From a virus: a stretch of DNA of 47,394 bases. Below the pieces are notes generated by a model. It was not told the origin of the DNA. It saw only the letters and a program-made list of their open reading frames with translations, and made no database searches. The DNA lies in IMG/VR virus record IMGVR_UViG_3300006149_000353; one strand, 5' to 3'. Positions 1 through 47,394 of the stretch are shown piece by piece (the stretch's first letter is position 1; each line of letters starts with the position of its first letter). A program made the position numbers and the translations under genes.

Positions 1-264
1 CCAAGCGTTGCCGCATACCCGCGCGTTGTCGTATACCCAAGCGTTGTCGTATACCCAAGCGTCGCCGTATACCCGCGCGTCGCCGTATACCCGCGCGTTG
101 TCGTATACCCAAGCGTCGCCGAATACCCGCGCGTTGCCGTATACCCGCGCGTCGCCGCATACCCGCGCGTTGTCGTATACCCAAGCGTTGTCGTATACCC
201 AAGCGTTGCCGAATACCCGCGCGTCGCCGAATACCCAAGCGTCGCCGAATACCCAAGCGTCGCC
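1..264. repeat. 18-bp tandem coding repeat array (left end of the array that also occupies 47259-47394)
   Basis: Unit GCGTTGTCGTATACCCAA and close variants are repeated head to tail about 14.5 times. The period is a multiple of 3 and lies inside the minus-strand ORF. Confidence 0.9.
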
Positions 265-423
265 TTCCTGCGGAAGGTTGTCTTCCTTCTCAATCCAGCC
301 GCCTAAATCTCCAGCTTTTGTAATGATATATTCGCCAACAACAATATCGCGCAGCGCGCGGATACGGTGCAGGACATGTTCGCCGCAATTCCTCGTTTCG
401 CTTGTCAGTTCGTACTTATTCAT
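1..423 (-). CDS. Hexapeptide-repeat protein, N-terminal part (continues across the circular junction into 47017-47394)
   Basis: ATG at 423 gives MNKYELTSETRNCGEHVLHRIRALRDIVVGEYIITKAGDLGGWIEKEDNLPQEG, followed by in-frame repeats of [GD][DN]A[WR]V[YFC]. It runs off the window edge, so it is absent from the ORF track. Confidence 0.7.
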   Translation of the reverse strand, partial: MNKYELTSETRNCGEHVLHRIRALRDIVVGEYIITKAGDLGGWIEKEDNLPQEGDAWVFGDAWVFGDARVFGNAWVYDNAWVYDNARVCGDARVYGNARVFGDAWVYDNARVYGDARVYGDAWVYDNAWVYDNARVCGNAW

Positions 424-451
424 TTGATTCGCAACCTTTCCGCCGTGCGAT

Positions 452-685
452 TCACACGGGCCTTTTCTTGTTCGGGTAGACCGCCTCGCCAAAGCCCAGG
501 GCGTGGCTTTCCGGAGCCATGCCGGGGGTGATGCGGCGGCGTCCGGCGGGGCAGGGCTCCTCGTCCCTGTTCCGACGTCTGGCGATCCACGCCCGGAGCC
601 TGTCCATGGGCGTCTGCTTGCAGTCCCGGGCCGTGGCGGCCATGTAGTGCCGCCCGTAGTGTCCTCCCTGCTCGATCATTGACAA
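452..685 (-). CDS. Hypothetical small basic protein (77 aa)
   Basis: ORF with AGGAGGG 8 nt upstream of the ATG at 685. Co-directional with the early operon. Confidence 0.5.
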   Translation of the reverse strand: MSMIEQGGHYGRHYMAATARDCKQTPMDRLRAWIARRRNRDEEPCPAGRRRITPGMAPESHALGFGEAVYPNKKRPV

Positions 686-769
686 ATCCCTCCTGTTCGG
701 TTATAATAGTAACGAATTTTTCCTTTTGCTCCTGAGACGTTGATGCTGGCAGGCGTCAGCGTCTCTTTT

Positions 770-1009
770 TCATACGTCCTCCCCCATACAGGCCAGGGGG
801 CCTTCATAGCCAAGGGCCCGGAGGAAGGCCGCGCGCGGGGCGTAGGCTCGGGGATTCTTCTTGCCCCTGGACATGAGCCGGACGCCCATGTAGGGCTTCT
901 TTTCCTTGGCCATGATGTTGATGGCGTATCGGTCACCCCCGGCAAGCTCGTGCATCTCGCGGGTCCCGATCAGCGCGCTGGGGTTCATGGCGGCTTCTCG
1001 TAGAGTCAT
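770..1009 (-). CDS. Hypothetical protein (79 aa)
   Basis: GAAAGGAGA Shine-Dalgarno (SD) before the ATG at 1009. ATGA start/stop overlap with the upstream gene. Confidence 0.55.
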   Translation of the reverse strand: MTLREAAMNPSALIGTREMHELAGGDRYAINIMAKEKKPYMGVRLMSRGKKNPRAYAPRAAFLRALGYEGPLACMGEDV

Positions 1010-1221
1010 GGTTCGTCTCCTTTCTCATAGTGTGTGCACAGGTCATGGGGCAAGCGCTGCTTGACGCGGGGATAGGAGCAGTGGCCATAACAGGTGGGCA
1101 AATACCCGCCGCGGTACTGGTCGCCCTTGACGTAGTGCTGGATGTAGTGCGCACAGGTGGCGCACATGGGTACGGTCCTGTCGTGGTAGACCAGGGCAAG
1201 GTAGCGGTCGTGGTCGGTCAT
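1006..1221 (-). CDS. Small Cys/His-rich protein (71 aa), first gene of the early operon
   Basis: Internal start MTDHDRY at 1221 is preceded by GAAGGAGG. Cys pairs (CATCAHY ... CYGHC) suggest a zinc-binding fold. The longer track ORF (to 1398) would overlap the promoter. Confidence 0.55.
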   Translation of the reverse strand: MTDHDRYLALVYHDRTVPMCATCAHYIQHYVKGDQYRGGYLPTCYGHCSYPRVKQRLPHDLCTHYEKGDEP

Positions 1222-1242
1222 GGTCGGGCCTCCTTCATGGAT

Positions 1243-1261
1243 TACATACATATTGTATGTA
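1243..1261. promoter_or_regulatory. Operator-like perfect palindrome TACATACA-TAT-TGTATGTA
   Basis: 19-bp palindrome between the -10 box of the early promoter and the first early gene. A TGTATGTA half-site recurs at 1290-1297 inside the promoter spacer. Confidence 0.5.
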
Positions 1262-1275
1262 TCCTTGCAAGCTGC

Positions 1276-1304
1276 ATTATAGTACAATCTGTATGTAATG
1301 TCAA
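1276..1304 (-). promoter_or_regulatory. Consensus sigma-A promoter for the early (minus-strand) operon
   Basis: On the minus strand: TTGACA (1304-1299), 17-nt spacer, TATAAT (1281-1276). Confidence 0.6.
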
Positions 1305-1546
1305 TAGGAGGCGGAAAATTTTTGATCAATGCAAGGCTTCGGGAAGAAAGGATTAAGCACAAACTTACCCAACAGGCTATGGCTGATAATCTTGGCATCT
1401 CGCTGAACGGCTATCAAAAGTATGAGCAAGCCGAGCGTCAACCTTCCCTTGATTGCTTGGTGAGGATAGCGGATATCCTCGACGTATCTACTGACTATCT
1501 CCTTGGCCGGGATGATTTTCTCGCAAGATACGCTGATGGACATTGA
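1298..1546 (+). CDS. XRE-family HTH transcriptional regulator (Cro/CI-type)
   Basis: Motif LREERIKHKLTQQAMADNLGISLNGYQKYEQAERQPSLDCLVRIADILDVSTDYLLGR. Alternative TTG start at 1322, 10 nt after AGGAGG (1306-1311). Confidence 0.8.
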   Translation: MSIGGGKFLINARLREERIKHKLTQQAMADNLGISLNGYQKYEQAERQPSLDCLVRIADILDVSTDYLLGRDDFLARYADGH

Positions 1547-1700
1547 ACATATCTTCAAGCCTGTCCCACATACTGCATCTGCCAACCCGCTCACCAGATT
1601 CTATCTTCTGGTAATACACAAGCGTTACGCCTATTTCATCCGCCACCTGCTGCTGGGTCATACCTGCGGCCTGGCGGGCCTGTTTGAGCTTCTCCCGCAT
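1488..1700 (-). CDS. XRE-family HTH protein (70 aa)
   Basis: Motif LKQARQAAGMTQQQVADEIGVTLVYYQKIESGER. GAAAGGAGG before the ATG. The 3' end overlaps the convergent gene 1298-1546 by 59 bp. Confidence 0.7.
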   Translation of the reverse strand: MREKLKQARQAAGMTQQQVADEIGVTLVYYQKIESGERVGRCSMWDRLEDMFNVHQRILRENHPGQGDSQ

Positions 1701-1702
1701 GG

Positions 1703-2143
1703 CTACCTCCTTTCCAACTGCGTCAGCACCTCGGTGAGGGAGGCCTGGGCTTCGTGGATTTCATGGACATATTTGCGTTTCCCGGCCTCATCGTCCAGGC
1801 GGCCGTCCAGGGCGTCGCGCTCGATCAGGTCCTGCATGGCGAGGACGTCGGCCAGCTGATGGCGGGCGTTGAGCACGGCCACGGGGAGAGCCAGGTTTGG
1901 GGCCTCTTCCGGGTAATGCTCCCGGTAGCTGTCATGGTTGGAGCGCATCCAGCGGTGCCACAGGCCGCGGCAGTTGTAGAGCTTCTCCATGCGCCACACG
2001 TCCTCCGGGGTTGGCTTGGTTTCGCCTGATTCCCAGCGCTTGACGGTGCTTTCGCTGGCGCCCAGGTCACTTGCGGCATGCCACTGGGTCAGCCCGGCGG
2101 CTTCCCGGGCCTTGCGCAGGTCCTGGTGGGTACATTCCGGCAT
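1703..2143 (-). CDS. HTH (XRE-like) protein with C-terminal helical domain (146 aa)
   Basis: Motif LRKAREAAGLTQWHAASDLGASESTVKRWESGETKP. AAGGAGG SD before the ATG. Confidence 0.75.
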   Translation of the reverse strand: MPECTHQDLRKAREAAGLTQWHAASDLGASESTVKRWESGETKPTPEDVWRMEKLYNCRGLWHRWMRSNHDSYREHYPEEAPNLALPVAVLNARHQLADVLAMQDLIERDALDGRLDDEAGKRKYVHEIHEAQASLTEVLTQLERR

Positions 2144-2188
2144 GTTGATCGCCTCCTTGGTGTGGTAGAATCAGAGCGACGGGGGATG

Positions 2189-2350
2189 TCAGGGGGTGGT
2201 GGCGTCGCGGGATTGGAGGGCCTGGCGGATGATGTAGACCATTTGCTGGTTAACACTTCGTCCTTCGCTCTTTGCCGCTTTCAAGAGGAGATCGTAGAGC
2301 GAGAAGTCCATCCTGATGGCCGTTGCCTTGATTTGGTCCTTGTCTGCCAT
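2189..2350 (-). CDS. Ribbon-helix-helix (Arc/CopG-like) DNA-binding protein
   Basis: Start MADKDQ at 2350 after GAAAGGAGA. IKATAIRMDFSLYDLLLKAAKSEGRSVNQQMVYIIRQAL fits a beta-strand plus two-helix RHH pattern. Confidence 0.65.
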   Translation of the reverse strand: MADKDQIKATAIRMDFSLYDLLLKAAKSEGRSVNQQMVYIIRQALQSRDATTP

Positions 2351-2369
2351 TAGATTCTCCTTTCCATCA

Positions 2370-2413
2370 GGTGTTAACACCTTGATTATACCATGGTGTT
2401 AACACCGTGTCAA
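2370..2413 (-). promoter_or_regulatory. Consensus promoter with twin GGTGTTAACACC operators
   Basis: Minus strand: TTGACA (2413-2408), 17 nt, TATAAT (2390-2385). The perfect 12-bp palindrome GGTGTTAACACC occurs twice: 2395-2406 in the spacer and 2370-2381 just downstream of the -10 box. Confidence 0.65.
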
Positions 2414-2519
2414 TACTTTGTTAATAGCTTTTTCTGTTTTCACGGTGCTATCATAGTGAAAACATAGTATAAAGGGGGTGATATACTTGCCATCGCTCAT
2501 CCCATTAAGGGGAGTCAGG

Positions 2520-2675
2520 ATGTCAGATGACCTATACCTCAAACTTCGTTTCATTGCGGAGAGGGAAAACCGCTCTTTTAACCAGGAAGCGGTTTTTATC
2601 CTCCGAAGGTTCGTTGATGAGTACGAGTCTGAAAACGGCGTTATCCCCGTTGACACCGACAGCATGTACGAGTGA
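2520..2675 (+). CDS. Ribbon-helix-helix protein (51 aa), paralogue 1
   Basis: MSDDLYLKLRFIAERENRSFNQEAVFILRRFVDEYESENGVI. GGGGAG SD before the ATG at 2520. Confidence 0.65.
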   Translation: MSDDLYLKLRFIAERENRSFNQEAVFILRRFVDEYESENGVIPVDTDSMYE

Positions 2676-2695
2676 ACGCGAAAGGGAGGAAAGCA

Positions 2696-2881
2696 ATGCC
2701 TTCTGTTATGCCAAAGTTTACATTGCGAACGGATCGGGAAACATTGGAAAAGTTTCGATACATTGCAGACAACAACTTCCGAACCGTCAACAAAGAGCTT
2801 GAGATGCTTATGCTTAGGCACATTGCCGACTACGAACGCGAGCACGGGCCGATCAAGGTGATGGAGGATGAGAATGGATGA
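2696..2881 (+). CDS. Ribbon-helix-helix protein (61 aa), paralogue 2
   Basis: MPSVMPKFTLRTDRETLEKFRYIADNNFRTVNKELEMLMLRHIADYEREHGPI has the same pattern as the preceding gene. GGGAGG SD. Confidence 0.65.
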   Translation: MPSVMPKFTLRTDRETLEKFRYIADNNFRTVNKELEMLMLRHIADYEREHGPIKVMEDENG

Positions 2882-3314
2882 CCTGGAGTATCGCTTCCTA
2901 ATCCGCTTCGGAACTGGAACCGTAATGTTCCGAAGAGACTTCGACATCCTTCCTACGTCCGAGAAGACCGTGGCATATCAGCTGGAGCGCAAGGGGCTGC
3001 TGACCTTTCAAAAGATCAAAGACCTTGACGGGAACACTGTTGACGGAATCATCCTTGAACCTTCCGGGCGCGTAGCCTTAGCCAAGGCCGCTCTTGATCG
3101 ACAGAAGAAGCATGATGAGGATGCCAGAGCAGAAAAGCAGCGCGAGGAAGATAAAAAGCAGGCCGACATAGATCGAAAGAAGCAGCTCAGGCACGACTGG
3201 GGGATAGCCCTTTTCTCCAGCTTCACCGGCCTCATAGGCGGCGCGATACTTGACCACTTCACTGATATAGTAGAGCTCTGTGTAAGGCTTTGGGGACTTG
3301 TGTTTCCGCATTGA
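2874..3314 (+). CDS. Hypothetical protein: N-terminal globular domain, charged coiled coil, C-terminal transmembrane (TM) helix
   Basis: Start MDDLEY after GGAGGATGAGA. Contains the KKHDEDARAEKQREEDKKQADIDRKKQ stretch, then the hydrophobic IALFSSFTGLIGGAIL. Confidence 0.65.
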   Translation: MDDLEYRFLIRFGTGTVMFRRDFDILPTSEKTVAYQLERKGLLTFQKIKDLDGNTVDGIILEPSGRVALAKAALDRQKKHDEDARAEKQREEDKKQADIDRKKQLRHDWGIALFSSFTGLIGGAILDHFTDIVELCVRLWGLVFPH

Positions 3315-3334
3315 GATACCTCCTTATCTGTCCG

Positions 3335-3604
3335 TCATCTTTTACGTGTCCCTGGATTACTTGGTCGGGCGGTCAGATGATCCGGCGCGGCGGTAGCCTC
3401 GTCCTCTCTGAAGAACTCCGTCCAGGGGATGCCCAGAACTTCGGACAGGCGCTTGGCCGTGGTGACGGAGGGGCGGCGCTGGCCGGTTTCGATGTACCTA
3501 TATCCTTGGTAACTGAGACCGGCACGTTTCGCCGTCTGCGTTATCGTAAGCCCCTTGCCCTCTCGAACCTTTTGGATGTACAAAATCGTTGTCATCACCT
3601 CCAT
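3335..3604 (-). CDS. XRE-family HTH regulator (switch partner; start 3604 or 3595)
   Basis: Motif IQKVREGKGLTITQTAKRAGLSYQGYRYIETGQRRPSVTTAKRLSEVLGI. It sits 19 nt downstream of a consensus promoter, so the leader is very short. Confidence 0.75.
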   Translation of the reverse strand: MEVMTTILYIQKVREGKGLTITQTAKRAGLSYQGYRYIETGQRRPSVTTAKRLSEVLGIPWTEFFREDEATAAPDHLTARPSNPGTRKR

Positions 3605-3611
3605 CAACGTT

Positions 3612-3662
3612 TTGTTATACCTATTATATAACAATGCGTTTAACTTGTCAACATATTGTTGA
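3612..3662 (-). promoter_or_regulatory. Consensus promoter (TTGACA-17-TATAAT) overlapped by two palindromic operators
   Basis: Minus strand: -35 at 3651-3646 and -10 at 3628-3623. Palindromes TTGTTATA-N7-TATAACAA (3612-3634) and TCAACATATTGTTGA (3648-3662). Confidence 0.6.
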
Positions 3663-3672
3663 AAATATTTTC

Positions 3673-3701
3673 TTGCACGCATAAACAGGCTGTTGTAAAA
3701 T
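3673..3701 (+). promoter_or_regulatory. Promoter for the plus-strand repressor/moron/integrase unit
   Basis: TTGCAC (3673-3678), 17 nt, TAAAAT (3696-3701). The ATG at 3706 is only 4 nt after the -10 box, so the transcript may be leaderless. An alternative GTG at 3721 follows GGAGGAG. Confidence 0.5.
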
Positions 3702-3705
3702 TGTA

Positions 3706-4074
3706 ATGGAGGAGAATGCAGTGGATAACCGATTCAAAGCAGCCAGAATGCGAAAGGGAATTACTCAGAAGGAAGCCGCTATAACGCTTGGTGTAAGTGT
3801 TCAAGCTGTTTCTTATTGGGAAACAGGCGCAAGAATGCCATCGAAAAAGACCCTTTCAGAACTGGCTGATTTATACGGAGTTACAGTAGATTATCTAATT
3901 GGTCGCGAGGAAGAAAGAGACAAGCAAAAGGCCAAAGAGAGCCTTTCCCGTCAATTCGGCCGGGAGCAAGAGCCGCTCATCGAAAATATGCTTGACCGGC
4001 TGGAACGGCTGACCCCTGAGCAGCTCGACCAGCTTGAAAGATATATAAGGTTTTTGGAACAGGAAGGGAAATAA
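3706..4074 (+). CDS. XRE-family HTH repressor-like protein with C-terminal helical extension (122 aa)
   Basis: Motif FKAARMRKGITQKEAAITLGVSVQAVSYWETGARMPSKKTLSELADLYGVTVDYLIGR. Same orientation as the integrase. Confidence 0.8.
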   Translation: MEENAVDNRFKAARMRKGITQKEAAITLGVSVQAVSYWETGARMPSKKTLSELADLYGVTVDYLIGREEERDKQKAKESLSRQFGREQEPLIENMLDRLERLTPEQLDQLERYIRFLEQEGK

Positions 4075-4090
4075 AAGGAGGTACTTTGAG

Positions 4091-5644
4091 ATGAAACGGG
4101 TATGGGCGGGTTTACTTTCAGCCGTTACAATAGTCTTTTGTTCGCTCGCGAATGCAGAAGTAAAGTCATCCATCCAGACAACTTTGAAAAACCTCTTTAC
4201 CATCAATGACGTGATGACAACCGTTGAATATTCAGACGATATGGAGGCTTATGCCGTTACGCTTCAAATAGATATACCCTATCAAGATGTTGAAAAAAAT
4301 AAGGATCAATGGGCTAAATTAAAGCAGAACGCTGAGGAAATGCTCATATCTGCAAGAGACTTTTTGTCCTTTTCGAATGAGCAAATTCCTGATATCTATT
4401 TAATGCTTGATTTTGCAGGAGAGAAAGAAGAAGGAGCAACTTTTGAGTATGAAATTTTAAGCACTGAAGACGGTATAGAAATTGTGTTTGATTGCTTGTC
4501 GGGAAAAGATTTGGAGAAGGATTCCGATGAAGAGGGCGGGATTGCCGCCTTTGAAAATTTGGCCTACGAAGTTTTAATTAAAAAAACGCTGACGCTTAAT
4601 CCGATTCTTCAAGAAATAGAAGGCGATGTTTCTTATTCGTGGTATTCATCCAACGAAGATGTTGCAACTGTATCAAAAGGGAAAGTTAAAGGTATTTCAG
4701 AGGGAACTTGTAAAATCACATGCGAGGTCACTGCACAGAATGGAAAGATTTATACGGCGGTTTGTGATGTTGATGTTTTGATACCTCTATCTTCCATCAA
4801 GTCAGATAAAACGAGCATTACTCTCCCGGCGCGTGGTGCAAGAGAATATACACCCATCCTGTCATTTTCGCCCGAAAATGCAACGCGAAAGAGCGTTACA
4901 TGGGAATCGTCAGATGATGGCGTCGCTTATGTTAATGAAGATGGTAATATTGTAGGAGGTTATTTCGCAGGGAATTGTACCATCACAGGAACAGCAAATG
5001 ACGGATCAGGTAAAAAGGTGAAAATCAAAGTTAAAGTCCCGGCGTGTTACATTGATATGGACAAAATCGAAGTAACAGAGGAGGAAGGGTTAGACGTTCC
5101 GATGGTGTTCGCGAATGGATATAGAATTGAAAATGGGCGTACCGCGCCAATTGTTCCTGATGTATATACGAAAAGCAAAAATTTCTCAGTCTCAACCGGC
5201 TATTATTTCAGCAACGCAGGAAGCGGGTGGGATAATGTTAGCATAATTCCTATTAAAGCGGGAAACGGGGATTTGATAATTGAAACAAATCCGTTTATGA
5301 GCAGGACAACAAAAACAGTCACCATAAAGAGCTCTGCCATTAGAAGCAAAAAAACATACCCGCCGATGGATATTGATCAGTTTTGTTCAGCGCCGGATCA
5401 GCACATCGGGGAAAAGGTTAGCATAAAGGGAAGTGCTCTAAATATACAGGACAACGGATTGACTCTCGCGTGTGATACGGACAAGACAAAGCATTACTTT
5501 TTCATAGATTCTGATGGATTTAATTTGAAGAATGAAGATGTGTATACATTCTATGGAATAGTTGACTCTTTTTCCACCTATGAAACGGAAACAGGGCTGA
5601 AATATGTGTGTCCTGTTTTGACGAAGGTTACCGTCGATAAGTAA
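4091..5644 (+). CDS. Secreted protein with bacterial Ig-like (Big_2) domains; moron
   Basis: Signal peptide MKRVWAGLLSAVTIVFCSLANA. Big_2-like segments VATVSKGKVKGISEGTCKITCEVTAQNGKIYTAVCDVDV and VTWESSDDGVAYVNEDGNIVGGYFAGNCTITGTANDGSGKKVKIKVKV. AGGAGG SD. Visibly AT-richer than its surroundings. Confidence 0.85.
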   Translation: MKRVWAGLLSAVTIVFCSLANAEVKSSIQTTLKNLFTINDVMTTVEYSDDMEAYAVTLQIDIPYQDVEKNKDQWAKLKQNAEEMLISARDFLSFSNEQIPDIYLMLDFAGEKEEGATFEYEILSTEDGIEIVFDCLSGKDLEKDSDEEGGIAAFENLAYEVLIKKTLTLNPILQEIEGDVSYSWYSSNEDVATVSKGKVKGISEGTCKITCEVTAQNGKIYTAVCDVDVLIPLSSIKSDKTSITLPARGAREYTPILSFSPENATRKSVTWESSDDGVAYVNEDGNIVGGYFAGNCTITGTANDGSGKKVKIKVKVPACYIDMDKIEVTEEEGLDVPMVFANGYRIENGRTAPIVPDVYTKSKNFSVSTGYYFSNAGSGWDNVSIIPIKAGNGDLIIETNPFMSRTTKTVTIKSSAIRSKKTYPPMDIDQFCSAPDQHIGEKVSIKGSALNIQDNGLTLACDTDKTKHYFFIDSDGFNLKNEDVYTFYGIVDSFSTYETETGLKYVCPVLTKVTVDK

Positions 5645-5683
5645 GGAGGGAGGCCGCTCTTCTGAGCGACCCACCCCCGTGTC

Positions 5684-5791
5684 TTACCGTAGTTTGTCCA
5701 TCCACTGGTCAACAAGCTTGCGCCTTTCATCCGGCAAGCGGATATATGCCGCCGTGATCCGGGTTATCTGCTTCCAACGCTTATTCTTCAT
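5684..5791 (-). CDS. Possible very small basic protein (35 aa)
   Basis: MKNKRWKQITRITAAYIRLPDERRKLVDQWMDKLR after GAAAGGAAC. Short, with no recognisable family. Confidence 0.3.
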   Translation of the reverse strand: MKNKRWKQITRITAAYIRLPDERRKLVDQWMDKLR

Positions 5792-5924
5792 CAGTTGTTC
5801 CTTTCTTTGTCGTTTCCGCGCTGCCGATGGGTCTGTTCCAGCGGGTTGCGTCGTGGTGAAACTTGCGGTCGTGCCAGGTGAGCGGACGAAATGGGACATG
5901 GCGCCGGGTACTTTTCTTGTTCAT
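5781..5924 (-). CDS. Possible small basic protein (47 aa), divergent from int (excisionase position)
   Basis: MNKKSTRRHVPFRPLTWHDRKFHHDATRWNRP... preceded by a strong AAGGAGG 9 nt upstream of the ATG at 5924. Confidence 0.4.
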   Translation of the reverse strand: MNKKSTRRHVPFRPLTWHDRKFHHDATRWNRPIGSAETTKKGTTDEE

Positions 5925-6049
5925 GGTATGGTTGCCTCCTTGTGTAAATTTTGAAAAACCTCGCCAACCATACCACATGATGGAAATAAAATAACAATAA
6001 GCATCAAAGTAATTTTCAAATCGACAGAAATAGAAAAGGACAGCATGTT

Positions 6050-7144
6050 ATGGCATGTCGAAAGTGCAAGCGGGAAATCCCTGATGATTCGGTTTTTTGT
6101 CCTTGGTGCGGAATCAGGCAGGAAAAGAAGTCCGGAACACGAAAAAAAGGGAACGGAACAGGATATGCCTACAAACGTGGATCAACATGGACGGCATGTG
6201 TAACCATCGGTTTTTATACCGACAAAAGCGGCGTTGTCCATCGAAAATACAGGACCAAGGGCGGATTTCCAACCAAGACAGACGCCACAAATTATTGTCA
6301 ATCCCTTTTTGTCAGTACTAAGGCAAACAGTACGATGACCATGCAGGAAGTATACGACAAGTGGCACGATGAACATGAATCCCGTGTAGGATCAACAACG
6401 ATTAAAGGATATAGCGCCGCATATAAATGGTTTTCTCGTCTGCATTACATCCAGATGAGACTTATCAAGGCTACTGACTTACAGCAATGCATCGATGAAT
6501 GCCCGCGGGGGAAACGCGTAAAGGAGGACATGAAAACAGTAGCGGGCCTATTGTATAAATGGGCTTACAACAATGATGTCGTAGACAAAAATTATGCTAT
6601 CAACCTTTTTACGGGAAAGGACATCAAAGGAACACGGCCAGCGTTTACGATGGAAGAGGTTGAGAAGATCAGGCAATCTGTAGGGGTGAAGCCATACGCT
6701 GATTATGTGTACGTCCTAATTTATACTGGGTTTCGGCCTTCCGAACTGTTTGCGCTGACGAAATCCTCCTACAGCAATGGAATCCTCGTTGGCGGCGCGA
6801 AAACGAAGGCAGGCAAGAACAGGCTCGTTCCTGTATCGCCAAAAATAAAAAAAATCATCGAAGAAAGGTTCGCCGCCGACAGCGAATATCTCTTCCCCCG
6901 TGATCGCAAAAAAATGGATGAAGCATATTTCAGAAATGTGTGTTTTGCGCCTCTTATGGAATCGCTCGGAATCGCGAATCGTGTTCCGTACTCATGTAGG
7001 CATACGTTTGCTAACTTGCTTAAAAATGTAAGCGGGAGCGATACGGATAAAGCTGCCCTTATGGGACATGCGGACGCCTCTATGACTAAGTACTACCAAT
7101 CCGAAGAAATGACTATGCTAAAGCAGATTATTGACTCCCTATGA
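6050..7144 (+). CDS. int: Tyrosine recombinase / phage integrase with N-terminal zinc ribbon
   Basis: N-terminus CRKCKREIPDDSVFCPWCG. Catalytic-domain motifs TGFRPSELFAL, YSCRHTFANLL and LMGHADASMTKYY (R...HxxR...H...Y). Confidence 0.9.
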   Translation: MACRKCKREIPDDSVFCPWCGIRQEKKSGTRKKGNGTGYAYKRGSTWTACVTIGFYTDKSGVVHRKYRTKGGFPTKTDATNYCQSLFVSTKANSTMTMQEVYDKWHDEHESRVGSTTIKGYSAAYKWFSRLHYIQMRLIKATDLQQCIDECPRGKRVKEDMKTVAGLLYKWAYNNDVVDKNYAINLFTGKDIKGTRPAFTMEEVEKIRQSVGVKPYADYVYVLIYTGFRPSELFALTKSSYSNGILVGGAKTKAGKNRLVPVSPKIKKIIEERFAADSEYLFPRDRKKMDEAYFRNVCFAPLMESLGIANRVPYSCRHTFANLLKNVSGSDTDKAALMGHADASMTKYYQSEEMTMLKQIIDSL

Positions 7145-7151
7145 CATACGC

Positions 7152-7162
7152 ATGCATTACAA
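7152..7162 (+). repeat. Candidate integrase arm-type site (ATGCATTACAA), left of the core
   Basis: Near-identical to the three copies at 7305-7340 on the other side of the tRNA-like core. Confidence 0.35.
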
Positions 7163-7197
7163 GCGTCAATATACCCCTTGATTTCCCTCACAACAGC

Positions 7198-7244
7198 GAT
7201 GGTTCGGGACCAAAAGGCCGCGGGTTCGAATCCCGCCACTTCGA
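7198..7244 (+). other. attP core candidate: 3' portion of a tRNA gene (variable-arm-like hairpin, T-arm, 3' acceptor strand)
   Basis: GCGGG-TTCGAAT-CCCGC T-arm (7220-7236) followed by a 7-nt acceptor strand CACTTCG plus A. Upstream hairpin TGGT-TCGGG-ACCA. No matching 5' acceptor or D-arm upstream, so it is a fragment and not a gene. Confidence 0.55.
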
Positions 7245-7245
7245 C

Positions 7246-7282
7246 GCAGCAGCCCTTGAAAATCAAGGGCTGCTGTTTTTTT
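7246..7282 (+). terminator. Rho-independent terminator
   Basis: GCAGCAGCCCTT-GAAAATC-AAGGGCTGCTG followed by TTTTTTT. Confidence 0.75.
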
Positions 7283-7304
7283 GTCTTGTTGTCTATACAT
7301 TTCT

Positions 7305-7340
7305 ATGCACTACAACGTGCATTACATTTATGCACTACAA
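7305..7340 (+). repeat. Three tandem about-12-bp direct repeats (ATGCACTACAA / GTGCATTACAT / ATGCACTACAA): candidate arm-type sites
   Basis: Copies start at 7305, 7317 and 7330. A fourth copy lies at 7152-7162. Confidence 0.4.
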
Positions 7341-7367
7341 AAGCGGGCAGAAATACACTGCCCGCTT
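7339..7367 (-). terminator. Rho-independent terminator ending the five-gene cassette
   Basis: Minus strand: AAGCGGGCAG-loop-CTGCCCGCTT followed by TTTT, immediately after the stop at 7374. Confidence 0.6.
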
Positions 7368-7373
7368 GAACTA

Positions 7374-8168
7374 TTACCCCTTCTTCGCGATGCACTCATA
7401 GTACATCTTGACCTTGCCATCCTTGGCGTCAGGATCGTCCATAAACGCCTTGGCCATGTCGGCGTAGAAATTGACGTTATCGACGCCGTGCTGCTTGGCA
7501 ACCTTGCAATAGTCGGAATACATGGCATTGATGACGGCAAAGAACTCCACGATCTTCTCCTTGCCTTCGATGCCGAAGTTCCGGGCGTACTGCTTGATCT
7601 CATCAAGAGACCACCGCTCACCCTTGGAGCCGTCCTCCTTGCGCATGGACTTCACCCAGCGCTTGGCTTCTTCCTCCGTCAAGTGCTTGCCCTGGCCTTC
7701 CTCGTAGGATTCGCCAAAGCCGATCATCGGCTCGCGCTCCTCCATTCGGCCACGGCTTTCTTCGCGGCGGCTGCCCATGTTATCCTGAGGCGGGCGATAC
7801 CTCCGGCCATATTCGCGCATATCCGTTACGTTCCCCCCATATTCGCCGCCATAGGGCGGATAATGCCGCATGGTCTGATCGTCATAACGATCCATTGGCG
7901 GATAGATCGGGATATAGGCATCCCATACGACGGTACCGACGCCGTCCATGGCCCGGCGCTCCTGCCGGTTTTCACGCGGCCAGACATCCTGATAGCGCAT
8001 ATCCTGACGATAGCGGCCATCATCCATGCCGTTGTCCATCGTATCCCGGCGGCGGTCGGTGTACTGGTTATTGCCCTCATCGCCTCTTGCGAATCGACCA
8101 TCTTCACGACGCCGCTGCCCGCCGCGGGAGGAAACCATCATCATCCGGGCAGTTCTGCTCATGCTCAT
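7374..8168 (-). CDS. Cassette protein E: Arg/Asp/Tyr/Met-rich low-complexity N-terminus plus a structured-looking C-terminal domain (264 aa)
   Basis: ATGA overlap with the upstream gene. N-terminus RRRDTMDNGMDDGRYRQDMRYQD...YPPMDRYDDQTMRHYPPYGGEYGG. C-terminus HLTEEEAKRWVKSMRKEDGSKGERWSLDEIKQYARNFG...MYSDYCKVAKQHGVDNVNFYADMAKAF. Confidence 0.75.
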   Translation of the reverse strand: MSMSRTARMMMVSSRGGQRRREDGRFARGDEGNNQYTDRRRDTMDNGMDDGRYRQDMRYQDVWPRENRQERRAMDGVGTVVWDAYIPIYPPMDRYDDQTMRHYPPYGGEYGGNVTDMREYGRRYRPPQDNMGSRREESRGRMEEREPMIGFGESYEEGQGKHLTEEEAKRWVKSMRKEDGSKGERWSLDEIKQYARNFGIEGKEKIVEFFAVINAMYSDYCKVAKQHGVDNVNFYADMAKAFMDDPDAKDGKVKMYYECIAKKG

Positions 8169-8575
8169 GCCGTAGCGCCTCCTTGTGCGGGGGCCGTCCC
8201 CGTGATAGCGGGCCGGTTATTGCTCCTTGCGCAGCATACGCGGCCCAGAAGGCGGAACGCACCGCCCGTTGGCGTGGTCGCGACCCTGGTTGCATACCTT
8301 GTCCGGGTACGGATGCCCGAGGCGGTGACAGGCGTTCCGTCACACGACAGCAGCGGATACGTCTCGGTTCCCGCGCCGATGGTGATGACAACCGGGGCCG
8401 TGATGGTTGTTGCCTCAGGGATCGCCTGAGCCACAACGAGGCAGTACTTGCAGTTGTTAGCATAAGCGCCTTCTGGCAAATTGATCGTCAGGGTGCCGCC
8501 CGCGAAGGTGACGGCCTGGCTGATAATCAGACGGTCACACAGACGGCAGGGATTGTTGCAAGCCATACTTTTCAT
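8165..8575 (-). CDS. Cassette protein D: Cys-containing, beta-rich-looking protein (133-136 aa)
   Basis: MACNNPCRLCDRLIISQAVTFAGGTLTINLPEGAYANNCKYCLVVAQAIPEATTITAPVVITIG. The likely start at 8566 follows AAAGGA. Confidence 0.7.
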   Translation of the reverse strand: MKSMACNNPCRLCDRLIISQAVTFAGGTLTINLPEGAYANNCKYCLVVAQAIPEATTITAPVVITIGAGTETYPLLSCDGTPVTASGIRTRTRYATRVATTPTGGAFRLLGRVCCARSNNRPAITGTAPAQGGATA

Positions 8576-8584
8576 CCTTTCTCA

Positions 8585-8610
8585 GGGGCGGCAGGAACAC
8601 CTGCCGCCCC
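8585..8610 (-). other. Strong GC hairpin inside the cassette (between genes C and D)
   Basis: GGGGCGGCAGG-AACA-CCTGCCGCCCC, a perfect 11-bp stem with no U-tract on the coding (minus) strand. Confidence 0.6.
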
Positions 8611-8623
8611 GAATGACAGCCGA

Positions 8624-9433
8624 TCAGGCTGCGCAGCCGTAGCAGCCGCAGTTGTGGTTGCTCGTGCCGCAATAGGGATAGGGCGCGGGAACCTGGTAAG
8701 AGGGGACGGGCTGGGGATGGATCGCGCCGACGCTGCGGTTGATGGCCGCGGTATTGGCGTCCATCGCCGCCATCAGGACAGCGTTCTGGTTGGACTGGGA
8801 GGCCGCCAGCTGCAGCTGGAAGATCTGCTGATTCTGCTCGGCGATCTTCGCGTCCTTGGCAGCAACAGCCTGAGCGCTCAGCGCGTCGAGGATGGCGCGG
8901 GTGCCGCTGTTCTGGCTGTCAATGATGTCACGGGCGGCTGTGTTGATGGTCTGCCGGGTGTCGCAGGACTGGGTAGCCAGGTCATAGCGCACGCCCTGGA
9001 TGGCGTTCTGCGTCTTGCAGCAGCAGTCCTGGAGGTTGTAGCCGAGCTGACACAGCGAGCGATCGACGCCGTTGAAGCCCTGCATCATGCCCATCTGGGT
9101 AGTGTTGAAGCCGCCGGTGATGGCGTTGTTGAGGGCGTAGGTGCTGTCGCAGATGCCCTGCTGGATGCCTGCAACGCTACGCTGAAGGTCGTTGAGCATG
9201 AAGCCGTCGGTGATGTCGGCGCGGGTCACCATGCCGCTGATGACAGGAACAACGCCGCCATTGCCGCCGTTGCCGTTGCCATTGCCAAAGCCCCACTGCC
9301 CACCGAAGATCAGGGCGATAATCAGGAAGGCGAAAATCCAAGAGCCGTCGCCGCCCCACATACCTCCGCCACCGTTGCCGCCGCCATTGCTGTCAGCGCC
9401 CAGGGCATAGCCAGTCGCAAAATCATTATCCAT
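8624..9433 (-). CDS. Cassette protein C: Gly/Asn-rich N-terminus with one TM helix, Cys-containing core, Gln-rich coiled coil
   Basis: MDNDFATGYALGADSNGGGNGGGGMWGGDGSWIFAFLIIALIFGGQWGFGNGNGNGGNGG..., then NLQDCCCKTQ, IAEQNQQIFQLQLAASQSNQN and a C-terminal CGTSNHNCGCYGCAA. AAGGAGA SD. Confidence 0.75.
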   Translation of the reverse strand: MDNDFATGYALGADSNGGGNGGGGMWGGDGSWIFAFLIIALIFGGQWGFGNGNGNGGNGGVVPVISGMVTRADITDGFMLNDLQRSVAGIQQGICDSTYALNNAITGGFNTTQMGMMQGFNGVDRSLCQLGYNLQDCCCKTQNAIQGVRYDLATQSCDTRQTINTAARDIIDSQNSGTRAILDALSAQAVAAKDAKIAEQNQQIFQLQLAASQSNQNAVLMAAMDANTAAINRSVGAIHPQPVPSYQVPAPYPYCGTSNHNCGCYGCAA

Positions 9434-9485
9434 GGTCATTCTCCTTTTGGTTGATTTATATCGTAACAGGGTGTGCACCCCCCGG

Positions 9486-9707
9486 TTACTTCAAAGGAAG
9501 GCCGAACTGTTTGGCAACGTCGTTTATGTTCAAACCGCGCTCACGGTACATGTTTTCTGCCGTCTGCCGAAGCTGGGCCGGATTCTTGCCGCCGATGATA
9601 TTCATCACCTGCTGAACCTGAGGCGTATTGCCAAACATCTGCTGCATCATCTGCATAGGGTTGCCGCCGCCGCGCATCATCTGCAAGAGCATCATCAGGG
9701 GATTCAC
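9486..9707 (-). CDS. Cassette protein B: small Met/Gln-rich protein (73 aa)
   Basis: GTG start in a GTGA overlap with the upstream stop. MNPLMMLLQMMRGGGNPMQMMQQMFGNTPQVQQVMNIIGGKNPAQLRQTAENMYRERGLNINDVAKQFGL. Confidence 0.65.
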   Translation of the reverse strand: MNPLMMLLQMMRGGGNPMQMMQQMFGNTPQVQQVMNIIGGKNPAQLRQTAENMYRERGLNINDVAKQFGLPLK

Positions 9708-10201
9708 TCGTCCTCAACCTCCATTCTTGCGCGCTGCTTCTGGCGCTTTTCCATGGCTTTAACGCGGTCGCTCAGGTCTTCCACCTGCTTGGCGAAGCTC
9801 TCAGCCAGTTGGTTAACCGCATCCATGGAGGCGTAGGAAACGGAAGGAGAAGGATCCCCCTGCTCCGGCTGATCCGACAGGCGATATTCCCGGAAATCAG
9901 ACCCGCCGGTGGCCGCGTTGAATTGCTTGGTGTAGATCACACCGTGACCCCGATCGACATACACACCAAGGGAGCCGTCAAAGCTGACCTGCTGGGCAAG
10001 GGCTTCCTCCTTGCCAGTTACAAGGGCCGCAAGAACCCCCGGCCTTTGAGGTGCTTGCTGCTGCGGATAAAACATTCCTTGCGCCGCGGGGGCTTGCATG
10101 GGCTGAACCATCTGCGGGGGCTGCTGACCCCGATCCGTGTAAGGGTTGGCCATGAAGCCAGGATTGTAACTGTAATTAGGGTACGGTATGGGTTGGCTCA
10201 T
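9704..10201 (-). CDS. Cassette protein A: Pro/Gln/Tyr-rich N-terminus, globular middle, coiled-coil tail
   Basis: MSQPIPYPNYSYNPGFMANPYTDRGQQPPQMVQPMQAPAAQGMFYPQQQAPQRP..., later AESFAKQVEDLSDRVKAMEKRQKQRARMEVEDE. GAGGTGA SD. Confidence 0.7.
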   Translation of the reverse strand: MSQPIPYPNYSYNPGFMANPYTDRGQQPPQMVQPMQAPAAQGMFYPQQQAPQRPGVLAALVTGKEEALAQQVSFDGSLGVYVDRGHGVIYTKQFNAATGGSDFREYRLSDQPEQGDPSPSVSYASMDAVNQLAESFAKQVEDLSDRVKAMEKRQKQRARMEVEDE

Positions 10202-10297
10202 CGTTATCACCTCGCTATGATTTTCGCAAAAATCGCATCAAAGGAACACGAAGTGAAAGCGCAATGAAAAAGCAAATCGTTAGTAATTTTCGGCAAT

Positions 10298-10323
10298 AAA
10301 AAAACCGGAGCCGTTCGCTCCGG
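10298..10323 (-). terminator. Rho-independent terminator separating the upstream unit from the cassette
   Basis: Minus strand: CCGGAGC-GAACG-GCTCCGG followed by TTTTTTT. Confidence 0.75.
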
Positions 10324-10346
10324 TAATGTTCCGTGATGTCGTTGTA

Positions 10347-10841
10347 TTACTTGTTTTCGTTCTCAGCGATGTAGGCAAGAGCATCTTTGTAGTTGCTGTG
10401 GGTGTACCAGGTCGGTACATAGCCTTCCCCGCCCTCGTTGTGGACGTTGTTGTATTCAGTTGCACGGCGTTTGGCCTGCTCCTCGTTATCCACAATATAG
10501 CCATGCTCGCAGGCTTCGACGATCTGCTTGCATTCCTCGACATGCTTCCGTATTCTTTCCAGCTCTTCCTCTTTCACGCGCTCGGCCTCGATGCGCTTAT
10601 AAGATTCCGCTTCCTCCTCGGTAATAATCCATGCCTGATTGTTGCATCCCTGGAATTCTCCGTCTGCGGGGCGGGCGGGCATGTCCTCCCATCCGATGTG
10701 CGGCAGCTCGATAGCATCGCCCTGGGCGATAAAGCCATAGTCCTGGTACCACTCTACATAGTGCGTCTTTTCTTCCTCGTTCAGCCTGCGGGCATTACTG
10801 ATGGTCACACCGTGTGCGGGGGAATATTCAATCGTAAGCAT
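10347..10841 (-). CDS. Hypothetical acidic protein (164 aa)
   Basis: Start MLTIEYSPAHG at 10841 after GAAAGGACAGAAAA. Coiled-coil EEEAESYKRIEAERVKEEELERIRKHVEE. No family recognised. Confidence 0.65.
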   Translation of the reverse strand: MLTIEYSPAHGVTISNARRLNEEEKTHYVEWYQDYGFIAQGDAIELPHIGWEDMPARPADGEFQGCNNQAWIITEEEAESYKRIEAERVKEEELERIRKHVEECKQIVEACEHGYIVDNEEQAKRRATEYNNVHNEGGEGYVPTWYTHSNYKDALAYIAENENK

Positions 10842-10885
10842 TTTTCTGTCCTTTCTGCCCTCGTAACCTCCGGGGCGGGTTGTTA

Positions 10886-11059
10886 TCATTCGATAGTGTA
10901 AACCGGGTAACCCGTAGGTGGGACGGCGTACCCTTCAACCTCTACCTCATAACGGTCTTGACGCTCATAAATTCGAACCTTTGCTTGTGCATTCTCAAGG
11001 CCGCGCACCTTTTCAATAAAAACACCGTTCATAAGTATATTGTAGTAAACTTTGGACAT
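10886..11059 (-). CDS. Small ORF (57 aa) missing from the ORF track
   Basis: My own translation: MSKVYYNILMNGVFIEKVRGLENAQAKVRIYERQDRYEVEVEGYAVPPTGYPVYTIE, preceded by AAAGGAAGC. It fills the gap upstream of 10347-10841. Confidence 0.45.
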   Translation of the reverse strand: MSKVYYNILMNGVFIEKVRGLENAQAKVRIYERQDRYEVEVEGYAVPPTGYPVYTIE

Positions 11060-11122
11060 TGTTCTTGCTTCCTTTTTTTGGTGGGCTTTTGCTTCCCTTA
11101 CCCTCCTGACATGCTTATTATA

Positions 11123-11204
11123 TTACATGAACACATGTAAATCAATATCGGAATATGTACCATTCTTTTAAGCGTTTTTTTGTACAATATTACATGTTTA
11201 CATG
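11123..11204. promoter_or_regulatory. Divergent control region with TTACATG-based repeats
   Basis: Palindrome TTACATG-AACA-CATGTAA (11123-11140) and direct repeat TTACATG-T-TTACATG (11190-11204). The direct repeat overlaps a possible TTTACA-17-TATTCT promoter for the RHH gene. Confidence 0.45.
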
Positions 11205-11245
11205 TGTCCGTTCTCGTGCTATTCTATGAAATGGAGGGATGTGCA

Positions 11246-11449
11246 ATGTCAAAGCATTATGAGCAACGCAAGGAATCCAATAAACGATATCTTTCCAACT
11301 TTGATAATATCGTTATGCGAGTGCCTAAAGAATCCGGCCTTAAGCAAACTATAACCGCTCATGCGGAAAGCATGGGGGAATCGGTCAACGCATTTGTTCT
11401 GCGCGCAATAAGCGAGGCAATGGAACGCGATTCCAAAAGAGCAAAGTAA
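11246..11449 (+). CDS. Ribbon-helix-helix (CopG/Arc-like) regulator
   Basis: MSKHYEQRKESNKRYLSNFDNIVMRVPKESGLKQTITAHAESMGESVNAFVLRAISEAMERD. GGAGGG SD. Confidence 0.7.
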   Translation: MSKHYEQRKESNKRYLSNFDNIVMRVPKESGLKQTITAHAESMGESVNAFVLRAISEAMERDSKRAK

Positions 11450-11453
11450 AAGA

Positions 11454-11480
11454 GGGGTGCGACCCTATCGGTCGCACCCC
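11454..11480. terminator. Bidirectional terminator hairpin between convergent genes
   Basis: GGGGTGCGACC-CTATC-GGTCGCACCCC, a perfect 11-bp stem with A/T-rich flanks. Confidence 0.65.
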
Positions 11481-11485
11481 TTCCA

Positions 11486-11665
11486 TCACTCAAGAAACCC
11501 CTTGTTTCGATGAACCACATACTGGACGCCGCGGGGCGACATACCGACCTCCTCGGCAAGAGATTCGTAGGTAATTCCGTCGATCAGCTTCCGTCTGAGG
11601 ATCATTCGATCCCGCTCGGAATGGATTCGTTCGGAAATTCGGAAGCTAAGCTCGCTGTTCAGCAT
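11486..11665 (-). CDS. Sigma-70 region-4-like / LuxR-type HTH mini-protein (59 aa), missing from the ORF track
   Basis: My own translation: MLNSELSFRISERIHSERDRMILRRKLIDGITYESLAEEVGMSPRGVQYVVHRNKGFLE. AGGAGG is 6 nt upstream of the ATG at 11665. Confidence 0.55.
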   Translation of the reverse strand: MLNSELSFRISERIHSERDRMILRRKLIDGITYESLAEEVGMSPRGVQYVVHRNKGFLE

Positions 11666-11703
11666 TCGGGCCTCCTGTTCTGATCGTTATCGCATACCCT
11701 TTG

Positions 11704-11967
11704 TCAATCCTTTTTCGGCGTATCGTAAGTCATTGCCTGCTTGCTGTCGCCAAGGCTCTTTGTGGTTGGATCGTTGACCACGCCCAGGATAGCCAGCACT
11801 GCAAAGACCGCGTTGACAGCGGCGAGAACGCGCTTGTCAAGGTCGCCGAAATCAAGGGCGAAACCAAAGATGGCGGCCACCGTCTGAACCAAAAGGAACA
11901 GCGCCGGGACCAGGGTGAGCCAGAAGTCGATGTTGCAAATCCTTACTTTCCAATTGATCTTGTTCAT
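11704..11967 (-). CDS. Holin (phage phi-LC3-type)
   Basis: MNKINWKVRICNIDFWLTLVPALFLLVQTVAAIFG...AVLAILGVVNDPTTKSLGDS matches the INWKVR...DPTTKG pattern of this holin family. Two TM segments. Confidence 0.8.
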   Translation of the reverse strand: MNKINWKVRICNIDFWLTLVPALFLLVQTVAAIFGFALDFGDLDKRVLAAVNAVFAVLAILGVVNDPTTKSLGDSKQAMTYDTPKKD

Positions 11968-11982
11968 GTCAATCCTCCTTAT

Positions 11983-12321
11983 TTATCGGCCTCGGAGCCA
12001 GTTGTCGATTTCTCCGCTTGCCTCTACCATGGTGTTGGTGTTTCCGTCGTGCAACTCATGTTCCAAAAGCGCCTGTACACCCGCGCATACGGCCATCAGA
12101 CCGGTTCTCAGGTCTCCAAGACGGTTTTCGTGATCGTCCAGCCGTCGCTTGTCCATGTCCAGCTTCTTCATCACATCGTCCATTCTTCCCACCATGTCCT
12201 CCTGGGGCTTGCGCCACTTGCGCAGGCGGTCGACGGTGGCGCCCACCAGGTTGATGACGGTGCAGATGCCCACCAACACCAGCAGCGCCCCCGTCACGTT
12301 GTTCAGTGTCAGCCAGTCCAT
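11983..12321 (-). CDS. Membrane-anchored coiled-coil protein of the lysis cassette (112 aa)
   Basis: Start MDWLTLNNVTGALLVLVGICTVINLVG overlaps the endolysin stop by one base (TGATG). One N-terminal TM helix, then charged helices. Confidence 0.7.
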   Translation of the reverse strand: MDWLTLNNVTGALLVLVGICTVINLVGATVDRLRKWRKPQEDMVGRMDDVMKKLDMDKRRLDDHENRLGDLRTGLMAVCAGVQALLEHELHDGNTNTMVEASGEIDNWLRGR

Positions 12322-13241
12322 CAGCTTGCCTCCTCGACAATTGTCGCCCCCGGATACAACCCCGCCAGCTTCTCCGCTTGCTCCCGGCTCAAACCGGTGA
12401 TGGTCACCGTGTAGATCACCACAGCGCCGGAAGCCGCCGCCCGACCCAGCGCCGCCCAGGTCTTCGGCCCCACAATGCCGTCCGCTTTCAGTCCGTGCGC
12501 CTGCTGAAACGCCTTGACCGCCGCCTCGGTTTCCGCGCCGAAGGAGCCGTCCGCGCCATGCTTGGGCAGGCTGTACCCGGCCCGCAGGAGCAGCCCCTGG
12601 GCCTCGACAACGGTCGGGCCTTTGGCACCTTTGCGGATGGTGTCGCGCTGCTCTGTACCGCTGCTGTTGCCGCCTGTGCCAAGCGCACCCTCTGACGGCG
12701 CGTCCGTCTCGCCGTCCACCAACGCATCCATCCCTTTGGGGATGGCGTAGTGCGTCCACCTGCCCGCGCTGATGGCGGTACGCACCACCCCTGTGTCATG
12801 CCCGGAGGCGTGGACGATCGTCCCGTCGCCCAGAGCAATGCCGGTATGGCCCATCGTGCCGGGCTTGTCCTCCCGATAGAGGATGCACAGCAGGTCATCC
12901 GGTGCGTCCTTGATGTCGCCTTTCCGCAGCCAGTCGCCTTTGCGCCACTGGCTGGTCGCGCCGCTGATGTTGACGCCCTCAATCCCCGCCGCCGCGCAGC
13001 CCCGGCGTACCAGCTGGGCGCAGTCGTAGCAAAGCTTGCCGTCGTACTTGCAGCCCGTACAGGCCGCCTGTTTGCCCCTCATCACCGGGCAATTGCTTCG
13101 GATGGCGGCGGCGCTGTTTGGATACTGTTCCGCCCTGGCCCTGCGGTAGGCCGGTGTGCAGCGCTGGCCTGTCCCGCCCATGACGTAGGGGCTGCCCACC
13201 TGGGCAAGGGCCCAGGCGCGGAGGGTGTCAGCTTTGGTCAT
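12321..13241 (-). CDS. Endolysin: NlpC/P60-type peptidase plus PG_binding_1 domain plus a short C-terminal extension
   Basis: N-terminus WALAQVGSPYVMGG...CYDCAQLV...GHTGIAL...VHASG (Cys/His peptidase). The peptidoglycan (PG)-binding motif is GPTVVEAQGLLLRAGY...DGSFGAETEAAVKAFQQAHGLKADGIVGPKTWAAL. Confidence 0.9.
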   Translation of the reverse strand: MTKADTLRAWALAQVGSPYVMGGTGQRCTPAYRRARAEQYPNSAAAIRSNCPVMRGKQAACTGCKYDGKLCYDCAQLVRRGCAAAGIEGVNISGATSQWRKGDWLRKGDIKDAPDDLLCILYREDKPGTMGHTGIALGDGTIVHASGHDTGVVRTAISAGRWTHYAIPKGMDALVDGETDAPSEGALGTGGNSSGTEQRDTIRKGAKGPTVVEAQGLLLRAGYSLPKHGADGSFGAETEAAVKAFQQAHGLKADGIVGPKTWAALGRAAASGAVVIYTVTITGLSREQAEKLAGLYPGATIVEEAS

Positions 13242-13689
13242 TGTCCGTCACCTCCTCAGCCATCCAATCCTCCGGCCTCACATCCGGCCCCCAGACGGTA
13301 GACGCCGCCGCGCATTGGTAGCGCTTGCCGTCCGTCCAGATCATCCACTCGCCCGCCTGATAGGCATCCTGCGCCCCGGTGGGCGCTGCCCAGGGCAGGG
13401 CATGGTCAGCGTCCGTGGCGTGGTAGGGCGACCACAGGGCCGGGGTCGCGTCCGGCGTCCAGTCCGGGTTGCCGGTGCTGTCGTGGGTCTGTGCGCAGCG
13501 ATAGGGCGCGCCATCGTGGATGGCAACGGCCCCCGCCGTGTGCGGGCCTGGTCGCCACACCCTCAGCAGCGGGGCCAGGTCAATCACATCATTGGCCGGG
13601 GCTGTTGCCGCCTCCGCCATCGTCCGGGCTTGCCGGGCAATCAGCAGGCCAAGGGCCCGCATCCTTGCCGCATCATTGGTTGTTTGCAT
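13228..13689 (-). CDS. Protein with two CBM5/12-like carbohydrate-binding repeats
   Basis: WRPGPHTAGAVAIHDGAPYRCAQTHDSTGNPDWTPDATPALW and YQAGEWMIWTDGKRYQCAA...VWGPDVRPEDW resemble the W..G..Y..G..V...G..Y.C...H......W.P......LW pattern. Confidence 0.65.
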   Translation of the reverse strand: MQTTNDAARMRALGLLIARQARTMAEAATAPANDVIDLAPLLRVWRPGPHTAGAVAIHDGAPYRCAQTHDSTGNPDWTPDATPALWSPYHATDADHALPWAAPTGAQDAYQAGEWMIWTDGKRYQCAAASTVWGPDVRPEDWMAEEVTDNDQS

Positions 13690-14017
13690 CGCTGATCCCT
13701 CCCATCATGGCCTCTAACATCTCCTCCGCCGTCAGCACCGGCACAGGCGGCGTGTAGTCCGCGTCCATCTCCGCCTGGGTGCGCTCGACGGCCTGGCCGT
13801 CCACTAACTTGTAGCGGTACATGCCCCGGTCGTCCATCAGGGGGCCGTCTAAGTAGTTGCCCTGGGCGTGGTGGTAGCGGTCGCCGTAGCCCTCGTCGAT
13901 CTTCGTCCAGCCGTAGGTGTCGGCCAAAAAGGCGTCGCTGTTGATCTCCAAGATTCGGCCCACGTCATCCGTGCGGACGTAGACACCATAGGGTGCTTGG
14001 TGCATTGTGTTGTCCAT
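13673..14017 (-). CDS. Hypothetical tail-fibre-associated protein (114 aa)
   Basis: Good SD (AAGGAAGGAA). Lies directly downstream of the tail fibre gene. Confidence 0.65.
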   Translation of the reverse strand: MDNTMHQAPYGVYVRTDDVGRILEINSDAFLADTYGWTKIDEGYGDRYHHAQGNYLDGPLMDDRGMYRYKLVDGQAVERTQAEMDADYTPPVPVLTAEEMLEAMMGGISDANNQ

Positions 14018-14032
14018 AATTGATTCCTTCCT

Positions 14033-15802
14033 TTACAGGTTCGCGTCAAATGTCAGCACGTCCTCAGTCGCAAACATCAGGGTCGCGGCGTGGGCGCTGG
14101 GGATACCATCGGCGGTGACCTGATACAGCACGCCGTCAGCCTTGACATGGACGCCGCCGATGGCGGTGGCCGTGTACTGTGTGCCGTTGCAGATCACGCG
14201 CAGGTTACTGACGCCATTGCCCGCGGTGATGGTGGGAGCAATCCGCATGGTGCTGGGTGTGGGCGTCTTCATGCGGCCATTGCCCGTGCCGTAGGTGCCG
14301 CCATAGGCCAAGGGCTGGCCCGCGCCCTGGTTAAGGCGCAGGTAGTACCGTTGGCACTCGGCCAGCTCCGCCGCATAGCCCTTGGGGACATAAGCGGGCA
14401 GGGTGTCCGCCGTGTATTCGCCCTCGTAGAGCGCGGCCCAGTACATCTTACCGGGGTTGTTTACGTTAACTTGTACATATCCGTTGACGATGAGCGATAT
14501 CACACCATCTGTTGCCGACTCGGATGGTTTACCGCTTACAACATGCAGACCATTGGCGGTGCTGACGGCAAAGGTGTACTCCTTGTCAGGATCGACATTT
14601 TCAAGATTCTGAAACAGCCACTTTGTTACGGTTATGCCGTCATCATTGATGGTCAGCGTTCCATTCGTTGTATCGTCCCACCATAATGCCCACCGATCAA
14701 TGGTGTACACATTTCCTGTGTAACTGCTTGCGCCCCGCTGGTTCACAGGATTCCGGAAGTCGCTGTTATCCAGCAAATTCCACACCCTGTCCCGCTGCGT
14801 CAGTGCCGTCTGCACGGTGGTGTCGTCGGTGGCGCTGACCGGGATGTCGGCGGCGGTCGGCATGGCGTGCACATGATCGCCCCGCGCCGCGTTTTCTGCT
14901 GTTCCTGAACTTGCTGTACCAAGAGGTTTCGCTGGATTGTTTTCCAGCGGCATATGCTCCAGGCTGCCCGTCTGTCCGCGCGGGATCGTCAGATCAAGCA
15001 CCGGTGCCTCCGCTGTACCCGTGATGCTGGCCGATGCCTGCGTGCCCGGCTCGCCTGTGGTCACCGTGCCGATGGACAGCGCGGGCGTCGCCCCGGTGTC
15101 GCCTTTGGGGATGCCAAAGCTGATAACCTTGTGGCCGTCGTCTGCCTCCGTCACTGCAGCGGTCGGCTCGCTCCCGGCAGGCAAGGGCGACGCTTGGGCA
15201 GTCATGCTGTTGATGGCGGTAGCCGCCGCATTGGCCGCCGTGGCCGCATTGCCTGCGGCCGTGGCCTTGCTGGTTGCCTGCTCCGCGGCCGCGGTCGCCG
15301 CGGTTGCCGCCGCACCGGCCTTGCTCGCGGCCGAGGCTGCCGCCTCCGTGCCCGCCTCCATGGCGGCGATCTGCTGCAGCAGAGCGTCCAGGGAGGGCAC
15401 CACATTTTCCGGGTCGACGATGGCATCCGTGCGGCTTCGGGCCACATTGCCCTCCAGCCACAGCACCGTCCGGCGGGTGTCCGCGTCCGTCAGCTTGACC
15501 ACCAGGCTGTACCGGCCCGGCACCGTATAGCAGGCCTCCGGCAGCCATAGGGTCACGCCGTCCGCCGTGCCTTGCACGGTGTCCGTGGTCACGGTAGCGC
15601 CGTCTGCCCGGATCATGTAGCCCACTGCGCCGCAGCCTGCAAGGCTCGCAGGCTGTCCCTTGGAGACGGCGGTCAGCCGGATGCCGTAGGCCATCTTGTC
15701 CTCCGTCACCAGCGGCTCCCGCAGGGGTGTCATTACGGCGGGCTTGTCCAGGTCAACGCGGTACGAGAGCAGGCCTGCGATGCCGTTACTCATCCCCGCC
15801 AC
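14033..15802 (-). CDS. Tail fibre / receptor-binding protein (BppU-like N-terminus, Ala-rich coiled coil, short collagen-like G-x-y stretches)
   Basis: The probable start MSNG at 15793 follows GGGAGG. Contains AAASAASKAGAAATAATAAAEQATSKATAAGNAATAANAAATA, then IPKGDTGA ... IPRGQTG and a C-terminal globular domain. Confidence 0.8.
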   Translation of the reverse strand: MAGMSNGIAGLLSYRVDLDKPAVMTPLREPLVTEDKMAYGIRLTAVSKGQPASLAGCGAVGYMIRADGATVTTDTVQGTADGVTLWLPEACYTVPGRYSLVVKLTDADTRRTVLWLEGNVARSRTDAIVDPENVVPSLDALLQQIAAMEAGTEAAASAASKAGAAATAATAAAEQATSKATAAGNAATAANAAATAINSMTAQASPLPAGSEPTAAVTEADDGHKVISFGIPKGDTGATPALSIGTVTTGEPGTQASASITGTAEAPVLDLTIPRGQTGSLEHMPLENNPAKPLGTASSGTAENAARGDHVHAMPTAADIPVSATDDTTVQTALTQRDRVWNLLDNSDFRNPVNQRGASSYTGNVYTIDRWALWWDDTTNGTLTINDDGITVTKWLFQNLENVDPDKEYTFAVSTANGLHVVSGKPSESATDGVISLIVNGYVQVNVNNPGKMYWAALYEGEYTADTLPAYVPKGYAAELAECQRYYLRLNQGAGQPLAYGGTYGTGNGRMKTPTPSTMRIAPTITAGNGVSNLRVICNGTQYTATAIGGVHVKADGVLYQVTADGIPSAHAATLMFATEDVLTFDANL

Positions 15803-16052
15803 CTCCCGGCAGCATCCGCAGCGTGACCGTATCGCCCTCCCGCGTCAGCCCGGCCAGTCCGGCCACGGCATAGGTGGTTTCGATGCCGGGCCTGTCCGTC
15901 GCGGCTATCTTGGTCGCGCCTTCCGCCTCCGCAGCAATAACGGACAGAGGCCGATCATCCCGCAGCTGTACGACGACGTGCCCAAGCGTCCGCGTGGGCC
16001 CCACAATCCAGTCAGCTTCCCAGGTCATGCCCGTGTTCGTTTTTATCGTCAT
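15786..16052 (-). CDS. Hypothetical baseplate-region protein (88 aa)
   Basis: Start MTIKTNTGMTWEADW after GAGGAGGAG. Confidence 0.6.
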   Translation of the reverse strand: MTIKTNTGMTWEADWIVGPTRTLGHVVVQLRDDRPLSVIAAEAEGATKIAATDRPGIETTYAVAGLAGLTREGDTVTLRMLPGGGGDE

Positions 16053-16203
16053 GATGCTCCTCCTCACTCATGTCGTTCAACAGGCGATCCAGTTGCTGGA
16101 TGGCCGCCAGCAGCAGATTGAGATTGCTCCGCCCGCACACTGCCACGTTCTCCAGCGCGTTCCGCACGGCACGCAGCAGGTCTTGCCGTTCCTTGTTCGT
16201 CAT
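16012..16203 (-). CDS. Hypothetical small protein (63 aa)
   Basis: Start MTNKERQDLLRAVRNALENV after CAGGAGGTG. Overlaps the next gene by about 40 nt. Confidence 0.55.
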   Translation of the reverse strand: MTNKERQDLLRAVRNALENVAVCGRSNLNLLLAAIQQLDRLLNDMSEEEHHDDKNEHGHDLGS

Positions 16204-16217
16204 GGTTGCACCTCCTG

Positions 16218-17960
16218 TCATCGTCCCAAATAGCGTATGGTCTCGCTTGCCCCGCCGCTTGCCGTCGCGCCTTGCACAAGGCGGATTGTCCGCATTTGCC
16301 CGTCGCCGTCGCGGAATGTAAAATTGGTAAAGTCCAGCGCAATGGCCGGGTTGCCCGTCTTGACGGTGTGCTCCTGCCATGTCGCGTGATGGCCATAGGC
16401 GTTGAAGCTGTTGACGGCGCTGATGTAGCTGGTGGTGATAGTGTCCGCGCTGATAACCCCTGCGCTGGTAATCATGCTGGTCAGGGCCTTCAGGTTGGCC
16501 ACGTCCGCCGCCAGAAGGCGGATGTCCGCCATTTCCGCCTCAAAGGTCGAGGCTTTGACGTAGCCGTTCAGCAGGATGGTGTCCGCCTTCAGCTCAATCT
16601 TGCTGTTCGCGGCGTCAATGGCAATCTCCGCCGCGCTCAGGCGCTCGCCCTGCTTGTCCGTGATCTCGCCCAAAAGCGATATTTGACCATTGGCACCGTC
16701 AAGGCTTATTTCCGCTTTGCTGATACGGTCTTCTGCGCTATCTGTTCGCTTGGCGAGGAGATCAATTCTTGCCTTTTCAGCGTCAAGACGTATGCTGACC
16801 ACGCTTGTCAGTTGGTCGAGCTTATCAACGTCTCCGGCAATAAGGTTGATCTGACGCCCGACGACCTCAACCTTATCGTCTACAACCTTGACCCATGCCT
16901 TGGCATTCCTAATTTCTGTGATACTCTTCCGGATGCTCCTGCTGTTGTCCTTTGTGACTTTTTGAAGCGAAGAAATGCTGGAACTCGCGTCCTCTACGCC
17001 GGTGGATAGGGTCAGCACGGCCTTTTCTGGGTTTGATACCAGGTCGCCATAGCTGATCGAGATGATTCGCTCGCGGATCACAGTACCATCTTCAGGCAAA
17101 CAAACGAGGCACACGTCGCCCAGGGAAAAGGCGTCTCTCGGTTCGCCGGTAATCCGTTCCAGCTCAAGGGCTTCCAGCGTGATGCTGATCTTCGGGTTCT
17201 GATGATCTTCCAGATAGCTTTGCGCTTTCTGGGCGGTCTCTTCTGGCGTATCTTCTTCTCCCACGTCAATTCGACGGGAGACGATTCCCCATTGAGCGGC
17301 CGTCGGCGCGTCCATGTACCCATTGGGCAGTCCGTCAGCATAGACCCTGGTGCACAGCTCCATATCATCCTGGGTCATGCTGACGCTCACAAGGTTCCGG
17401 CGCATACGGCATTCACATTTGGGCGTCTGGCTGGACCTGCGCAAGTGCAGCACCCATGGCATGGTTGTTTGGTCAAATGCCGCGTGGCAGTCCTTGACCA
17501 TGGCAAGTACATCCATCAAAAGCTCAAGGGCGCTTCGTCCTCCGCCTGCCATGGTGTACTCTTCGTCTCCGCACTCCACATCGCCCAGCGTCCAACGCGT
17601 TGTTTCCTGGCAGGACAGGATGCCTTGCAAGACGGTGCGCATGCTTCCTGCCCATTCCGCATCCGCAGGAGCCACCGCGTCTTCCAGGGTCGCAATGCCA
17701 TGCTCGAGCATGATCCTTCGGTCGGTCCCGTAGGTCTGCTGAACTGATGCTACCCGATAAATGCCCAAGCTGCCACACGGACCGTATAGCTCGATAAAAT
17801 CGTGGATGTTCACATCGCGGTCATCCTTGGTCAGCATCATAGATGCGGTAGAAAGAGGCCTTAGGGACAATTGTGCATTCATGCGCGACGGTCGAAGGCG
17901 GTCGATCTCGTTCATGTTTTTGTCAAGCAGCCGTGGAAGCCTTACGCATCTCATAGCCAC
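16218..17960 (-). CDS. Tail-associated protein (Tal / prophage-tail endopeptidase-type baseplate protein)
   Basis: 580 aa, directly after the distal tail protein. The N-terminus ...LLDKNMNEIDRLRPSRMNAQLSLRPLSTASMMLTKDD...YRV is typical of siphovirus Tal proteins. The call is mainly positional. Confidence 0.7.
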   Translation of the reverse strand: MAMRCVRLPRLLDKNMNEIDRLRPSRMNAQLSLRPLSTASMMLTKDDRDVNIHDFIELYGPCGSLGIYRVASVQQTYGTDRRIMLEHGIATLEDAVAPADAEWAGSMRTVLQGILSCQETTRWTLGDVECGDEEYTMAGGGRSALELLMDVLAMVKDCHAAFDQTTMPWVLHLRRSSQTPKCECRMRRNLVSVSMTQDDMELCTRVYADGLPNGYMDAPTAAQWGIVSRRIDVGEEDTPEETAQKAQSYLEDHQNPKISITLEALELERITGEPRDAFSLGDVCLVCLPEDGTVIRERIISISYGDLVSNPEKAVLTLSTGVEDASSSISSLQKVTKDNSRSIRKSITEIRNAKAWVKVVDDKVEVVGRQINLIAGDVDKLDQLTSVVSIRLDAEKARIDLLAKRTDSAEDRISKAEISLDGANGQISLLGEITDKQGERLSAAEIAIDAANSKIELKADTILLNGYVKASTFEAEMADIRLLAADVANLKALTSMITSAGVISADTITTSYISAVNSFNAYGHHATWQEHTVKTGNPAIALDFTNFTFRDGDGQMRTIRLVQGATASGGASETIRYLGR

Positions 17961-18718
17961 ACCCCCCTGGCCGAAGCGAACGCGGATACAGGACCGTCCG
18001 CCGTGATCTTGATGGTCGATCCAGATCCAGGACGGATCAGCAAATCGTCCGAACTGTCAACGGTTCTCTTGCCCATGGCGCTCTGCCCGTTGATATGGAT
18101 GCCAAGAATCCCCTTGTCATCGTGGCCAACGGTAAGGACGTCGTTTTTTTTCATGGCGAGTTCTCTCAGTTTCATCACAGACAACGGCGTATCGATTTGG
18201 ATTTCTCTGACCGATCCGCCTGCCGTGATCGACACATCCAGATCACACTCTTCCGCATTCCCGGGCGGCGCAAGCGAAAGCGCCAGCTCTTTTCCTGTCC
18301 CGCTTGCCATTACCGGGTATTCCTCCGACCAATAAGGCATGTCATAGGCGACAAAACTGATCTGTATAACACCCGTCCACTTCATGGCGCTGGCAATGAT
18401 CGGGTCCTTGTCGCACACCACACGAAGCACCTGGCCCGGTCGGTCGCTGATGGCAAGGATGCCATCCTTGGCCCAGGCAGCGATTTTCTCCGCTACGGCC
18501 TTTCTCCGCTGCGTACTGTACTCATGGATTTCCACCTGGATCGTAACCGTCAAGGTTTCTCGGTATCGGCTGATCATGTAGATGCCGCTTCTTCCCATGA
18601 TGGACGCTGTATTGGTTTTAATCTTGGGTACGCTCTCCACGATGTCGCGAATGATGATGGACGGGTCAAGGTCATCAAGGCCCTGCCCGTCCCTCCATGC
18701 CCTGTATCTTGTTATCAC
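17951..18718 (-). CDS. Distal tail protein (Dit)
   Basis: GTG start in a GTGA overlap with the tape-measure stop. 255 aa, immediately downstream of the tape measure gene. Confidence 0.7.
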   Translation of the reverse strand: MITRYRAWRDGQGLDDLDPSIIIRDIVESVPKIKTNTASIMGRSGIYMISRYRETLTVTIQVEIHEYSTQRRKAVAEKIAAWAKDGILAISDRPGQVLRVVCDKDPIIASAMKWTGVIQISFVAYDMPYWSEEYPVMASGTGKELALSLAPPGNAEECDLDVSITAGGSVREIQIDTPLSVMKLRELAMKKNDVLTVGHDDKGILGIHINGQSAMGKRTVDSSDDLLIRPGSGSTIKITADGPVSAFASARGVWL

Positions 18719-21384
18719 GCGCCATACCTCCCCGCTCTGGCCTCTTGCCCAATGGCACGGTTGACGGTGGGAGCAACCAGCTCGCCCACTGTCTGGCCGT
18801 CCATCTCCACACTGATGCCAGAAATGGCCACGGAAACCGCAGAGGCAAGACGTTCGTAGTCGATGACCAGATTGCCGCCCAGGCCGTTTTCGCGCCACTG
18901 CTCCGCTTCCAGGCGGGTCAGGATGGCCTCGCCCTCGCCCAGGACGGCCTCATAGCCCGTATACGGCACATAGTCCAAGCCCCTGGCGTGGGTCTCTGCC
19001 GGGGGCGTATAGGTCGGATCGGCGTTGAACAGACTGCCAACATTGATTGGCTTAAGCTCAATGTAATTCAGGCGCTCAATATCGGCAATGAGCGCGCTGA
19101 CTTTAGCGCTGATGCCGTTTGCTCCCGCGTCGATGGCGGACTGCATGGCATCCATATTGGCTTGCATTTCTGTGCGGAACTTTTCGCTTTCGTTAATGTC
19201 CTCGGCAAATTGGTTGACAGAATCGACCATGGCCTGATAGGTCTCGTCAGCGGCCAGCTGCATTCCGGTCAGTTCGCCTGTAAACTCAGCCTTTTTTGCT
19301 TCCAGCTCATTGTACTTTTCAAGGTATTCGTTGGCATACGTTCCATCGTTTTCGTTGATGGCACGGAGTATGGCAAGGGATTCCTGCGAACCGTCGGAAA
19401 GCGACGCAAGCAGCGACCCGCCTTCTTCGCCAAGAATGCCCTTGGCCGTTTCCAGCGCTTCGGTGTAATCGTCAATGTACTGGAGCTGAGAATCGAGATT
19501 GTCAGACAGGCCGCTCAAGGTTGGCCCGTCCTTGGTGTCGATCTGCTCCACCTTGCTGAAGCCATCCAGCAAGGAATCGACCATGCTCCGCGTGGACGCC
19601 TCCGCGTTGGCCTCGTATTTCTGCAAGTCAGAAACAGCCTGGCTGTAGTTGTCGATTGCCTGTACGCCATCAGCGATTGCGTTGCTGTACGCCTCCATGT
19701 TCACCGTGGCGGTCTCGGTGGCGTCGGCTATGGCAGTCTGGCTGTAACCGAACTTTTCCATTGCAGGTTCCATGTAGCTGATGGAACTTGCCAAATCAGC
19801 GTTGGATTGCCTGGTGTTGTTAAGAGCCGCGTTTGCCGATTCCCACTCGCTATACCAATGCAGGAACGATTCATACTGTGCTCTGGCTTCATCTGACAAG
19901 CCACCGCTTGAAGCATATTCGCCGGTTCCCATGGCTGATCTGCCGTTGGTCTTGATGATTGTATCGATGCGGCGCTGGATTTCGTCGTTTGTCATGGTGG
20001 CAGCGTTATCGCCAAATGCACCTGCCAAATCGAAGAACTTTTGCGCTTCTTGTTTCAGGATAGAATCGGTCAGCATCCAATCCTGATACTCGATATCCTC
20101 GCGCACTTGACCCTCTGCCAACGCCTGCTTGGTGCTCTCATACATGTTGAGACGCTTCTTTTTCGCGGTCTCTCCGGCCTGGGCCTTTTGGTTGTCGATC
20201 CACGCTTGGGTGTTGTCCCGCAGTGCCTGGGTGCCGCCCTCAATGGTACCGGTCTGGACGTCGATGATGGATGACAGCTCTGGCACAAGGCCGACAATCT
20301 CCTCCAGCGTAGCCTGCCATACGCGCTGATCCTGCTCAGTACGGGCTGTCTCTTCACCAAGGCTGTCCAAGACTTCGGCAAGGCCGGATACTTTAGCGCC
20401 TGTACGATCAATGTTGTAGATGGCATCGGTATAGCTCTTGGTGATCTCTCCCAGCTGAGATGCGGCGGAATTATCATTGGCCTCACCGCCGAAGAGGGAA
20501 TTGATCCCAGCTACCACATCCGTCACGATGGGGAGCAGCGCTTCGCCGACCGTAGTTTTAAGGCTGCTGATGTTTTCTTCCAGCAAGCGCACCTGGTTGG
20601 CGTAGCCGTCCGATGTGCGGGCAAAGTCGCCCTGGGCATCCGCCGTCACCGACATCAGGTACTGATACCGCAGCAGAGCTTGTTCGCTTTGCGACATAGC
20701 ATCGTAGGCCTTTGTGATGCCCTTTGACATCGCGAAGGCCTCCATGTTGGCGACGCTCATGTTGATACCAAGCTGCTTCAGCGGTTCTGTTTCTCCCGCA
20801 ATGCCGGCGCGAATCTTTTCAAAGGCCATATCATGATCCAGATTATAGAAGGATGCCATGTCGCCAGAAAGGGAGACGATAGACATGGACATGTCGGCAA
20901 CCTTGCTGGCGGACATCCCCATGCTTTTGAGCATCGCGCCCATGGTGCCGCTGTAGCGCTTGGCCGCCAGTTCTCCCATACCAAAGGCGCTTTTAGCGCT
21001 TTTAGCCCAGCGGTCGATCTGTCCCGCGCTGTCCTCAAAGGTCACATCGACAACGTTCTGGACTTCTTCCAGGTTGGAGGCAAGAGAGATGCTCTCCGAT
21101 GCCAGCTCCTTTACGGCGCTCAGGCCCTGGGAAAGGCCGTTGGCAATGGTTTGTCCGAGAGAAAAAGAGAACGCCTGCTTAAGAGAAGGAGCAATGGAAG
21201 AAATCTGCTGCTTAAGGATGCTTACCTGTTTGGCTGGCTCTTTGAATTGGTTTCCATCACCGCCGACATGCTCCAGAGCTTCTTGCATTTTTTTGCTCAG
21301 CGCAATGGATTGATTCAGCGATTCGTCAAACTTGGATGTGTCGATAGACAGTTCGGCAAACAGGTCAAATAGTTTTGTCGCCAC
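18715..21384 (-). CDS. Tail tape measure protein
   Basis: About 890 aa, helical and Ala/Gln/Glu-rich. Core motif FEKIRAGIAGETEPLKQLGINMSVANMEAFAMSKGI. GTG at 21384 follows AAGGAGGAAGAAACT (the track start 21423 is the alternative). Confidence 0.9.
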   Translation of the reverse strand: MATKLFDLFAELSIDTSKFDESLNQSIALSKKMQEALEHVGGDGNQFKEPAKQVSILKQQISSIAPSLKQAFSFSLGQTIANGLSQGLSAVKELASESISLASNLEEVQNVVDVTFEDSAGQIDRWAKSAKSAFGMGELAAKRYSGTMGAMLKSMGMSASKVADMSMSIVSLSGDMASFYNLDHDMAFEKIRAGIAGETEPLKQLGINMSVANMEAFAMSKGITKAYDAMSQSEQALLRYQYLMSVTADAQGDFARTSDGYANQVRLLEENISSLKTTVGEALLPIVTDVVAGINSLFGGEANDNSAASQLGEITKSYTDAIYNIDRTGAKVSGLAEVLDSLGEETARTEQDQRVWQATLEEIVGLVPELSSIIDVQTGTIEGGTQALRDNTQAWIDNQKAQAGETAKKKRLNMYESTKQALAEGQVREDIEYQDWMLTDSILKQEAQKFFDLAGAFGDNAATMTNDEIQRRIDTIIKTNGRSAMGTGEYASSGGLSDEARAQYESFLHWYSEWESANAALNNTRQSNADLASSISYMEPAMEKFGYSQTAIADATETATVNMEAYSNAIADGVQAIDNYSQAVSDLQKYEANAEASTRSMVDSLLDGFSKVEQIDTKDGPTLSGLSDNLDSQLQYIDDYTEALETAKGILGEEGGSLLASLSDGSQESLAILRAINENDGTYANEYLEKYNELEAKKAEFTGELTGMQLAADETYQAMVDSVNQFAEDINESEKFRTEMQANMDAMQSAIDAGANGISAKVSALIADIERLNYIELKPINVGSLFNADPTYTPPAETHARGLDYVPYTGYEAVLGEGEAILTRLEAEQWRENGLGGNLVIDYERLASAVSVAISGISVEMDGQTVGELVAPTVNRAIGQEARAGRYGA

Positions 21385-21990
21385 AGTTTCTTCCTCCTTT
21401 CTCCGCAATTCTGGCAACATCATCCAGAATCTGTTCCGCGCTCCTGGTATCTACTATCCCTGCACGGTCGAACCGCCTGGCAAAACTGCTGGGGGCCTCC
21501 AGCCTTGAACCCTTTCCTGCCAGCATCCGGCAAAGTAGCCAGGGCATATCCGCGTTATAGGCAGTAATCTGCCGTTCCGCGCTGTCCGCGCTTGCCAGCA
21601 TAGTCAGGGCCTCCACACTGCACGGCTGATACCGGTGCAGCAGCATCATCAGGCGTGGGCCACCAAGTGCGCGGCAAAGGGCAAAAAATCCATGAGTTCT
21701 ATCACGTCAATGCCGTCCAGGAGTGCCTTGATGTCATTCAGGGACATAGCCTCCATTTCTTCGATGGTCTTGTCATTGTAGGCGCCAATGAGACCAAGCA
21801 CGTCTTCCGCGTGTCGGTCAAAAAGCGCCGGGAAAGCCTGACTCAGCACGTCAGAAATGACCGTGTCTTTGCCGCGAATCACCTTCTTCGCCTCGGTCAC
21901 TTCCGCGTCATTGATGATATTCGTCAGGTATACCGCAATTTTGGACATCGTCCGGAAGCCCTTGCTTCCCTTCATGTCTCGGATTTTCAT
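21365..21990 (-). CDS. Tail assembly chaperone G-T fusion via programmed -1 frameshift
   Basis: Slippery heptamer T_TTT_TTG (minus strand, 21688-21682) in the zero frame GAT TTT TTG. The -1 frame is open from there into the 21365-21649 ORF frame (…FFALCRALGGPRLMMLLHRYQPC…). Confidence 0.6.
21649..21990 (-). CDS. Tail assembly chaperone (gpG-like)
   Basis: 113 aa between the major tail and tape measure genes. A slippery site lies near its 3' end. Confidence 0.75.
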   Translation of the reverse strand: MKIRDMKGSKGFRTMSKIAVYLTNIINDAEVTEAKKVIRGKDTVISDVLSQAFPALFDRHAEDVLGLIGAYNDKTIEEMEAMSLNDIKALLDGIDVIELMDFLPFAAHLVAHA

Positions 21991-22066
21991 AGCCGTTTAC
22001 CCCTTCCTTCAAAATGAATGGAGAGGCCGCCGCTTGGCAGCCCCTCCATGGGAATGTTATCTTTCA

Positions 22067-22681
22067 TCAGCTTCCGACTTCGGATTCGGGATCATCGAAG
22101 AAGATGATCTTGCACGGCGCGTACTCCTGATCCTCCAGGCTGGCCTGGTGGGCCACAAACTCAAAGGGGAGCGTACCCTCGCCCTTGTCGGTAAAGGTAA
22201 AGTTCGCGCCAGTGGTGCTCAGTGCGTTGTAAATCTCAATCAGCACAAAGCCCTTGGAGGTATCGCCCACCCAGCAAAGAGTGGGGATATAGTCCTCCTC
22301 CTGGATGGCCGTTCGGATGCGGACAGTGGTCAGATTGCCCGTTTTGGTAATGTCCGCCGTCGCCAAAGCGTCCTTGAAGTTCTCCGGGGTAATTTCCAGC
22401 AAGGTTCCGGTCATCCGAACGTCCCAGCTGTCAATCATGGTCGATCCGACAAACTGGTAACGCATGCCGTCAGCGTCAATGCTGCGGGTTTCCGGTGTGC
22501 ACTGAAACGTGCCGCCGCCTCGCGTCGCACCCAAGGTGCCTGTGCGATTCTTGATGGCGGCGGAAATCATCGTTCGCAATGTATCGGCGCTTGTGGCCGT
22601 GTCGTAAACAAAGTCCTTCAGGAACACGCCAGCGTTGAGCTGCAAATTTTCAAAGGTCGTCGGGGTCAAGCCCGTTGTCAT
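22067..22681 (-). CDS. Major tail protein
   Basis: 204 aa, AAGGAGG SD, upstream of the chaperone and tape measure genes. Beta-rich sequence ending in an acidic tail. Confidence 0.8.
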   Translation of the reverse strand: MTTGLTPTTFENLQLNAGVFLKDFVYDTATSADTLRTMISAAIKNRTGTLGATRGGGTFQCTPETRSIDADGMRYQFVGSTMIDSWDVRMTGTLLEITPENFKDALATADITKTGNLTTVRIRTAIQEEDYIPTLCWVGDTSKGFVLIEIYNALSTTGANFTFTDKGEGTLPFEFVAHQASLEDQEYAPCKIIFFDDPESEVGS

Positions 22682-22695
22682 GTCTGTTATCCTCC

Positions 22696-23085
22696 TTATG
22701 TCGTGTAGTATCGCACCTCGTAGCTGGTGCGACCGCCCCGGACGGTCTCGTCCTCCGGGTCGTCATAATAGCTCTGGAACTGCGCGCTGTTCCGCTGGAT
22801 GACAAGGAACCCGCCGCCATTGAGGGGAAGCCTTCGGCCTTCCGGCGGAATGGCTTCGGCTATGGCATCCATCAAGGCTGATCGTTCCGTGTTGATGGAT
22901 ACACCAGGACGCTCCTTGTGCCAATTGATTGCTGTCAGAGGGAGCGAAGTCAGGACGTCACCCTGTATAACCTCAAAGGTGATATAAGGAAATGCCTGCC
23001 CCTGCGGAACGATATCCAAAAAGGCCGGGACACCGAAACCCGACCAAAAGGAAAAAAGTGCCTCATTGACGCTTTTCAAGGTCAA
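22696..23085 (-). CDS. Tail completion / tail terminator-like protein (positional)
   Basis: 129 aa. TTG start after GGAGGTGA. Sits between the head-tail adaptor genes and the major tail protein. Confidence 0.6.
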   Translation of the reverse strand: MTLKSVNEALFSFWSGFGVPAFLDIVPQGQAFPYITFEVIQGDVLTSLPLTAINWHKERPGVSINTERSALMDAIAEAIPPEGRRLPLNGGGFLVIQRNSAQFQSYYDDPEDETVRGGRTSYEVRYYTT

Positions 23086-23416
23086 TCACCTCCGCCGTTA
23101 CGTCTCGATATTGCATCTGAGCCACATCCGGGGTTGTGTTATCCACAGCGTCAGAGGTGACCTTATAGATTCGGTTATCCTTTAAGCGTTTGACGAGATC
23201 ACGGTATTCCAGCTCAACACGGAGCGTCGTCGTAATGGTGTAGATCGTCTTCGTCCCGGCCTGATAGGCAATCTTTGCCTCGTTGGTGCTTATGGTTGAT
23301 ATGCCGGCGCGAAAAGGCGCGCCCTCACGCAATTCATGTATGACGCCACCCAATCCATCAGGTACAGAAACGTCATCCATGAAAATGAAGTCCTCAAAAA
23401 AGTCCTCCAACGCCAT
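23063..23416 (-). CDS. Head-tail joining protein (positional)
   Basis: Start MALEDFFEDF overlaps the upstream stop by one base (TGATG). 117 aa. Confidence 0.6.
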   Translation of the reverse strand: MALEDFFEDFIFMDDVSVPDGLGGVIHELREGAPFRAGISTISTNEAKIAYQAGTKTIYTITTTLRVELEYRDLVKRLKDNRIYKVTSDAVDNTTPDVAQMQYRDVTAEVIDLEKRQ

Positions 23417-23850
23417 CAGCAGCGCACCTCCGTCCACATGCGCCGGTAGGGCAAGAGCGTGGCAGAAAAGGCCTCCTGCCATCCTGCCGGTCCCCCGTTC
23501 CGCCCACCGGCGCGGGTATAGCTGTAATTGCCGAAGTTCTCGGAAAGATAAGCCCCGGCGGGATTCTTGCCATCATAGGCGGAAGCGGCCACGCATACAT
23601 CAATGAAATCCTTTGGCGGGTACAGGCCCCAGACAATGCCTGTAAAGGCTTCGTCCTGGCCTATCCAACCATCAAGCTTTCCTTCCGTTACCGCGTATAC
23701 GCCATCCGCCTTGCTTCCGTAAATGGCCACATAGGGCGACCGAACAGCGGGCGTCAGCGCACCGTCCAGGATGGCAAATTCGCCCGCCAAGCGCTCACGC
23801 TCGAAAAAGTTATGCACATGCCGCATCACATCGGCTACGCTGACCGCCAT
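23416..23850 (-). CDS. Head-tail connector protein (positional)
   Basis: 144 aa. AAGGAGGG SD. Immediately downstream of the major capsid gene. Confidence 0.6.
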   Translation of the reverse strand: MAVSVADVMRHVHNFFERERLAGEFAILDGALTPAVRSPYVAIYGSKADGVYAVTEGKLDGWIGQDEAFTGIVWGLYPPKDFIDVCVAASAYDGKNPAGAYLSENFGNYSYTRAGGRNGGPAGWQEAFSATLLPYRRMWTEVRC

Positions 23851-23862
23851 GCTGTTCCCTCC

Positions 23863-24963
23863 TTACTTGGACGCCTTGGCGGCCGCGGGCTGAGCCTCCG
23901 ACGCGGTCTTTGTGGCCGTGGCGATCCACAACGAGGACGGGTTGTACAGCACGGGAATGAACAGGCCGCTGGCCTTCGTCCACAGCACGGCGGGATCCTT
24001 TTCCATCCACTGCGTGATATACACATACGGACTGACGGTGCTTGCCGTTGCGCCAAGCCTGCCCGTATCCGCTTCGGGCGGATCGCCCCACAGGCCGATG
24101 CCCAGACGGCCGGAGGGATTCGCGGCGAAGAAGGTGATCTTATCGGCTGGGTAATACCGCTTTTGGGTGATGGCGGGACGGCCATTGCTGCCAATAACAG
24201 CGGACGCGCCATAGGTCAGGTCGTTGACCACAACGCGGCCGATGCCGTATTCTTCCTGCAGGAAGTTTTCCAGCGCGGTGTTTCGGATCATGGCCCCTGC
24301 GCCCATGTTGCCGTTGATGGCCTTCTGCATGGCCGCGTTGCGCTTGATCTTGCTCACGTTCTGGCCGGATGTCATGATGCCGGAAATGGTCACACCGGCG
24401 GCCTTCGCCTTGTCAATCACATCCTGAATCTGGCCCGGAATATCCGCGTTTTCCGACAGGTCGATTTCAAGCCCCATCTGCGCGGCCGACACGCCATAGT
24501 CGATGGTGGTGTCAAGGTTGTTCTCTCCGATGGTCACCTTGCCGGTGGCCATCAGCTCATTCTTGGCCACCTTGGAGCGGGTAAAGACCTGCTCGGCCAG
24601 CCGCACACCGTCCCGGATGACGTAATCATAAAGCTGCGTGTTCTGCACGCCGCTGCGGATGAGCGCACGAAGCCGCTCACTTTGATTGATCTTGGTCTTA
24701 ATCAGACCCTTTTCGATGTTGTGCGTGTCAATCGGGATTCGGAAAGTCGTCTGGGCCTCAGTATCAAAGGCGTGGAACTGCGCCATCACCGGAATCTGGT
24801 ACTCGGAGGCAATGCTCTCCCAGTATGCCACCAGGTTGTCGGTTCGCTCGTCGCCAAAAAGGCTGTCAATAGGGTCGTTGGGTCGGGTCACGTTGAAGCC
24901 GACATCCAGCCAATCCCGCTGGGGAATAAGGCCAAAGATGTTATTTTCAAAGCGTTCTGCCAT
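23863..24963 (-). CDS. Major capsid protein, lambda gpE-like family
   Basis: 366 aa. The C-terminus ...YITQWMEKDPAVLWTKASGLFIPVLYNPSSLWIATA resembles the gpE C-terminal pattern. Preceded by a gpD-like decoration gene and a scaffold gene. Confidence 0.85.
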   Translation of the reverse strand: MAERFENNIFGLIPQRDWLDVGFNVTRPNDPIDSLFGDERTDNLVAYWESIASEYQIPVMAQFHAFDTEAQTTFRIPIDTHNIEKGLIKTKINQSERLRALIRSGVQNTQLYDYVIRDGVRLAEQVFTRSKVAKNELMATGKVTIGENNLDTTIDYGVSAAQMGLEIDLSENADIPGQIQDVIDKAKAAGVTISGIMTSGQNVSKIKRNAAMQKAINGNMGAGAMIRNTALENFLQEEYGIGRVVVNDLTYGASAVIGSNGRPAITQKRYYPADKITFFAANPSGRLGIGLWGDPPEADTGRLGATASTVSPYVYITQWMEKDPAVLWTKASGLFIPVLYNPSSLWIATATKTASEAQPAAAKASK

Positions 24964-24980
24964 GGTGTATATCTCCTCTC

Positions 24981-25346
24981 TTAATAGGGTCGGTTGACGG
25001 AAGGCGCCTTGGCGATAAAGCGGAAGCCCTTGCCGGTCAGCGCCGTCTTGGCGGCGGCGTCGATGGTCACGGGCAGACGATCCTCATAGATCGCGCCGAA
25101 GGTCACGACGGAGCCGGGCATATCGCCGGTGGTAACGTCCACGTCCTCGTAGACGATGCCCTCCGCCGTTGCGTCATTGGCGGGCCAGACCGTGCCCATG
25201 GGGATGTACTTGCCGCCGTTTTCCGCCGTGGTCGCGCCCGACTGGGCCATCTGCCGGGTCTTGCGCTCCACGTTCTCGTTGTCGGCCAGGAACCAGCCGG
25301 GGGCATACACGCGGCTCTTGCTGGCGTTGTTATCGATGAAAGACAT
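24981..25346 (-). CDS. Head decoration protein (gpD-like position)
   Basis: 121 aa, between the scaffold and major capsid genes. AAAGGAGAA SD. Confidence 0.6.
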   Translation of the reverse strand: MSFIDNNASKSRVYAPGWFLADNENVERKTRQMAQSGATTAENGGKYIPMGTVWPANDATAEGIVYEDVDVTTGDMPGSVVTFGAIYEDRLPVTIDAAAKTALTGKGFRFIAKAPSVNRPY

Positions 25347-25364
25347 GCTTTTTTCTCCTTTCAG

Positions 25365-25940
25365 TTACTCGGTTTTCCCGTAAAGGCTTTCATGGTAGGC
25401 CTTTGCGATCCTTGCCGCAGCGCTGCTCCCGCCGCCCTCGCCGCCGGTTGGCGGGTCGGCGGGCGGCGTACCGCCGGTGGTAACCTTGCCCACAAAGTCG
25501 GCATAGTCCGTCTGGATTTGCTTGACCAATGCGGCCTCGTCCTTCACGCCGCCCTCGTTGTCCAGATCCAGGCCGTCCAGGTTCCATCCCTTGCGCAGCT
25601 GTGCGCGGAAGGCTTCCCGCTCCACGCCAGCCTTTTTCAGCACGGCGTCCAGCGCCGCGCCCTTGCTGGCGGTGAGCTTTTCGCCCTCCACCTTCTTTTT
25701 GTAGGCGTCGAAATCGGCCTGTACCTTGGCCGCGTCGCCACTGGTCTTCTGTAAGGCCTCATAGTCCTGCTTGTACTTGTCGCGTTCCTTCGCGATTGCA
25801 TCCAGGCCATTCGCGGCCTGCTTTGCCTGCTCGATCTCATCCTTCAGGGCCGTCACGGTGTCGCCGTGGGCCGTGATGATCTCGTCGATCTTGTCCTCGT
25901 CAATACCGAGGGCCTTCAAAAATTTGCGGGTAAGTGCCAC
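25365..25940 (-). CDS. Capsid scaffolding protein
   Basis: 191 aa, highly helical and charged (KDEIEQAKQAANGLDAIAKERDKYKQDYEALQK...). GTG start after AAGGAGA. Confidence 0.75.
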   Translation of the reverse strand: MALTRKFLKALGIDEDKIDEIITAHGDTVTALKDEIEQAKQAANGLDAIAKERDKYKQDYEALQKTSGDAAKVQADFDAYKKKVEGEKLTASKGAALDAVLKKAGVEREAFRAQLRKGWNLDGLDLDNEGGVKDEAALVKQIQTDYADFVGKVTTGGTPPADPPTGGEGGGSSAAARIAKAYHESLYGKTE

Positions 25941-25994
25941 AATGCCATCTCCTTTTCTTTGTGCCGACTGCTTCTGGCGCGATGGTTCGTATAC

Positions 25995-26025
25995 AAAAAC
26001 AGCCAGGCGTTTCTTTGCCTGGCTG
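25995..26025 (-). terminator. Rho-independent terminator
   Basis: Minus strand: CAGCCAGGC-AAAGAAAC-GCCTGGCTG followed by TTTTT. Confidence 0.65.
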
Positions 26026-26046
26026 TGATTGCCAATGTCGTGTAGT

Positions 26047-26433
26047 TTACTTCATGTTTTTTGCGATCACAGAACTCATTATTTTCTCGATTTTTTCCTG
26101 ACTGTCCATCACGGCGTCCGTAATGAAGCGCCTCCCCTTCAGTTTGCTTGTTCCGTCGTGTACATACACAGCATATGGTGTATCCGCCCCAATTTCCAGG
26201 CTATATGTATTCTGCGATGAACGACGGAAGTTCACGTCAATGCTGTCAAAGAGACGTCCTGTATCTACGATTTCAGTATGCGTCGGGTTGCCATGAGCGT
26301 CATTATATCCATACATGATTTTCTCTTGTACAGCCTCAATCAACATTTCTGCGGTGCTTTTTATTGCCGCTTCACTTGCTTCCCCTACCTTGCGCAGAAC
26401 AACATCCGAGTGGTCAACAAATTTGACCGCCAT
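26047..26433 (-). CDS. HK97 gp10-family phage protein
   Basis: 128 aa. VDTGRLFDSI...YAVYVHDGTSKLKGRRFITDA resembles the gp10-family motif (DTG.L..S......YA..VE.G). Lower GC than its neighbours. Confidence 0.6.
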   Translation of the reverse strand: MAVKFVDHSDVVLRKVGEASEAAIKSTAEMLIEAVQEKIMYGYNDAHGNPTHTEIVDTGRLFDSIDVNFRRSSQNTYSLEIGADTPYAVYVHDGTSKLKGRRFITDAVMDSQEKIEKIMSSVIAKNMK

Positions 26434-26963
26434 TATTCGTTTCTCCTTACGCGACGTATGTAGCAGTGGCAGTTGATGGTCTCCTTCGGTTGGGCTTCCG
26501 GGTCACCTGGATAGTGCAATCCCGGAAGAAACTCGTCACCAATCTCGCGCACCTGGCCTGAGAGCGCAATGTGACTTGACCGAGGTTCTACGGCTGCGTC
26601 GGTGTGAATCCACTGGACTTTAGGCTTCTCTGGACGCATCTTGTGGTTTTTTCTGGCTGTGTTATACTTGTCAAGATACTCTCTGATGATATCACCGTAA
26701 CGTCCGCCATTGGCTGCCCTGGTTTTCTCTGTCTGGGCAATCCTTGCCGCCCTGGAAGCAGACATGGTGGTGACCTTTTGTATCCTCCCTATCAGCCCGC
26801 TGAATCCCTCCTTGGCTCGCAGGCTTTTGGAAAACTCGGTCTGCAGCTGTGTTCGGATCGCGTCTTCGTTGGCCAGGCTGTCAAGAGATACCCTGAGCAG
26901 GGGAGGCTCGCCCTTGGCGATCTGTTCAAGGCGCTCAAGCCTCGCCGCCGTCATTCTGCTCAT
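26433..26963 (-). CDS. Minor head protein, Mu F / SPP1 gp7-like C-terminal domain
   Basis: Start MSRMTAARLE after GGGAGGAGG. ARIAQTEKTRAANGG ... SSHIALSGQV ... FLPGLHYPGDP ... INCHCY matches head-morphogenesis domain motifs. Confidence 0.7.
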   Translation of the reverse strand: MSRMTAARLERLEQIAKGEPPLLRVSLDSLANEDAIRTQLQTEFSKSLRAKEGFSGLIGRIQKVTTMSASRAARIAQTEKTRAANGGRYGDIIREYLDKYNTARKNHKMRPEKPKVQWIHTDAAVEPRSSHIALSGQVREIGDEFLPGLHYPGDPEAQPKETINCHCYIRRVRRNE

Positions 26964-27255
26964 GGCTCGCCTCCTCCCGGATATCACGGACGCCGCTGCG
27001 TATGATAATTGCAGCCTGCCGTCCTGCCAGAGCCAGAGCCTCCGATGCGTCATCCAAAAGCCCGGATGTCCGGAGCAGCGTACGGATTCTCGCGTCGTTC
27101 CCACGCTCGGCCATGGCGCGCAGCTTATCCAGCGTCCTCTTATGCTTGTCCAGGACCGGAAGCATTGCGTTACCATACAGTGCACCAAGCTGTCGTATCA
27201 TCAGCCGTTCAATTTCCTCTGCTTGTGTTATCAGCCGGTCATCCATCGCCGCCAC
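26935..27255 (-). CDS. N-terminal segment of the Mu F / SPP1 gp7-like head morphogenesis protein (separate frame)
   Basis: 106-aa ORF directly after portal. It overlaps the C-terminal-domain ORF by 29 nt in a different frame. The probable start is MDDRL at 27246. Confidence 0.55.
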   Translation of the reverse strand: MAAMDDRLITQAEEIERLMIRQLGALYGNAMLPVLDKHKRTLDKLRAMAERGNDARIRTLLRTSGLLDDASEALALAGRQAAIIIRSGVRDIREEASHEQNDGGEA

Positions 27256-28672
27256 GCACCTTTTCCATAGCTGACGTCAGCTTATTAAGTCCTGGCATCC
27301 CACTTACCTGCTCGGCCGCCTTGTTGTCAAGGATACGCGGGATGTCCTCCTGCGCGATGTAGGGGTTGAGCTTCAGCGCCGTCTCGTTATCGATGTAGTC
27401 CAGCATAACGGCGATATCCTGGACGATATCCGACTTGTTGGCGATGGCCTGCCGCTGGAAGCTGATTTTCTCGGTATCGATCCCGATCAGCGCAAGTACC
27501 TGTTGCACAAAGCGGAAGGCCTGCCACTCATAGCGGTCGGCCTTGAGGTTCAGGTTGGTCATAGCCGTCTCGATGGCCACGTTTGTCAGGCTGCCGCCTG
27601 TCAGCTCGTCCATGGAGAGTGCCATATAGTCCTGATACAGCGCCTTTTCCAGCAGCTGCAAGGCGGTTTGCCGAGCAGCATAGGGCACCTCAAAGGTTCG
27701 AGGTTCCGCCGTCGAGCTGTTCCCTACGCCGTCGGAGATATTCACCACGGTTTTCAATCGCTCAATCTGCTGGACAATTTCCAGCACTTCGGTCGTGGTT
27801 CCGCCGAAATTGTTCAGCACCCAGTACACGTCATTCGCCCGGTCGAGGTTATCGCCAAAATCCGAGAAAATGCGGTCGTACAGGTCAATCTTGCTCTTGA
27901 TGGCCGGCGTGAACTCGCTCCGCTTGGTATCAGAGGCGTACAGCGGTACAACGGGCAGACTGCTGTAATTGTCGCCGCCAACGACAAAGCTGCCCGCCGC
28001 GTCGCTGACGGTGGTCAGGCGATAGGGCCGTTTGGGCACGGTCTCCGTCAGTGCGGCTCTGTCCAGCTTGTACTCCGTCAGCCCATCAGGCTCAAACAGG
28101 CGAGCATACATGGGTCGGTCTCTTTCCAGCTGCCAGAATTGGATGAGCACGCCAGGCTCACCGGTGCGCTCATCCAGCAGGGCAACGGCTCCGCTCCTTG
28201 CGTCCGTCTCCGCCGGGATGACCTCCAAATGATCGGCGTTCCAGTACCCCCAGCACACGCCATGCAGCAGCGCCTTTTCGCCGATCTGCTGCAGCGCCTT
28301 GTCAAAGCCGATGCCAAGCTGCTCCTTTTGGCCGGTGTCTTCTAGTGTCACTCCGTTGCCAAGCAGGTATTGGTTCTGCTGCGTCACGAACCGAAACAGG
28401 AAATTGGAAAAGACGCGGTTGCCTTGCACCTCGCGCTGTTGGAGGCTCTTGGTCACCCTTTCCCCGTTTTCGTCCTCTTCCGTTTTAGTTACGACGTCGG
28501 CCTTCAGGAGCACCTTCTTGGCGATGGCACGATTTTTGGCGTGGAAGTAATCGTCCGCCTCCAAGGCGTGCTTGAAGTCATCGGAGCCCTTGTATTGCTC
28601 AATCGCCGTGAGCATCAGCGCTTTTCGGTCAGTTGCAGCTAGCCAGTCCTGGTAGGTGATCTTTGTGTACAT
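27239..28672 (-). CDS. Portal protein (SPP1 gp6-like)
   Basis: 477 aa, directly downstream of the large terminase. GGAGGGAATAAGG SD. Confidence 0.85.
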   Translation of the reverse strand: MYTKITYQDWLAATDRKALMLTAIEQYKGSDDFKHALEADDYFHAKNRAIAKKVLLKADVVTKTEEDENGERVTKSLQQREVQGNRVFSNFLFRFVTQQNQYLLGNGVTLEDTGQKEQLGIGFDKALQQIGEKALLHGVCWGYWNADHLEVIPAETDARSGAVALLDERTGEPGVLIQFWQLERDRPMYARLFEPDGLTEYKLDRAALTETVPKRPYRLTTVSDAAGSFVVGGDNYSSLPVVPLYASDTKRSEFTPAIKSKIDLYDRIFSDFGDNLDRANDVYWVLNNFGGTTTEVLEIVQQIERLKTVVNISDGVGNSSTAEPRTFEVPYAARQTALQLLEKALYQDYMALSMDELTGGSLTNVAIETAMTNLNLKADRYEWQAFRFVQQVLALIGIDTEKISFQRQAIANKSDIVQDIAVMLDYIDNETALKLNPYIAQEDIPRILDNKAAEQVSGMPGLNKLTSAMEKVRGGDG

Positions 28673-28678
28673 ATCGCC

Positions 28679-29926
28679 TTATTCCCTCCTGTCCAGCGCC
28701 CGGCAAACGCACGCGGCGCTGTCCGGGGCGTCGTCATGATCCGCCATCTCGTTGTAGTCCTGGATTTGCTGGATATACGCCGCGTCCGTGCCCTCCACAA
28801 ACTGGATATGCCCCCACCATTTGCGCAGATAGCTGGCGATCTTGGTGTACTTGTTCTGCTTCTCCGGGTAGGGTCTTGTGCTCATGCGGCGGCGTCTCAG
28901 CTCCATGGCAAGATAGCCCTTGTCACCGTTGGTCTCGCAGTACACGGGGCCGCACATCAGCCGGTTGCAATCAGCCGTGATGGCGTCCAGCACAGTGTCC
29001 ACATGGGCACGCCACAGCTTGCCGTAAATGTAGATCGTTTCGTCCACGCGCCTACCGCAGGTCATGGCCGTGTAGTCGTCGCCGCCATAGGCCGCGTCGA
29101 TGTGGGCAATGCCGTCGCGAAGCCGCTGAGGCGGAGCACCCGTGACGGGCGGCGTGTCAAACAGCGCGTTTTCGGCGGCAATGTGCCGCAGCTCATAGTT
29201 GGCGGCAAAAAGCGACGGGGCCATGCTCCGCCGCAAGGTGTCCAGTTTGTCCGGGGTAATCAGCCCGGTGGTATAGCAGTCGTGCCGTTCCGGCGCTTTG
29301 ACCAGGGCAAATGCGTCATCAGGATGCCATGGGGTACCGATGGTAACGATGCGCCCCTCTCTGGTCACAATGTTGCGCAGCTCCTGGACGGCCCCGCGCG
29401 TCCGCTCCCGCTCCGCCTTGCTGATACGGTCTTGCACGTTGACAATATCATCCGTGATGATGAGGTCGGCGTGCTTGCCCGTCAAGCTCCCGCCGATGCC
29501 GAGTCCCACCAGCTGATCCGCGCCACGTGGCGAATCGTAAATGCTGGTTGTCAGCGCCAGCCCTGTGGACTTGACGAGCGTGACGGGCTTTTGCACCAAC
29601 ACGGAGGCCATATGCCGGAAAACCTCGTTATCAAACACCTTGGCGGCCTGGCTGATGCTCTCCTTGACGTCCGTGTCCGTTTTGCGCAGGAAGATCGCGT
29701 TTTGCCCGTGGTGGGTCACCAGCCATATGGCGATGGCTACCGACAGGCAGGAGCTCTTATAACTGAGCCGGTGGGCTTGCAAGGTATAGTCTCCGTCGCC
29801 ATAAATGATTTTGCGCATCCACTGGCCGTGGATATCGTCCGAAAGATCCCGAAATCCGCAAATACGCCCGATTTCTGCTGGGCGATAGCGGAAAAGCCGC
29901 CAGAATGCCTCCCTCTGCGCCGTCAT
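28679..29926 (-). CDS. terL: Terminase large subunit
   Basis: 415 aa. ATPase-like LQAHRLSYKSS and ADLIITDDIV (Walker B-like). C-terminal nuclease-like AHIDAAYGGDDYTAM. ATGA overlap with the small subunit. Confidence 0.85.
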   Translation of the reverse strand: MTAQREAFWRLFRYRPAEIGRICGFRDLSDDIHGQWMRKIIYGDGDYTLQAHRLSYKSSCLSVAIAIWLVTHHGQNAIFLRKTDTDVKESISQAAKVFDNEVFRHMASVLVQKPVTLVKSTGLALTTSIYDSPRGADQLVGLGIGGSLTGKHADLIITDDIVNVQDRISKAERERTRGAVQELRNIVTREGRIVTIGTPWHPDDAFALVKAPERHDCYTTGLITPDKLDTLRRSMAPSLFAANYELRHIAAENALFDTPPVTGAPPQRLRDGIAHIDAAYGGDDYTAMTCGRRVDETIYIYGKLWRAHVDTVLDAITADCNRLMCGPVYCETNGDKGYLAMELRRRRMSTRPYPEKQNKYTKIASYLRKWWGHIQFVEGTDAAYIQQIQDYNEMADHDDAPDSAACVCRALDRRE

Positions 29927-30396
29927 GGGATATGCTCCTTATCCTCCGCCATGATCCTGTCGATCTCCGCTATGGCCTCGCCGGACAAGTCAACGGTCGC
30001 CTCGACCTTTTCTGTATAGAGCCCATAGCGCTTGCCCAGCAGCTCGGCGGCGCGGCTGATGTCGCAGGCGTCCGGCGGAAGCTCGATGATCCTGTCAGCG
30101 ATGACGCTGTTGCCGTCATCATCCGTGTCCCTGGTTTTGACTACCCGATGGTTCCCGACCTGACCGCGGAGGATGGCCGTCAGGCGCTGGAGCACTTCGT
30201 CCGCCGTAGCGATGAGGGCTGCGTCTTTCTTGGCCATGAGGGCTTTCAAGCGCTCGGAAACCTTACGATTTGCCAATAAGGTTGATCCGGTAACATGCGC
30301 TCTGTGAGGGCTGTACCCCGCCCTGATGGCCGCTTGCGTTGCGTTCAGGTCAATCAGATATTCTTTGCAAAAGCGCTCCTGTTTGTCCGTGAGAAT
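29923..30396 (-). CDS. terS: Terminase small subunit, apparently initiated at ATT
   Basis: The frame upstream of the track start (TTG 30276) encodes ILTDKQERFCKEYLIDLNATQAAIRAGYSPHRAHVTGSTLLANRKV, the canonical small-terminase HTH. An in-frame TAG at 30412-30414 bounds it. The only start-like codon is ATT at 30396, 7 nt after GGAGGAGG. Confidence 0.6.
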   Translation of the reverse strand: MLTDKQERFCKEYLIDLNATQAAIRAGYSPHRAHVTGSTLLANRKVSERLKALMAKKDAALIATADEVLQRLTAILRGQVGNHRVVKTRDTDDDGNSVIADRIIELPPDACDISRAAELLGKRYGLYTEKVEATVDLSGEAIAEIDRIMAEDKEHIP

Positions 30397-30557
30397 GGTT
30401 TCACCTCCTCCCTATGCGGTATGATAAAAGGGTCGTATGCACGTCCAATCAATCCCACAAGCACCCTTTTGCTGTATTCTTCCATTCTCTTTCCATTTCC
30501 TGAATAGCTTTCTTGTAAGACGAACCGCTCGCGTTGTGTATACTTTGTGTTAACATG

Positions 30558-31337
30558 TCAACCAAGGGAACGCACAATCTCCATTTCCCGCTCGCTCAGC
30601 GCCCAGACGGTCGCGGCGGCTCTTTCTGCGGCGGCTCTCTCTGACAGCAACAAGCCACCCCCGTAAATAGTCTTACCGGCTCCGACCTGGCTATCAAGCC
30701 GACTGATAAAAGTGCATTCTTTTGCCAAAACGCGGAAGTCAACGCCATGACTCGCTATATAACCCATATCCGTCGCCGTCATTACATGCGACGGATATGT
30801 ATACGATGGCACTTTCTTCCTTGTCCTTTCCAGGTTCCGAGCATTTGCAACCTTCACCGCATCGTGGAGTGTCGGCGCCGTGCGTACCCGTGCGACGTCT
30901 AGATTGGTAACAAATGCTGTTTTGACCTTTGCACCGTTTTGGTAGGTAATGTCGCTTTCTGCCGGAATAACACAAACGTCGCCTGCATTGATAAGATTGA
31001 AGCATGTAAGATAGTTGCAAAAAAGGAAGAAACGGATGTTGTGCGCCAGGTAAAATCTGATGATTTTCGCGCAGATGGAAAAAGGCGGGTTATCCACCAC
31101 CACGCATCCTGCCGGGTAGTTAAACCGTTCATAGTCGGCTCCGGGCCAAAACGGACGAACAAACGAGCTTTTGCATACGCCGTATTCCTTAGCCACCCAA
31201 TCAGCCACAGCATCGTATACAATGTCGGGCGTATAGCAATCGTCCGTTGTCTTTTTGGGCTTGAATTTATCCACAAAGGCTTTGTATTCTTCGGTTTCTT
31301 GAGCCTCTACCATGCTGATCTGCCCCGGAAGTTCCAT
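30558..31337 (-). CDS. DNA adenine methyltransferase-like protein (DNPPF motif)
   Basis: Start MELPGQ after AAGGAGGAAAAGC. Contains DDCYTPDIVYDAVADWV and GCVVVDNPPFS (N6-MTase motif IV). Confidence 0.65.
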   Translation of the reverse strand: MELPGQISMVEAQETEEYKAFVDKFKPKKTTDDCYTPDIVYDAVADWVAKEYGVCKSSFVRPFWPGADYERFNYPAGCVVVDNPPFSICAKIIRFYLAHNIRFFLFCNYLTCFNLINAGDVCVIPAESDITYQNGAKVKTAFVTNLDVARVRTAPTLHDAVKVANARNLERTRKKVPSYTYPSHVMTATDMGYIASHGVDFRVLAKECTFISRLDSQVGAGKTIYGGGLLLSERAAAERAAATVWALSEREMEIVRSLG

Positions 31338-31365
31338 GCTTTTCCTCCTTGCTTTTTTAAGCATA

Positions 31366-31408
31366 CAAAAAGGAGGCGCCCGCATGACGTCTCCTTTTCT
31401 TTTTTTTC
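31366..31408. terminator. Terminator-like hairpin with T-runs on both strands
   Basis: AAAAGGAGGCG-loop-ACGTCTCCTTTT flanked by CAAAAA / CTTTTTTTT. It lies 28 nt upstream of the methyltransferase start. Confidence 0.45.
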
Positions 31409-31509
31409 GCCCTCGCCCCCGCCAGCGAAGTTGTCGGTCATGGGGTACCATGCCCTACCGTCCCGCCGATTCTGTCGGCATCTGCCATTTTTTCGGGCGT
31501 TAAACCCGC

Positions 31510-31544
31510 AAAAAGGAGGATACAGGGTATATCCCTGCTCCTCC
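31510..31544 (-). terminator. Rho-independent terminator-like hairpin
   Basis: Minus strand: GGAGGAGCAGGG-ATATA-CCCTGTATCCTCC followed by TTTTT. Confidence 0.55.
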
Positions 31545-31610
31545 ACATGTTACAGCATATCATAGATGCAACTCTCACAACTCTCCTCTTTTGCCGAAAA
31601 GGAGGATTTT

Positions 31611-32036
31611 TTATGCGCGCTGCCGTGCTTCCACCGTCACCGTACCCTCAGCCCTCTGCAAAACCCTGAAAATGTGCTGCTCACTGTAACACAGTCTGTA
31701 GGCAATGTCCCTGGCGCTCAGGCCGTCCAGGTATCGCATCCGCATGACCGTGCGCTCCAGCGGGCTGCTTAATGCGTCCAGGCGCGGCGCAAGATCATCC
31801 CGCAAGGATGTCAACTCGTCCAGGATGCTGTCTCTGGCCTCCTTGGCCTCGGCATAGCGGATGGCGCCGTCAGCAACCGGGTCGCTGCGCTGTCCTCCAC
31901 CTGGCATGGCGGATAAACTCTGCGTGCACTTGGCAGCCTTGCTCATGGACCGCTCCACCCTCAGCTTGGCCATGGGCAGGCGGTTAATCAGATAACGCAT
32001 ACGACGGAGATCCGGCATTTCGTGGGTTTTGACCAT
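31611..32036 (-). CDS. Sigma-like late-gene regulator (RinA/ArpU/sigma region-4 type)
   Basis: The C-terminus LERTVMRMRYLDGLSARDIAYRLCYSEQHIFRVLQRA is a sigma-70 region-4-type HTH. Located upstream of the packaging genes. Confidence 0.7.
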   Translation of the reverse strand: MVKTHEMPDLRRMRYLINRLPMAKLRVERSMSKAAKCTQSLSAMPGGGQRSDPVADGAIRYAEAKEARDSILDELTSLRDDLAPRLDALSSPLERTVMRMRYLDGLSARDIAYRLCYSEQHIFRVLQRAEGTVTVEARQRA

Positions 32037-32185
32037 ATCGATGGCTACTCCTCCTTATTTGTGACGTTTTGCGTTCGTTGTTGCAACATACTGACTGCGA
32101 TTGATGTTTATGGACTCCTTTCCGTGCCCTTGCACCACCTCCTTTCGAAAATCTATCAAAACGCCAAATTATTTTGGAAAACCCA

Positions 32186-32214
32186 TTGACAAGTACATCA
32201 AAATGATGTACAAT
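32186..32214 (+). promoter_or_regulatory. Consensus sigma-A promoter with embedded inverted repeat
   Basis: TTGACA (32186-32191), 17 nt, TACAAT (32209-32214). The inverted repeat GTACATCA-AAA-TGATGTAC (32193-32211) spans the spacer and the -10 box. Confidence 0.65.
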
Positions 32215-32263
32215 TAGAGTGTCAAAAGGGACAGGGCCTCAAGCCCGGAAAGGACGAACGACC

Positions 32264-32614
32264 ATGACGAAGGCTGAACTGATTGCCATCATCGAAGAGG
32301 TTATAGAAAGTACCGACTACGCCTATGACCACTACGGCGTTCGCACCCAGGAAGAGGAATTTTCCCTTGGCCCCATCACCCACCTGTCCAAGGTTTGGGA
32401 CGATGGCGACGAAACCGCCGAAGAGCTGGACGGCATTTGCGCCACCAACGCCGAGAATCATTCCGCCATCACCATGCACTGCTCCGACAATGCAAGCTCC
32501 GCCCATTACTTTGGCGGTCACATCGCGATCCTTGGTTGCAATGATTGCGATTATGGCGAGGACTACGGCGAGATCATCATGCGCGACGCCGATGTCCTGC
32601 ATATCATCAAGTAA
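32264..32614 (+). CDS. Highly acidic small protein (116 aa), unknown function
   Basis: Start MTKAELIAIIEEVIESTDYAYDHYG after GGAAAGGA. Very Asp/Glu-rich (WDDGDETAEELDG, CDYGEDYGEIIMRDAD). Confidence 0.7.
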   Translation: MTKAELIAIIEEVIESTDYAYDHYGVRTQEEEFSLGPITHLSKVWDDGDETAEELDGICATNAENHSAITMHCSDNASSAHYFGGHIAILGCNDCDYGEDYGEIIMRDADVLHIIK

Positions 32615-32640
32615 CCTCACCCCACAAAGGAGGCACCGTC

Positions 32641-33117
32641 ATGTCAAACATCGTTATCGCCCGCGAGTTCCGGCACATGAGCGCCATTGAGCTGGCTTCC
32701 GCCGTCAAGGTCTCCAAGCAGCAGATGAGCAACTGGGAGACAGGCCTACGCACGCCCTCCCGCGCCAACGCGGAAGCCCTGGCCGACGTCCTGGATGTGG
32801 ATGTAGCCTGGATCATGGACTGCCCGCAGACCATGGCGCTGTGGGACGGCAACGCCGGGAAGGCATACCCAGGCGAGATCATGCGGTCAGAGGCCATCGA
32901 AGGCTACGGCACCCTGTATCACGTCTATCTGACCTGCTTTGACTTTGATGCGCTTGTCGCCGTGCTGGTCAGCCTGGACGGTGTTGTTTTTACAACCATT
33001 GACTGGCAGACCTGGGATCAGCCCGCCAACGCCTCCGAGATCGCCAACTATCGCTGGATGGACACCCGTCTTCAGGATGCCGTCATGCTGGACGGCCTGC
33101 CGAGGATCCTTGCATGA
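32641..33117 (+). CDS. XRE-family HTH protein with C-terminal domain (158 aa)
   Basis: Start MSNIVIAREFRHMSAIELASAVKVSKQQMSNWETGLRTPSRANAEALADVLDV after AAAGGAGG. Confidence 0.75.
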   Translation: MSNIVIAREFRHMSAIELASAVKVSKQQMSNWETGLRTPSRANAEALADVLDVDVAWIMDCPQTMALWDGNAGKAYPGEIMRSEAIEGYGTLYHVYLTCFDFDALVAVLVSLDGVVFTTIDWQTWDQPANASEIANYRWMDTRLQDAVMLDGLPRILA

Positions 33118-33827
33118 GCCGCCGTGCCGATGACTTAACCGGCCAGGTCTTTGGCCGTTTGACGGTTATTCGCCGGGCCACGGCGGAGGACAGGGGCCGA
33201 AAGAAGGACGCGGTGCGCCACTACCTGTGCCGGTGCACCTGCGGCCGGGAGAAGATCGTGGACGGGTACAACCTGCACAAGGGCCTGTCCACCTCCTGCG
33301 GTTGCAAGAGCGCCGACACCAAGCGCGGCACGCACATCGGCAAGCATAAGGACATCGCCGGGCAGGTCTTCGGCGAGCTGACGGCCCTGTCCTTTGTCCG
33401 CCGCGATACCTGGCGCTTTGCCTGCTCCTGCGGGCGGATCGTCGAGGCGCGGCCAAGCTATGTCACGGAGCAGCTGCGCAAGGGCGTCACGCCATCATGC
33501 GGCCACGTCTTCCGGGCAGGCGCCGCCGTGCGGATGGCCGATTACCACAAAGCTGACATCCAGGATGGCGTCAGCGTTACCAAGGCCCGCCGCACCATGG
33601 CCGGGCAGCGCCGATCCACCAATACCAGCGGATGCACGGGCGTTCGCGTCCGGCATAACGCCGGCGGAGATACCTACTCGGCCAGGATTGAGTTCGGCGG
33701 GCGTTATGTGCATCTTGGCACCTTTGCCACCTTTGATGAGGCCGTCTCCGCGCGAAAGGAAGCCGAACAGAAGTACCTGGCCCCTATTGTCGCAGCGGCG
33801 GATCGGGAGGACGGAGGCAAAGCGTGA
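33114..33827 (+). CDS. Zn-ribbon repeat plus AP2-domain DNA-binding protein
   Basis: Two LTGQVFGRLTV...C.C.CG...SCGC modules, then GVRVRHNAGGDTYSARIEFGGRYVHLGTFATFDEAVSARKEAE (AP2-like). ATGA overlap with the upstream gene. Confidence 0.7.
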   Translation: MSRRADDLTGQVFGRLTVIRRATAEDRGRKKDAVRHYLCRCTCGREKIVDGYNLHKGLSTSCGCKSADTKRGTHIGKHKDIAGQVFGELTALSFVRRDTWRFACSCGRIVEARPSYVTEQLRKGVTPSCGHVFRAGAAVRMADYHKADIQDGVSVTKARRTMAGQRRSTNTSGCTGVRVRHNAGGDTYSARIEFGGRYVHLGTFATFDEAVSARKEAEQKYLAPIVAAADREDGGKA

Positions 33828-33869
33828 TGGGACGTCGGACAGGGCGGCAGCTGATTTCGCCGCCTTGGT

Positions 33870-34064
33870 TCAGTTTTGCGCCTTATGTGAGGCAATGAGG
33901 CGCATCTCGTTCAATATCTGCTTCCGATCAGCTTGTATGTTATTGATGTACATGGCGTACTCCGCTTTGAGATGCTCCTCACGTTCGTCCAGACGCGACA
34001 ATTGTTGCATCATATCTTGTACCAGCTCATCCGATCCTTTCAGAGCGACCAGCTCACGCTCCAT
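33870..34064 (-). CDS. Small coiled-coil protein (64 aa)
   Basis: GGGGAGG SD. MERELVALKGSDELVQDMMQQLSRLDEREEHLKAEYAMYINNIQ. Confidence 0.55.
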   Translation of the reverse strand: MERELVALKGSDELVQDMMQQLSRLDEREEHLKAEYAMYINNIQADRKQILNEMRLIASHKAQN

Positions 34065-34372
34065 TTACACACCTCCCCACATCGCAATCCGCCCGATCAC
34101 ATACGCAAAAACTCCTTGACGTGCTTCTGGCCAACGCGGACGGCGATTTTCTTTTCTCGAAAATCCTTCATGGTGTACATTGGCTTGTCCTCCCTTTCAG
34201 TTGTCATGGGTTGCTGATCCTGTCATCTTTGCGCCGCACGCTCATCGTCCTGGTAAGGCTCCAAATACTTGGCTTTGTCGGCAAAGAATTGCAAATACTT
34301 CATGGTGTCCTCCGTGTGCGATGGTAACATCGTATGCTGACGGATACGATGCTGATATCAGGCATTATCCAG

Positions 34373-35047
34373 TTACTCCGTCGTTTCTCCGGCCCACTGC
34401 TCCGCCATGGCCTTTGCGATACCCGCAAATGTTTTTGCTCTTATTTTTGCACTCCCTCCTTTTCGGCTTGCCCCGATGTACCGCGGATCGTGACTCTTGC
34501 TGTAGCTGCCCGACGAGCAATAAGGACGATGCTCCTGTATTATCTCTGTGGGTATCAGTTTTGGCAGGTTTTTAAGCCACAGGCATGTTTTTTTGCTCCA
34601 AGGGTGACCATACTCATAGGGCTGTATGATTTGTGTGCACGGCGGGAGCTTATATATTTTTGACGGCACTGGATTCTCCACTGCTATTTTCCCGCAGTCC
34701 GCATCCAGGAACGCTTGGAAAAAAGACTTTGCATCAAGACCGAGCTGGTATCTGCTTTCGTTGAACATTCCGCCTGCATACAGCCACCTTGCCCCGGCGT
34801 TGGAAAGATAGGTACATGGCGGATGCGCAATCAGCATGTCCCAGCGTCCGCCAATGCTGTGCTTCTTTCCGTCCATTGTCTCAAATTCGCACCTTCCGCT
34901 GATAATTTTCAGCGCATCACCGCGAATATGCCATTCAGGATGTCCTCCGCTGCATTCCTGCAAATCGCAGGAGTATGCCTCATGCCCAAGATCACGCATA
35001 GCGCATGTGACAGCTTGGCTTTCTTCGCACGCAACAAGTATTTTCAC
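34373..35047 (-). CDS. C5-cytosine DNA methyltransferase-like protein with atypical motif I
   Basis: [12 protein letters not shown] (motif IV PC-like) and AVENPV (motif VI ENV-like). The N-terminus [11 protein letters not shown] replaces the usual FxGxG. Confidence 0.6.
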
Positions 35048-35050
35048 TGC

Positions 35051-35878
35051 TCAAAGCCGCTCATAGCAGTACAGCACGCCATCCACGTCGCACAGCACAC
35101 CATACCCATGCCGCCATACGTCCATGCGCTTGCGTACATGGTCGATGTGCTCCTGGGCGATGGGGAGGCCGTCGCAAACGTTGACGACACAGATATACAG
35201 ACCGGCAGCCCGTGCGGCATTCCGTTCGGCAGCCCGTGCGGCATTCCGTTCGGCATCCCATGCGGCATCCCATGCGGCATCCACTGCGGCATCACGTGCG
35301 GCAGCCCATGCGGCATCCCATGCGGCAGCCCATGCGGCATCACGTGCGGCAGCCCATGCGGCAGCCCATGCGGCATCCAATGCAGCATCCCATGCGGCAT
35401 CCAATGCAGCATCCCATGCGGCATCCACTGCGGCATCCCGTGCGGCATCACGTGCGGCATCCCATGCGGCAGCCCGTGCGGCAGCCCATGTCTCAAACAC
35501 CCTGATTCCGGCGCCGTCCGTCAGTGTGCCGTCCGGCTGAAACCACGTGATGTCCTTAAGCTCCCGCAAAAACGCCCTTACGCCCTCTAAATCGCCGCAC
35601 AGGCCGCGCCAGTCCACTCCCGTCAGCATCCCCCGCACCTTGTCCTCGTCCCAGGTGGTGTGCTGCTGGTCAATGGTCAGCTTGTCGGTAAAGGGGTTGT
35701 ACTCTGCCTTGCTCCAGTCGTCCTCGTTAAGGCCGTAGTACAGGGCGATGCTGGTATGGCTGTCGTAGCTTTGGACGGACTGGCCGTCACGGAATTTGAC
35801 GCGCTTGCGGCGGTCGGCAGCGGAAAAGTAATATAGCTTGTGATCACCATCGCTTAGAAAACTGAAAAAGTTACACAT
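35051..35878 (-). CDS. Protein with central [WR]DAA / WAAA tetrapeptide repeat array (275 aa)
   Basis: N-terminal domain [25 protein letters not shown]..., then about 24 tetrapeptide units ([27 protein letters not shown]...), then a C-terminal Cys-containing domain. Confidence 0.75.
35204..35489. repeat. 12-bp tandem coding repeat (about 24 copies)
   Basis: Unit GCGGCAKCCCAT and variants on the plus strand, in frame with the minus-strand gene 35051-35878. Confidence 0.9.
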
Positions 35879-36122
35879 GATCTTCGTCCTCCGTGTTTAT
35901 ACCCAGACGGATATAATCGCATGTCATTGAGTATTCTTCATCGTCGAAATTTCTTCTGCACGCAGGACAATACAGTATGCAATCATTAAGCGGCCCGCCA
36001 TCCACCTTCTTGGTGCGACTGAGTATTCTCCCGGTGCTGCTGACCTTATGCTGTAAACCGTACTGATAAAGGTATTCAATCATGAGATTCCCACCGCAAT
36101 CAGGGCACACAACCTTTTTCAA
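35871..36122 (-). CDS. Zinc-ribbon protein (83 aa)
   Basis: TTG start in a TTGA overlap with the upstream stop, after GGGAGG. Motifs CPDCGG ... CPACRR. Confidence 0.55.
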   Translation of the reverse strand: MKKVVCPDCGGNLMIEYLYQYGLQHKVSSTGRILSRTKKVDGGPLNDCILYCPACRRNFDDEEYSMTCDYIRLGINTEDEDHV

Positions 36123-36943
36123 TGTCGTACCTCCCACGGAAATTCCTGTCGGAAGTCGTCGTCCATCAGCGAACGGAGGCTTTCTTTCATAAAAATGGGT
36201 ACTCGGCAGCGCTTGCACTCGGCAGCGATTTCGTCAATCCATTCTTTTTTCGGAACACACTTATCCTTTCGCCGTCCCGTCTCCGCGCCAACAATCACCC
36301 AATGCATCGCCGTAAGATTCTCAATACTGCTTCTCGACATACGTTCGAGTATCGGCTCAACAGACACGAACCAGTTCACGGCAGCGTCCCAGTTATCAGA
36401 AATAAACCTCGTTCTTCCCGTGTACTGGTTTGCTTCTTGTTCGTCATTTGTTACGCTTGTCCCAATCCAGCAATCTTTTGGTAGATTGATTCCATTTTCC
36501 TGAAGTTCCTTGAAGCGCTTTGGGTTCTTCGTCAGGAACATGTATCGGTGCTGCGGTGCTTTGTCACAAGCCGCGAAAACCTCCCGAATCCATTCATCCG
36601 GCACCCACGCCCCGAAAAGGTCTGCCATGGAGCATACAAAGATTGTGCGCGGTTCAGACCACTTGCCCGGCTGATCGAGGAGATAGCGATGGAAGGTCGG
36701 AAGGAAAAACCACGGATACGGGGCCTTGCTCAGTCCATTCTTGCGCATGATGTATTTGGGCCTATCCAGACACTGAATACCGATTGCGATCTGAGTACCG
36801 ACCGGGTTCTTGTCCTCGTTGCGGTCGAAGCCACCAAAGCGATTTGCAATACCTCGAGCGTAGCAATACTCGCAGTTGTGTTGACAGCCCGTGACCGGGT
36901 TCCACGTGCTGTCGCACCAGTCGATTTTCGTTTTCTGACCCAT
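36119..36943 (-). CDS. Phage Gp37/Gp68-family (DUF5131) protein with a radical-SAM-type Cys triad
   Basis: The N-terminus MGQKTKIDWCDSTWNPVTGCQHNCEYCYA (CxxxCxxC) is characteristic of this family. 274 aa. Confidence 0.8.
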   Translation of the reverse strand: MGQKTKIDWCDSTWNPVTGCQHNCEYCYARGIANRFGGFDRNEDKNPVGTQIAIGIQCLDRPKYIMRKNGLSKAPYPWFFLPTFHRYLLDQPGKWSEPRTIFVCSMADLFGAWVPDEWIREVFAACDKAPQHRYMFLTKNPKRFKELQENGINLPKDCWIGTSVTNDEQEANQYTGRTRFISDNWDAAVNWFVSVEPILERMSRSSIENLTAMHWVIVGAETGRRKDKCVPKKEWIDEIAAECKRCRVPIFMKESLRSLMDDDFRQEFPWEVRH

Positions 36944-36955
36944 GATTTTTCCTCC

Positions 36956-38866
36956 TTATGCCGCGTTTTGTGTATTTCTGATGCCGAAGCGCTCGCAGAA
37001 AGCGCGAACGAACCGCGCGACCGCTTTATCAGGCGCACTGTTCTTCTTTCCGTGAACCTGGATGACGCGGCCGTCGCATACCTCCATGGTGAAGAAAGGT
37101 GTCGCCGTCTCTCCCTCGCGGCGGATAAAGAGAATGGCGGTTTCCCGTTTTGCGACGCGGTCGATGTAGCTACGGACGCAATGGCAAAGGGTGCTGCCTT
37201 CGTTGATCAGATCAGACGGATGGCCGGGAACCACGATGTACATACCGAAAGCATGGAAGCTATACTTTTTTCGGAGTTCTTCAGCGTAGGCTTTGATGCA
37301 GACGGACGTTCGCTCATCCTTGACCAGGTTATACCGTGCCGTTACCGTCTGATGGGCTTCCGTCAGGTTTTTAGGGAAAAGCGTTCGCTTGTTTTCCATA
37401 TCGGCACCAAGAAACGCCTGCATGGACCAAAGATCGCGAAGGGTTGTTTTGGTTCGGCTCCGATTGGCTTCCAGATAATCGCATATACGGTTTAGTGGAG
37501 CATACCGCAAAAGCACGGAAAGCGTCCTTTCCTCCGGCATGCCTGGATGCGACAGCGCGCACCAACGGCGCACATGCTCCGCGTTCGCCGTCACGCCGAT
37601 TTCCTCAAGCTTTTTGAGTACCTTCAGATCGTCAAGCCCGCCGTCCGTCGTCCTCAAAGCGCGGGAATACCGCATCAGCAGCGCGCGGTCGAAATCGGGG
37701 GTGTATCGCATATCGCTGACAAGATCAAGCGCCAGTCTGTACAAACCGCCTTTGACGATCAGTTCCAGCGACGGCATACGGAACCACCGGCGCAAGTAGA
37801 CATCAGGATAGAACGGCTTGGAAGAATGTTTGGCCAATAGATCAATGGCGGAATACTGCGCCCAGGTTCCGCGAAGTTCCTCGTTCAGCCGGCGGTCATA
37901 GAGCGAGGCCGGATGATACGCTTGATCCTTGTAGGGAATCCATGAATAAGGATTGCGGTCGTTATTTTTGTATTGACCCATCTGGAAGGTTTCGACAGCA
38001 AGCGCTTTTCCGTCGGTCTGCTTGCTTACCAGCTGGCGAACGGTTTCGCGCCAGGTGGTTTCAACAGCGGTTTTGAGCGTGCTGCCGGGAATGAATTTGC
38101 GGAACACCTCAAAGGAGCGAAGAATGAGGGTATCCGCGTCATAGCGCTGGAGGACATGGGCGTATACGCGATTGATAAACGGAATCTTTGGCATACGTCC
38201 CTTGGCCATGGCGGTGGCCGCTGTATGACAGGCTGGGCAAACGCATGGTTTGCGATCACGCAGTCCCTCGACTTCCACATGGCTGCCGCAATGGGTACAG
38301 TAGGCGGGCTGCCGCGCTTTTCCCGTATACTGATAGACCAGGCAGCGCTCTCCTGACAGCGGAACAGCATCCAGCCATGCCTCAAAATCTTTCGGCAAAG
38401 GGCGGACATGGGACATGATGGCGTCGATACGGTCAAGCACCTTGCGATGCTTGCGGTGCAGGCGGTCAGAGGTGATCTGTCGCTGGTGCCGGAGCACCTG
38501 ATCAACAGGCGGCGCGCCATCGGCATCGGAACGGAAAAAGGCGCTGACGGCCACCATGGAAAGCTGATCCGCGGCTGGTTTCCGAGAAGACCAGCCCCAG
38601 AAACCAAGCAGGGAATCCAGCATGGCGGCGCGCCATTTCCATTTCTTTTCCGTACCTTCCCACGAAGCGGAAACAAAGTCGTTTTTGTCAATGAAAGCCC
38701 GGTGGGTAAGCGTCTGGCACGCCGCGTCAAAGGCGTCCATTACCAGGAGCTTATGGCCGCGATGAATGCGGACGCGGAAGCAGACGATGCCGGCGTCGGA
38801 CGAATCGGGCGAAGGAAACGGCCTGGGCTTGGCGACGGGAAGATCAAGCAAGCCTTCTTTACGCAT
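36956..38866 (-). CDS. PcfJ-like protein
   Basis: Start MRKEGLLDL after GGAGGG. The C-terminus LINEGSTLCHCVRSYIDRVAKRETAILFIRREGETATPFFTMEVCDGRVIQVHGKKN matches the PcfJ-domain pattern. Internal CTHCGSHVE...CVCPAC zinc ribbon. Confidence 0.75.
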   Translation of the reverse strand: MRKEGLLDLPVAKPRPFPSPDSSDAGIVCFRVRIHRGHKLLVMDAFDAACQTLTHRAFIDKNDFVSASWEGTEKKWKWRAAMLDSLLGFWGWSSRKPAADQLSMVAVSAFFRSDADGAPPVDQVLRHQRQITSDRLHRKHRKVLDRIDAIMSHVRPLPKDFEAWLDAVPLSGERCLVYQYTGKARQPAYCTHCGSHVEVEGLRDRKPCVCPACHTAATAMAKGRMPKIPFINRVYAHVLQRYDADTLILRSFEVFRKFIPGSTLKTAVETTWRETVRQLVSKQTDGKALAVETFQMGQYKNNDRNPYSWIPYKDQAYHPASLYDRRLNEELRGTWAQYSAIDLLAKHSSKPFYPDVYLRRWFRMPSLELIVKGGLYRLALDLVSDMRYTPDFDRALLMRYSRALRTTDGGLDDLKVLKKLEEIGVTANAEHVRRWCALSHPGMPEERTLSVLLRYAPLNRICDYLEANRSRTKTTLRDLWSMQAFLGADMENKRTLFPKNLTEAHQTVTARYNLVKDERTSVCIKAYAEELRKKYSFHAFGMYIVVPGHPSDLINEGSTLCHCVRSYIDRVAKRETAILFIRREGETATPFFTMEVCDGRVIQVHGKKNSAPDKAVARFVRAFCERFGIRNTQNAA

Positions 38867-39308
38867 GGTCAAGCCCTCCAAGATCAAACAAGGATAATTG
38901 CCCGTCGATCTGCTTACGGTTGAACGGGGGTGGAGCAGGCTTCTTATTCTCCTTTGCTGCCGGGGCGGCGCAAGGCTTTTCAACGTGTTTTTCCGTGCGG
39001 ACGGCCGGTGTGGCTGCTGTCAGAGCCTTGCTGATTTCCTCGCGGTCGGCCCGAAGGTAGTCCAGGGCGAAACCGTAAACGGTTTCGTCCGGCAGGCCTC
39101 CGCTTTTTCCGCTGAGCGCCTTGCGAGCGCGGGAAACGATGTAGCGGCCCATTTCCTGCACGGTACGGTCTTCCAGTTCCGCCTGAGCGGCAAGCTCTTC
39201 GTCAAGAACATCGGACAGATGCTTGACGATCAGGAGCATCATTGCTTGATTGTCGGTGAGATTTTTCGCCTGATCGTTCAGTTTGGCGCGTGCGGTATCA
39301 ATCGACAT
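38859..39308 (-). CDS. PcfK-like protein (the family that includes anti-CRISPR AcrIIA9)
   Basis: LTDNQAMMLLIVKHLSDVLDEELAAQAELEDRTVQEMGRYIVSRARKALSGKSGGLPDETVYGFALDYL fits the PcfK-like pattern. Located directly upstream of PcfJ. Confidence 0.65.
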   Translation of the reverse strand: MSIDTARAKLNDQAKNLTDNQAMMLLIVKHLSDVLDEELAAQAELEDRTVQEMGRYIVSRARKALSGKSGGLPDETVYGFALDYLRADREEISKALTAATPAVRTEKHVEKPCAAPAAKENKKPAPPPFNRKQIDGQLSLFDLGGLDHA

Positions 39309-40992
39309 GGACGACAGCCCCCTTTGGCGCGCTCAGGAGGAGCGGTTGACTGGCTCCTGATGTGTCAAGATAGTAATCCGCGTGGGCCATGATATACTCG
39401 TAGCGCTCCTTTCCCTGGAAGCTATCCACCACATGCTGCTCGTCTGGAGCCATGTCCTGGTAGCGCTTCTTGCCATAGCAGGGCGGCAACCAGTTCTTTT
39501 TCATGCCGGCGAACAGGTTGAATTTCTCCAGCAGCTCCATATCCTTGAAGACCAGATGGGCCGTACCCTTTTTGTAAAAAGTAACGGTGAAATACTTGGT
39601 GTCAATGTTCCTGGCGACGCCGGTCTCTTGGACGCGCCGCATGATGGTATCTACGGAGGTGTCCCACACCGTTCGCCCGCCGTCCAGAAAGTCAAAGACC
39701 TTCTCGATGTCGGTGAATTGGCTGACGACGCGCCATGAATCGAACTCGCCGCTCCATTGGCTGTAGGCGTTGTAAAATGGGATGATGACCTTCTTGCCGA
39801 TGGCAAAGCAGTCGTTGGTCTTCCATCCGTCGTAATAGTGGCGGTTGGGACTATCCTCGCTCCAGCTGCGGGCAGTCCAGCTGTCAAAGAGATTTTCAAT
39901 GGTGCTCTCGATACCGTCGTTGACTTTGGCCATCGTTTGAATCAGCAGCGTCAGAATGTTATAGGCGGAGAAGTCATAATCCATCAGTTGATTCACATGA
40001 TCTCTGAGTTCCTCAACGAGATTGCTGGTGAGCTGGCCGGTGATGGTCTTGCTTTCAATGATCTGAGCCCAGTACTTCCGCCGAACCATCCGCAGGTACT
40101 GGTTAACGTCCAGATATCCCTCACGGCCATCCAGCGTTGTAACGTGCATGGTGATGGTATTTTTGCTGTATTTGTCCCGCTGGAGCATCTCGGACATGCC
40201 GATATACTCCTCGATCAGCCGGATGCCGCAGGCCGCCTCGTAGTCATAGCGGTTGACCCACTCGTCGATGTGGTTGTACCGCACCAGCTCCGCAAACCGT
40301 TCCGGCGTCTTACTGGTCTTGTAAGTGGGCGCTTTACGCATGTCCTCCATGATGGTGCTGTCCGCGGGGATCCGGGGAATGTCAATACGGATGACGGCAA
40401 CCTCAACGTCGGCCTTTCGTTCGGCGTTGGCAAAGGCTCCTTGGATATACTCGACCTGGCCCTCGTATTCCCGGATGGCGCGAAGCAATTGCTTTCGGGG
40501 TTCATAGCATGGGTAGCGCAGCGTTTCAGCGTTGAGAACGCAGCGGATCATACCGCCCCGGCGGCGCATCAGGCCGATGGCCTTCAGCAGGTGTTCGGCA
40601 CCTTGGTCAAAGGGCGGATTCATCAGAATCAGATCATAGCGTTTTTGTGTCTCGAACGTCAGAAAATCGTCATGCACCACCCGATAACCGGCGCCGGACA
40701 GGGTATTGCGAAGGGTTGGGTCGATCTCTACGCAGTCGATGTCGGCTTCGGCAACGGCCTCTTTGAGAGAGTGGTCGTCGTATACGCCATAGCCATGCTT
40801 GTTTGCATACAGCTTTTTGACTGCGAACAGAGCCAGGTTGCCCTTGCCGGCGCTGGGTTCCAGGACGCTGCTGACCTGTTTCCAGTCAATGCCGCGGATC
40901 AGTTTTTCAGCCAGAACCTCCGGTGTGGGGTAAAACGTCTTTTTTGTGCGCTGGTGCTCCACCGCGTCCAGCAGCGTTGCCATGTTACGCAT
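39298..40992 (-). CDS. N6-adenine DNA methyltransferase with C-terminal DUF4942-like domain
   Basis: Motif I VLEPSAGKGNL and motif IV LILMNPPFDQG. About 350-aa C-terminal extension. 564 aa. Confidence 0.8.
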   Translation of the reverse strand: MRNMATLLDAVEHQRTKKTFYPTPEVLAEKLIRGIDWKQVSSVLEPSAGKGNLALFAVKKLYANKHGYGVYDDHSLKEAVAEADIDCVEIDPTLRNTLSGAGYRVVHDDFLTFETQKRYDLILMNPPFDQGAEHLLKAIGLMRRRGGMIRCVLNAETLRYPCYEPRKQLLRAIREYEGQVEYIQGAFANAERKADVEVAVIRIDIPRIPADSTIMEDMRKAPTYKTSKTPERFAELVRYNHIDEWVNRYDYEAACGIRLIEEYIGMSEMLQRDKYSKNTITMHVTTLDGREGYLDVNQYLRMVRRKYWAQIIESKTITGQLTSNLVEELRDHVNQLMDYDFSAYNILTLLIQTMAKVNDGIESTIENLFDSWTARSWSEDSPNRHYYDGWKTNDCFAIGKKVIIPFYNAYSQWSGEFDSWRVVSQFTDIEKVFDFLDGGRTVWDTSVDTIMRRVQETGVARNIDTKYFTVTFYKKGTAHLVFKDMELLEKFNLFAGMKKNWLPPCYGKKRYQDMAPDEQHVVDSFQGKERYEYIMAHADYYLDTSGASQPLLLSAPKGAVVHVD

Positions 40993-41007
40993 GGTTGTTA
41001 TCCTTTC

Positions 41008-41550
41008 TCATGCGGCATAGGCCGCCTGCAGTCGTTTTCGGAGTTTGGCGACAAGCTTGCTGGCTTGCCCCTGCGTAACGCCGAGGGTTTGGGCAATATC
41101 CCGTTGCTTGGCGCCGTCCAGCAGCATTCGCGCGATGGTCTGATCCCGGCCTTCAAGGCGGCGGATGTCCTCAAGGATCATTCGCGTTTCCGTTTGAGCT
41201 TGTGTATCATCCTTGGCCGGGATGGATTCGCCGAGCGTTACTTCTTTGTGTCCATCGGTGATGGAGCGGTCAAGGCTATCCTTTTTGCGGACGTCGCGGC
41301 ACTGAGCGTATTCGTTACGGATGGCCATCCGCATATCGTTGAGAATCACTCGGACCGCATAGGTGGAAAAGCAAAAACCGCTGTCGGCTTCATAGCCCAT
41401 GGCGGCCTTGCACAGGCCGAAACAGCCGATCTGATACAGGTCATCCGCGTCGATGACGGCAGGATAAAACCGTAGCACACGGCGGATAGCAAGGCCCACG
41501 AGCCCCATGTTCTGCTCTGCCAGCCAGCGCTGACTATCGGTCATCTGCAT
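41008..41550 (-). CDS. Sigma-70 family RNA polymerase sigma factor (regions 2 and 4 only), resembling sporulation-type SigF/SigG
   Basis: Start MQMTDSQ after AGGAGG. Region 2: DDLYQIGCFGLCKAAMGYEADSGFCFSTYAVRVILNDM. Region 4: RDIAQTLGVTQGQASKLVAKLRKRL. Confidence 0.8.
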   Translation of the reverse strand: MQMTDSQRWLAEQNMGLVGLAIRRVLRFYPAVIDADDLYQIGCFGLCKAAMGYEADSGFCFSTYAVRVILNDMRMAIRNEYAQCRDVRKKDSLDRSITDGHKEVTLGESIPAKDDTQAQTETRMILEDIRRLEGRDQTIARMLLDGAKQRDIAQTLGVTQGQASKLVAKLRKRLQAAYAA

Positions 41551-41710
41551 GGGAGACCTCCTGACGCTCCACGCGCAAGCCGTACTCGACGGTCTTACCT
41601 GTAGGGGTGCGCTTGCGCTTGATCTGGGTGACGGTATAGCCGTTCTTGACGAGGATCCCGGCGACAGCAATGCGGTCTTCCTCCCGGACAATCATGAGGT
41701 CAGTCTTCAT
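41534..41710 (-). CDS. Hypothetical small protein (58 aa)
   Basis: MKTDLMIVREEDRIAVAGILVKNGYTVTQIKRKRTPTGKTVEYGLRVE after AAAAGGAGG. Confidence 0.55.
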   Translation of the reverse strand: MKTDLMIVREEDRIAVAGILVKNGYTVTQIKRKRTPTGKTVEYGLRVERQEVSHADDR

Positions 41711-41903
41711 GGGGCGCCTCCTTTTCGCAGGCCGCGCGGCATGCCGCGCATTTGCGCGGAAATTTACCGCCCTGCAAAAGCTGGCCGTACAGGCGGCAGT
41801 TATAGGCCTGCATATGGCGTGCCCAGGAGGCAAGCAGGCAGGGCTTGAGGTTATCGCGCAGGCAATGCGCGCCATCCGGGACGCTGACGATGATGTTCGG
41901 CAT
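41700..41903 (-). CDS. Small Cys-rich protein (67 aa)
   Basis: GGAGGA SD. Seven Cys, including KCAACRAAC. Confidence 0.5.
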   Translation of the reverse strand: MPNIIVSVPDGAHCLRDNLKPCLLASWARHMQAYNCRLYGQLLQGGKFPRKCAACRAACEKEAPHED

Positions 41904-41905
41904 GG

Positions 41906-42400
41906 TCAGTCCTCCAAAGCATCAATGTAGTCCGTCATGATATAGCCGTGATTGGTGACGGCCCAGTCTCCGCCGGCGGCGTAAACGGTCACCGCGGCGC
42001 CGGATCGGAGCCATGCGCGACGCTCGCCCTCAACGCCCTGGCGGGCCGCGACGCGGCCGTTGGCGCGGATCACGCCGTCAAAGCCTGTGGTATCCACTTC
42101 GCCGGAAACCAGATACAGGCCGCAAACCCAGCCTTCGCCCGCCTCACAGGACAGGTCGGCGCAGTGCATCCAGGTGCGCCCCTGGCGGTCGGTTTGGGTA
42201 CGATCGACGGTCAACGCGTCGCCGGCGTAGACGCGGCCCACCACGTCGGAAGAAGTTGAAGCCTCGGCCCGGATGTTGACCTCATCCCTGCTCAGAACGT
42301 ACCAGGTGGACGCCTCCTCCGCTAAGGCGTCGGTCGGCTTTGCAGCGGTTAACATGAGCAGGCAGGAAAACAGGAAAACGGGAACAGTCAGCTTTTTCAT
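41906..42400 (-). CDS. Secreted protein with bacterial SH3 (SH3b) domains
   Basis: Signal peptide MKKLTVPVFLFSCLLMLTAAKPTDALA. SH3b-like WYVLSRDEVNIRAEASTSSDVVGRVYAGDALTV. Confidence 0.7.
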   Translation of the reverse strand: MKKLTVPVFLFSCLLMLTAAKPTDALAEEASTWYVLSRDEVNIRAEASTSSDVVGRVYAGDALTVDRTQTDRQGRTWMHCADLSCEAGEGWVCGLYLVSGEVDTTGFDGVIRANGRVAARQGVEGERRAWLRSGAAVTVYAAGGDWAVTNHGYIMTDYIDALED

Positions 42401-42465
42401 TGGTTTTTCCTTTCTGGGCGGTGCGGCGAAGAAATCCTATCCCCAAGATTCCGCCTTCCGCTGTG

Positions 42466-42945
42466 TTATGGTGTGTTTCGGTCAAGGTAGGTTGTGCCTA
42501 CGGCGAAGGCGGCCCAAACGTCCGCCTTGAAGCCATAAAAGAAATCGGGGTCACGCTTGGTTCCTTTGCCGCTTTTGAAATCATGCGCGGCAAAGCGGTC
42601 GATGAGCGCCTGACGGATATGGCTATCCTTAGCGCGGGAATCATGGCAGAGGTTTTGCTTTTCCTCCATGCGGTAGACATAGGCGACGGCGGCGTCAAGC
42701 TGGACGGCGGCCTGGGTAAAGCGGCCGATCCACACGCAGGTGTCGAAGACCTCCCGGCCCACCGCCATGCCATAGGACGCGACCATTTCCAGGATCACGG
42801 GAACATCCGGCCCCGCCGTGGAAGCCAGGACGTCCAGCAGCTCCTCGTTGGACACTTTGCCAAAGACGCGGGGCTCATAGCTGCCGCCGTCCATGAGCAC
42901 ATAGGCGGAAATGGTATTGCCGGGATCGATGGCGAGAATGTTCAT
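42466..42945 (-). CDS. RuvC-like Holliday junction resolvase
   Basis: MNILAIDPGNTISAYVLMD (catalytic Asp), ILEMV (Glu) and ADVWAAFAVG near the C-terminus. Confidence 0.7.
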   Translation of the reverse strand: MNILAIDPGNTISAYVLMDGGSYEPRVFGKVSNEELLDVLASTAGPDVPVILEMVASYGMAVGREVFDTCVWIGRFTQAAVQLDAAVAYVYRMEEKQNLCHDSRAKDSHIRQALIDRFAAHDFKSGKGTKRDPDFFYGFKADVWAAFAVGTTYLDRNTP

Positions 42946-43715
42946 GGCGTTGGCTCCTGTAAGCGATAGTTGCGGTTTTCGCCGGGCGCGATCTGCGCCA
43001 TGTAGCCGCTGGACAGCTGCTTGACGCGGGAAAAGGTCGCCTCGTCGAAGTTAAGAAGCTCGTCCATCAGCCACTCGGTGGAGATGATGGTTGGCTTGCC
43101 GCGGTTATACCGGGCGTTGATGAGCTCGAAGGCCACGCGGATATCGGTATCCTTCACGGCATCCCGATGCTTGCCCGCGACCTTGAACAGATCGTCGATA
43201 TACAGGACGGAGACGGTTTTAAGGGGGTAGGCCAGATCGTCGAAGGCCTCCGGGTCGTTGGCGTAGCCCTTGAGCTGTCTTGCTTCCTCCGTCCAGAGCA
43301 TATAGCGCACGGTCACGCCGGCGTCCAGGAGCCGACCGCAGGCGGCGGTGCACAGGTGCGTTTTGCCGCTGCCCGGCGCTCCGCCCACAAAGAGCCAGGG
43401 ACGTTTGCGCTCTCCCGGTATCAGGACTTCCTCCGTCCAGGCCTGGACGATGTTTTTCATGGCGATTTGGTAAGGCTCCACGGCGCGGAAGGCGTCGAAG
43501 GTTTTTTCCCGGACGACGTCCGCCAGGCCGGAGCGCTCCAGGCGCTGTTGCTCCCGTTTGCGAAGCTGGCAGGCGCAGGGGCGGACGCTGCGATCCTCCT
43601 GCTCGACCCAGCCGGTATCGCGGCAGCGGGGACAGCTATACAAGTCCTTCGCGGTATTTGAGCTTGCTGACATCAAGCGCAGGTTGTCCTCGATTTTCCG
43701 CATGAGGTGTTCCAT
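42942..43715 (-). CDS. DnaC/IstB-like AAA+ helicase loader
   Basis: Walker A GGAPGSGKTHL and Walker B VLYIDDL. N-terminal CPRCRDTGW...CAC zinc motif. Confidence 0.8.
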   Translation of the reverse strand: MEHLMRKIEDNLRLMSASSNTAKDLYSCPRCRDTGWVEQEDRSVRPCACQLRKREQQRLERSGLADVVREKTFDAFRAVEPYQIAMKNIVQAWTEEVLIPGERKRPWLFVGGAPGSGKTHLCTAACGRLLDAGVTVRYMLWTEEARQLKGYANDPEAFDDLAYPLKTVSVLYIDDLFKVAGKHRDAVKDTDIRVAFELINARYNRGKPTIISTEWLMDELLNFDEATFSRVKQLSSGYMAQIAPGENRNYRLQEPTP

Positions 43716-44370
43716 GTTGTCCGTTGCCTCCTTCCTGCGCTCGTCTGCGTACCCAGGTGCGCACCGCCGCCCGCCAGTCCTTCATGGCTGTCTGCCCCAC
43801 CTTCCAGCCTTTGGATGCGTAATAATCGCAAAAAACCTGGCCGTCGACGCCCTGGTAGCCCTTTTCGCGGCAATAGTCGTCGACCTCCTGCGGGGAGGGT
43901 GGCGAGAAGCGCGGGCACGCGCCCTTCTCTGTTTTGGATTCGGATTCGGATTGGATTTGGATTGGATTGGATTCAGGCTGACAATCCGCTGTCAATTGAC
44001 AGCAACTCGCTGACAATTGACAGCAATCTGCTGTCAAGCTTTCCGGTGGTTCAGGATACTTTCTCTCTTTGTTTCTCACACGCTGATGTTTCTCCCAAGT
44101 AGGGAAGAACAGATAGGGCTTGCCGTTCACCGTGTACAGACACAGCAGGCCGACAGAGGCCAAGTGAGAAATAGCATCTTCTACCGATTTCTTAGTCACG
44201 CTGTCCTTTGTTGGAAACAACGCATTCTTCAAGATATTGATCCGTCCGTCATAGCAGCCGTAGTCATCAGCGCTGACCATGAGTCGGTAAAAGACTACCT
44301 CCTCAAACCAGGTCAATGAATCTATTTGGTCACTATATTTGATGGAATCTTTCAGAATTCTGTTCGGCAT
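43636..44370 (-). CDS. Phage replisome organizer (DnaD-like)
   Basis: The N-terminus ILKDSIKYSDQIDSLTWFEEVVFYRLMVSADDYGCYDGR is typical of the replisome-organizer N-terminal domain. The gene contains iterons. Confidence 0.75.
   Translation of the reverse strand: MPNRILKDSIKYSDQIDSLTWFEEVVFYRLMVSADDYGCYDGRINILKNALFPTKDSVTKKSVEDAISHLASVGLLCLYTVNGKPYLFFPTWEKHQRVRNKERKYPEPPESLTADCCQLSASCCQLTADCQPESNPIQIQSESESKTEKGACPRFSPPSPQEVDDYCREKGYQGVDGQVFCDYYASKGWKVGQTAMKDWRAAVRTWVRRRAQEGGNGQHGTPHAENRGQPALDVSKLKYREGLV
43935..44040. repeat. Candidate origin of replication: GGATT(C/G) hexamer run plus CTGTCAATTGACAG-type iterons inside the organizer gene
   Basis: GGATTCGGATTCGGATTGGATTTGGATTGGATTGGATTC (43935-43974), then GCTGACAATCC, GCTGTCAATTGACAGC, GCTGACAATTGACAGC and CTGCTGTCAAGC. 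Confidence 0.55.
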
Positions 44371-44382
44371 GACGCGGCCCCC

Positions 44383-44784
44383 TTAAAAGGGCAGCTCGTC
44401 GGTTTCCACAGCCGTGAAGCCGCCGGCCTGGGTAACGGCCGATGGTGTGGAAGATCCGCTCGCAGCCTCCGAATCGGCGCGTCCCGACAGGAACTCCACG
44501 TCTTCCGCCGTGACCTCCAGAGCCGTGCGGGGTGTGCCGTCATTGCCCTGATAGGCTTTAGCGCGGACCTCGCCGGTGACGCAGACCTTACGGCCCTTGG
44601 CCAGGTACTTCTGGCAGATTTCGCCCAGCTGCCGCCAGGCAGCGACGCGGAAGTAGGTTGTGTTTTCCTGGCCGCCGCGGCGCTCGTTGACGGCAACGTC
44701 GAAGTTGCACACGCTGACGCCGCTGGGCGTTGTCCGCAGCTCCGGGTCGCGGACGAGGTTGCCGATGAGAATCATCTTATTCAT
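44383..44784 (-). CDS. ssb: Single-stranded DNA-binding protein
   Basis: MNKMILIGNLVRDPELRTTPSGVSVCNFDVAVNER...FRVAAWRQLGE OB-fold motifs and an acidic C-terminal tail ETDELPF. Confidence 0.9.
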   Translation of the reverse strand: MNKMILIGNLVRDPELRTTPSGVSVCNFDVAVNERRGGQENTTYFRVAAWRQLGEICQKYLAKGRKVCVTGEVRAKAYQGNDGTPRTALEVTAEDVEFLSGRADSEAASGSSTPSAVTQAGGFTAVETDELPF

Positions 44785-44791
44785 GGTGGCT

Positions 44792-45442
44792 TCATCCTTT
44801 CGGGAGTTTATACAGGCTTACGATCTTCCCGTCGATGGCGACCGTTTCCAGGTGGTATTTGGCCATGAGGGTCTGGTCGCCGTGCTGGTGGGCCTCCTGG
44901 TGATGCTCCCGGCAAAGGGGCAGGCAGCGGAGGCCGATATGGTTCATGTGCCGCCTGTCGCCGCCCATGCCCACCCGGTCAACGTGGTGGAGATCGGCCT
45001 TTTTGCCGCACACCGCGCATTTTTTGTTCAGCAGGCAGGCATAGACATAGCGCGGAATGTCGTCCACGTTATTGACCAAGGGTTCCCGTGTTGGGATGTC
45101 AAACTTGAGGATGCGCTCCACCAAGAAGGCAATGAACTCGCTGGCCTCCTCCATGGTGGCGGAGGAGAGGCGGAAGACGGCCCTTTCGAGGGTCTGCCGC
45201 ATCTCCTGGTGGTAGGCCAGGCGATGGTCGTCATAGACGCTTTCCTTGCTGTCGCCGGAGAAGGCGGCAATCTCGCCCATCAGGGCCCAGGCCTTGCGCA
45301 GCTGCTCCGGCGTCCTGCTCCGACCGTCCGGCAGCTCCACGCGCACCTCGTCGTACCGCTTGGCCACATAGTCCTTGGGGTAGTCGATGCGGATGCTTGC
45401 CCCCTCGGGCCCCGCGCTGACGATCCGCCCGGCGACGATCAT
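44792..45442 (-). CDS. Protein with a C-terminal HNH/zinc-finger-like nuclease motif
   Basis: CAVCGKKADLHHVDRVGMGGDRRHMNHIGLRCLPLCREHHQEAHQHG. Confidence 0.6.
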   Translation of the reverse strand: MIVAGRIVSAGPEGASIRIDYPKDYVAKRYDEVRVELPDGRSRTPEQLRKAWALMGEIAAFSGDSKESVYDDHRLAYHQEMRQTLERAVFRLSSATMEEASEFIAFLVERILKFDIPTREPLVNNVDDIPRYVYACLLNKKCAVCGKKADLHHVDRVGMGGDRRHMNHIGLRCLPLCREHHQEAHQHGDQTLMAKYHLETVAIDGKIVSLYKLPKG

Positions 45443-46170
45443 GACGCCGCCTTCTGAAGATAATACTCTTCAATGGCTTGGAACAGCTTTGACCAATCGT
45501 CATCAGTCATCTTTTTGCTGCTTTTGTCCGTCACGATGCCTTTGCTGATCAGGTCTTTTCGATACTCGTAAAACTGCTCCAAAGAGAGATTGTGACACTT
45601 CAAGAAAGCATTCACTGGCGTTTCCTTTTTGTATCCGCTTTTATAGTCGCCTTCTTGTTGACCATCTGTCGCTTCGCTCTTCTTCCCTGCACTATCCGGA
45701 TGCCCATGATGGCCATCAACGTCTGTACCTCCATTCACCGGATTGCTTGCCGGAGGGGTACTCGCGTCCGGGTCGTCCATGTCCTCGGTGGGGATGCAGA
45801 ACACCTGGAACAGCGCGTACTTATAGGCAATGGCCATGGCCTTGTTGCTGGCCTTGTCGCCGCTGTCCATGCCCTCACCCAGGGTGATGGCGTCCACATG
45901 GCTGCCGTCAGGCGCGAAGAAGGAGAAGCGCATTTTCAGCAGGCTGTAATTCAGCTGCCCCCCGCTTGTGGTGGTGCGGTGCTCCCGGGTCTGCTCGAGG
46001 ACTTCCGGCACGGTGAAGACGTGGTGCTTCACCAGGACGGGGTTCATGGCGTTCATCACGTCGTCAATGCCGCGGAACTTGAACTTCTGCTGCTGGTTGT
46101 AGTTGTTCTTGCCGACGGCTTCCATGTCGGCCATGATGCGCGGGATGGCCTCATAAATCTGTTCAGGCAT
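45439..46170 (-). CDS. ERF-family single-strand annealing recombinase
   Basis: Start MPEQIYEAIPRIMADMEAVGKNNYNQQQKFKFRGIDDVMNAMNPVLVKHHV after AGGAGGAAAACGACC. The pattern is typical of ERF. Confidence 0.8.
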   Translation of the reverse strand: MPEQIYEAIPRIMADMEAVGKNNYNQQQKFKFRGIDDVMNAMNPVLVKHHVFTVPEVLEQTREHRTTTSGGQLNYSLLKMRFSFFAPDGSHVDAITLGEGMDSGDKASNKAMAIAYKYALFQVFCIPTEDMDDPDASTPPASNPVNGGTDVDGHHGHPDSAGKKSEATDGQQEGDYKSGYKKETPVNAFLKCHNLSLEQFYEYRKDLISKGIVTDKSSKKMTDDDWSKLFQAIEEYYLQKAAS

Positions 46171-46708
46171 GGTCGTTTTCCTCCTTGGAAAGGCTGATCT
46201 GGAAGACGGGTTCCCGGGCGACGGCCTTGACGCCGGGGACAAACTCGCCGGTCTCGGCGTCCACCGCTTCACCGCTCGGTTGGAAGATCAGGCGCTTTTT
46301 CACATCGTCCCACGCGATGGATTCCTTGATTTTGACGGCGGCGGGGCAGGACACCTTGGCCCATTCCAGCAGCGCCTCATCGTCCCGGTCATAGGAGGGC
46401 CGCTGTTCCTTGCGTACCAGCTTGCCGGCTGGAAGCTGGTAACTCTCCTGCGTCCTGCTTGCCTTGTGGGGGACGGTGGCAAAGTACCGCTCCAACAGGG
46501 CGGAGAAGTACGCCTCCGTGCGCTCGTTGGCGGCCTTGATCTTGTCCATCTGGCCCTCGTAATAGGCATACCAGCGGTCGGTATCCTCCCGGGCGGCCTT
46601 GATCTTGCTAAGGGCCCAGTTGGCGGTCTGGTCGTCGGTGATGGCAAAGGTGTCGCTGAAGATGTCCTGCGGGGCGTCGCATTCGGGATCGTATCGGTAC
46701 GTTTCCAT
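46163..46708 (-). CDS. gam: Host-nuclease inhibitor, Mu Gam-like
   Basis: Start METYRYDP after AAGGAGGAA. FAITDDQTANWALSKIKAAREDTDRW...SYQLPAGKLVRKEQRPSYDRDDEALLEWAK...IAWDDVKK fits the Gam-family layout. Confidence 0.7.
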   Translation of the reverse strand: METYRYDPECDAPQDIFSDTFAITDDQTANWALSKIKAAREDTDRWYAYYEGQMDKIKAANERTEAYFSALLERYFATVPHKASRTQESYQLPAGKLVRKEQRPSYDRDDEALLEWAKVSCPAAVKIKESIAWDDVKKRLIFQPSGEAVDAETGEFVPGVKAVAREPVFQISLSKEENDHA

Positions 46709-46718
46709 GGTTTCCTCC

Positions 46719-47006
46719 TTATACTTCGCACCAGCGCTGCCATGCACGCTGGACGCAATCGTCTTCAAGGGAAGGGACTTTGTCCCCGACTGAGGGGATG
46801 CAATCCTCAGGCTGCACCCCGATACCCAGCACAGGCAAAAGCCTGGGATGGGCGAGGTTACGATAGGTCGTTTCTCTTGGCTCCCGGAGGGTTGCCCTTC
46901 GTGGCCTGGGAAGCGCGGGTTCCGGGTCGGGCGGCGTGCGCTGGCAGTCGCAGCGTTCGCCGGGATCAAGGTAGGCCCCGCAGATGGGGCATTTACGGTA
47001 AAGCAT
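46719..47006 (-). CDS. Small zinc-ribbon protein (95 aa)
   Basis: Start MLYRKCPICGAYLDPGERCDC after AAGGAGG. Confidence 0.55.
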   Translation of the reverse strand: MLYRKCPICGAYLDPGERCDCQRTPPDPEPALPRPRRATLREPRETTYRNLAHPRLLPVLGIGVQPEDCIPSVGDKVPSLEDDCVQRAWQRWCEV

Positions 47007-47016
47007 GGCGGCCTCC

Positions 47017-47394
47017 TTATTCGCTTGCTGCGGTGTCGTCGCGAATCTGTTCCCTGGCAAGAGCAATCGCCGCACGGTAGGCGCGCCCGTGTCTGCTGTC
47101 ACCGTGGACGGACGTCACTCGCTGCTCAAAATCGTCGATGGATCCGTGGAAACATCCGCAGGTTACTTCAATACCGTTCTTGTCGCGGAAAAAAGTTGTT
47201 GTACCATTCCGGCTCCCGATCGGGCCGACAGTCATGCAATCGTAACATAGCTCAACCCGCGCATCGCCGCACACCCGCGCGTCGCCGCATACCCGCGCGT
47301 TGTCGTATACCCAAGCGTTGTCGTATACCCAAGCGTTGCCGCATACCCGCGCGTTGTCGTATACCCAAGCGTTGTCGTATACCCAAGCGTCGCC
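47017..47394 (-). CDS. Hexapeptide-repeat protein, C-terminal part (joined to 1-423 across the junction)
   Basis: The frame is open to the window edge: ...NAWVYDNARVCGDARVCGDARVELCYDCMTVGPIGSRNGTTTFFRDKNGIEVTCGCFHGSIDDFEQRVTSVHGDSRHGRAYRAAIALAREQI. Codon phase matches the 1-423 piece once the 66-bp overlap is collapsed. Confidence 0.7.
   Translation of the reverse strand, partial: GDAWVYDNAWVYDNARVCGNAWVYDNAWVYDNARVCGDARVCGDARVELCYDCMTVGPIGSRNGTTTFFRDKNGIEVTCGCFHGSIDDFEQRVTSVHGDSRHGRAYRAAIALAREQIRDDTAASE
47259..47394. repeat. 18-bp tandem coding repeat array (right end)
   Basis: Same unit family as 1-264. The last 66 nt are identical to bases 1-66. Confidence 0.9.

Follow-up and report, generated by a model that had tools for sequence, protein, structure and literature searches.

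Five genes, A to E, together with a gene for a candidate regulator, R, appear from sequence comparison to constitute a conserved, portable operon that occurs in thousands of gut phages. Here we show the gene set, order, insulation, regulator, distribution and natural fusions of this module, which was traced from the window (the whole stretch of 47,394 nucleotides of viral DNA that was analysed) to dozens of other loci. Tentatively, we read it as an accessory operon that is portable, confined to phages and equipped with a regulator of its own; its products would form a membrane-associated complex with an exclusion- or defence-type job at the host cytoplasmic membrane; we consider this reading possible, though short of probable.

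Layout, boundaries and control of the locus

All five ORFs are present on the minus strand (Table 1). A and B overlap by GTGA at 9704-9707 and D and E by ATGA at 8165-8168, B and C are separated by 52 nt and C and D by 48 nt, and Shine-Dalgarno-like sequences lie 7-9 nt 5' of the start codons of A, C and E. These five coupled, co-directional genes, the compositions of their products, as judged by residue counts, and their position, with the holin and endolysin genes on one side and the integrase gene and att core on the other, agree with the first-pass annotation. The ORF of D also stands, but the start assigned to it, the first ATG at 8575, is less likely than the second ATG, at 8566, which agrees with the public gene call and with MAC(K/N)N, the N-terminus typical of the family.

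The same annotation had the cassette bounded by two intrinsic terminators. The upstream one was called by the terminator scan, whereas the downstream hairpin (10-bp stem, 7-nt loop), although present, has a short T tract and for that reason escaped the scan. Across the loci, terminator-like hairpins occur in the 250 nt preceding A in 33 of 69 cases, compared with 33 of 420 random windows (8%), and after E in 28 of 45, so that the A-E block is an insulated unit. The leader is conserved, from 10253 onward, between the window and a 94% identical prophage (L010); the promoter placed in it is putative, assigned by reading the sequence, and the promoter scan found no canonical sigma-70 site on the cassette strand. 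At the opposite end, similarity to this prophage stops at 7200, within the tRNA/tmRNA-like 3' fragment. In this fragment, the tmRNA model aligns through its 3' end with positions 7219-7236 (E 7e-4); ARAGORN found no complete tRNA at the att core.

Table 1. Features of the cassette and its surroundings in the window
Feature	Position	Strand	Description
Integrase	6050-7144		Cassette flank
att core	7200-7240	+	tRNA/tmRNA-like 3' fragment (T arm); context, outside the module
Hairpin, probable cassette terminator	7341-7367	-	6 nt past the E stop; read from sequence
Genes A-E	7374-10201	-	Five co-directional, coupled ORFs between lysis genes and att core
E, 264 aa	7374-8168	-	Disordered N-terminal 150 residues, C-terminal helical DUF7841; ATG overlaps D stop
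D, 133 aa (136 aa from first ATG, 8575)	8165-8566	-	N-terminal CxxxCxxC, 8-stranded beta-sandwich, C-terminal CC
C, 269 aa	8624-9433	-	phrog_16490 member
B, 73 aa	9486-9707	-	Met/Gln-rich, helical, NPxxMxQ-type repeats; GTG start overlaps A stop
A, 165 aa	9704-10201	-	Pro/Gln/Tyr-rich disordered N-terminus, small conserved core, C-terminal coiled-coil/charged tail
Cassette leader and putative promoter	10202-10253	-	Extended -10-like TGCGAAAAT at 10220-10228, RBS GAGGTG
Intrinsic terminator	10304-10324	-	Terminator scan; ends inserted 57-aa/180-aa unit, directly 5' of cassette leader
Intrinsic terminator after R	11453-11481	-	12-bp stem, 9 GC pairs, then T run; late operon end
R, 59 aa	11486-11665	-	Sigma-70 region-4/LuxR-like HTH; last gene of late operon, after holin
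Holin	11704-11967		Cassette flank
Endolysin	12321-13241		Cassette flank

The product of R matches Pfam Sigma70_r4_2 below the gathering score (E 1.2e-4), and the equivalent ORF of another locus (L093) clears the Pfam Sigma70_r4 cut-off. In 55 of 75 loci, among them the cassette copy inserted within a head module, a small ORF of this region-4-like type lies on the strand of A and no more than 1.5 kb upstream of it. R lies 127 nt upstream of A in prophage L010, and a 1.19-kb insertion (10254-11447) parts the two genes in the window. In some loci R is a small HTH protein of the GerE/LuxR type, and between near-identical cassettes the R type and the upstream DNA have been swapped. Phased 11-nt direct repeats precede A in 7 of the 69 loci and in none of 1380 shuffles. 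We regard R as a candidate regulator and the sixth member of the module; the self-contained unit proposed at the first pass holds as a conserved block, but it is not strictly one of five genes. R ends the late operon in the window, so that activation of the cassette by R would place its expression late in the lytic cycle, a poor fit to exclusion in a lysogen.

The proteins of the cassette

Protein C belongs to PHROG phrog_16490 (E 1.5e-66) and has more than 4699 relatives. From the N- to the C-terminus, it consists of a conserved acidic region, a hydrophobic segment flanked by Gly, three long helices bearing invariant Cys residues, some of them in a CCC motif, and a terminal part rich in Pro and Tyr that has the tail CGCYGC (38 Gly and 10 Cys in total). 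Only secondary structure was taken from the AF2 model, which is of low confidence (pLDDT 45). By hydropathy, the segment is the sole one in the A-E set; it is kept in the Firmicute, Bacteroidota and archaeal-virus versions of C, and its flanking charges are weak (0.4 K/R and 1.7 D/E on the N-terminal flank, 0.6 K/R on the C-terminal flank). One hydrophobic segment followed by long helices is what had been claimed for C as a single transmembrane helix with a coiled coil. Signal peptides are absent from all five proteins. In records of crAss-like and Bacteroides phages, C is named 'spike protein' or 'viral fiber'.

The most conserved member is D (8 Cys), with 3045 relatives at about 70% identity. 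Its AF2 model (pLDDT 74.5, pTM 0.70) was used for the fold search that had been suggested as a check. In the PDB there was no match at E<0.1, the top chain being a phage baseplate/fibre protein (E 0.16), and in BFVD the search returned uncharacterised homologues and weak matches to fibre tips, namely, the C-terminal domains of tail-fibre, collagen-like and T7-fibre proteins (E 1e-4 to 1e-3, TM 0.4-0.5).

The conserved-looking C-terminal domain noticed earlier in E is DUF7841 of Pfam (E 8.8e-27, 94 bits against a cut-off of 25, over the C-terminal 110 residues), which is C-terminal in every one of 1464 representative clusters. The N-terminal region is rich in Arg, Asp, Tyr, Met and Gly (whole protein: 33 Arg, 27 Gly, 25 Asp, 24 Glu, 20 Met, 18 Tyr), and in variant cassettes the E slot encodes the same R/G/Y/D-rich repeat, of the GRYSRD type, with other helical ends. 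E also matches a 'tail chaperonin' PHROG weakly (E 0.02). Protein A (20 Gln, 17 Ala, 15 Pro) shares the core V.S..EA.A...F.G....PD...G.IY.K..N..tG; it weakly matches phrog_21718 and has no relatives in Pfam, NCBIfam, PADLOC or the PDB. It is present in 75 loci, always as the first gene of the block. B (11 Met, 10 Gln) was found in 63 loci, the remaining ones having a gene of about 75 aa in the same slot, and bears a weak, sub-threshold resemblance to XPC-binding/ubiquilin (STI1-like) domains.

In agreement with the first-pass annotation, searches of Pfam, PHROGs, PADLOC and the PDB gave no virion, lysis, lysogeny or known defence function for any product, and confident tail-fibre or virion homology, looked for as a possible refutation, was not found in Pfam, PHROGs or the PDB. 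DUF7841 and phrog_16490, of which E and C are bona fide members, are uncharacterised families without assigned function or literature, and their linkage with D, A, B and R in one operon is, as far as the literature shows, undescribed.

Conservation, spread and genomic contexts

A check for co-occurrence found the order A-B-C-D-E kept as a block in 44 of about 89 loci. The other loci are mostly incomplete or contain divergent B and E analogues; 28 further loci have ABCD or ACD, analogues filling the vacant positions. Since the gene order is repeated in dozens of independent loci, the block is beyond chance. The relatives of C and those of D both run into the thousands and are, as a rule, unannotated. 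The same cassette (C 58% and D 60% identical) occurs in phages with differing tails, holins and lysins, and the relatives are labelled siphovirus, myovirus and podovirus.

Many of the hosts are Oscillospirales. A homologous module, comprising C, a D-like protein and DUF7841 and accompanied by an SprT/PolyVal-like metallopeptidase, is carried by a cultured phage of Bacteroides uniformis and by hundreds of crAss-like contigs, including genomes of about 100 kb in which no integrase was seen nearby. C alone is found in viruses assigned to Methanomassiliicoccales. D is absent from 72,556 plasmids, and C has one match, on a Vescimonas replicon; the module is phage-restricted.

The cassette is located after lysis genes, within head modules, after the integrase gene or among recombination genes, as in Bacteroides phage C3_41T2LP, where it lies among SSB, RecT, YqaJ and resolvase genes. 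Immediately upstream of A, endolysins and holins predominate (Amidase_2, nine cases; CHAP, four; M23, three; GH25; holin_1, three; holin_6_1, two). Two viruses, bajarodcaudo virus 2 and Dulem virus 35, have the cassette between portal/minor-capsid and scaffold/capsid genes; these copies look like insertions because they carry their own R and, in Dulem virus 35, also an upstream terminator. In cr116_1, the C/D pair is upstream of the head genes and about 1.2 kb downstream of holin/carboxypeptidase genes. In most genomes, the cassette is outside the structural modules, behind a terminator, at the late or att end. The att/integrase-proximal site, a classical place of prophage accessory genes, recurs in Firmicute, Bacteroidota-type and archaeal-virus genomes.

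The proposed complex and competing explanations

A natural C-D fusion, assembled twice, sits among normal A, B and E genes and is missing precisely the two Cys-rich ends, and a protein of a crAss-like virus fuses a D-like fold to DUF7841. Given these two fusions, we suggest that the module products form one complex, the subunit contacts, topology and function of which we infer as follows. C would be anchored at the cytoplasmic membrane via its single Gly/Trp-flanked hydrophobic segment, and its long coiled-coil stalk would be capped by D, a compact beta-sandwich head; in the window lineage, the joint may consist of the C tail CGCYGC and the N-terminal CxxxCxxC of D. E would dock onto D through DUF7841, adding a long R/D/Y-rich disordered arm. 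A, with its P/Q/Y-rich arm and coiled coil, and the Met/Gln-rich B could be assembly or partner subunits, B possibly shielding the hydrophobic segment of C. Because no subunit has a signal peptide, the complex would lie on the cytoplasmic face of the membrane. There it might block or disturb incoming phage DNA or other membrane events, a role directed at the cell that phages of any kind could take from host to host, with no part in virion or spore. Lactococcal Sie2009, HK97 gp15 and T4 Imm are membrane-anchored superinfection-exclusion proteins that resemble the proposed system in its single membrane-anchored protein, accessory position and membrane site, but they show no sequence or family kinship and are single small proteins rather than a multi-subunit stalk-head assembly with disordered arms. 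Indeed, known exclusion proteins are single and small, which counts against exclusion by a five- or six-gene set, as do the lack of a PADLOC match, the crAss-like genomes without a nearby integrase, the weakly fibre-tip-like fold of D, the names given to C, its low-confidence model and its weak flank charges.

The weak fibre-tip similarity of D and the spike and fibre labels on C would also fit an accessory of the virion, with C and D forming a trimeric fibre or spike, or the whole set packaged and ejected with the DNA, the segment of C entering the target membrane, B acting as a holdase and E and A as chaperones or disordered cargo. A membrane-type segment without signal peptides, the copies in or beside head genes, R closing the late operon, the metallopeptidase of the Bacteroidota-type module and the 'tail chaperonin' match all point the same way. 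Like phage fibre tips and BclA-type trimeric heads, a coiled-coil stalk is followed by a small beta-sandwich head, in the natural fusion on one polypeptide; the similarity is, however, marginal, collagen repeats are absent, a membrane-type segment forms part of the stalk and tail modules do not contain the cassette. A virion-specific docking part is disfavoured because the cassette is shared by phages that differ in tails, holins, lysins, sites and morphotypes. The conservation of D is far above that usual for receptor-binding tips, significant virion-family matches are lacking in Pfam, PHROGs and the PDB, the cassette in most genomes sits behind a terminator and outside structural modules, and the head-module copies look inserted. 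We consider this explanation rather unlikely, and a membrane complex of the final stage of infection that tunes or aids holin-endolysin lysis, with a logic like that of XhlA or antiholin/lysis-regulator sets, unlikelier still. The latter would account for the endolysins and holins upstream of A, the neighbourhood of C/D in cr116_1 and the co-orientation of R with, and after, the holin, and the cytoplasmic membrane, common to bacteria and archaea, fits the distribution of C. XhlA of Bacillus phages PBSX and SPP1 likewise combines a coiled coil with one hydrophobic segment beside holin/endolysin genes; nevertheless, no holin or XhlA family match was found, order and size differ, terminators separate the cassette from the lysis genes, from which it is elsewhere remote, and these phages come with canonical holins and lysins of their own.

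The long low-complexity arms of A (P/Q/Y), B (M/Q) and E with its variants (R/G/Y/D), the recombination-gene context in C3_41T2LP and the restriction to phages would suit a membrane-tethered infection organiser, in which the anchored coiled coil and prion-like/RGG-like arms seed a condensate or tether that gathers phage DNA, RNA or assembly intermediates, by analogy with phi29 p16.7. This is improbable: it draws on composition and one genomic context, the cassette is mostly at the late or att end, and no nucleic-acid-binding domain was detected in A-E. Least plausible is the original proposal of a lysogenic-conversion cassette that makes or alters a layer of the spore coat, exosporium or cell surface, perhaps under the control of a phage sigma factor. 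Its appeal lay in Cys-, Tyr- and Gly-rich, low-complexity compositions that recall coat and exosporium proteins, the Oscillospirales hosts, the GerE/LuxR-type R of some loci and the beta-sandwich of D, which recalls the BclA head in resemblance only. A-E have no coat or exosporium family matches, signal peptides or collagen repeats. Bacteroides and Methanomassiliicoccales hosts form no spores and differ in their envelopes, and the module in Bacteroides and crAss-like phages, with C in Methanomassiliicoccales viruses, rules out a role specific to spores or Gram-positive envelopes. The sigma factor, taken for a sporulation-type one, is a group-3 protein (41008-41691) and gives no evidence of a sporulation link because FliA scores nearly as well as sigma-F, the top PDB match.

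Among known systems, the module is comparable to the morons of temperate phages, such as the lysogenic-conversion genes bor and lom of lambda and the lysin-attP genes of Gram-positive siphophages. It differs from them in its five or six genes, where morons have one or two, in its dedicated regulator and in occurring in the crAss-like genomes; it is like them in being autonomous, terminator-flanked, phage-borne and variable in place, with a lysis-att position in the window.

Conservation, boundaries and portability of the cassette

The five-gene cassette A-E behaves as a portable, phage-restricted, self-contained operon, as judged from the variety of phages and genomic positions in which it occurs and from its near-absence from plasmids. 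In a search with the D profile, limited to one genome per species, 80 loci were obtained, mostly in Oscillospirales, with Anaerotruncus colihominis, Flintibacter muris, Acutalibacter, Colidextribacter and Pseudoflavonifractor among the cultured hosts. All ORFs of the fetched loci were compared by iterative HMM searches, which revealed three gene patterns, A-B-C-D-E (44 loci), A-B-C-D (15 loci) and A-C-D (13 loci); loci outside these patterns were cut by contig ends. The gene order is invariant across the loci, so that the five genes, treated as a unit in the first-pass annotation, indeed recur as a same-order block. The gene following D in the ABCD and ACD loci encodes a variant of E that contains an R/G/Y/D-rich repeat (GRYSRD / GR(F/Y)AP) and differs from E in its helical ends. 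In the ACD loci, the slot of B is filled by a gene of ~75 aa; a conserved 125-129-aa protein ending with '...GHVV.V.DG.YYDTWDSG.E.P.Y.W' is encoded 1-3 nt upstream of A, and a conserved 104-aa protein is encoded after the E variant, neither of them with a match in Pfam.

In the window, all five predicted ORFs were found on the minus strand, with the amino acid compositions originally described. Both reported overlaps are present: the A stop codon and the GTG start of B share GTGA (9704-9707), and the D stop codon and the ATG start of E share ATGA (8165-8168). B and C are separated by 52 nt, C and D by 48 nt, and Shine-Dalgarno-like sequences lie 7-9 nt from the start codons of A, C and E. The most likely start of D is the second ATG, at 8566, which would yield a protein of 133 aa; both the N-terminus of the family and the public gene call agree with this start.

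The placement of the cassette between the lysis genes and the att side also holds: the holin and endolysin genes are on one flank, and the integrase gene and a tRNA/tmRNA-like fragment on the other. Similarity of the window to a prophage copy stops at 7200, and the att core contains a tRNA/tmRNA-like 3' fragment (7219-7236 matches the T arm/3' end of tmRNA/tRNA, E = 7e-4), at which ARAGORN detected no complete tRNA. Within 7200-7276, a strong 14-bp hairpin (7246-7276) lies directly beyond the att core. Of the two intrinsic terminators said to bound the cassette, the upstream one was called by the terminator scan, and at the downstream boundary the hairpin is present, with a short T tract, but was not called. 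No canonical promoter was recognized upstream of A, no promoter motif common to the A leader and the other operons of the window was found, and sigma-70 promoter scans nowhere rose above chance.

Across the loci, terminator-like hairpins were detected in the 250 nt upstream of A in 33 of 69 cases and in the 150 nt that follow E in 28 of 45, compared with 33 of 420 random windows, a 6-8-fold enrichment on both sides of the cassette. Thus, the cassette shows the terminators and insulation typical of morons, with a promoter of its own presumed, and it is variable in position, being found in at least four contexts. Upstream of A, the neighbors are chiefly endolysins and holins; downstream, they are integrases (at least 15), host genes at the prophage end and, in two cases, scaffold and capsid genes. 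The copies located in head modules, those of bajarodcaudo virus 2 and Dulem virus 35, lie between portal/minor-capsid and scaffold/capsid genes and are accompanied by the small sigma-70-region-4-like HTH gene R, and the Dulem virus 35 copy also by an upstream terminator. In another phage, the cassette follows a co-directional integrase gene. The cassette is common to phages with different holins, lysins and tail genes, between which C is 58% and D 60% identical, and A and E about 33-36%. The genomic loci of the cassette are prophage contexts; in PLSDB plasmids, D is absent and C has a single match.

Cultured handles on the module include prophages of Anaerotruncus colihominis DSM 17241 (~1,677,013-1,679,800 of NZ_CP102255.1), Flintibacter muris DSM 110149 and Acutalibacter sp. 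1XD8-33, along with the lytic-plaque Bacteroides phage C3_41T2LP; no Firmicute-type cassette was found among the cultured phages in the collection searched.

Features of the window and of the fetched loci (L-numbers) that carry the cassette or its homologs
Feature	Locus	Coordinates	Strand	Remark
Big_2 (bacterial Ig-like) protein gene, large	window	4091-5644	+	adjoins integrase
Tyrosine integrase	window	6050-7144		other flank of cassette
Hairpin, 10-bp	window	7341-7367		6 nt past E stop; short T tract
Cassette A-E	window	7374-10201	-	A first, E last
Intrinsic terminator	window	10304-10324		just upstream of A; terminator scan
180-aa Glu-rich gene	window	10347-10889	-	inside insertion, with terminator
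57-aa gene	window	10886-11059	-	inside insertion
Arc/RHH-like gene	window	11246-11449	+	inside insertion
R, candidate regulator	window	11486-11665
Holin, Phage_holin_1	window	11704-11967		canonical, encoded apart from cassette
Endolysin, NlpC/P60 + PG_binding	window	12321-13241
Sigma factor, group-3	window	41008-41691	-	Pfam Sigma70_r2
125-129-aa protein	L033	4448-4825
125-129-aa protein	L002	6006-6386
125-129-aa protein	L059	1846-2235
125-129-aa protein	L044	949-1335
HExxH metallopeptidase-like protein	L175	8770-9234
HExxH metallopeptidase-like proteins	L092	8685-9080; 6105-6452
HExxH metallopeptidase-like protein	L090	11139-11456
Big_2 gene	L090	11554-12876		after cassette
DGR reverse transcriptase	L176 (vir215)	4152-5186		also in several IMG/VR loci
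11-nt-spaced repeats	L014, L022, L040, L046, L051, L073, L084	60-110 nt upstream of A

The candidate regulator R and the DNA upstream of the cassette

R emerged as the sixth member of the module. In 55 of 75 loci, the 1.5 kb upstream of A include, on the strand of the cassette, an R-type ORF for a 59-100-aa protein with a sigma-70-region-4/LuxR-like HTH, usually at a distance of 30-370 nt from A; the HTH assignments have support from Pfam. In the window, R closes the late operon, with a strong terminator behind it. Relative to the 94%-identical prophage L010, R and the cassette leader are separated in the window by an insertion of 1.19 kb (10254-11447). The three genes of this insertion were found in no other fetched locus, and the 57-aa and 180-aa genes were accordingly rejected as members of the module.

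The cassette of another locus, L009, is 95% identical to that of the window, but both the type of R and the DNA upstream of 10232 differ; such a swap of R type and upstream DNA is what would be expected of a regulator/operator pair. Furthermore, A is preceded in 7 of 69 loci by a phage-specific hexamer (TGATAG, TGATAA, GATACG, TGACGT) that is present in three to five copies with an exact 11-nt spacing, an arrangement that occurred in 0 of 1380 shuffles; with one mismatch allowed, the enrichment is modest (13% vs 4% in other real sequence). These hexamers are candidate operators of the small region-4-like regulator. The corresponding region of the window (10233-10300) displays merely a loose TTGC/TTCATT periodicity.

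Protein products and related modules beyond Firmicutes

Scans of A-E against Pfam, PHROGs, NCBIfam and PADLOC returned only DUF7841 and function-less PHROGs, and comparison of their profiles with PDB sequences yielded only coiled-coil noise and one designed protein. C, a member of phrog_16490, has more than 4699 relatives in a large protein collection, and D has 3045, all unannotated and without a Pfam domain. C consists of a conserved acidic N-terminus; a hydrophobic segment of 13-17 residues with Trp and Gly runs on its flanks; three long helices with invariant Cys, including CCC; a Pro/Tyr-rich end; and a (G)CGC(G)C tail. Secondary structure alone was taken from the AF2 model of C (pLDDT 45), which was too poor for structure search. 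No hydrophobic segment or signal peptide was detected in A, B, D or E.

D is the best-conserved member (~70% identity across phages), with an N-terminal CxxxCxxC motif, additional conserved Cys and a C-terminal CC. Its model is an eight-stranded beta-sandwich (pLDDT 74.5, pTM 0.70), for which Foldseek found nothing below E = 0.1 in the PDB (best E = 0.16). In BFVD, uncharacterized homologs were found, together with weak similarity to the C-terminal domains of tail-fibre, T7-fibre and collagen-like proteins (E = 1e-4 to 1e-3, TM 0.4-0.5). Judging from this model, the fold of D is probably new. E combines a disordered R/D/Y/M/G-rich region of ~150 residues with DUF7841 (94.1 bits; gathering cut-off 25.2), a domain that is invariably C-terminal across 1464 representative clusters. 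In the alignments of DUF7841 (7377-7721 in the window) and its homologs, a conserved acidic loop, DDxDA/DDxDG, was spotted by eye; it resembles the DxDxDG calcium-binding motif. In A, a small conserved core lies between a P/Q/Y-rich arm and a coiled-coil tail, and B is a Met/Gln-rich helical protein, whose NPxxMxQ repeats show a sub-threshold likeness to ubiquilin/STI1-type domains, a lead rather than a result.

Fusions, the D-E and A-B translational coupling and the invariant gene order suggest that the C stalk, the D head and E form a chain. One phage, represented by two assemblies that probably derive from one sample, encodes a 366-aa C-D fusion in which the stalk passes directly into the beta-sandwich, bordered by normal A, B and E. 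This protein lacks exactly the Cys-rich tail of C and the CxxxCxxC head of D, the termini that would form the joint in the unfused proteins. BFVD also includes a crAss-like 'DUF7841 domain-containing protein' with a D-like fold (87 columns, rmsd 2.1 A). An anatomy in which a regulator-controlled operon gives rise to a membrane-associated stalk-head complex with disordered arms is reasonably supported.

Significant homologs of C were identified in three further groups: crAss-like phages, of which many encode one (HMM E = 8e-30 for cr116_1; IMG/VR contigs numbering more than 588), the cultured Bacteroides uniformis phage C3_41T2LP (E = 2e-35) and a pair of viruses with a Methanomassiliicoccales assignment (E = 7e-17). 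The genes that come after C in C3_41T2LP encode a beta-rich protein that contains Cys and ends with '...GIFRLMGV' ('GAFRLLGR' in D), a coiled-coil protein, an R/D/Y-rich protein of 77 aa, a true DUF7841 protein (59.3 bits) and a PolyVal/SprT-like metallopeptidase. This six-gene Bacteroidota-type version was found in more than 50 of 80 IMG/VR loci, often with an integrase after it, and the archaeal virus copy of C is also located upstream of an integrase. The relationship between D and its Bacteroidota-type counterpart, D2, is only suggestive (hhalign probability 25%, pairwise E = 8e-4). As judged by homology, the module core (C, D-like protein and DUF7841) is common to Bacillota and Bacteroidota phages, and the range of C extends to archaeal viruses. 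B was considered as a detached N-terminal domain of the Bacteroidota-type C, and A as a homolog of the Bacteroidota-type coiled-coil protein A2; both proposals were rejected (hhalign probabilities of 0.6% and 2%, respectively).

Small HExxH metallopeptidase-like (PolyVal/SprT-like) proteins accompany the Bacteroidota/crAss-type module, and one is encoded after a Firmicute-type cassette; no such gene was found near the cassette of the window. The archaeal virus and two Bacteroidota-type loci encode reverse transcriptases of diversity-generating retroelements (DGR) a few genes upstream of the C homolog.

Possible roles of the module

The interpretation of the cassette as a builder of spore-coat, exosporium or other surface structures, put forward in the first-pass annotation, is not supported. 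The module is not confined to spore-forming hosts: with its core spanning Bacillota and Bacteroidota, including Bacteroides and crAss-like phages, and C present in Methanomassiliicoccales viruses, a spore, exosporium or Gram-positive-wall role does not fit. Nor do the products belong to coat or exosporium families (CotY/Z-ExsY, CdeC/CdeM, BclA), A-D having no Pfam or NCBIfam match and E matching DUF7841 alone. The phage sigma factor, previously taken as sporulation-type, offers no specific evidence of a sporulation role, because its best PDB matches, sigma-F (6.6e-11) and FliA (1.2e-9), score nearly alike; it is probably a phage transcription regulator.

We tentatively favor a cell-directed role of the exclusion or defence type, exerted at the membrane, while considering it far from established. 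The module passes freely between phages whose virions and morphotypes are unrelated, is insulated from the structural and lysis operons, has its own regulator, and recurs next to att sites or integrases in three host groups; the cytoplasmic membrane is the sole obvious target common to all these hosts. Against such a role, R of the window is part of the late operon, some copies of the module are in crAss-like genomes that lack a nearby integrase, and known exclusion proteins are encoded by single genes. The module also differs from known defence systems, which typically occur on plasmids and chromosomal islands as well, and none of the PADLOC-DB families matched A-E at E<=1. The main rivals are a virion, a lysis or an infection-organizing role. 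An accessory fibre of the virion, or an ejected set of membrane-inserting proteins, would account for the weak fibre-tip likeness of D, the copies inside head modules, the absence of signal peptides and a regulator in the late operon; however, the cassette proteins have no sequence match to tail fibre or receptor-binding families, and in the window and most other loci the cassette lies not in the tail/baseplate module but after the lysis genes, behind a terminator. Adjacency to endolysin or holin genes, seen in most Firmicute loci, would fit a lysis or egress accessory, but it does not extend to the head-module, integrase-adjacent and recombination-module copies, and A-E gave no Pfam or PHROG lysis match, to holin/XhlA families in particular. 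The basis for a membrane-tethered organizer or condensate is limited to the composition of the proteins and one context among recombination genes.

The architecture is unlike that of any phage or defence system compared here, and by exclusion the cassette is rated as a new kind of module, although its function could be a new implementation of a known task, for example, exclusion, fibre or lysis control. It is rather improbable, in our estimate, that the module is an unrecognized cross-domain phage membrane machine, with a coiled-coil stalk, a Cys-knotted head of a new fold, prion/RGG-like arms and a mini-sigma-like switch, that performs a step of the viral cycle without a described equivalent. 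Such a machine might be, for example, a membrane-tethered condensate that organizes or protects infection, or a universal device for membrane entry or exit that would serve viruses of Firmicutes, Bacteroidota and methanogenic archaea alike. The literature searched on DUF7841, phrog_16490, C3_41T2LP, MB20-41 and the methanogen-virus compendium contained nothing relevant, with no function, solved structure or mention found for any component; a paper on a crAss 'spike protein' was set aside, as it concerns a different protein.

With thousands of relatives of C and D and ~1,500 DUF7841 clusters, the module is among the more abundant 'dark matter' of the gut virome; prophages of at least 80 bacterial species carry the cassette, and the module occurs on crAss-like contigs by the hundred. 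That the module is conserved across phyla, and C across domains, implies a target common to very different cells, and an exclusion or egress device would shape competition between gut phages. Five anonymous ORFs have become a testable unit, a regulator and a five-gene operon with a predicted C-D-E contact chain, and the abundance and spread of the module make it a worthwhile experimental target, with several cultured hosts and one cultured phage available.

Beside the integrase, the window encodes a large Big_2 protein, possibly a surface or lysogenic-conversion protein, and a similar gene follows the cassette in the unrelated phage L090.
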